This document shows positions 1-33,151 of a stretch of DNA of 33,151 bases, piece after piece. The stretch comes from a virus. Taxonomy: Duplodnaviria > Caudoviricetes. Position 1 is the stretch's first letter; the number at the start of each line of letters is the position of its first letter. The position numbers and the translations under genes are program-made. The notes below the pieces were generated by a model. The model did no database searches and was not told the DNA's origin. It was given only the letters and a program-made list of their open reading frames with translations. The stretch spans positions 1 through 33,151 of the IMG/VR virus record IMGVR_UViG_3300020045_002431; one strand, written 5' to 3'.

Positions 1-277
1 CAGTAGTCCAGTATGACTCGGTGCTAGGGCAACCGGTTACATATACGATCAGGGGTTGCCTTGCCTCCTCGCAATACCCCACAAACTTAGCTTCTCGCCC
101 ATCGCGTGTTAGCGCTTTAGCACCTGCCTTGAATGCTTCCAGATTGAAAGGTCTTACTGTTTTCTTGTTGGTGTTGTTTTCCATTATGCATACTCCCTGT
201 TTAAGTTGGTTTTGTCTTACTTCGAGAACAGCCTTCCCAGATGCTAGGTCTGCAACGATGTGGCGTAGGTTTTCCAT
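1..277 (-). CDS. hypothetical phage protein, truncated by window edge (PFNLE...RDG..AKF family, paralog of 16630..17013)
   Basis: Translated by hand: in-frame ATGs at 292/277/184; from 184 MENNTNKKTVRPFNLEAFKAGAKALTRDGREAKFVGY..., open to position 1. Start uncertain. Confidence 0.7.
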   Translation of the reverse strand, partial: MENLRHIVADLASGKAVLEVRQNQLKQGVCIMENNTNKKTVRPFNLEAFKAGAKALTRDGREAKFVGYCEEARQPLIVYVTGCPSTESYWTT

Positions 278-299
278 GGTAGTTTTCCTCATTGAGAGA

Positions 300-461
300 T
301 TAGTTATAAACAACACGCCCAATAATAGAGCGCGTATTAGAATTATACACACATTCTCCTTGTTCGTCCTCAATTAGTTCCCAATGGGGCGACCAATCGA
401 GAACGCTCGCCAGAGAATCAAATGAGAGGGAATGGCCTGATGTTAGCTTGATTTGTAGCAT
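300..461 (-). CDS. small hypothetical protein (53 aa)
   Basis: MLQIKLTSGHSLSFD...GRVVYN*, GGAG RBS; below ORF-track cutoff. Confidence 0.6.
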   Translation of the reverse strand: MLQIKLTSGHSLSFDSLASVLDWSPHWELIEDEQGECVYNSNTRSIIGRVVYN

Positions 462-475
462 GTTATTAGCTCCAA

Positions 476-634
476 TTAGTTAAACACAACAGCAGCAATT
501 GTCAGCAAGGCAACACAATAGCCAAATGCCTTGATGACGTTAAACTTGGCCGTAACAGTGACAATGACAGGCTTACGCACTGAAGCATAAGAGCTGAAGC
601 CTTCGATGTTTGCAGTAAATTCGCTACGTGACAT
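476..634 (-). CDS. small protein with C-terminal hydrophobic helix (52 aa)
   Basis: MSRSEFTANIEG...ALLTIAAVVFN, AGGGAG RBS, downstream of sigma70-like promoter. Confidence 0.65.
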   Translation of the reverse strand: MSRSEFTANIEGFSSYASVRKPVIVTVTAKFNVIKAFGYCVALLTIAAVVFN

Positions 635-673
635 GATGTCGCTCCCTTGTGTGTTGTTTGCTTCAGAGACTCT

Positions 674-703
674 AGTGTAGACGATAACATTAGAGACATA
701 CAA
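674..703 (-). promoter_or_regulatory. sigma70-like promoter
   Basis: TTGTAT-18-TACACT on minus strand with AT-rich upstream element. Confidence 0.5.
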
Positions 704-749
704 GGATTATTTGCAAATAGTTTTGTAAAGATATGTAAAGAAAAGCTAC

Positions 750-777
750 ATAAGAAGAGCCCCGCATTGGCGGGGCT
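750..777 (-). terminator. intrinsic terminator
   Basis: AGCCCCGC-4nt-GCGGGGCT hairpin (758-777) followed by CUUCUUAU on minus strand, just after stop at 787. Confidence 0.7.
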
Positions 778-786
778 TTGTCTCCC

Positions 787-933
787 TTATGCCTCCTCAA
801 GCTGAATGCGCCTCAAAGGATGATACGAAAACTTACCCTTTACTGTACAGGCTTCCTTGTGTGTCATTGGCTCGTTCGTTAAGTACACCTTGTTACCTGT
901 TTTCTCGTTTATAGCCACCAAGTGATAAAGCAT
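787..933 (-). CDS. small hypothetical protein (48 aa)
   Basis: MLYHLVAINEKTGNKVYLTNEPMTHKEACTVKGKFSYHPLRRIQLEEA*, GGAG RBS. Confidence 0.7.
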   Translation of the reverse strand: MLYHLVAINEKTGNKVYLTNEPMTHKEACTVKGKFSYHPLRRIQLEEA

Positions 934-934
934 G

Positions 935-1054
935 TTAGCTCTCCCAATAAAAAACAATACGCTCAGGCTTGCGCCCCTGCTTTGGCTGTTGTTCCGTGTA
1001 AGCCTTGCGGGGCTTGCTTGATTTCACTTTAATGCGGCTTGTGTTGGTTTGCAT
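935..1054 (-). CDS. small basic hypothetical protein (39 aa)
   Basis: MQTNTSRIKVKSSKPRK...VFYWES; AAGG RBS; packs between neighbours. Confidence 0.55.
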   Translation of the reverse strand: MQTNTSRIKVKSSKPRKAYTEQQPKQGRKPERIVFYWES

Positions 1055-1064
1055 GATGTTTGCC

Positions 1065-1280
1065 TTATTTAATAATACGATAAAGGAAGAACTTCCCGGC
1101 ATTGTCAGGATGGTCATATCCTTCCTGATCTACTAAGATGAGACAAGTTTTTATCTTATCCCCATGCACCTTAACTGCCATATCCCAATCTGACCAAGCC
1201 TCCATAACACTGTTATGTGCTTCGCATTGTGTCTTTCCTGATTGATGCTTGATTGTGTACTCTAACATGAATTTAGCCAT
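1065..1280 (-). CDS. hypothetical protein (71 aa)
   Basis: MAKFMLEYTIKH..., AAGGGG RBS before ATG at 1280. Confidence 0.7.
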   Translation of the reverse strand: MAKFMLEYTIKHQSGKTQCEAHNSVMEAWSDWDMAVKVHGDKIKTCLILVDQEGYDHPDNAGKFFLYRIIK

Positions 1281-1290
1281 GATATTCCCC

Positions 1291-1707
1291 TTAGAAGATA
1301 GCGCCAGAAAGCTTACTACTCTGCACAACATACCCCTTATCTATTGCCCTTGCAACATCGCACAACACCCGCTGCCGAGAGTGCTTTGCAAAGCCAGACG
1401 ATAGCATTGTTTCGCTAATGTCTGACGCTTCCTGCCCGGCTTTCTCTGCAATAAGCCCTACAATAGCGGCAAGGATACTGCGCGAGCCCTGCAGATACTC
1501 TAAGCCCCTCGGCGTTACAGTGTAGCTAATACGCATACATTCCCGCATGCGTTGCATTGTCTCTATCTTGCAATGCTTGCGTGTCATACCCTTGAGAACA
1601 TCCTGCGCACTGGATCGTGCCATGTGAAAATGTGCTGCAATGTTTTCTGCCTTCAGGCCATTGGCTGCAATACGCTTGCCGCTGGCGTGTTTGATGTATG
1701 TGATCAT
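1291..1707 (-). CDS. putative HTH/winged-helix DNA-binding protein
   Basis: 138 aa basic ORF, GAGGA RBS; helix-turn-helix-like segment LKAENIAAHFHMARSSAQDVL and wHTH-like YTVTPRGLEYL. Confidence 0.55.
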   Translation of the reverse strand: MITYIKHASGKRIAANGLKAENIAAHFHMARSSAQDVLKGMTRKHCKIETMQRMRECMRISYTVTPRGLEYLQGSRSILAAIVGLIAEKAGQEASDISETMLSSGFAKHSRQRVLCDVARAIDKGYVVQSSKLSGAIF

Positions 1708-1719
1708 TTTGTGTAGTCC

Positions 1720-2070
1720 TCAGAAAGCAGCATATACAAAGCAATTGCCTACGCGACCAAGACAGATAGTGTGGTTCTGCAGATATTCCTCAACTAACTC
1801 CAGCTTTTCATCTTCATCGACATTGCCTTCTTCATCTTGCTCAATATCTGATGTGTCAATACGATAATTGCTGATGATGTCGTCCACGTCTTGTTCGTCG
1901 AATTCGCAGCAGATCGCCACCACATCAAGCTCCAGCTCTTCTCCAGTAGAATCCTCGTAATCTTCCAGATAATCGAAGATAACGCGCTTGGCTTCATAGC
2001 TGAAAGAGTCTTGACGATCATACGCCCGGAAAGCGTCGCAGAAGTCACAGAAGGATACAGATGTTTTCAT
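1720..2070 (-). CDS. highly acidic early protein (candidate DNA mimic)
   Basis: 116 aa, about 33 D/E vs about 8 K/R by hand count; GGAG RBS. Confidence 0.75.
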   Translation of the reverse strand: MKTSVSFCDFCDAFRAYDRQDSFSYEAKRVIFDYLEDYEDSTGEELELDVVAICCEFDEQDVDDIISNYRIDTSDIEQDEEGNVDEDEKLELVEEYLQNHTICLGRVGNCFVYAAF

Positions 2071-2127
2071 GATAAAGCTCCAATAAAGAATGAATAAGAG
2101 AACAACAGGGAGAACAATAACACGTTA

Positions 2128-2286
2128 TCAGAAGCCCTTGCAAGCTTCGCAGATTAGTGCTGCCGTAAGGCACCGCAGCGCCGTGGCTTCATTATACCCT
2201 GTACGCTTGATGATGTTGCGCTTCGCTGCAAAGCGGCCCCATTGATTTACATTGCGGGCTGCATTGATAACGGTTTGTGTGTGCAT
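2128..2286 (-). CDS. small hypothetical protein (52 aa), first gene of the leftmost early operon
   Basis: MHTQTVINAARNVNQWGRFAAKR...CEACKGF*, AAGGA RBS, just downstream of promoter. Confidence 0.7.
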   Translation of the reverse strand: MHTQTVINAARNVNQWGRFAAKRNIIKRTGYNEATALRCLTAALICEACKGF

Positions 2287-2324
2287 GGCTTGTTTCCTTG
2301 TGGGTTGTTAGTTGGTATGACTGA

Positions 2325-2352
2325 ATTCTACGCCATACGTTAAACATAGCAA
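2325..2352 (-). promoter_or_regulatory. sigma70-like promoter
   Basis: TTGCTA-16-TAGAAT. Confidence 0.55.
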
Positions 2353-2442
2353 GAAAATGTTTTCTATTGCGTAAGCCCTTCTCTATTGCTTTTACCTATA
2401 AGGCTATCCCGCTATAAAAGAATAACGCACGCGCGTACACGT

Positions 2443-2458
2443 AGCAAGCCCCGTGCCA
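2443..2458 (-). promoter_or_regulatory. sigma54 (RpoN) -24/-12 consensus site
   Basis: minus strand TGGCACGGGGCTTGCT matches TGGCACG-N4-TTGC(A/T). Confidence 0.6.
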
Positions 2459-2498
2459 TTAATCGCGAAAGATTAACAAGCAAGAATTTGTCAAGTGG

Positions 2499-2511
2499 TA
2501 TATCATTGATT
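2499..2511 (-). promoter_or_regulatory. IHF-like binding site
   Basis: AATCAATGATATA, one mismatch to WATCAANNNNTTR. Confidence 0.35.
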
Positions 2512-2537
2512 TATTCAATAGCCGCCGAAAAGGGTAG

Positions 2538-2554
2538 CTGGCACGAGTTTTGCC
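2538..2554 (+). promoter_or_regulatory. sigma54 (RpoN) -24/-12 consensus site
   Basis: CTGGCACGAGTTTTGCC, exact GG-N10-GC spacing. Confidence 0.55.
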
Positions 2555-2787
2555 AAAAGCTATGCCCGATAGGCTTCCGCTATGGCCTTGAGGGTTCTCG
2601 ATTAGTTTCACGCTTTTGGTGCAAGCAAAGACCCTTCAGGCTAGTAGGGTACCGAAGGATCTGTGGGGAGGTTTTCGGAGCTAGGGACTATCCCCGGTTC
2701 GTTGTAAACGAAATGGGGTTGCCTAAATCCTAACGAAAATTTCCTATGAGAATTGCCCAGCAGAGTGACTGAACACTACGGACTGAA

Positions 2788-3522
2788 CTACGTCCTTAGT
2801 ATGAAAGCCTCATCTGGAATATTCCGTAGGCAGTCAAGAATGTGCACCTCCACACGTCCTTCCCAGTAATCCGCTACCAATTTACCTAGCGCGCGTTTCT
2901 CTTCTTTATACCACAAATGTGCTGATTCTTTATCAGAGAAACTCTTACTTTTCTTAACTCCGAAGTGTTTGTTATTAATACAAGCTCTCCACGGAAGCTT
3001 TAGATTTTGTGTTCTAGTCACACCAGTATAACAACAATCCTCTCGTATTTTATGCCGCTTAAGGAAGCCATTGATCTCAATAGGAATAAGAGAACAATAG
3101 TCTTTCCCATAGGTTCTATTTCCAATTACCTTCATATCCTTATCTATTTCATACACGTTCCCATTCTCATCAGTGAAATTGCAGAATGGTTGAGATGCGT
3201 ACCAAGAACTGAAGCCCCTTAAGGTTCTAAAATCATCTGCAAGGTAGCACAACGTTAGTCTGTGTTGTGCGGTAAACTTAGGACAGCACCTTCTCAAAAC
3301 TCCCCTATAAATCGAAATTATATTTTTAGGAATTGGAATTGGCTTTTCTGTTTTTGGAACTGGAATTGATAACCTCTGTGCTCGAATCTCATATCCAGTT
3401 ACAACACAGTGTCGGTTATCTTCCACTCTTTTTACGATGATATACTTAAAGTTAACACACTCTTCAACTAAACAAATCCCTAATTCTTCTATAAATACTT
3501 TATCTCCAACCACGATTGCCAC
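2788..3522 (-). CDS. putative HNH-like homing endonuclease with C-terminal AP2-like domain
   Basis: FSSWY...EIDKDMKVIGNRTYGKDYCSLIPIEIN motif typical of phage free-standing endonucleases; TGVT...WRACI...FSDKESAHLWY; AT-rich relative to neighbours. Confidence 0.7.
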   Translation of the reverse strand: MAIVVGDKVFIEELGICLVEECVNFKYIIVKRVEDNRHCVVTGYEIRAQRLSIPVPKTEKPIPIPKNIISIYRGVLRRCCPKFTAQHRLTLCYLADDFRTLRGFSSWYASQPFCNFTDENGNVYEIDKDMKVIGNRTYGKDYCSLIPIEINGFLKRHKIREDCCYTGVTRTQNLKLPWRACINNKHFGVKKSKSFSDKESAHLWYKEEKRALGKLVADYWEGRVEVHILDCLRNIPDEAFILRT

Positions 3523-3798
3523 CGATTCCCTCCTTTCATATCATTTTCCCAGAATAAGCTGTCTAAACTGTACTGAGCTGTACAGTTATGATTACCCTAA
3601 GTTGTACTCATTAGTATAGTTATAAATCCTTGAATTGTATTGGTAATTCCACCAGTACAGTTGTCACATATTTCCGTCAAATCCTAATAAATAGCGAAAT
3701 GACGGAACATGTGTGTTTTGGCTCAAATCCCACAGGTAAAAGGTAAAATAAGGATTAAAAATTCAATCTGGAAATGTCTAAATGGAAATCGGAAAAGG

Positions 3799-4104
3799 TT
3801 ATTTGGAACTCAAGCAGTCAGGAACATCTGGAACACGATTATAGTTCCACCACTCAGAGCCATCATACTCTCCACGATCTGACCACGTACCGTCCTTGTA
3901 CCAAATGATACCGTATACTTCTTGACCCCCATATCCAGCATCGTAGATAAAATCAATTTCTGTTAGGAAGGCTGAGAAGTCCTTAACTGAAAACCCAACC
4001 TTAAGCTGTTTAGTAATCTCATGACTATCTTCTCGTGTGACATAAGCGCACAGTACATCCTTGCCTTCAATCTCTTCCAGAAACTCTTCTTTACAATTAC
4101 GCAT
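3799..4104 (-). CDS. conserved-looking hypothetical phage protein
   Basis: YDAGYGGQEVYGIIWYKDGTWSDRGEYDGSEWW; AGGAGG RBS. Confidence 0.85.
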   Translation of the reverse strand: MRNCKEEFLEEIEGKDVLCAYVTREDSHEITKQLKVGFSVKDFSAFLTEIDFIYDAGYGGQEVYGIIWYKDGTWSDRGEYDGSEWWNYNRVPDVPDCLSSK

Positions 4105-4148
4105 ACAATCCTCCTAAATTAAAAATCAATATCTTATCTGCGAAAGCC

Positions 4149-4355
4149 CTAGTCCAAAATCAATTCGCCAGCAAGCCAAGCCTCCCGTGTCACTACCATC
4201 ACCTTCTTACCTTTAAGTTGTGGTGACATCATAGAATACCAATCCTCTCCACGTTCGATCCATAAAGTTGTGTAATAGTCTTCTGGAGTTGCTCCATTCT
4301 GAGGCTGTGCTTCCACAAGCTTTAGCTTACCAAATGCTTTGTAGGGTATTTTCAT
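4149..4355 (-). CDS. hypothetical protein
   Basis: 68 aa, TAATG overlap with upstream gene. Confidence 0.75.
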   Translation of the reverse strand: MKIPYKAFGKLKLVEAQPQNGATPEDYYTTLWIERGEDWYSMMSPQLKGKKVMVVTREAWLAGELILD

Positions 4356-4627
4356 TAAACTTCCACCAACTTAACATTCAGCTTGCGAATGATTTCAGCC
4401 TTACCCAACACATAGGAAACTTCCTTCAAAGTCAGAGCATCGCGATTAGTGAACTTGATTGTTCGATCTGTCCACCAATCACAACCCATAGTAAAAATAG
4501 TTAAGCTATTATCATAATTGAACAGCCCCACTACTTTCTCCTCCTCGTTATGAGACACCAACAACACATCCCCAATAGCGTACGTTTCTTCAGCTTTCTC
4601 TTGCGGACTCTTCAGTTCAATTTGCAT
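4355..4627 (-). CDS. hypothetical protein
   Basis: 90 aa, AGGAG RBS. Confidence 0.8.
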   Translation of the reverse strand: MQIELKSPQEKAEETYAIGDVLLVSHNEEEKVVGLFNYDNSLTIFTMGCDWWTDRTIKFTNRDALTLKEVSYVLGKAEIIRKLNVKLVEV

Positions 4628-4660
4628 GTGTTTCTCCTAAGTTTCTTGATAAATTGGATT

Positions 4661-4894
4661 TTAGATTAGACTACTAGAAATGTCAAGTGCTAATTCAGTA
4701 ACCATGAGAATTACTTCCCCTGCCTCCCAAGTGGGCTTCTGCTGTGCGTTAAACTCCTTGTGTTCTCTGGGCGTAAGCCAAGGAGTTTCGTAGCCACAGC
4801 ACTCACATTTATACTGCACCTTGCCCCTTGAAAGCGTGTAGCAAGGGTGATAGTGGTGCCCCAGTACAAGACAGGTCATCCCCTTAAACATGCT
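4661..4894 (-). CDS. small Cys/His-rich hypothetical protein
   Basis: MFKGMTCLVLGHHY...YKCECCG; likely start near 4891-4894 abutting upstream stop. Confidence 0.55.
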   Translation of the reverse strand, partial: SMFKGMTCLVLGHHYHPCYTLSRGKVQYKCECCGYETPWLTPREHKEFNAQQKPTWEAGEVILMVTELALDISSSLI

Positions 4895-5085
4895 CACAGC
4901 ACAACCCCATAATTTTCTAACTCTGAGTCCGTGCATTCCACTACTTCAGCTTCTCCGCCGATTGACTGAATAATACCCACAAAATCAAAAAGTCCAATAC
5001 TGTGCCCTTCGTAGAACAGGGAATTGCCTCTGTACACTTTAACCCAATCGCCCTCTCCAAGACTATTCGTGTAGATCTTAATCAT
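4894..5085 (-). CDS. hypothetical protein
   Basis: MIKIYTNSLGEGDWVKVY..., GAGGG RBS before ATG at 5085. Confidence 0.7.
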   Translation of the reverse strand: MIKIYTNSLGEGDWVKVYRGNSLFYEGHSIGLFDFVGIIQSIGGEAEVVECTDSELENYGVVL

Positions 5086-5398
5086 GTTGGCATCCCTCAC
5101 ATTGCTCCACAATCCTCTCCATATTCATCTGGATATACCAATCAAGATAGTCCACATACTTACTCTCCAGCCCAAGAGGGCCACGGCGTAGCTCCTTTGT
5201 AGCTGTGCTGATGAAGTCGTATAGATCAACACCTTCTACGTGGAAGCTCCACACCTCAAACTCTGCAGGCCAGCCTCCATCTTCAGGATCACCGTCAGCG
5301 CTATATGACGTAGTAGCTTCCTCTGGAGTAAAAACTCCCGTAAGCACAGCCTCGTGCTCGAAGAACGGGAGGGTGATTGTTGATAGGGATTGTTTCAT
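5078..5398 (-). CDS. hypothetical protein
   Basis: 106 aa acidic ORF, ATGA overlap with upstream gene. Confidence 0.75.
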   Translation of the reverse strand: MKQSLSTITLPFFEHEAVLTGVFTPEEATTSYSADGDPEDGGWPAEFEVWSFHVEGVDLYDFISTATKELRRGPLGLESKYVDYLDWYIQMNMERIVEQCEGCQHD

Positions 5399-6168
5399 TG
5401 TTGGGCCTTTCGGTATGCTACGATGCGACTTGTATTGCCGTGATTACCCCAATCCCAGTGGTAACCATAAAGAGAAATGTCCTGCTTTGTTTCAGCACCG
5501 CACACCAATACCTCCACTCTGCATTCCTTGGCCCACTCGGGGCACGCCGTTTGAGCGGTAGCGATAAACGGAACCCAATAGCCCTTGTCAAAAGCAAGCT
5601 CTTCATCACACTTCTCAGCCTTCTTGAAGGCCACATCCTCCGGCTTATAAGCAGGGGCAGGGGGCGTCCAAGGGAGGATTTTGTGGGGGATGTGTACAAG
5701 GTGACAGAAGCCATCACCTGAATACCGATACCAACGTTTACCCCCTGTGAGCCGATAAGGAACCCCCACCTCTGTGTAAAGATCAACTTCCACCACTTTA
5801 GCGCGTGAGCCGTCCGACAGGACTACCTTATCCCCCACCTTCAGCTTAACGTCTGAGGACATTGGGACGAGGGTTTCTGGACGTGTGCCCTTTACAGGCT
5901 TATGCTTGCTTCGTTTGGGCTGTTGTGACGGGCCTTTATCAGCAGAACAGATGTGCCTGAGATCTACATCAATTATTTCACCATCTGCTGTCTCAGCAAG
6001 TAAAGCAGTAGGAAGTCCCGTATGGCGTTGCAAAAACCAGTTCAACGTCTGTGGAGCACGTTTTCCATGAACAAACCTAGTACCAAAAAGGTACATGATA
6101 TTTTCCTCCAAATACCCTTGTGCTTGAGCCTTCTTTACGTCAGCCGTTGTGGCGGATTTCATCTTCAT
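5395..6168 (-). CDS. hypothetical multi-domain phage protein
   Basis: 257 aa, AAGGAG RBS; SH3/KOW-like LKVGDKVVLSDGSRAKVVEV segment. Confidence 0.75.
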   Translation of the reverse strand: MKMKSATTADVKKAQAQGYLEENIMYLFGTRFVHGKRAPQTLNWFLQRHTGLPTALLAETADGEIIDVDLRHICSADKGPSQQPKRSKHKPVKGTRPETLVPMSSDVKLKVGDKVVLSDGSRAKVVEVDLYTEVGVPYRLTGGKRWYRYSGDGFCHLVHIPHKILPWTPPAPAYKPEDVAFKKAEKCDEELAFDKGYWVPFIATAQTACPEWAKECRVEVLVCGAETKQDISLYGYHWDWGNHGNTSRIVAYRKAQQ

Positions 6169-6250
6169 TCTCCTTTATAAAACCATTTTTCATTCCCGTT
6201 CTGTGAAATCGTGACACAGAAACGATAAATCATCATTCCTAAACTGGGAA

Positions 6251-6433
6251 TTATTCTGCTTCCCAGATCCCGCCGTCAATGTAATTGTTAGCCCATTCTT
6301 GCCAGCACTCGTCTAGGAATGTTGCACGTTGATCTTCGTCCATCCCTTCGAAGTTCTCATCATCAATCTCAAGCACGTCTGTATGCTTTGCGCCTACAAA
6401 ACCAATACTCAATGACACATTAAATTTTGCCAT
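6251..6433 (-). CDS. small acidic hypothetical protein (60 aa)
   Basis: MAKFNVSLSIGFVGAKHTDVLEIDDE...GGIWEAE; GAGGAG RBS; own promoter. Confidence 0.8.
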   Translation of the reverse strand: MAKFNVSLSIGFVGAKHTDVLEIDDENFEGMDEDQRATFLDECWQEWANNYIDGGIWEAE

Positions 6434-6467
6434 GTCGTTCTCCTCGTTTGTTGTTCCCATAGACATA

Positions 6468-6505
6468 ATAATAGGGCTATCAACTGTGAAAGTCAATAGC
6501 CCTAT
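6468..6505 (-). promoter_or_regulatory. sigma70-like promoter embedded in 14-bp inverted repeat
   Basis: TTGACT-17-TATTAT; arms 6471-6484 and 6492-6505. Confidence 0.7.
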
Positions 6506-6510
6506 GTGAA

Positions 6511-6780
6511 TTATTTAAAGTGGTGATGCCGGTAATACTCAAGCCACGACTCAAGCTGTTCCTGTGTCCAACCAGAGGAAGCAGGCTTAGTTCCCAACTC
6601 GTACAGTCCAAGACGTTCTGACTCAGCTACAAGTTCGTCAAGGGTCATTGCATAGCCAATGCCCTCAACAGTATGCCTGCAAGTTGCTTCATCCTCCTGT
6701 ACATCCAAGTATTCCTCCCAAGCTTCGTGCTCAAGAGCTTTCAGAAAAGCAGATTCACTGTTGAAATCTTCTCGTTCCAT
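6511..6780 (-). CDS. acidic hypothetical protein
   Basis: MEREDFNSESAF..., GGAGG RBS. Confidence 0.75.
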   Translation of the reverse strand: MEREDFNSESAFLKALEHEAWEEYLDVQEDEATCRHTVEGIGYAMTLDELVAESERLGLYELGTKPASSGWTQEQLESWLEYYRHHHFK

Positions 6781-7058
6781 CACATCTCCTCCAGCCAAGA
6801 GCCGTCCATGTCAGTCTTCATACTCAGCCAAGGCTTCTCCAGAGCCTTCTGGAACAAGTCAATCTGGCATTGCATTCCTTCAGGCTCTCCTGCAAGCACA
6901 GCAGCAGGAGATGTGCTCCAAGAAGTAGGCTCTCCAGCTTCGTTGTAATACACCTCGTGAATGGCATACTCGAATTCTCCGTTGCCGCAGTAGGCGGAGA
7001 TTACTCGGTAGTTCCATGTGCGAGACTTTAGTTTTGATGTGCGCTTAATCTTCAACAT
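6780..7058 (-). CDS. hypothetical phage protein
   Basis: MLKIKRTSK...TWNYRVI...YAIHEVYY...ALEKP. Confidence 0.8.
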   Translation of the reverse strand: MLKIKRTSKLKSRTWNYRVISAYCGNGEFEYAIHEVYYNEAGEPTSWSTSPAAVLAGEPEGMQCQIDLFQKALEKPWLSMKTDMDGSWLEEM

Positions 7059-7059
7059 G

Positions 7060-7218
7060 TTAACCCCACTCTTCCAGCATCGCCTGCTCAGGACTCTTCC
7101 CCTCGTCGTAGTAGTCCTCATAGAGGTTCTTACATTTCAGCATAGCTGTCTTTTGTTTAATCCCAGAGGCCATCGAGAGGCACACTGAGAAGAATTGCTC
7201 GAAGTTGTTGTATTGCAT
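7060..7218 (-). CDS. small hypothetical protein (52 aa)
   Basis: MQYNNFEQFFSV...AMLEEWG*, TAATG overlap with thyX. Confidence 0.7.
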   Translation of the reverse strand: MQYNNFEQFFSVCLSMASGIKQKTAMLKCKNLYEDYYDEGKSPEQAMLEEWG

Positions 7219-7973
7219 TAGAGTTCCTCTCCATAATTCAATGCCTTCATACTCTCTGGGAAGTAGGTATAAAGAATTGTCCCGAGTTTACCTGCAAACT
7301 CCTGCGCTGCATTCTGTGCATGACCGTCTCGACGTAACTGGCAGATTCTATTCATGGCCAGAAGCGATCCTGACCAGATCCACGTTGTCATTGCGTTCAA
7401 TGGAAGCACGATACGAGCTTCTTCTGGTGCCACGCCTGAGTCTAACAAACGGTAGTACATCTTAATGGCATCTACGCTAGAGTCGTGGATGGCACCTAAT
7501 GCGTCATTGTGGTAGTCCCCGTCTTCGTCGCATCCAACCCACAATAGTGTATTATGCTCCTCGTCAGAAGCCCCCTGCTTCGCATGCGCAGGAGCTTCGT
7601 GCACAACGTCTGGCAGCCACAGGGCAACATCACTCTTGATGTAGCGACGGGACTCTTCGTTCCAAGATAATCCCACCTGATGCTTCACAAGCTGACGCGC
7701 AAGAAAGAAAGGCGCTTGCACACGAACACTAATGAACGTATGGCAGAAGGGTGAGAAGTGAGTATGTGCCTTCGCCATAGCTTCCCAGTTATCTCGCTCT
7801 GCTGAAGGCAAGCCTGTTGCAAGGTAAGCCAGCAGGTTAGCATCCTTGGCGCTGAAGGCTGTGTCATCCCATTGTGAGAAAGATACCTTTGCAGCATTTA
7901 CGATGCGTTTATCGTCTCCCATTTTGTCGATAAATTCAACGTTAATAGGTTTAACCTCGATAGTACGGCTCAT
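7218..7973 (-). CDS. thyX: flavin-dependent thymidylate synthase ThyX
   Basis: IVNAAKVSF, HFSPF, ARQLVKHQVGLSWNEESRRY (ThyX motif), APEEARIVLP, HAQ. Confidence 0.95.
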   Translation of the reverse strand: MSRTIEVKPINVEFIDKMGDDKRIVNAAKVSFSQWDDTAFSAKDANLLAYLATGLPSAERDNWEAMAKAHTHFSPFCHTFISVRVQAPFFLARQLVKHQVGLSWNEESRRYIKSDVALWLPDVVHEAPAHAKQGASDEEHNTLLWVGCDEDGDYHNDALGAIHDSSVDAIKMYYRLLDSGVAPEEARIVLPLNAMTTWIWSGSLLAMNRICQLRRDGHAQNAAQEFAGKLGTILYTYFPESMKALNYGEEL

Positions 7974-8248
7974 TCTTCCTCCTCAAAAATAATACTCGGG
8001 TTATTCACAACAGAGTTATGAACCCGCAGTGAATCAGTGCAGTCTTCCCCTTGCCAAACAATAGTTGTTCCTTTCTTCGCTTCACCCAGTCGAAACACCA
8101 ACGTCTCAGCATACACAGAAGAATAAGCACAACTGCTCTCCCGATTAATTGTAGAAACAGTGTCTGTGCTTCCATCGAGCACGAATGTATCACGAGCAAG
8201 ATGCTTTGTCCACTCTTCTCCGTGGCAATCTGTGAATGTGTTGTTCAT
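7970..8248 (-). CDS. hypothetical protein
   Basis: MNNTFTDCHG..., ATGA overlaps at both ends. Confidence 0.7.
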   Translation of the reverse strand: MNNTFTDCHGEEWTKHLARDTFVLDGSTDTVSTINRESSCAYSSVYAETLVFRLGEAKKGTTIVWQGEDCTDSLRVHNSVVNNPSIIFEEEE

Positions 8249-8421
8249 TCCCAATCCTTTCCAAGTTTCGATACTTTATTAGTAAGCAAATGCACACACC
8301 CCTCTGCCTTGTATTCCTTTGACAATCGCTCTGTAGCGTGATCAGGGCTGCTCCCAATAACATAGACGAATGTTACCACGTCTTTAGGGCTTAGGCAACG
8401 GAATTCATAGAGGTATTTCAT
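8245..8421 (-). CDS. small hypothetical protein (58 aa)
   Basis: MKYLYEFRCLSP...GKDWE*, ATGA overlaps. Confidence 0.65.
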   Translation of the reverse strand: MKYLYEFRCLSPKDVVTFVYVIGSSPDHATERLSKEYKAEGCVHLLTNKVSKLGKDWE

Positions 8422-8633
8422 TGACCTACTTTTCCTTGCACCCCGTTACCACAAGTGAATGCACCAAGCACGCTAACCTTCTTCAATCCTAGGTTGACTT
8501 GGCAGACCTCCTCCGCCTTAGCAATGTCTTTCTGCAAGCGGGCATAGTCCATTTTGTCAGTTACAAGAATCACCGCACTGCAGAGAAATCCACAGAGAAA
8601 CGTGAAGCTTATGACGGCAATAATCTCTTTCAT
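8418..8633 (-). CDS. small membrane-anchored protein with two conserved-looking Cys
   Basis: N-terminal hydrophobic helix; AEEVCQVNLGL...CGNG resembles 20471..20683. Confidence 0.7.
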   Translation of the reverse strand: MKEIIAVISFTFLCGFLCSAVILVTDKMDYARLQKDIAKAEEVCQVNLGLKKVSVLGAFTCGNGVQGKVGQ

Positions 8634-8634
8634 A

Positions 8635-8814
8635 TCACTTCTCCTCCACAACACAGCAACGCACTACTTGATTCTGGCTCTCATAGTGCTTGCGAATAAA
8701 ATTGATAACATACTCGTTATCCCGTTCAACATCATCGCAGAAGTTATCCTGTACAACGGAGTTTCCGCTGATGCTGTCTGACAGCTTTGTGTGGCAGCGT
8801 TTTGTGAATGTCAT
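8635..8814 (-). CDS. small hypothetical protein (59 aa)
   Basis: MTFTKRCHTKLS...CCVVEEK*, TAATG overlap. Confidence 0.6.
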   Translation of the reverse strand: MTFTKRCHTKLSDSISGNSVVQDNFCDDVERDNEYVINFIRKHYESQNQVVRCCVVEEK

Positions 8815-9002
8815 TAGTATTTCCTTGGTAAGCTGTCAGAGTAGTCTAAGAAATAGCCCTCTGCAGATAACCCTATGCTTGTTTGCCAAAACCCGAGTGT
8901 AATAGCTCCTAAAAATCCTGCTGCGCACTCCGCAAGACAAACAACCCAGCGAAGAAAATACCATTTGTACGTGTATTCCATGTCCCTCTCCTTATTCAAC
9001 AT
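8814..9002 (-). CDS. small hydrophobic hypothetical protein
   Basis: 62 aa (likely start MEYTY at 8981 with AGGAG RBS); hydrophobic core. Confidence 0.65.
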   Translation of the reverse strand: MLNKERDMEYTYKWYFLRWVVCLAECAAGFLGAITLGFWQTSIGLSAEGYFLDYSDSLPRKY

Positions 9003-9471
9003 TACTCAAAAATTTGTAAGCAGCAATGATTTTGTCATGTCCTACTTTGGTAGCTGCCGCGATGGCAAGCTCTTCGGAGGGGAATGGCGGGAACAGGGTG
9101 AAGCAATACTTGTAACTAGCACAAGTGCCATTAAATTCTTCATTCTCGTCCATCCAATGTGACACGTTACCTTCACCTACCTTCCCAGCCCCTTCACATT
9201 GCCGCAGAGCAATCATAACATGGAAAGCATTGGCAAAGCCTTCTGCTACGGAGCGTTCTTTGAAGGAGTTAAGATCAAGGTCATTATAACGGCCACCTTT
9301 GTCTACCTCTCCGTTAAGATGAAGGGCTACGAAATAGCAGTCTTCGTTAACATCAGCTAAAGCCCAAGGGGATTCTACCTTCGTAGCTTCCCCCACCTTA
9401 GCCAGTACCTCAATTTGCTGCTGAATACTGTTGAGCTGTGCTTGCAGAGACTCGATAGTTTGTTTGGTCAT
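8992..9471 (-). CDS. hypothetical protein with N-terminal coiled coil
   Basis: MTKQTIESLQAQLNSIQQQIEVL..., AAGGAG RBS. Confidence 0.8.
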   Translation of the reverse strand: MTKQTIESLQAQLNSIQQQIEVLAKVGEATKVESPWALADVNEDCYFVALHLNGEVDKGGRYNDLDLNSFKERSVAEGFANAFHVMIALRQCEGAGKVGEGNVSHWMDENEEFNGTCASYKYCFTLFPPFPSEELAIAAATKVGHDKIIAAYKFLSNVE

Positions 9472-9481
9472 TTTGAGCTCC

Positions 9482-9652
9482 TTAATTGAGGACTGCAGCG
9501 ATAAGATTGGAAGGGCCAATCAGCAAATAGATTGCCCAGACAACTTGAATGCTAAAGAACATCTTCATAAGTACATTGGGCCAATTATTTGTATTCCAAA
9601 TAAAGCTAAACAGAAGTGCTACCAAAGCCTGAACCAGAATAAAGTATGTCAT
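9482..9652 (-). CDS. small 2-TM membrane protein (56 aa)
   Basis: MTYFILVQALVALLFSFIW...; AAGGAG RBS; directly after a promoter. Confidence 0.7.
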   Translation of the reverse strand: MTYFILVQALVALLFSFIWNTNNWPNVLMKMFFSIQVVWAIYLLIGPSNLIAAVLN

Positions 9653-9688
9653 GTCATTCTCCTTGTGTTGTTTATGAAGCATGTAGCT

Positions 9689-9717
9689 ATAGTATCTAAG
9701 CGAGGAAGGGTTGTCAA
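9689..9717 (-). promoter_or_regulatory. sigma70-like promoter
   Basis: TTGACA-17-TACTAT. Confidence 0.75.
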
Positions 9718-9791
9718 GAATTATTTGCAAGCAAAATTTGCAAGTAATTACGGACATAAAGTGGAGATGGAAGGGGATTACGGACAGCACA

Positions 9792-9995
9792 TTAATTGTA
9801 TCCTTCATGCGTAGCCAGCAAGCACATCAGCAACTCTCCCATCTCACAGAGCTTCTCTGCTGTCATCTGCATGAGAACATTACCCATCTCTTCCTCTGGC
9901 ACGCTTTGGTGTATCTCCTCCAATAGCTGCTCTACATCAGCGGCAATGGCTTGGTATTCTGGCTGAAGCATGTACAACGGCGCAGGTGCATTCAT
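9792..9995 (-). CDS. small acidic hypothetical protein (67 aa)
   Basis: MNAPAPLYML..., AAGGAG RBS. Confidence 0.7.
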   Translation of the reverse strand: MNAPAPLYMLQPEYQAIAADVEQLLEEIHQSVPEEEMGNVLMQMTAEKLCEMGELLMCLLATHEGYN

Positions 9996-10017
9996 AATCT
10001 CTCCTTGTGTTGTTGCC

Positions 10018-10067
10018 CAAAGAAAAAGGGCATACCTCAGTGTATGCCCCCTCCTACAACTTGTCAA
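10018..10067 (-). promoter_or_regulatory. overlapping intrinsic terminator and sigma70-like promoter
   Basis: TTGACA(10062-67)-17-TACACT(10039-44); hairpin GGGCATAC-6-GTATGCCC (10028-10049) followed by UUUUUCUUU. Confidence 0.7.
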
Positions 10068-10075
10068 TCTTTTTC

Positions 10076-10552
10076 TTACATTGCTTGTCCCGACTTCAGG
10101 CCAAGGAAGTGCAGTATTTGCTCAAGCATCTGCTCAGTTTTGTGGATGTCCATCTCCATCAAGGCTAGGCGCTGGAACAGGGGAACTTCGCTGTTGGCAA
10201 TCTCAGCTATTGTTGTGGCTACATTCTTCACTTGCTCTACCTTGCGATGTACTGGGTTGAGGACTTGCACGCGGCGATGACGAGGTTTAGCTCCGCGAGC
10301 ACGGAGGGTTTCCAAGTAGGTTGCGCTGTAGAGGTGCCTCTTGCCGTGCATTGCAGCGATTTCCGGCTTATCCCTTGAGATCGTGGCATACACCCAAGAG
10401 TTTGATAGGCCAAGTTCTGTTGCAATTTCTTCAGTGGTGTAGAGCTTCTTAGCCAAAGAACTGTGTTGAGCTGCTTTAGCGATTACCTCCCCCTGTGCGC
10501 TAACCTTGCGTTGAGCATTTGCTACTGCATATTGCATCGTGGTTGCATTCAT
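10076..10552 (-). CDS. MerR/excisionase-like HTH DNA-binding protein with C-terminal coiled coil
   Basis: LYTTEEIATELGLSNSWVY...KRHLYS winged-HTH pattern; AAGGAG RBS before ATG at 10552. Confidence 0.7.
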   Translation of the reverse strand: MNATTMQYAVANAQRKVSAQGEVIAKAAQHSSLAKKLYTTEEIATELGLSNSWVYATISRDKPEIAAMHGKRHLYSATYLETLRARGAKPRHRRVQVLNPVHRKVEQVKNVATTIAEIANSEVPLFQRLALMEMDIHKTEQMLEQILHFLGLKSGQAM

Positions 10553-10630
10553 GGCGAATCTCCTTATGGGTATCTGGCAAAATTGCCTTTGATCTGGGAC
10601 AAACATTCTGCTGTCTGCCTCCATGAATTC

Positions 10631-10659
10631 AGATTAGGAAATGGCTAGGAGGAATGCAA
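10631..10659 (-). promoter_or_regulatory. sigma70-like promoter
   Basis: TTGCAT-17-TAATCT. Confidence 0.5.
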
Positions 10660-10715
10660 GAAAGAAATTGGTAGGGAGATTCCCTGACGGAGAGAGGCTT
10701 ACAGGGTTGGTAGGG

Positions 10716-10755
10716 GAAAAGGAAAAGAGAAAGACCCCGCCTACTGGCGGGGTCT
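10716..10755 (-). terminator. intrinsic terminator after nrdJ
   Basis: AGACCCCGCC-4-GGCGGGGTCT then UUCUCUUUUCCUUUU on minus strand. Confidence 0.85.
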
Positions 10756-10760
10756 GGTTG

Positions 10761-11680
10761 TTACTTCACTTCACAAGCCCCGCCACCGCAAGCTGCTTGG
10801 TCATTCAAGTTTGTGTTGTCGTCTTCTTCCACTACTTTAGAGAGATCAATATCTTTCAAGTAGCCCATCATTTTCTCGTACACTTCTTTGCTGCAGTCTT
10901 CAAACGGGGCTTGGGTGTAGCTGCCCCCATCATAGTTCAGCACGGCAATACCTGTGTAGAAGTCCTTGTTGTCCCACATCCAAGCACCAACTGTCTCCCA
11001 CTCTTCGTCCCGAACAGAGATTGTGCACGATACGTTGTGCATGTTGTCGCCCTCGATATGCCCCGGCGTGATCCACTCTTGATTCAACTTCTTCACGCGT
11101 TCAAGCGTCGTCAAGGCCGTCTCTGTTCGCAACAGGGCACCTTCTGGAGCCTTCTGAGGAAAACTTAGCACAGCCTCGATGTGGGGCTTTGACTGACAAT
11201 CCTCCACAAGTTCTGGAAGGTTATCAAGCATATACTGGTACAACGCCTCATTCTTGCCGACGCGCATGCGGCGGATGTAGTAGTCATTATACCAAGCATG
11301 CACGCCAGAAGAAGTTCCCAACACACAACTCGTGCTGCCTGCTGGCTTGAGCGTGGTGACGCGCTTTGCTTTCTTAATACCGATCAGCTTTGCTACGCGT
11401 TCGTTCTCCTCTACTGCTACTTTTGCTGCTGCTGTCAAATCTAGCGTCAATACCTTCCCGCTGCCCACGCCTGTGATGCCAACACCAAGAAGAGAGTCCT
11501 CCTCTGTAGTTGTACGCCACACTTCCCGTAGATAATGGAAGTCTGTGTAGCCAGCCTGCAGCGTCCCCAAGAAAGCTCCAGCACGGATACGGTCTTCCAA
11601 CTCCTGTTGTGTTTCTACGTCTGATACATTTGTCTCAGTCAAATTACAATAAGAATTTGAACGGAGGCTGATTTCTGCGC
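10761..11680 (-). CDS. nrdJ: class II (B12-dependent) ribonucleotide reductase, exon 2
   Basis: (T)GC-AEISLRSNSYCNLTE..., TTLKPAGSTS, HNVSCT, YTQAPFE, C-terminal CGGGAC redox pair; spliced product 617 aa. Confidence 0.92.
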
Positions 11681-11860
11681 CTCACACCGACGAATTACAT
11701 TGGCCTATCGTCTCGTGCGCTGGACTATCGCATAGCTACTTCTGTGCCCTCCCCCGCTTAGTCTCTCACGCTGCACAGCTCTCGCTTGCTTGCGCCCTGT
11801 CGCCGCACCACCGGCTTCCAAGTCAATAAGGGGGAGTTTATTCAATCCACACGTATGTTT
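11681..11860 (-). mobile_element. ORF-less group I self-splicing intron (180 nt) in nrdJ
   Basis: 5' exon ends in U; P1 AAUCCAU/GUGGAUU with U-G wobble at the splice site; P3 CUCCCCC/GGGGGAG; P7 GACUA/UAGUC; P9 GACGA/UCGUC; terminal G; removal restores NP-C-AEI. Confidence 0.9.
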
Positions 11861-12794
11861 ATGGATTGGTTCCGATGTCATAATCATGTGTCCAGAAGAT
11901 GCCCGGCTCCCCGGCATTTGATTCTTCAACACGCTTCCAGATAAAATCAAACTCTTCTTTAGTGGTTTCGTTACGATGTAATACCACACTGTTATTAGCA
12001 CGCCCTCGTTGGGGGTTTAGCTCCCACCACGCACCACTCTTGCAAGTAAGCATGTCCATATTGTCCTTGTCAAACATGACAATACATGCCGCACGTCTAA
12101 TTCCGCCGCTGAGAACCGCGTCTGCCTCGTGACAAATCATGTCGTGAGCTTCGATTGGGAGTAGCTTGCGGCCAACAGCACCTTCGAGGATGCTTCGCAT
12201 CTGCTCGATACAAACTCGCAAAGGTGCTGGCCCGGGAGCCTTGCCTCCTGACGTTACGAGCCTTGCCCCTTTTGGCCGAATATCCCGATAGTCGAACACT
12301 GGATTAGATCGACCAAGGAAGTAAGCCTTCACCAGTGCCTTTACTGCATCAGCCCAGCCTTCAATGCTGTCTCCAACTAAAAACTTCTTGTTCTTCCCAT
12401 TAGTCCCAAGTACAACAGGTAGCTGGTCAATGTGGCGCTTTTGCACAGAGTATCCACAGCCACTTCCACAAAGTAGGTTGAAAAGGACCTCACTGAAGCA
12501 AGCCATGTTATCGATATTTGAAAAGCTGCAGTTGTAAATACGGGTATTTGACAGTTCAATCGGTGCTCCACCAAACTGTAAGCTGCGCATACTTGGGAGA
12601 ACTTTCTTTGGGATTACATACTTTCGGTAGATTTCTTTAATCTCTTCTCGAAGCTGTGGATATTTGCGAATGTGCATTGCCATATTACGTTCGGACAAAT
12701 CTTGCCAGTCTTCTCGTCGTTTTGCTTCTCGAATATATTTTGCGTACTTATTAAAAATAGTTACATCAGACAACACTTTTTGCGACAGATCCAT
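11861..12794 (-). CDS. nrdJ: class II (B12-dependent) ribonucleotide reductase, exon 1
   Basis: KVLPSMRSLQFGG, YNCSF, GSGCGYS, GGKAPGP, GGIRRAA, RANNS, GEPG, ends GTNP; no nrdB in window. Confidence 0.92.
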
Positions 12795-13540
12795 TATTCT
12801 TGTTCCTCATGTTTTTGTTTCATGGCCTCTTCGGGGCTAAGCCCATGAAACTCTCCGTAAAATACCCCAATCTCCTCTAGACGTTTAATAGCGGCCTTTC
12901 TGAAAAGGATTGCCATTTCTCTTGCCTCACTCAGCCCGTATTTCTTAATAGAGAAGGATTTCGATCTATACTTTCCGCCCTCCATCCAACACGCAAGATA
13001 GGAAGTTTCCCTGAATTGGACGCCTGTGGCCCCGGAAGTATTGTCCTTCCTTTTCCTTCGGTTTAAGGCCTGATCTTCCAGTATCACCCATTTGCAATTT
13101 TCCTTGTTGTAATTCCCATTTACGTCCTCCCGCTCCAAGGATAGTCGTGGCTCATATGTAGGGAGCATGTCTTCAAGAAACTTCTCAAAGGAATCTAACC
13201 AAGCGGTGCAAACTGTAACCCCCCGCCCACCATAGTCTTTATATTTCGCGTTATTAGGATTGATGCAACGCTGTTTCATATGCATCCAATGGTCATACAA
13301 CTTTGTGCCAGTAAGCCCGTGTGTTTTCATTCGCTTAGACAATAGATCTTTCTTCAGACAACCACAAGACTGCTTTTGACCTGTATTTAAGGTGTTTGTA
13401 GTTACCACTGCACTGTTTCCACACTCACATAGGCAGTCCCATTGGCGATCTCGCCTTTCTCCTCGCAGTAGTATCCCATGAAAGGAAGTCACTGTTAGCC
13501 TCCCAAACACTCTCCCTGTCAGGTCATCTTTTATCTTCAA
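12794..13540 (-). CDS. free-standing HNH homing endonuclease with C-terminal AP2-like domain
   Basis: FGRLTV...WDCLCECG...SCGC...YGGRG...SLEREDVNGNYNKENCKW...NTSGATGV...KSFSIKKYG; TTG start with AAGGAG RBS; stop overlaps nrdJ ATG. Confidence 0.88.
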   Translation of the reverse strand: MKIKDDLTGRVFGRLTVTSFHGILLRGERRDRQWDCLCECGNSAVVTTNTLNTGQKQSCGCLKKDLLSKRMKTHGLTGTKLYDHWMHMKQRCINPNNAKYKDYGGRGVTVCTAWLDSFEKFLEDMLPTYEPRLSLEREDVNGNYNKENCKWVILEDQALNRRKRKDNTSGATGVQFRETSYLACWMEGGKYRSKSFSIKKYGLSEAREMAILFRKAAIKRLEEIGVFYGEFHGLSPEEAMKQKHEEQE

Positions 13541-13584
13541 TTGCTACTCCTTCTTCATTAGAATTATATTTTACTAGGGTACAC

Positions 13585-13613
13585 ATCTTATCACACATAT
13601 ACTCAGAAGTCAA
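13585..13613 (-). promoter_or_regulatory. sigma70-like promoter for HNH-nrdJ
   Basis: TTGACT-17-TAAGAT with TG extended -10. Confidence 0.7.
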
Positions 13614-13631
13614 ATATATGGCGATATTTAT

Positions 13632-13727
13632 TTACCACTTATGCCATACATTCAATATCAAAACGGCACAAGTAATCATCTCCACAATACGCATTGCCCA
13701 GAGGATGTTATTAGTTGGTGGTTTCAT
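13632..13727 (-). CDS. small hydrophobic peptide (31 aa)
   Basis: MKPPTNNILWAMRIVEMITCAVLILNVWHKW*, GGAGG RBS. Confidence 0.5.
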   Translation of the reverse strand: MKPPTNNILWAMRIVEMITCAVLILNVWHKW

Positions 13728-14508
13728 TTATCCTCCGTTGTGCAATGTGTTTCTTAATACGCTCAATAGCCGTAAGGCTGTATTCCTCGTCTTTCTCGAT
13801 GCATATCCAGCTTCGTCCAGAGTTCTCCGCACCAAGGGCCGTAAAACCACTTCCAGCAGTATTATCTAATACAGTATCCCCCTCATTACTATATGTCCTA
13901 ATCAGCCATTCAGCAAGAGCAACTGGCTTTTGCGTAGGATGAATACGTTGCTGTGCAGATACGTCCATCGGAATGTTCAGAGTACTCTTAGGATAACGGG
14001 TGCCCTCGTTAGAGAATTCAGTGCGAGGCTTCAGCCCGTATCCGTGATTATTCACTCGCCCAACGTACCCTTCAGGATTCTTGCTCTTTCGGGAATATGG
14101 CTCACCTATCTCCATCTGCGGGTTATACACCGTACGTTTTGGAGCGAATACGAGAATATCTTCATGTGTTTGCATGGGCCTGATGTTTGCAAGGCCCGGA
14201 CTACCGCACTTGTTCTTGTTCCAGACGAGAGCTTGCTTAAACCACTTCGGGTTGCTCTGGACAACAGCAGATGTAAAGGGTTGATTGTCAAACAAGATGA
14301 CTGTGCCCGTAGGCTTCAGCACGCATTTGTAGGCTTCCCATAGCTCATCAAACGGAAGAACAATGTCAAAGCTACAATTTGTGGTGCCATAGGGCAAATC
14401 AGCGAGGATTAAATCGACAGAGTTCTCAGGCGCTTCTGCCATAACATCGAAGCAATCCCCAGTGTACCACACTCCATTACCTATAGACTCGCTTGTGTAG
14501 CTGCTCAT
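13711..14508 (-). CDS. beta-class N6-adenine/N4-cytosine DNA methyltransferase
   Basis: catalytic DLPYG near N-terminus, HPTQKP, SAM-binding VLDNTAGSG near C-terminus. Confidence 0.92.
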   Translation of the reverse strand: MSSYTSESIGNGVWYTGDCFDVMAEAPENSVDLILADLPYGTTNCSFDIVLPFDELWEAYKCVLKPTGTVILFDNQPFTSAVVQSNPKWFKQALVWNKNKCGSPGLANIRPMQTHEDILVFAPKRTVYNPQMEIGEPYSRKSKNPEGYVGRVNNHGYGLKPRTEFSNEGTRYPKSTLNIPMDVSAQQRIHPTQKPVALAEWLIRTYSNEGDTVLDNTAGSGFTALGAENSGRSWICIEKDEEYSLTAIERIKKHIAQRRINETTN

Positions 14509-14633
14509 TCTTTCTCCTTCATAACCATTAAAAACGCCGTCAGTGCAATAATCACCAGCGGATAAACAGAAGGGCTTCGCAGGAAGCTATTCACGCAACT
14601 ACACACCATAACACCGTAGCAGAAATAACTCAT
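14505..14633 (-). CDS. small hydrophobic protein (42-46 aa)
   Basis: MSYFCYGVMV...LVIIALTAFLMVMKEKE*, ATGA overlaps both sides. Confidence 0.5.
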   Translation of the reverse strand: MSYFCYGVMVCSCVNSFLRSPSVYPLVIIALTAFLMVMKEKE

Positions 14634-15121
14634 TCTTGATAACACTTTGTATCTCCCTTCTTCATTTTGTATTCACGCAGAAGCTGCAAGAAGCCTGTGA
14701 ATGCCTCCGGGTAGCTACCAACTTGAAAGCAGGATCTTGCAACATCCAGAGGAACATCGTACATCTGAGCCTGTGCTGTGATGTATTCTTGCATTGTTGG
14801 ATAGCCGAGATACTTTGCTTTAGCTAGGAAGGCTTCTCGTTCTACTGGCACTTTATTCATATCCCACTCAACCTTTACAGCATGGTCTGTAAGATTGAAG
14901 CTATCAGGCTTCTTTTCCCAACCATCCTTGAAGCCCTTAATATAAGCCTCGAACTTTGCAGACTTCTCTTCACGGAGTTCTTCCAATGTTGGGGCACTCT
15001 CTGTTCGCGAATAGCAATCAAGAAGCATCTCCGCAAAATGATACCTCGTCATAGGCTCTCCCTCTGCAATAGCTGCTGTCATGGCTCGTTGCCACAGGAT
15101 ATCGATTTCTTGTCTAGTCAT
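14630..15121 (-). CDS. hypothetical protein
   Basis: MTRQEIDILWQRAM..., GGAG RBS. Confidence 0.75.
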   Translation of the reverse strand: MTRQEIDILWQRAMTAAIAEGEPMTRYHFAEMLLDCYSRTESAPTLEELREEKSAKFEAYIKGFKDGWEKKPDSFNLTDHAVKVEWDMNKVPVEREAFLAKAKYLGYPTMQEYITAQAQMYDVPLDVARSCFQVGSYPEAFTGFLQLLREYKMKKGDTKCYQE

Positions 15122-15710
15122 TGATTTTCTCCAGTCCGTGAGTATCTGTATAGCCAGCGCCATGCTGGTTCAACTCTAAAATAAATTGTTCGCGGGCTTT
15201 ACAAGCCATGATAAATGCCTCTTTCTCTCCCAGCTTTTTGATAGAAAAATGTTTGTACTTGCCTCTGCCATTAACGTGTGCCCTAGCAGTATAGTAATAC
15301 CTTGTCCCACTTTTCGTTAATGTGACGCCAGTAACACCAGAAGTGTTGTTTTTAGACATACGCACATTTCTATTATTTAGGTTGCGTTCAACTAGGCGTA
15401 GATTGATAGCACGATTATCCGACCTGTTTTGGTTTATATGGTCTATAAAAAGGTTCTGTGGGGCTTCGCCGTAAAGGAGTGCCCAAACTATTCTGTGTAC
15501 TCTGTAATTAACACCGTTTATTATAACATGGCAATACCCCGTTCTGGCACACAATCCACCGGCCCGATCTCCTGCCAACCTACTACTCTTGTTCTTACCT
15601 TTACTGTCAATCTTGTATTTTAAGCAGCCTACCACAGATTCGTCGTATTCCAACAGGTGTTCAAACATCTCCCTTACACAGATTTTTGTGGTCTGTTTAC
15701 TCTTAGTCAT
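15114..15710 (-). CDS. HNH endonuclease (HNH_3-type) with C-terminal AP2-like domain
   Basis: YRVHRIVW...IDHINQNRSDNRAINLRLV...NNTSGVTGV...KHFSIKKLG. Confidence 0.9.
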   Translation of the reverse strand: MTKSKQTTKICVREMFEHLLEYDESVVGCLKYKIDSKGKNKSSRLAGDRAGGLCARTGYCHVIINGVNYRVHRIVWALLYGEAPQNLFIDHINQNRSDNRAINLRLVERNLNNRNVRMSKNNTSGVTGVTLTKSGTRYYYTARAHVNGRGKYKHFSIKKLGEKEAFIMACKAREQFILELNQHGAGYTDTHGLEKIND

Positions 15711-15741
15711 TTCCTTCTCCTTTAGTTAACGCGATAACGTC

Positions 15742-15770
15742 ATCATACCACCCAAACACTTGAACGTCAA
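15742..15770 (-). promoter_or_regulatory. sigma70-like promoter, head of left arm
   Basis: TTGACG-17-TATGAT with TG extended -10. Confidence 0.75.
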
Positions 15771-15846
15771 GCCTTTTGTGCAACAAAACCTACCACGGCC
15801 AAGATATGTAACACGGCCATGTTAGAAAATAATTTCTCCACAAAGC

Positions 15847-15875
15847 TTGACTTCTGTGTATTTATGTGAGACAAT
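15847..15875 (+). promoter_or_regulatory. sigma70-like promoter for candidate ncRNA
   Basis: TTGACT-17-GACAAT with TG extension; spacer resembles the 13585-13613 promoter. Confidence 0.6.
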
Positions 15876-15881
15876 GCTCAT

Positions 15882-16310
15882 ATGAAGTCTTGCTGTGTGT
15901 ATCGGAGAAACTAACGTTCCGCATAGCTCGTATCGTCCTAAGAAGAAACTGCACATAGGACAAGGTTGGTAACGGTGATGGAAAGAGCTTTCGAGGGATC
16001 TGATGCTAGATTTCCTTCCCTTGTGTTTAGGGGATACATCGCTTACAGGAAACCTGCAGAGTGGCATTGTGATAGCCATAACTCCTGTACTCGCGGATGG
16101 CACAACATCTCAAGAGAAGCTAGACGACACGAGGGTAATTGTGTTGAATGCTTACTACGCCCTTATCCTTCCTTGCTTAATAGCTTGGTTTGGGTAGGGG
16201 TAACTATAAGCATTCTCCTCTCAGGTAATTATAAGTAATACTTATAGGTTATATAAAGTATACCTTTAAGGTGTACACTACTAAGTATACTACATAGCAC
16301 AAGAACACCC
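15882..16310 (+). ncRNA. candidate large structured non-coding RNA (about 430 nt)
   Basis: 5' end (15888-15902) pairs with 3' end (16287-16304); many nested helices; bounded by promoter and terminator; no credible ORF. Confidence 0.55.
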
Positions 16311-16356
16311 AGCCCTGCCAAGAGCCTAACAAGCTTCTGGCAGGGCTTTCTTCTTT
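16311..16356 (+). terminator. intrinsic terminator
   Basis: AGCCCTGCCA...TGGCAGGGCT followed by TTCTTCTTT. Confidence 0.75.
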
Positions 16357-16381
16357 GTGTAAAATAAATAGAGAAGAATGC

Positions 16382-16410
16382 TTGACAATACATGAATCGT
16401 CTCTTACAAT
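16382..16410 (+). promoter_or_regulatory. sigma70-like promoter, head of right arm
   Basis: TTGACA-17-TACAAT. Confidence 0.8.
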
Positions 16411-16445
16411 AGCTACATGCTTAACAAACACGAGGAGAAACAATC

Positions 16446-16619
16446 ATGAGATGCCCACACTGTGATTACCAGACAGGGTATGCTTGGACGGATAACAAAT
16501 TTACTGTAAAGGAAGAGTTCTGGGAACTCCCTGTGGAGTTAAAGCGGGAGGAGGCAGATGGTTGGAAGTATGTCAGCCTCTTCGCCTGCCCTTCATGCAA
16601 GAAAACTTTTATTGATTAA
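16446..16619 (+). CDS. small zinc-ribbon protein (57 aa)
   Basis: MRCPHC...ACPSCKKTFID*, GAGGAG RBS. Confidence 0.75.
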   Translation: MRCPHCDYQTGYAWTDNKFTVKEEFWELPVELKREEADGWKYVSLFACPSCKKTFID

Positions 16620-16629
16620 GGAGAAACAA

Positions 16630-17013
16630 ATGAAACAAGCAACGCTTAAACCATTCAACCTAGAACAAGCCATTACAGGGAAGCCTATTGTCTGCCGTGA
16701 TGGGACGCCTGCTAAGTTTTTGTATTATGATAAAGAGTTGAATATCTCCTGTCGAGTTGGAGCTGCTGTAGAGGGGCAACTCCGGGGATATTGTGAAAAC
16801 GGAAACTACTTTCCACACACATCCCCGACTGACTGTGACCTCTTCATGGCCTCAGAGAAGAAGCGTGGCTGGGTGAATGTTTATAAGCGTGGCAGTTACC
16901 ACGAGGAAGACCCCGCAACGTGTGGTGGCCGAGTGTTCTCCTCACAACAAGACGCTATTAAGAATGCAGTTGGCACACCACTTTCCACTATTGAAATTCA
17001 CTGGGAGGAATGA
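16630..17013 (+). CDS. hypothetical phage protein (PFNLE...RDG..AKF family)
   Basis: MKQATLKPFNLEQAITGKPIVCRDG...DLFM...GWVNVY; AAGGAG RBS. Confidence 0.8.
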   Translation: MKQATLKPFNLEQAITGKPIVCRDGTPAKFLYYDKELNISCRVGAAVEGQLRGYCENGNYFPHTSPTDCDLFMASEKKRGWVNVYKRGSYHEEDPATCGGRVFSSQQDAIKNAVGTPLSTIEIHWEE

Positions 17014-17014
17014 T

Positions 17015-17146
17015 ATGCTTTACCCAGAGAAGCTTTCAGAGGAAGATGCTTTGCAACTTAGGTTGCTCTATAGCGATCTGAGAGATCTTTGTACACAGCT
17101 TCCAATCACAATTATTTTAGGAGGTAAAGTTTATGAACAAAATTGA
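17015..17146 (+). CDS. small hypothetical protein (43 aa)
   Basis: MLYPEKLSEED..., GGAGG RBS. Confidence 0.55.
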   Translation: MLYPEKLSEEDALQLRLLYSDLRDLCTQLPITIILGGKVYEQN

Positions 17147-17285
17147 AATGCCTAATGTGAAGCAGCTTTCCGGCGAGACGGATTATCTGTACGAATGCCG
17201 TCTTGCAGCTATCCACTACCTTGGAAGCAAATGGATTCTTGCTACGAAGATGCAGAAACCTGATGTTGTGGCTTGGCGGGGGTGA
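17133..17285 (+). CDS. small hypothetical protein (50 aa)
   Basis: MNKIEMPNVK...AIHYLGSKWILA...RG*, AGGAGG RBS. Confidence 0.7.
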   Translation: MNKIEMPNVKQLSGETDYLYECRLAAIHYLGSKWILATKMQKPDVVAWRG

Positions 17286-17286
17286 T

Positions 17287-17514
17287 ATGCGAGATATAAT
17301 GCTCCACGGAGAACTGAAGCACAGTCTATGGGCATTGCTGAGCCCTGAAGACTTGTGGTGTTGTGTGGCGAGTGCAGGAGAAGCCGCCCATGCTCTGGAT
17401 ACTTGGGCCAAAGAAGCAGCAGAGCAAGTAGCACAGGAAAGCCTAGCAGAAGCCTTGAAGCCAAAGAACGATCCGTATTATCGTAAAGAGTCTCGTAAAG
17501 GGAAGCGATGGTAG
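17287..17514 (+). CDS. hypothetical protein
   Basis: MRDIMLHGELK...KGKRW; follows upstream stop. Confidence 0.6.
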   Translation: MRDIMLHGELKHSLWALLSPEDLWCCVASAGEAAHALDTWAKEAAEQVAQESLAEALKPKNDPYYRKESRKGKRW

Positions 17515-18011
17515 GACGTGTCTTCGCCACCTCCTATAAATGCCTTCTAGCACTGCTTATCCTCACGTTTAGCACGACTTTACAAGGGCCAAGCTATACC
17601 CCTAGCTTGAGGTATGCAAAGGGCCGTATAGTCCCTGTATCGCCCAAGGAAACACATTGCCTTGCAATGACTCTTCATTACGAAGCTGGCAATCAGGGCT
17701 ACGTAGGGCAGAAGGCTGTAGCAGATGTTGTGCTGAACAGGGCTAAGGCTTGGAATAAGAGTGTCTGTCAGGTGGTGTGGCAGCAAGGACAGTTCTCTTT
17801 CCTGAATGGGAAGAAGGTTGCTCTTAAGTTTCCACAGAAATACCTTACGTTAGCGAGGAACCTCTTGACAGAACATCACAATGGGCGTAGAATTGATTCC
17901 ACTAAAGGGAGCAAGTGGTTTTTCACTCTAGCGAGTGAAAATTACTTGACAAAGAAGCTGCAAGTGGTGGCTGTTATTGGGAACCATAAGTTTATGAGGG
18001 AGAAGACGTGA
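17508..18011 (+). CDS. SleB-like cell wall hydrolase (Hydrolase_2)
   Basis: CLAMTLHYEAGNQ...AVADVVLNR...VCQVVWQQGQFSF...IGNHKF; N-terminal hydrophobic segment. Confidence 0.88.
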   Translation: MVGRVFATSYKCLLALLILTFSTTLQGPSYTPSLRYAKGRIVPVSPKETHCLAMTLHYEAGNQGYVGQKAVADVVLNRAKAWNKSVCQVVWQQGQFSFLNGKKVALKFPQKYLTLARNLLTEHHNGRRIDSTKGSKWFFTLASENYLTKKLQVVAVIGNHKFMREKT

Positions 18012-18436
18012 TGCTCAGTAAAATGCTTTTGATTGCTACCAATGCACATGATGGGCAGCTTGACAAGGCTGGAAAGCCTTATATCCTGCATTGTTTGAAG
18101 GTGATGCACTATCTGAAGACGGATGATGAGGAGCTTATGTGCATGGGCATCGGCCACGATTTGTTTGAGGATACTAATGTGACGAGGGAAGACTTGCTCG
18201 CTGCGGGTATTTCTCAGCGTGTCGTTGATGGTATTTCCTGTGTGACAAAACAACGAGGAGAGTCCTACAAGGAGTATAAAGCTAAGGTGAAATCTAATGT
18301 AGATGCTATCAAGGTGAAGATGGCTGACCTTCGGCATAACTCTGATATTCGTAGGCTGAAGGGTGTCACGCAGAAGGACATTGAGCGGACTGTTCGCTAT
18401 CACGAGTTCTATCTTGAGTTGGAGGCTCTTGTATGA
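18008..18436 (+). CDS. HD-domain small alarmone hydrolase-like protein (SpoT/Mesh1-type)
   Basis: AHDGQLDKAGKPYILH...GHDLFEDT...VKMADLRHN. Confidence 0.88.
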   Translation: MMLSKMLLIATNAHDGQLDKAGKPYILHCLKVMHYLKTDDEELMCMGIGHDLFEDTNVTREDLLAAGISQRVVDGISCVTKQRGESYKEYKAKVKSNVDAIKVKMADLRHNSDIRRLKGVTQKDIERTVRYHEFYLELEALV

Positions 18437-18675
18437 TGTTCGTAGAGCCAGCTAAGCAGCCAGAGCCTGAACAGGAATCTCTCGTTGTACGCCTTCGCAA
18501 GCGTGCTGCTATTCGTAGGCAAATTCCTTCGAGGAAATCTGTTATGGAGGGGAAGCCTGATCGTATTGCTGATTTGTTGGAGGAGGCTGCTGATGAGGTT
18601 GAGTTCAAGAGTCGGGTGATTGAGGACGTGTTGAATGATCTGGATTTCTACAAGGAACAACTAAAGCGATTGTGA
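18433..18675 (+). CDS. hypothetical protein
   Basis: LVVRLRKRAAIRRQIPSRKSV.EGKPDRIADLLEEAADE; GGAGG RBS. Confidence 0.8.
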   Translation: MMFVEPAKQPEPEQESLVVRLRKRAAIRRQIPSRKSVMEGKPDRIADLLEEAADEVEFKSRVIEDVLNDLDFYKEQLKRL

Positions 18676-18699
18676 TGTGTCTATAAGCGGGAGGGATAA

Positions 18700-20457
18700 T
18701 TGAGCAAAGTTGATAGAGGTAAGTATGCCAAGAAATGCCAATGTCCACGGTGTGCTGAAAGAGGTGGCGATACGTCCAAAGACAACCTCCACTATTACGG
18801 AGAGGGCAAGGGCTCTTACTGCCACGTGTGTTTTTATACAGAGCCTTCTGACGATTGGCTTGCAGAGCACAAAGAGAATAAAACAGAAGAGGAGATTGAG
18901 GTGGCAACACGGGAACCAATTACAGATGAAGAGAACGAGCAGATTAAGGGCTACACAGGTGTAGATGGCAAGGGGTTTCGAGGTATCCGCAAAGAGATTA
19001 ATGCATTCTTCGGGGTGCGCTATCAGTACAACGAAGAAACTGGTGAGCCAATCAAGGAGTTTGTTCCTACGACAATTGACGGGAAACTTGTAGGGTATAA
19101 GACGCGGCTCTTTCCCAAGGACTTTAAGCACCCCATTGGCGCTGTGGGTAGAGAGTGTGACATGGTTGGGCAGTTTCGCTTCAAGAACCACACTCGCACA
19201 GTTATCATTGTCGGGGGTGAGATTAAGCAACGTGCGGCCTACCAGATGCTTCTGGATAATCAGAAGTCCCGTGGCAAAGATGATTATGAAACTGTAGCTG
19301 TAGTTTCTCCTACAACGGGAGAAACAGGTGCCCATCGGCAAGTTCAAGCACAGTATGAATTCTTCTCACAGTTTGCGAAGATTATTGTGTGCATGGATAG
19401 TGACGAAGCAGGTAAGAAAGCTAACGAGGATATTTGCAAGGTGCTGCCAGCAGGTAAGGGGCACATTATGAAGATGCGTTACAAGGACGCTGATGAGTAT
19501 ATCCGCCTTGGAAAAGAGCATGAGTTTATCGACGACTACTGGAAGTCCCGTCCTCACCTACCCACTGGCATTGTTGGGAGTGGAGAGTTGTACGATGCCG
19601 TAATTGAGGAGGCACTTCGCCCTAAGTTGCGCCTGCCCTCGTTTATGAAGACACTCAATCAGATGACGGCCGATGGCATTCCTCTAGGCACGGTAGGCGT
19701 AGTGAGTGCCTTTACAGGTCAGGCGAAGAGCACCATTGTCAATGAGTGTATCTATGACTGGATCTTTAGCAGTCCCTATAAAATGGGCGTGGTGAGTATG
19801 GAGCAGAACAAGGGACAGTATGGGGAGCTGATGTTGTCTCGCCACATCGGCGTTAAGCTTGGGAATCTTCCACAAGAAAGCAAACTGGAGGTTCTCCGTT
19901 CAGACCGCACTATCGAGATGCAGAAGGAACTCTTCTACAACGAAGACGGCTCAGACCGCTGGATGGTTGTGGATGATCGTGACGGGGACGTAGAAAGCCT
20001 TAAAGCAGCGATTGAGCAGCTTGTTATTGCCTGCGACTGCAAGGTTGTAGTGGTTGACACAATTTCTGACATGTTCGATGGCCTGTCTACCGATGAACAG
20101 GCTGTTCTTATGAAATGGCAGAAGAGTATTGTAAATCGCTATGATTGCTCTATCATCAATGTGTCTCACCAGCGCAAGACAGGCACAGGAGAAAAGGATG
20201 GTAGTGCAGGCGCGCTTGGAAATGAGAGCGGCCTTCATGGATCTTCTACACTTAGTAAATCTGCTGCGTGGATTCTTGTAGTTGGTCGTGACAAGGCTAA
20301 TGAAGATCCAATCATCCGTAACACAACTAACATGCTTCTTTTGAAGTGCCGTTGGTCGGGGCAAACAGGGCCAGCAGGTAAACTGTACTACGATAACTTA
20401 GTGCACAAGCTCTACGATTTTGATGAGTGGGCAGCGTCACAAAACACAGGCTTTTAA
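18700..20457 (+). CDS. T7 gp4-like DNA primase-helicase
   Basis: N-terminal Zn finger CPRC...CHVC; TOPRIM GGE...DSD...KDA; SF4 helicase Walker A AFTGQAKST, SMEQ, VVVD, VSHQRK, KCRWSGQTG. Confidence 0.95.
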   Translation: MSKVDRGKYAKKCQCPRCAERGGDTSKDNLHYYGEGKGSYCHVCFYTEPSDDWLAEHKENKTEEEIEVATREPITDEENEQIKGYTGVDGKGFRGIRKEINAFFGVRYQYNEETGEPIKEFVPTTIDGKLVGYKTRLFPKDFKHPIGAVGRECDMVGQFRFKNHTRTVIIVGGEIKQRAAYQMLLDNQKSRGKDDYETVAVVSPTTGETGAHRQVQAQYEFFSQFAKIIVCMDSDEAGKKANEDICKVLPAGKGHIMKMRYKDADEYIRLGKEHEFIDDYWKSRPHLPTGIVGSGELYDAVIEEALRPKLRLPSFMKTLNQMTADGIPLGTVGVVSAFTGQAKSTIVNECIYDWIFSSPYKMGVVSMEQNKGQYGELMLSRHIGVKLGNLPQESKLEVLRSDRTIEMQKELFYNEDGSDRWMVVDDRDGDVESLKAAIEQLVIACDCKVVVVDTISDMFDGLSTDEQAVLMKWQKSIVNRYDCSIINVSHQRKTGTGEKDGSAGALGNESGLHGSSTLSKSAAWILVVGRDKANEDPIIRNTTNMLLLKCRWSGQTGPAGKLYYDNLVHKLYDFDEWAASQNTGF

Positions 20458-20470
20458 CAAAGGAGAAAAC

Positions 20471-20683
20471 ATGAAACACTTGCCACTACTAACCCTCTGT
20501 GTTACACTACTATCCGCCTGCGGAGTAAATCTCTACCCGCAAGACTTCAACGCTGCTGAAGATAAATGTGGCAGCAATGAAGGGCTTACCCGGATTTGGA
20601 TTGAACGCTATAACGATACAAGCAATGTTATGTTCGTAAAATGTAACAATGGCGCTGAATTTACCCTGAAAGGAAAACTATAA
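20471..20683 (+). CDS. putative lipoprotein
   Basis: signal peptide with lipobox LSA-C; AAGGAG RBS. Confidence 0.75.
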   Translation: MKHLPLLTLCVTLLSACGVNLYPQDFNAAEDKCGSNEGLTRIWIERYNDTSNVMFVKCNNGAEFTLKGKL

Positions 20684-20684
20684 T

Positions 20685-20945
20685 ATGGACAGTCCTGTGA
20701 ATTTGTACAACCGCCAAGATCCCAACACACCAGAGAAGCTTCTGCTGGAACGCCTTGAGATTATTCTTCGGAAGGATTTTATTGGAGGGTATGAGCACAG
20801 TGCATGTGAAAATGCAGCCTTCGGCCCGTCTGAGAGTGAACTTGAAGACGCGTACTCTTTTGGGGCACAAGATGTCAAGGACTATTTGAGCGATGCTCTT
20901 GGGATTTATGCTTTTGAGCGTAATTTGTACAAGGAGGAAAATTAA
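20685..20945 (+). CDS. hypothetical protein
   Basis: 86 aa, AAGGA RBS. Confidence 0.75.
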   Translation: MDSPVNLYNRQDPNTPEKLLLERLEIILRKDFIGGYEHSACENAAFGPSESELEDAYSFGAQDVKDYLSDALGIYAFERNLYKEEN

Positions 20946-21118
20946 TGAACCTGATTAGCTGCGATAGTTGTGGTGTTGTTTTAGATAAGGATAAGCTGTA
21001 CTTCCCAGACGCTTATGCAGAGGATGAGAAGAAAAGTAAATCTGCCTACTGGAATGGTGAGAGGTATGTGTCATCTGTTCCTTGTCCAATTTGCGGTGAT
21101 CTGATTGCGGAGGCATAA
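20945..21118 (+). CDS. small zinc-ribbon protein (57 aa)
   Basis: MNLISCDSCG...VPCPICG...*, TAATG overlaps at both ends. Confidence 0.75.
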   Translation: MNLISCDSCGVVLDKDKLYFPDAYAEDEKKSKSAYWNGERYVSSVPCPICGDLIAEA

Positions 21119-21339
21119 TGAGTAGAGGTTATACGAGTGTAAATGAGCACACTGGACAGGTGATGAACAGCAAAGCTCTTAGTAAGCAAGGGGAGGAGAA
21201 TTATTCCTTTATCTTCGCTAAAATGTGTTGTCAATGCGGAGAGAAGATTCTCCACGAAGAGCCTACCTTGTACGAAGAAGACTATTACCACGAGGTTTGT
21301 CTTGAGGAAATGTTTCAGGAAGAGTTGGACAAGGCTTAG
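21118..21339 (+). CDS. small Cys/His zinc-finger-like protein
   Basis: CCQCGEKI...YHEVC. Confidence 0.65.
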   Translation: MSRGYTSVNEHTGQVMNSKALSKQGEENYSFIFAKMCCQCGEKILHEEPTLYEEDYYHEVCLEEMFQEELDKA

Positions 21340-21386
21340 TGGGTTGTGGTATAGTAAGGATTGATTTGGATAATGGGGAGGGTGTA

Positions 21387-23501
21387 ATGGGAGGTTTCTT
21401 GTTTGACGTTGAATCTGATGGACTATACTTACAGGGAACAAAGCTTTGGTATATCCGCCTGACTTCTCTCGACGGTAGCCGTACACTTGCAATTAAGCCC
21501 TTTCAGATTGGCAACGATCTTGCACGAGAACAATTTTGCGAATGGCTGCACTCCTTTGAAGACGGTTGCTATATTGTTTTTCACAATGGTCTAGGCTATG
21601 ATGCTTGGGCTATCTGGAAGCACCTCAATATTGTTCCTCGTGTTGGTAAGCAGGGTAAGGACTGGCTGGATGGTAAGCCTGTTCAGTATGTTGATACCTT
21701 CGTCCTCTCTATGTACCTGAACCCTAATTCACCTCTTCACTCTCTTGAGTTTCTTGCTCGTGGAAGTGAAGACGAGAAAATGGATTATCGTGCTGCCTTA
21801 GTGGAGGCTGGTGCAATGATCGGTAATGAACCTAAAGGCCATGAGTTCTCCTTCTGGCACCCTCTAATGGCTGCCTACTGTGATGATGACGTTACGGCCC
21901 TAGCAGGCGTGTTTAAGCGCCTCTGGAAGCAGGCTGAAGAGATGTACCCGGGCAAGTGGCTGCACCCATCTTTCCGCCAGATCCAGAAGGACTATTGGCT
22001 ATTCAGCGCACAGGCCTACACTGGTGTGAAGTTTAATCAGGATCGTGCTAAGGCATTGGTTGAACGAGTTGAGAAAGAGATGGCTGAGATTAAGGCTGTA
22101 GTTGATCCAATGCTCCCCCCTCGTCCATTGAAGTCTGCTGAACAAGCCTTCTATAAGATCCCCGCAAAGCCTTTCACAAAGTCTGGCGAATATTCTACGA
22201 CTATGGTTAAGTGGCTGGAGAAACATCAGGCAACAGTGGAGAATGGGATTATCTACGCCTACGGTCTGCAGGCACCCTTGGCAGCCAATGAGGTATTTCC
22301 TATCAAGCTTCCTATGGAGATTGAGGACAACGTAGAACTGAAAGACTATTTTATTCAGAACGGATGGAAGCCTGCTGATGACTTTTGGAACTTTAAGAAG
22401 GGGCCAGACAATAAACCCATTCGAGATGAGAAAGGTAAGCTAATTCGTACAACACCGAAGATACAGCATCAGGGGAACATCTGTCCAAACTTGTTGAGGA
22501 TTGAAGGCGAGATTCCTAAGAAGGTTGTTCGCTTCTTGTCTCTGCGGAATCGTAAGGGAGTTGTAGAAGGGTGGCTGAATAACTGGCGACTTCCATTTGA
22601 TGGGAGGTTGTCAGCAGAGATTAGTGGGTATGCGCCTACAAGCCGTGTCAAACACCGGACAGTTGTAAATTGTCCAAAGGCAGATATCAAGGTATTGCTT
22701 GGTGCAGAGATGAGGGATTTGTTTATTGTTGACGAGGGAAATTGGTATTGTGGCGTGGACGCTGCGGCATTAGAGAACAGGACATTATCACACTACACCT
22801 ACAAGTATGATGAGGGTAAATTTGCAGATATGAACCTGAATGGCGACATTCATAGCTTCAATGCGTTCGCTTTTTTCCCGCATATTGCTAAAAAGTTTGA
22901 TCCCGCCGACCCTTCTAACAAGGAAAATCCAGAGTTCAAACCTTTCCGTAATAGGGCTAAGACCGGGGCATACCTTCTCGCATTTGGCGGAGGGGCTGCA
23001 AAGCTCGCAAGCAGCTTAGGGTTGTCTACAAAAGAAGGAAAGTTTGCTTATGAAAACTACTGGAAGACGAATGAGGGGTTAGGAAAGCTCAAAGAGGCTG
23101 TAGAAAAATACTTTGACACGGTTGGAAAAGGCAAGTACATACCTGCATGCGATGGAAGACTTGTTTCTGTACGGGGTAAGAATGTTCTACTGTCCTGTCT
23201 TGGGCAGGGCTTGGGGGCAATTGCCATGAGCTATGCCTACTGCCTTATTGATAATTGGTTAGGAGATTTTCTACTCGATGATCTTGGTAGGCCGTATTAC
23301 ATATACCAAGGATTTGTTGTAAAACGTATTATGAGCCAGCACGACGAATACTCTTGGGAAGTTGAGAATGGCGCTCAAGATGTAATTAAAGAAATGGCAG
23401 AGAGGGCTATCGTAAAAGCAGGAGAATTATTGAAATTGTCAATAGCCCTCGCGGCGGAAGGAAAGATGGCTTTTAACGGTTCTTGGAAGGATGTTCACTG
23501 A
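21387..23501 (+). CDS. polA: family A DNA polymerase with 3'-5' exonuclease domain
   Basis: ExoI FDVESDG, ExoII HNGLGYD, ExoIII YCDDDV; motif A DAAALENR, motif B RNRAKTGAY, motif C HDE; ATG 21387 has GGAGG RBS (ORF open from 21339). Confidence 0.95.
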   Translation: MGGFLFDVESDGLYLQGTKLWYIRLTSLDGSRTLAIKPFQIGNDLAREQFCEWLHSFEDGCYIVFHNGLGYDAWAIWKHLNIVPRVGKQGKDWLDGKPVQYVDTFVLSMYLNPNSPLHSLEFLARGSEDEKMDYRAALVEAGAMIGNEPKGHEFSFWHPLMAAYCDDDVTALAGVFKRLWKQAEEMYPGKWLHPSFRQIQKDYWLFSAQAYTGVKFNQDRAKALVERVEKEMAEIKAVVDPMLPPRPLKSAEQAFYKIPAKPFTKSGEYSTTMVKWLEKHQATVENGIIYAYGLQAPLAANEVFPIKLPMEIEDNVELKDYFIQNGWKPADDFWNFKKGPDNKPIRDEKGKLIRTTPKIQHQGNICPNLLRIEGEIPKKVVRFLSLRNRKGVVEGWLNNWRLPFDGRLSAEISGYAPTSRVKHRTVVNCPKADIKVLLGAEMRDLFIVDEGNWYCGVDAAALENRTLSHYTYKYDEGKFADMNLNGDIHSFNAFAFFPHIAKKFDPADPSNKENPEFKPFRNRAKTGAYLLAFGGGAAKLASSLGLSTKEGKFAYENYWKTNEGLGKLKEAVEKYFDTVGKGKYIPACDGRLVSVRGKNVLLSCLGQGLGAIAMSYAYCLIDNWLGDFLLDDLGRPYYIYQGFVVKRIMSQHDEYSWEVENGAQDVIKEMAERAIVKAGELLKLSIALAAEGKMAFNGSWKDVH

Positions 23502-23511
23502 TAGGCGCATA

Positions 23512-23540
23512 TTGACAGCCAACTGGAAATGTGGTAACAT
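23512..23540 (+). promoter_or_regulatory. sigma70-like promoter for HNH gene
   Basis: TTGACA-17-TAACAT with TG extension. Confidence 0.7.
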
Positions 23541-23565
23541 GTTGGTTTAAGAACTTGGAGGAGAT

Positions 23566-24288
23566 ATGGCAGGACGAGCTGAGATAAAAGTAGAAGCTGG
23601 AGATAGCTACGGCCCCTTAGTTGTTATAGAGGAGCTACCAAAGGTACTTTTCCCCTGCGGGAAAACTGCGAGGAAATTTCAAGTGTTGTGTCACTGTGGA
23701 AATATATTTACAGCTCTGCTTAACGGGCTGCGCACTGGCCGCACACAGTCTTGTGGATGCTTGCAGCGAGAGTTGCAGAAGAAAAATAGTACAACGCACG
23801 GCCTTTCGGACTCTCCTTTGTACTCTGTGTGGACTTCGATGCGAACACGTTGCAGAAATCCTGCTGCAATCAACTATGAAAGATACGGAGGAAGGGGGAT
23901 AAGTATTTGCGACGAGTGGGAGACATTTGAGGGGTTCTTGAAAGATATGTACCCTAGTTACCAAGAAGGGCTTACACTAGAGCGCGTAGATGTCAATGGT
24001 AACTATTGCCCTGAAAACTGTACGTGGATACCTCCCCAGCAACAGCCTAGAAATACGAGGATGCACCGCTCAAACACAAGTGGTGTGACCGGAGTTTGTC
24101 TAGTGAATAATAAACGGAGCTGGCTTGCGCACTACACAAATGAGGCAGGAAAGCTAGTCACAAAATCATTCTCCATTACTAAGTACGGAAACGAAGAAGC
24201 GTTTAAAAGAGCCTGCGAGTGCAGGGAGATATGGGTAAAATCTCTAGTAGGAACAGACTTTGAATATGGACAGTTTCATGGACTATGA
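23566..24288 (+). CDS. free-standing HNH homing endonuclease with AP2-like domain (paralog of 12794..13540)
   Basis: CHCG...SCGC...YGGRGI...TLERVDVNGNYCPENCTW...NTSGVTGV...KSFSITKYG. Confidence 0.88.
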   Translation: MAGRAEIKVEAGDSYGPLVVIEELPKVLFPCGKTARKFQVLCHCGNIFTALLNGLRTGRTQSCGCLQRELQKKNSTTHGLSDSPLYSVWTSMRTRCRNPAAINYERYGGRGISICDEWETFEGFLKDMYPSYQEGLTLERVDVNGNYCPENCTWIPPQQQPRNTRMHRSNTSGVTGVCLVNNKRSWLAHYTNEAGKLVTKSFSITKYGNEEAFKRACECREIWVKSLVGTDFEYGQFHGL

Positions 24289-24931
24289 GGAGAATTTTCA
24301 CGAAGAAGGCTCGCCCTACGCGGGTCTCTCCTTGTCAAAACAACTTACCCTCTCAAAGTGGCGCAGGGGAAATCGAAAACCGCCGAAGATATGGGTTAAG
24401 ACTTTACACAAAGCTACAACACATGATTATGCTGCTTTGCTTAACCACTGCGTAAGCTCTCTAATCTGGTTAAGCGAGGCGGACGTTCAGTGTAGAATGG
24501 ATCGAATCAAGGTTCGTCTGAAGCTTCCATTCAATTACCGAAGCCACTACGGGAAGAAAAACGGCGCTAGGTTTCCGAGGCCTGTTATCTTGGCCTATTT
24601 TGACTGGTACACCCTCGTCGAAATGGATGTGAATGTTGTAGTAGATTATCTTTACGCCATAGGAGAATCTGCTTTTACCTCGAAGCAGTTACGGAAAGAG
24701 CTTTGGGCTATCAAGGGACAGATGGATAGGTGGCAGTTCTTGGAAGACTATTCTGTGCCTCTTTGTGTTGCAGAGTTTTTTGGGGAAGCTGTGTCTTCCG
24801 CTACTCTAGTGAAGGACAAGAGTAAAAAGGGCAGAAGGTCTTACAGAAAGTCTGGTCTCCACAAGAAGCCTAAACCTCCTGAAAATACTTCAGAGGAAAT
24901 GCTTGACAAGGTAGTAGAAGGTGATGTATAA
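24278..24931 (+). CDS. hypothetical protein
   Basis: about 217 aa open frame between HNH and SSB; start uncertain. Confidence 0.75.
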   Translation: MDYEENFHEEGSPYAGLSLSKQLTLSKWRRGNRKPPKIWVKTLHKATTHDYAALLNHCVSSLIWLSEADVQCRMDRIKVRLKLPFNYRSHYGKKNGARFPRPVILAYFDWYTLVEMDVNVVVDYLYAIGESAFTSKQLRKELWAIKGQMDRWQFLEDYSVPLCVAEFFGEAVSSATLVKDKSKKGRRSYRKSGLHKKPKPPENTSEEMLDKVVEGDV

Positions 24932-24932
24932 T
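24903..24932 (+). promoter_or_regulatory. consensus sigma70 promoter for ssb
   Basis: TTGACA-18-TATAAT. Confidence 0.75.
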
Positions 24933-25000
24933 GCGTGTTCGTAATAAGTAGTTTTCACACAACGGCTACACACAGCCCAAACTAAGAAGGAGAAATAACT

Positions 25001-25885
25001 ATGGCCTTTAAGCCTAAGAATGCAAACAGCACAAGTTCAACTCAGAAGCGTGATTTCGATCCTACACGTAAATATCCAGAGCCGAAGGCTGGCTCCCGCC
25101 CAGCACGAGTTGCTTTGATCGTTGATCTTGGCATTCAGGAACGTGACGATTTTGAAGATCCTGATACAGGCGAATTGAAGCCGCAGAAGCCTGCACACCA
25201 AGTAGCTGTCTTTGCTGACTTGACACATGATGTTGTCGACTATGGTGGTGACATCGGTAATCTTCCTTATCGCCTGTGTCTGAACAAGACCTTCCAAGGC
25301 AAGCTGGAAGGCGTTAATTTCACTGCTGTTCCTCCTCGCGATGCCAAGGGCAATATGATTGATGGCAAGAAGTGGGGTTTCCACCCTGCGAATCTGCTTA
25401 CCAAGATTGCCAAAGCCACAGGCAACCCTGAAGTAATTGAGACAATGGATATTGAAGTTCTTTTGGATGAACCGTTCATGGCAACAGTTGAAGTGAAGAA
25501 AACTGAGTCCAAGGATAAGAAGGATGATGCTGGTAATCCTGTTGTATTCACCAATGTGAATTTCAAGGGCGCTTCTGAAGTCCCTGATCTTGGCGATGGC
25601 CCCATTGTTGTGAAGCCTTTGGCCTCGCCTGCTAAGTGTGTTACGTTTGACAATGCTACAGCAGAAGATCTTAAAACTGTACGTTATAGCATTATTCAGA
25701 AGATTAAGACTGCAACAAACTATGCAGGTTCTGCTATGCAGAAGGCTGTTGAAGAGTTTGAAGCTACACGTGAAGAGAAGCCTGAACAATCTGCTCCTGC
25801 TAAGGTCGAAAGCAAGCCAGCAGCTAAAGTGAAGGCAGCACCTAAGCCTGCTCCTGACTTTGACGACGATTCCATTCCTTTCTAG
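25001..25885 (+). CDS. ssb: single-stranded DNA-binding / annealing protein
   Basis: replication-module position; Pro/Ala/Lys-rich linker and acidic C-terminal tail DFDDDSIPF; own promoter and terminator. Confidence 0.75.
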   Translation: MAFKPKNANSTSSTQKRDFDPTRKYPEPKAGSRPARVALIVDLGIQERDDFEDPDTGELKPQKPAHQVAVFADLTHDVVDYGGDIGNLPYRLCLNKTFQGKLEGVNFTAVPPRDAKGNMIDGKKWGFHPANLLTKIAKATGNPEVIETMDIEVLLDEPFMATVEVKKTESKDKKDDAGNPVVFTNVNFKGASEVPDLGDGPIVVKPLASPAKCVTFDNATAEDLKTVRYSIIQKIKTATNYAGSAMQKAVEEFEATREEKPEQSAPAKVESKPAAKVKAAPKPAPDFDDDSIPF

Positions 25886-25897
25886 GCAACATTAAAT

Positions 25898-25923
25898 AAG
25901 CCCCCTCTCACGAGGGGGCTTTT
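25898..25923 (+). terminator. intrinsic terminator
   Basis: AAGCCCCCTC-4-GAGGGGGCTT plus short T run. Confidence 0.75.
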
Positions 25924-25932
25924 GGAGTAACT

Positions 25933-26436
25933 ATGGAAACTAAAGTATGTAAGCAGTGTAATCAAAAATGTCTTTTATCAGAATACTACGCCCAGAAAAA
26001 TGGAAAACTATTTGGGAAATGTAAGATATGCGTAAAACAAAACGTAGCGGCCAACAAGGAAGTAAAGAAAGATTACTATACTGCATACGACCGCAATCGC
26101 CCAAATAAGCATGCCCGAAATAAGCAGAACATCGAGAGACAAAAGTCTGGTAAAGGGAGAGAAGCACATCTGGATTCAAGTAGAAGTTGGTCTGCCAGGA
26201 ACAAGAAACAAAAGGCTGCTAACTCTGCCGTGTCTAATGCAGTCCGAGCAGGCACCCTGAAGAAACTTCCTTGTCTGGTTTGTGGAGAATTAGAGGTAGA
26301 AGGCCACCACCCAGATTATGATTCTCCTTTATCTGTTATTTGGCTGTGTATAAAGCACCACAAAGAAATACACAGGAAGTACAATCAAGAAGAGGATTTA
26401 GCCTTTCTTGAAAGTACAAACAAAACGGACACCTAG
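25933..26436 (+). CDS. HNH-like endonuclease with N-terminal Zn finger
   Basis: CKQC...CKIC; PCLVCG...EGHHPDY...WLCIKHHKEIH. Confidence 0.8.
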   Translation: METKVCKQCNQKCLLSEYYAQKNGKLFGKCKICVKQNVAANKEVKKDYYTAYDRNRPNKHARNKQNIERQKSGKGREAHLDSSRSWSARNKKQKAANSAVSNAVRAGTLKKLPCLVCGELEVEGHHPDYDSPLSVIWLCIKHHKEIHRKYNQEEDLAFLESTNKTDT

Positions 26437-26447
26437 GAGGAGACTTT

Positions 26448-27398
26448 ATGGCAGAATTAGCAGTGATAGACGGAGACACGGTAGCCTTTCGTGCAGCAGC
26501 TATGAACGAACGACGAAGTATTGTTGTTACACATAAGCCTACAGGCCGAACTTCTGAGTTTGATAATCGTACAGCTTTTAAAGAACACATTGGCACCAAG
26601 TGGGATATTCTTGATTTTGATATTGAAGACAAGCAAACTCCAGAAGATATTCGATATGCACTTGGGGCAGCTAAGGCCACTATCAAATCAATTTGTGAAA
26701 AGCTTGACACGTCCAATTACAAAGTGGTAATGTCAGGGGAGGGCAACTTCCGCCTCGATATTCCCTTACCTAAGCGTTACAAACACAAACGCCCTGAAGC
26801 AAAACCTTTGCAGCTAAAGGCTGTTAGGGACTACCTAATTAAACACCACGCAGCAGACGTAACCTCTGGCTGTGAAGCTGATGATGTACTGGCTCAGTGG
26901 GCTTGGCGGGGGTTTAAAGAGGGTAAAGAGATTGTGCAATGCTCTCAAGATAAAGACGCCTACTCAAATGCGGGGTATCTGTATAACTTTGTGAAGGATG
27001 AGGACATTCTCTATATCTCTGGTCTTGGCGAGTTGCACCTTGAAGGAACGAAGGTTAAGGGCACGTCACGTAAATGGGAATACGCGCAAATTATGCTGGG
27101 TGATTCTGTAGACTGTTACAAGCCAACAGATCTGTGCAAAGTGAAGTTTGGAGACAAGTCTGTGTACAATCTGCTTGTTGATTTAAAGACGGATAAAGAG
27201 TGCTGGGAAGCAATGGCTTGCACGTACAAGCTTTGGTATCCAGAACCTGTTTGCTACAAGGCATGGGACGGTGTCGAGCATACCAAAGATTATCTGGACA
27301 TTCTGCAAATGTACGTCGATTGTGCACATATGCGCCGCTGGGAAAACGACAGGGTTATTGTCAAAGACGTCCTAACCAAATTGAAGATTGACTTTTGA
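26448..27398 (+). CDS. 5'-3' exonuclease (T7 gp6/FEN-like)
   Basis: IDGD, NFR...YK, EADD, SQDKD, GDSVD motifs. Confidence 0.9.
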   Translation: MAELAVIDGDTVAFRAAAMNERRSIVVTHKPTGRTSEFDNRTAFKEHIGTKWDILDFDIEDKQTPEDIRYALGAAKATIKSICEKLDTSNYKVVMSGEGNFRLDIPLPKRYKHKRPEAKPLQLKAVRDYLIKHHAADVTSGCEADDVLAQWAWRGFKEGKEIVQCSQDKDAYSNAGYLYNFVKDEDILYISGLGELHLEGTKVKGTSRKWEYAQIMLGDSVDCYKPTDLCKVKFGDKSVYNLLVDLKTDKECWEAMACTYKLWYPEPVCYKAWDGVEHTKDYLDILQMYVDCAHMRRWENDRVIVKDVLTKLKIDF

Positions 27399-27408
27399 AG
27401 GAGAGAAC

Positions 27409-27588
27409 ATGTCACGAACTTTACTGCAACCTAGCTGGTATGAGTACAGAATGCTGAAGGAAAAGTTTCCAGATGGATCTAAATATGAAAGCGAATACAC
27501 CGAAGGTGGCTATTTGAATACAGATTACACAACGTACTATGTGGACGGAAAGGAAGTATTCACAAAGAGTCATGGAAACTATTCATGA
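27409..27588 (+). CDS. small hypothetical protein
   Basis: MSRTLLQPSW..., AAGGAG RBS. Confidence 0.65.
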   Translation: MSRTLLQPSWYEYRMLKEKFPDGSKYESEYTEGGYLNTDYTTYYVDGKEVFTKSHGNYS

Positions 27589-27782
27589 ACCCCTCCCAAT
27601 TCACCTTCCTCCGTCAGCAGCACTACTTCCAAGAAATCTCCGCAGAATATGATTTCTTCACGATGGTACAATCTGATTACGTAGGAAATAAATGGGGAAG
27701 TTCTTTTCCAGATACATTCCGTGAGCATCAGATTGCTCATAAATGGAATAGGAAATTGGCTCGTAAGATTGCTGTTAAATAA
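27585..27782 (+). CDS. small hypothetical protein
   Basis: 65 aa, ATGA overlap. Confidence 0.65.
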   Translation: MNPSQFTFLRQQHYFQEISAEYDFFTMVQSDYVGNKWGSSFPDTFREHQIAHKWNRKLARKIAVK

Positions 27783-27797
27783 GATAAGGAGAAGGGT

Positions 27798-28076
27798 ATG
27801 AGCAACATTGTTCCGGTAAAGAGTGATGGAGGGAGTAGCGACTATTATAAGATTGTTGTTCAGACATCACACGGCCCTGCAAACGTAGAGGTGAATGACC
27901 TTATATATGCGCTGGTTGGTGGAGACTTTGATCTTGGCAATGTTACGAAGGCATGCCGTAGAATGTACCTGTCCAGTAAAGGTGGTGGCAAGGAAGGCAC
28001 TGACATTGCCTATGACGTGTCAAAGTCTAAATGGTTTCTCGACGATTTTCTTATGCGCTTTGGTAAGGGGCAATAA
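27798..28076 (+). CDS. hypothetical phage protein (possibly DUF3310-like)
   Basis: SDGGSSDYY...FDLGNVTKACRR...K.GTD.AYD..K.KWF. Confidence 0.7.
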   Translation: MSNIVPVKSDGGSSDYYKIVVQTSHGPANVEVNDLIYALVGGDFDLGNVTKACRRMYLSSKGGGKEGTDIAYDVSKSKWFLDDFLMRFGKGQ

Positions 28077-28077
28077 T

Positions 28078-28392
28078 ATGATCTGGCTCTTCTGGTTGCT
28101 TGGAGCTAACGTATGTATAGCTGTTGTAGAGAGCATTTACAGAGGAGCCTTCTACCATAGCTTTTGGATAGCTTTGCCATACATTTTTATTCCGATGATG
28201 CTAGGGCAGCTCTGCTTGTTCTATGGGTTTCGTCAAGGGCCAAGCCTGTTCGTCTGCGGAAGCGTGTTCACTTTGATCAACGTAGTCTTCAGAATTGTAA
28301 ACACATACCGGCTACATGAAGCCTTAAATATGTATAACTGGCTTGGTGTAGCATTCCTTGCAGCCTCTGTGCTGCTGTTGAAAGTTAAATAG
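28078..28392 (+). CDS. 4-TM membrane protein, SMR/DMT-like (104 aa)
   Basis: four hydrophobic segments, Glu at end of TM1, C-terminal E-A-L-N..NWLGVAFLAASVLLL pattern. Confidence 0.65.
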   Translation: MIWLFWLLGANVCIAVVESIYRGAFYHSFWIALPYIFIPMMLGQLCLFYGFRQGPSLFVCGSVFTLINVVFRIVNTYRLHEALNMYNWLGVAFLAASVLLLKVK

Positions 28393-28405
28393 GAGGGGTG
28401 AAGAA

Positions 28406-28582
28406 ATGAAACGTCTACCTAGTGACCACTATTTTCGTACAGTGGAGACCGTAAAGGATTATCAAACATTTATAATGAGCGGGATGAGCTGGGAGTGGGA
28501 GCCCGAGTGTCCTGAATCTTGGGCGGAACATTGTCGATTGAAGGAAGTCTGGTTGGAGCATAAAGCCTATGACGGAACTTAA
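28406..28582 (+). CDS. small hypothetical protein (58 aa)
   Basis: MKRLPSDHYFR...SGMSWEWEPECP...*, AGGAGG RBS. Confidence 0.65.
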   Translation: MKRLPSDHYFRTVETVKDYQTFIMSGMSWEWEPECPESWAEHCRLKEVWLEHKAYDGT

Positions 28583-28895
28583 AAAGAAACTGGTGGAGGT
28601 TGAAGTGACTTGTCCTGTGGTTGATCCACTTGCGTGTTGCACGTTAAAGGGTCTTCTATTAGCAACCCAAAGACTAATACATACCTACGGGGATGAAGCC
28701 ACATTTATGGTAGATAGTGGCTATAATCACACCACGTTCTCTGTGTCCTTTATGCAAGAAGAGACAGATGCAGAGTTTGAGAAGCGGAAGGCATTCAACG
28801 TGAAGAAAAAGGAAATAGAGCGGAAAGCTAAAGACAAGGCACTACTGAAGGAGCGTGAGACATATGAAAAGCTGAAGGCTAAATATGGCTCTTGA
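28569..28895 (+). CDS. hypothetical protein
   Basis: ETDAEFEKR...ERETYEKLKAKYG. Confidence 0.8.
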   Translation: MTELKKKLVEVEVTCPVVDPLACCTLKGLLLATQRLIHTYGDEATFMVDSGYNHTTFSVSFMQEETDAEFEKRKAFNVKKKEIERKAKDKALLKERETYEKLKAKYGS

Positions 28896-29388
28896 TGACG
28901 ATAAAGCTTTTTGGACTTGGTTCCGTTCAGGCCTGCGAAGACTCTCGCAACGCTATCCTTCCCTGTACTCCGTACTAGCAGAGGCTAAACGTCCCTACAA
29001 CGGCCCTAATAAGCGCCAGAAGGTGTGCTATGAGTGTGCAGAGTGTAAGGGGTTATTCTCAGGTAAAGACGTGGCTGTAGATCATATAGAGGCTTGTGGA
29101 GCACTTACTTGCAAGCAGGACGTTGCAGACTTCGTTGATAAGCTGTTCTGTGGCAAGGAAGGTCTACAAGTATTGTGCAAAACCTGCCATGATTTGAAGA
29201 CGATTATGGATAAGAACGGAGTGAGCAAGGAAGAGGCATACGTTATGCAAGATCTGACAAAGTTTAAGGGGATGAAGGCAGCAGATCAAATAAACCTCTT
29301 GACCTTTTTCAACATTGATGTTAGAATGCTCAACAATGCCAAAGCTCGTGCAGAGGCTTATCGTAATTACTTAAAGGAGATTAAATAA
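28885..29388 (+). CDS. HNH endonuclease (core phage type)
   Basis: YECAECK...AVDHIEACG...LQVLCKTCHDLKT. Confidence 0.85.
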   Translation: MALDDDKAFWTWFRSGLRRLSQRYPSLYSVLAEAKRPYNGPNKRQKVCYECAECKGLFSGKDVAVDHIEACGALTCKQDVADFVDKLFCGKEGLQVLCKTCHDLKTIMDKNGVSKEEAYVMQDLTKFKGMKAADQINLLTFFNIDVRMLNNAKARAEAYRNYLKEIK

Positions 29389-29558
29389 TGGCTAGTCTAA
29401 CAATGGAAGTGAAAGTAACAGAGCTAGACATCTTCCGAGATGTAGCAAAGGAGCTTGTGTTTCTGCGATTCTTTTATAAGCAGATGTGTGATTACGATGA
29501 AGTGGCTTCTGGTGGGATGAAGGAAGCATATTGTGGCGAATTGCCGGAGGGGTATTGA
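29388..29558 (+). CDS. small hypothetical protein (56 aa)
   Basis: MASLTMEVKV...ELPEGY*, AAGGAG RBS, overlaps both neighbours by 1 nt. Confidence 0.65.
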   Translation: MASLTMEVKVTELDIFRDVAKELVFLRFFYKQMCDYDEVASGGMKEAYCGELPEGY

Positions 29559-30547
29559 TGAGCAGCATTATAGAATGGCGTCAGGACGCGTCTTTGTACG
29601 CAGAGCAGGGCAAAGGGCCACGAGAGATTTCTCGTTTATTGGATGTTCCTTACAGCAGTGTTTGGGATTACTTGAACAAGGGGATTGAACGAACTGTTAC
29701 CTACAAATCTCCTACTCCAGACCAACCAATGCTTCGCTGGACATCGCCAGTGAAAAGTGATATTGTTCGTATCAACACAGACCAAACTAAACAAGGCCCA
29801 ACGATTATCTACATTCCCGATAGCCAAGTGAAGCCCGATACTGATACGGAATACCTTCGTTGCATTGGTGAATACATCGCCTATAAGAAGCCGGATGTGA
29901 TTGTGTGTGCAGGAGACTTTGCAGATATGCCAAGCCTGTCTAGTTACGATAAGGGGAAGAAGTCTGCTGAAGGAAAGCGTGTAGCTCTGGACATTCAGGC
30001 GAGTATTAACGGAATGAACGTGTTGCTATCACCTATCAAGGCTACGCAGATAAAAGACCCAAGTTGGAAGCCACGGATGACACTTACACTAGGCAACCAC
30101 GAAGAGAGAATCCTCCGTCACGTAGAAGCTAATCCAGAGCTTGAAGGTTTCCTCGGGTTGAAGGAGCTTCGCTACGAAGACTCTGGTTGGGAAGTAGTAG
30201 ATTTCCTGAAGCCTGTTGTGATTGGGGGAGTAACCTTCATACATTACTGGCCGCACCCGATGACTGGGAAACCAATGGGCGGGTCTGCATTGAATGTACT
30301 GAAGTCCACTGGCTGCTCAGTAGTGCAAGGGCATCGCCAAACACTTGACGTAGCGACCAGAACACTTCATACTGGTGTACAGCAGTGGAGTATTATTGCT
30401 GGGGCAAGCTACGACTTTGACGAGTCTTATAAAGGTTTTACTGGTAATAAACATCACCGTGGTATTGTTGTTATGCATAATGTTGAAGACGGAGGCTTTA
30501 GCCCTTTGTTCATTGATATTGAATACTTGAAGAAACGATTTAAATAA
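29558..30547 (+). CDS. calcineurin-like metallophosphoesterase with N-terminal HTH
   Basis: PDSQ, GDFAD, GNHE, H, QGHRQ; N-terminal GPREISRLLDVPYSSVWDYL. Confidence 0.88.
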   Translation: MSSIIEWRQDASLYAEQGKGPREISRLLDVPYSSVWDYLNKGIERTVTYKSPTPDQPMLRWTSPVKSDIVRINTDQTKQGPTIIYIPDSQVKPDTDTEYLRCIGEYIAYKKPDVIVCAGDFADMPSLSSYDKGKKSAEGKRVALDIQASINGMNVLLSPIKATQIKDPSWKPRMTLTLGNHEERILRHVEANPELEGFLGLKELRYEDSGWEVVDFLKPVVIGGVTFIHYWPHPMTGKPMGGSALNVLKSTGCSVVQGHRQTLDVATRTLHTGVQQWSIIAGASYDFDESYKGFTGNKHHRGIVVMHNVEDGGFSPLFIDIEYLKKRFK

Positions 30548-30556
30548 AGGAGGGGT

Positions 30557-30850
30557 ATGAGCACAATCAAATACCTAGATAAGTCACTGCATGGCTACTT
30601 CAGACATTGGCTTGAATATGGAACATTTTGGCTGATTGTTGCAGTGAAGAAAGCAGCGGATGGTAATACAATTCTTGTAGTTCCAGATGATATTATGGAA
30701 GGCATTCTCGACCATGCTTCTGGAGGCATGGTTGCTAACATCACAAACGGATATGTTCGAGTACCTACAAAACAAATGATGTTATTTAAAGATACGTGGG
30801 TAATGTCTGAAGTAGAGTTACCTAAAGAAGTAGTTCAAGCACTTAAATAA
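30557..30850 (+). CDS. hypothetical protein
   Basis: 97 aa, AGGAGG RBS. Confidence 0.8.
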   Translation: MSTIKYLDKSLHGYFRHWLEYGTFWLIVAVKKAADGNTILVVPDDIMEGILDHASGGMVANITNGYVRVPTKQMMLFKDTWVMSEVELPKEVVQALK

Positions 30851-30862
30851 AGGAGAAACAAA

Positions 30863-31045
30863 ATGAATAACACAAATTACTTCTGGGGAGTTGAATCTTA
30901 CATCAACGGCTCCTACACCCTTCTGCAAGGTGACCCTACCCGAGACGGTGCTCGTGCTCTTCAGCGTTACCTGAAGGCGGCTAAGAGCCTCGCTGTGCCC
31001 TCTCGTATTCGTAAGTACAGCCAAGTTACTGATAGTCGAGGCTAA
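30863..31045 (+). CDS. small hypothetical protein
   Basis: 60 aa, AAGGAG RBS. Confidence 0.7.
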   Translation: MNNTNYFWGVESYINGSYTLLQGDPTRDGARALQRYLKAAKSLAVPSRIRKYSQVTDSRG

Positions 31046-31046
31046 C

Positions 31047-31307
31047 ATGTGCAACTGTCTGTCTGGGGCTAAAACCCCTGAAATGACTGATCACGGAGGT
31101 CGTTATCAACTGGCTTGGCACCATCCTAACTGCGAGGACTTCGTCACAAAGGAATACACTTGTGTAGATTGTGATGGAAGTTTTGTGATTCTTCGAGAAG
31201 AAGAAGTAGCAGATTTCTACGATGGGGAGAATGAAGGCCTTGTTTTCTCTAAAGTGCTGCTCACAGATGATCAGTATGAAGCTCTTGCAGAATTCGAGGG
31301 CTTCTAA
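31047..31307 (+). CDS. hypothetical protein
   Basis: MCNC...HHPNC...YEALAEFEGF. Confidence 0.75.
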   Translation: MCNCLSGAKTPEMTDHGGRYQLAWHHPNCEDFVTKEYTCVDCDGSFVILREEEVADFYDGENEGLVFSKVLLTDDQYEALAEFEGF

Positions 31308-31621
31308 TGATTGTCCAAGAGCATCTCCCTTCAATGGGCGTTACAGTGGCTCTGGCTAAGGAAGGCGACGTGTCCCGTATCGCATTTGAGCGTGATACTC
31401 GCCTTCCAGCTTTTATTGATGTACAAGGAGAAATAACTGGCATTTGGGATAAGAAGTGTGTTACAATAGACGGAACGGATTATGCAAGCAATACATGGCA
31501 TACCCTCACAGAAGGCTCTCCACTTTGGAACTACTTCAAAGATATGATTGGACAGCATCTGAAAGACTTGGCAGTATTTAACGAGCAATCTAATTCGTGG
31601 CAATATCGGCATAGAACGTGA
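31307..31621 (+). CDS. hypothetical protein
   Basis: 104 aa, TAATG overlap. Confidence 0.75.
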   Translation: MIVQEHLPSMGVTVALAKEGDVSRIAFERDTRLPAFIDVQGEITGIWDKKCVTIDGTDYASNTWHTLTEGSPLWNYFKDMIGQHLKDLAVFNEQSNSWQYRHRT

Positions 31622-31633
31622 CAAGGAGGACTG

Positions 31634-32113
31634 ATGAATCGAATATATGATTGTGTAGCAAGTGTTGTAGAGTTTCAAACTTTGACAGGAAAGCTGGATC
31701 ATGTGGCAAGCCGAGATGATTTGCTTAATCAAGCAAAGCTTGTGTTGGAAGAAGCGAAGGAGCTAGTCTTTGCCGTGGAGAACCAAAGTGAAGAGGAAAT
31801 CCTGAAGGAGCTTACAGATTGCCTTGTGGTAAATTTTGGCTTTGCAGCAATGCTATCACGCAGCGGGTATGACGTTTATTCAGCGTGGAACGTCACCAAT
31901 TCCAACAACATGAGTAAGTTCTGTACAACACAAACTGATGGGTTTTACACATTGGCTGGCTACCAATCCTCAACACAAGACCATTACGAATTGCGGCAAG
32001 TTGATCGTGATAAATGGGGGTGCTTCAATTCGGCAAATAAGCTTATGAAGCCGATCTCGTATGCCAAGGCCAATGTATCCAAATTCACCCCAACCTACAA
32101 GGAGGAAGTATGA
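31634..32113 (+). CDS. MazG-like / PRA-PH NTP pyrophosphohydrolase
   Basis: LEEAKEL...KELTDCLVV...SNNMSK...KLMKP. Confidence 0.8.
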   Translation: MNRIYDCVASVVEFQTLTGKLDHVASRDDLLNQAKLVLEEAKELVFAVENQSEEEILKELTDCLVVNFGFAAMLSRSGYDVYSAWNVTNSNNMSKFCTTQTDGFYTLAGYQSSTQDHYELRQVDRDKWGCFNSANKLMKPISYAKANVSKFTPTYKEEV

Positions 32114-32385
32114 AGTATTTTAAGCAAAGCGGTAGCGTCTGGGACACTTACTATTGCCTTGACAAAGAGAATGCCTCTGTAAGCATCGTAGAAGCTCGAT
32201 ACACAGATACAGCGAAGTGTCTGGTAGATACCTACCTTGTAGCCACAAACACAGCGGCACGAGGCTCCTATGACGTTCAGGCAGCAGAGGAAATCTCGGG
32301 CTACACAGCTATTACAGCTAAAGAGTGGCATGCTCTGAAGAAGGAAGTGGCAGATAGTATTAAGATGCTGGGGGCTGCACAATGA
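32110..32385 (+). CDS. hypothetical protein
   Basis: 91 aa, AGGAGG RBS. Confidence 0.75.
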   Translation: MKYFKQSGSVWDTYYCLDKENASVSIVEARYTDTAKCLVDTYLVATNTAARGSYDVQAAEEISGYTAITAKEWHALKKEVADSIKMLGAAQ

Positions 32386-32909
32386 TAGTAGCTTACTCAT
32401 TTCGAGATGTTCTGAAGATTCCCGAGTTCAAGGGCATGAATCAATTTGATCTACTTGATCCAAAGATGGATGGCAAGGTGCAGCCTTATCTGTTCAGCCT
32501 TGGTGGGGACACCAACCGAACAATGTCTATCCAAGCCTGTAAGCATCGCTCTACAGAAACAAAACAAGCTCTTGTAGGTTATCGGTACGCATGTCACGAG
32601 CGGATGGACAAGGCTTGGACAGATACGCGACAGTGCTCAATGTCTGCCCGTATTCATTCTCAAGTAGATAAAGACTTGGCATCAGACATGATTCAGATGT
32701 CTAATCAAGGACTTGACTGGGCTTCGTTTGAGAAGTATGCCATCGCTGTAGAAACTAAAAAAGCAAAGGGGAAGCTCGTGATTGAAGATGTGGAAGCAGA
32801 AGAAGATTATTACAGCGACCTCGAAGAGATGGCTATTCTCCGAGACATTCAAATGAGCATTCGTGGCAGCCTGTCTGCTGACGAAGATATGTTCTACACA
32901 GGAGAATAA
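32382..32909 (+). CDS. hypothetical protein
   Basis: 175 aa, ATGA overlap. Confidence 0.8.
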   Translation: MIVAYSFRDVLKIPEFKGMNQFDLLDPKMDGKVQPYLFSLGGDTNRTMSIQACKHRSTETKQALVGYRYACHERMDKAWTDTRQCSMSARIHSQVDKDLASDMIQMSNQGLDWASFEKYAIAVETKKAKGKLVIEDVEAEEDYYSDLEEMAILRDIQMSIRGSLSADEDMFYTGE

Positions 32910-32910
32910 T

Positions 32911-33015
32911 ATGAAAGAGTTTATCATTGAAGTTGTAGCAACGATTTACACTGTTTGTACTATCTCGTTGCCTGTATTGGCCTCTCTGTCTTGTGTCAAA
33001 TATTTGTGCAGCTAA
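32911..33015 (+). CDS. small hydrophobic peptide (34 aa)
   Basis: MKEFIIEVVATIYTVCTISLPVLASLSCVKYLCS*, AGGAG RBS. Confidence 0.5.
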   Translation: MKEFIIEVVATIYTVCTISLPVLASLSCVKYLCS

Positions 33016-33044
33016 TGCTGCCATTAACCCTGAAAGGAAATAAT

Positions 33045-33151
33045 ATGGAAATCATTCTTACCCAGCAACAACGTGAGCTGCTGAAGCAATATAAATCTGA
33101 AGCCTTCGGCCATCTGTCGGAGATTGTAGCAGCAAAGGAGAATCTCAAAGA
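33045..33151 (+). CDS. hypothetical protein, truncated by window edge
   Basis: MEIILTQQQRELLKQY..., AAGGA RBS. Confidence 0.65.
   Translation, partial: MEIILTQQQRELLKQYKSEAFGHLSEIVAAKENLK

Follow-up and report, generated by a model that had tools for sequence, protein, structure and literature searches.

A conserved, unannotated structured non-coding element at the transcription divergence point of a lytic phage, with a tentative reading as a replication pre-primer RNA

What lies in the gap where leftward genes give way to rightward ones in this phage, and what might it do? The window, by which we mean the whole 33,151-nucleotide stretch of DNA analyzed, is a 33-kb fragment of a lytic phage that encodes a primase/helicase (its primase 49% identical to that of Pseudomonas phage phiK7A1), a PolA-type polymerase, an exonuclease, ThyX, a split ribonucleotide reductase, and at least six HNH genes. 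Leftward genes lie left of 15710 and rightward genes right of 16446; the element occupies the gap between them, at the leftward-to-rightward switch 2.3–5.5 kb upstream of primase/helicase. An earlier note had proposed an RNA of about 430 nt here, and every sequence string it quoted was located where it had been placed; the conserved fold, however, covers only ~15892–16230. This stretch of ~340 nt is a real, conserved, unannotated, structured, and non-coding element, set among the following features:

15114–15710, minus strand: HNH_3-AP2 endonuclease gene (Pfam), a neighbor only, outside the element
15794–15819, no strand assigned: direct repeat of 8 nt between divergent promoters, its two copies separated by 18 nt (from sequence; kept in the related loci L002 and L007)
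15847–15875, plus strand: sigma70-like promoter with an extended −10 (9/12 consensus match; conserved in L002, L007, and a contig of run X2)
16311–16356, plus strand: intrinsic-terminator-like hairpin and U tract (folds; conserved in L002 and L007)
16382–16410, plus strand: next promoter (11/12 match), before the rightward genes leading to primase/helicase and DNA polymerase

The promoter proposed earlier is borne out by its consensus match and by its conservation. As for the proposed terminator, the hairpin at 16311–16347 folds with its U tract and is kept in both relatives, but a plus-strand terminator scan missed it. The 8-nt repeat is a possible protein site, either operator or initiator. 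The view that the gap holds no ORF supported by a ribosome-binding site also stands: the ORFs at 15966 and 16003 have neither a Shine-Dalgarno sequence nor a PHROG or Pfam match, and no counterpart was found in L003, L036, or L037. The first gene behind the element (16446–16619) encodes a small protein with a CxxC start, as do genes behind many of the Pseudomonas-type copies described below.

Homologues of the element were found at several depths of divergence. L007 carries a 97% identical copy. The copy in L003 and L004 (primase 83% identical) is 54% identical and is inverted along with its promoter; L036 (with L058) and L037 (primase ~50%) have 38–46% identical versions, and all of these sit at the same divergence point. 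L036 and L037 were picked by eye among the gaps listed for 20 of 51 loci. Four divergent lineages, 38–62% identical, retain six helices, a long-range pseudoknot among them. In a five-row alignment made from sequence only, 90.5% of 169 cells are paired and 25 of 34 pairs are double-changed, counts that cover four lineages and helices picked after viewing the alignment. None of 500 shuffles reached the observed pairing, and controls in which the helices were slid gave 35–44%. The covariation in homologues for which the earlier note had called is accordingly present, pseudoknot included. Two X1 records add two pairing-preserving helix changes and one loop change, at a depth of two only. The conserved parts are:

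15892–15927, plus strand: P1, a 6-bp stem (15892–97/15922–27) with a 24-nt loop; 6/6 pairs double-changed, 100% paired
15935–15961, plus strand: P2, a stem (15935–38/15958–61) whose 19-nt loop holds the pseudoknot strand 15949–53; 85% paired
15974–16043, plus strand: P4 domain, closed by 15974–80/16037–43; 71% of cells paired, two rows out of register
16044–16089, plus strand: P5 (16044–50/16083–89), with an internal loop holding the pseudoknot partner 16055–59, and hairpin P6 (covariation)
16134–16140, plus strand: direct repeat, copy 1 (sequence, shuffles)
16146–16215, plus strand: long 3′ stem with a G-rich 3′ strand, which brings repeat 1 near repeat 2 (folding)
16224–16230, plus strand: direct repeat, copy 2 (sequence, shuffles)
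16231–16304, no strand assigned: AT-rich palindromic tract, a candidate DNA unwinding element (74% AT against 55% in the window)

P1, the pseudoknot, and P5 are paired in every cell of the five-row alignment; six of the seven P5 pairs and three of the five pseudoknot pairs are double-changed. In all four lineages the long 3′ stem reaches −26 to −41 kcal/mol and contains two or three G-U pairs. The fold drawn in the earlier note was right only in part. Its CCUA/UAGG, GGUGAUG/CAUCGCU, and UACAGGA/UCCUGUA helices correspond to P2, P4, and P5 and find support in homologues, and its 16146–54/16207–15 domain is the long 3′ stem. The helix said to close the 5′ end on the 3′ end fails: it has 11/11 pairs in the window, 8/11 in the 97% identical L007 copy, and cannot be aligned in L003, and its 5′ strand pairs locally with 15922–15927 instead in all five sequences. 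An 11-pair long-range helix survives in L003 (7/11 pairs) but falls to 3–4/11 in L036 and L037, and its inner part competes with P2. Absent from that fold were the pseudoknot (15949–53/16055–59) and the direct repeat (16134–40/16224–30).

Folding energy gave a mixed answer. The region 15880–16360 scores z −4.4 on the plus strand and −4.0 on the minus strand, so the whole region does fold better than shuffled controls, a comparison the earlier note had wanted; but the core at 15890–16235, which excludes the terminator and AT tail, scores z −1.7, within the −2.6 to +2.3 spanned by 22 background windows. Energy alone is therefore no proof of an RNA, and the case rests on covariation.

Searches by sequence and by profile define how far the family can be traced. 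In nhmmer leave-one-out runs, L036 and L037 recovered each other, while the window and L003 were not recovered when left out; the link between them therefore rests on the colinear alignment, a blastn E value of 0.047, shared place, and covariation. When the elements of the window, L003, L036, and L037 were compared by blastn with 50,697 phage records, only short chance matches came back. Of the pattern scans, one gave three loci and another eight (five of them chance); a terminator pattern gave two, a pattern for the L036/L037 loop gave three, and a scan of prokaryote genomes gave three matches, all chance. Covariance model R1 found four strong matches in 47 records, all of them training sequences or near copies, and three weak ones, of which the two inspected were chance; models R1 and R2 had no significant match in 35 of 43 metagenome loci. 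No RNA source was present among the sequencing runs listed.

The direct repeat flanks the long 3′ stem, and its sequence differs from phage to phage while both copies still match. It is present in all four window-type lineages, where positional shuffles equal it in 58, 56, 16, and 70 of 5000 trials; with position ignored, the window-type repeat is at chance level (13–59 of 100 shuffles). Among 39 distinct Pseudomonas-type elements, 30 have a repeat of at least 8 nt, against 8% of shuffles. A common partner for the repeat within the RNA was not found (the best candidates reached 2/5 and 5/12 rows in one column bin), a result in keeping with a partner in DNA. The tract after repeat 2 is 75–85% AT in all four window-type lineages, with a sequence in L007 that differs from that of the window; a rise of at least 10 points over the locus follows repeat 2 in 22 of the 39 Pseudomonas-type elements and is missing from 17.

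The element fills a swappable slot where transcription diverges. L002, whose primase is 98% identical, retains the promoter at 94% and the stretch of terminator and next promoter at 89%, but 940 other bases lie between them, and in the X2 contig the same slot ends are joined around 312 other letters. Neither model, nor the descriptor introduced below, has a promoter-linked match in nine near-complete relatives. A guide for the neighboring HNH nuclease, one of four functions put forward earlier, is contradicted by L007, whose copy has no HNH gene alongside; the element is not tied to that neighbor. Inside the same promoter–terminator slot, L002 has a rod-like structure of 260 nt (5060–5320; z −4.8), G-rich on its 3′ strand and followed by an HNH gene; this cassette has no homologue among 51 loci except its own record.

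A similar intergenic element, located at the divergence points of phiK7A1 and XD2, has blastn matches in 184 records; in about 180 records of cultured Pseudomonas myoviruses (PAK_P1 and phiPsa374 groups) it is present and unannotated. The PAK_P1 copy (89496–89816) is at least 99% identical in 112 phage records, which makes this look-alike testable in cultured phages at once; it is unannotated in PAK_P1 and in PAK_P4, where the look-alike lies at 89166–89487. Across twelve copies, 94.7% of 453 cells are paired and 29 of 38 pairs are double-changed, pseudoknot included, and several Pseudomonas phages hold two copies. The Pseudomonas type (PAK_P1, phiPsa374 group, KIL, phiK7A1) resembles the window element in helix order, pseudoknot, repeat-flanked stem, and place; it differs in being shorter (~290 nt), in missing the P4 domain, and in that no terminator was found. 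One descriptor, fitted afterwards, matches 16 of 17 elements of both types. It has a single site in the whole window and two others in ~5 Mb of phage DNA; 3.27 Mb of shuffles contain none. A looser descriptor that matched 17/17 was dropped, having 31 sites in 0.4 Mb of shuffles. Neither covariance models nor HMMs detect one type from the other (the best score was 3.1 bits, on P2), so common descent of the two types is likely but not proven.

A wider viral scan gave 59 loci, 44 of which are model matches at 29 bits or more. Six divergent look-alikes have a window-like AT-rich palindromic tail. L215, L220, and L240 lie directly ahead of a helicase gene (that of L220 recognized by translation only), and L210 and L246 have no replication genes adjoining within the 2.4 kb read. 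In five of the six, the same 8-nt motif precedes repeat 1 as in L003, and the same 5-nt motif precedes repeat 2; this pair, noticed afterwards, occurs three times in 1.17 Mb, one of them the L003 element itself.

Several side observations belong here. L226, L232, L243, L249, L261, and L216 (around 1190–1550) carry a variant of the Pseudomonas type with a short P2 loop and a different middle domain; in L226 and L249 at least, the repeat still surrounds the 3′ stem. Apart from the look-alike, phiK7A1 and XD2 have a second conserved intergenic element after a ~205-aa gene, at L073 10275–10656 and L074 ~8060–8400, with no Rfam match. At the PAK_P3 divergence point, L203 2287–2417 has a promoter, an AT-rich tract, a G-rich hairpin, and a second AT-rich tract, a layout that resembles the window tail, and the large fold is absent. 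The published PAK_P3 small RNAs and pre-primase leader showed no resemblance to the element by eye; the extracts of PMC4933390 and 10.1101/2023.10.13.562163 describe other small RNAs of that phage, and the extract of 10.64898/2026.10.21.760802 contains no mention of Pakpunavirus.

The element lies outside every Rfam family. Rfam 15 gave no match above the gathering threshold in the window, a check the earlier note had proposed; beside the element there was one snoRNA match at E 0.04, which is chance. There was likewise no match on L073, L074, L076, or L078, or over the element in L128, L210, L215, L220, L226, L232, and L240. The earlier exclusion of tRNA, tmRNA, and intron holds up, with no ARAGORN call, an intergenic position, and no Rfam match, the last two of which also led us to reject a group I or group II intron. 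A literature survey, with supplements and published catalogues of candidate viral RNAs outside its scope, turned up no account of this fold. Elsewhere in the window, ~220 nt at 11643–11858 (minus strand) split the ribonucleotide reductase gene after ...GTNP; they show group I-like P7 motifs by eye and no Rfam match at E 1, and are probably an ORF-less group I intron absent from the Rfam library. L003 and L004 have a group I intron at 13328–13576 that scores above the Rfam threshold.

What, then, would such an element do? Of the four functions proposed earlier, a replication primer is the best supported, and we favor it tentatively, at somewhat less than an even chance: the element would encode the pre-primer RNA of a transcription-activated replication origin resembling that of ColE1 RNA II. 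Host RNA polymerase would initiate at 15847–75, as the conserved consensus suggests, and the transcript would fold into P1, P2, the pseudoknot, P4–P6, and the long 3′ stem, the pairings being those that covary. From the geometry of the sequence, the stem could loop out ~70 nt and place RNA repeat 1 beside DNA repeat 2. Because repeat 1 would have the sequence of the non-template strand at repeat 2, it could base-pair there with the template strand and seed an RNA–DNA hybrid that persists and extends into the AT-rich tract. With the hybrid in place, the PolA-type polymerase of the phage may find a 3′ end to use, or primase/helicase may gain access to exposed single-stranded DNA; the terminator would end transcripts that fail to form the hybrid.

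The primer reading accounts for a co-varying repeat that has no RNA partner, for the AT tract, and for the place of the element. In its favor we count the matched variable repeats, the AT tract, the position at divergence points, the helicase-adjacent look-alikes L215, L220, and L240, and the low read counts, given below, of the gene behind the PAK_P4 look-alike. Against it stand the replacement in L002, the nine relatives lacking the element, the double copies, the 17 of 39 weak AT tracts, the placement of L210 and L246 away from replication genes, the short seed that a 7-nt repeat provides, the chance-level result for the window-type repeat with position ignored, and a heavy reliance on the Pseudomonas type, which profile searches fail to link to the window type. 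Given the other cassette of L002 and the nine relatives without a match, the element is not the sole replication start of its clade. A broader proposal, which we regard as possible but rather doubtful, is that a widespread class of phage RNA programs its own R-loop, the core and stem delivering a variable 7–13-nt guide onto an identical DNA repeat and thereby setting the replication origin of PAK_P1-like therapeutic phages and of unrelated phages. Each origin would then owe its specificity to the swapping of cassettes and to paired copies that differ in their repeats.

A stand-alone RNA acting in trans, whether as protein scaffold, decoy, or anti-defence factor carried on an accessory cassette, with the repeats as twin sites for one protein, appears unlikely but deserves weight. 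In the window, L007, and L036 the element comes with a promoter and a terminator of its own, its slot is swapped in L002 and the X2 contig, its distribution is patchy, and its fold is ornate with conserved junction bases. This reading leaves unexplained the AT-rich tract and the constant place at divergence points or helicase genes, and in the Pseudomonas type no terminator was found before the next gene (PAK_P1 scan). Published RNA-seq also bears on it. In the extract of PMC5563952, the one small RNA listed for PAK_P4 is at 91948–92050 and none is at the look-alike; in its supplement 2, the gene behind the look-alike has 1,700–9,200 normalised counts and the gene on the other side 86,000–124,000, counts that are per gene and leave the look-alike itself uncounted. 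As far as these excerpts go, the few reads and the lack of a listed small RNA weigh against an element that boosts read-through and, to a lesser degree, against a free RNA made in abundance.

The same counts weigh on a cis-acting leader, a put-like antiterminator or attenuator controlling elongation or translation of the genes behind, which we judge improbable. Such a leader would suit the element's start ~10–70 nt from a sigma70-like promoter in 15 of the 17 elements examined (both types), and the two copies that head two gene runs in several Pseudomonas phages. In the window, however, a terminator and then a new 11/12 promoter follow the element; in PAK_P4 only one 189-nt gene, weakly read in the extract of PMC5563952, precedes the next strong promoter; and the genes downstream vary between phages.

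Less probable again is a ribozyme or mobile RNA that would spread with HNH endonucleases and whose core, by cutting or joining at the two repeats, would free the long stem. The compact pseudoknotted core and two like sites around a hairpin would suit it, and HNH genes adjoin the element in the window and L037 and sit inside the other cassette of L002. Yet Rfam has no group I, group II, or small-ribozyme match, the element interrupts no gene, the three HNH proteins belong to three PHROG families, and L007 has none; with at least six HNH genes in the window, adjacency is cheap evidence. We give very little credence to a structure that acts in single-stranded DNA or as a cruciform, in which the repeats would be iterons and any RNA incidental: z is similar on both strands and the L036 long stem folds better on the minus strand, but the G-U pairs that are conserved are those of the plus strand, three of four stems fold better on that strand, and orientation to the promoter is retained when the element is inverted in L003.

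Should the element prove to make a primer RNA, a replication origin would be identified for therapy phages of a widely used group, and the ColE1 mechanism would reach into lytic phages in a form that uses a variable guide. Otherwise the element would still represent a new and large structured RNA of phages, one that carries within it a co-varying pair of sites.

Among known RNAs, ROOL, GOLLD, OLE, and HEARO are large, multi-junction, phage-borne RNAs without a known protein, and the element is like them by that general description; it is smaller than ROOL, GOLLD, and OLE and has no Rfam match at gathering or E-value level. HEARO and omega guide RNAs have an obligate link to one nuclease gene of the IscB/TnpB type, and we rejected that assignment, since the neighbor here is an HNH_3-AP2 gene missing in L007 and no obligate nuclease link exists. 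The put RNA of HK022 is ~70 nt with two hairpins; the element resembles it in that a structured RNA would begin close behind a promoter and that two copies sometimes occur, and the low read counts behind the PAK_P4 look-alike in the extract of PMC5563952 suggest a difference from it.

The closest parallels are two R-loop origins treated in the extract of PMC4412123. In T4, oriF and oriG join a promoter to an unwinding element, and T4 and ColE1 share a persistent hybrid (PMC4412123). Like them, the element belongs to a lytic phage and shows a promoter followed by an AT-rich candidate unwinding element; unlike them, it has a conserved fold of 340 nt between the two. In ColE1, a stretch of rG in the nascent RNA pairs with a template dC stretch, and the persistent hybrid primes replication (PMC4412123). 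The element differs in that it is found in a phage and not a plasmid, its repeat is a variable 7–13-mer with no G run, and its hybrid is only predicted; neither an Rfam match to RNA II on either strand nor an equivalent of antisense RNA I was found. Within the part of that mechanism set out in PMC4412123, the likeness to RNA II lies in a promoter-driven structured RNA with a stretch able to pair with the downstream template strand. In our element the promoter and the covarying fold are present, the transcript itself being putative; in all four lineages the direct repeat would provide the complementary stretch; and the window, as the ColE1 system, has a PolA-family polymerase.
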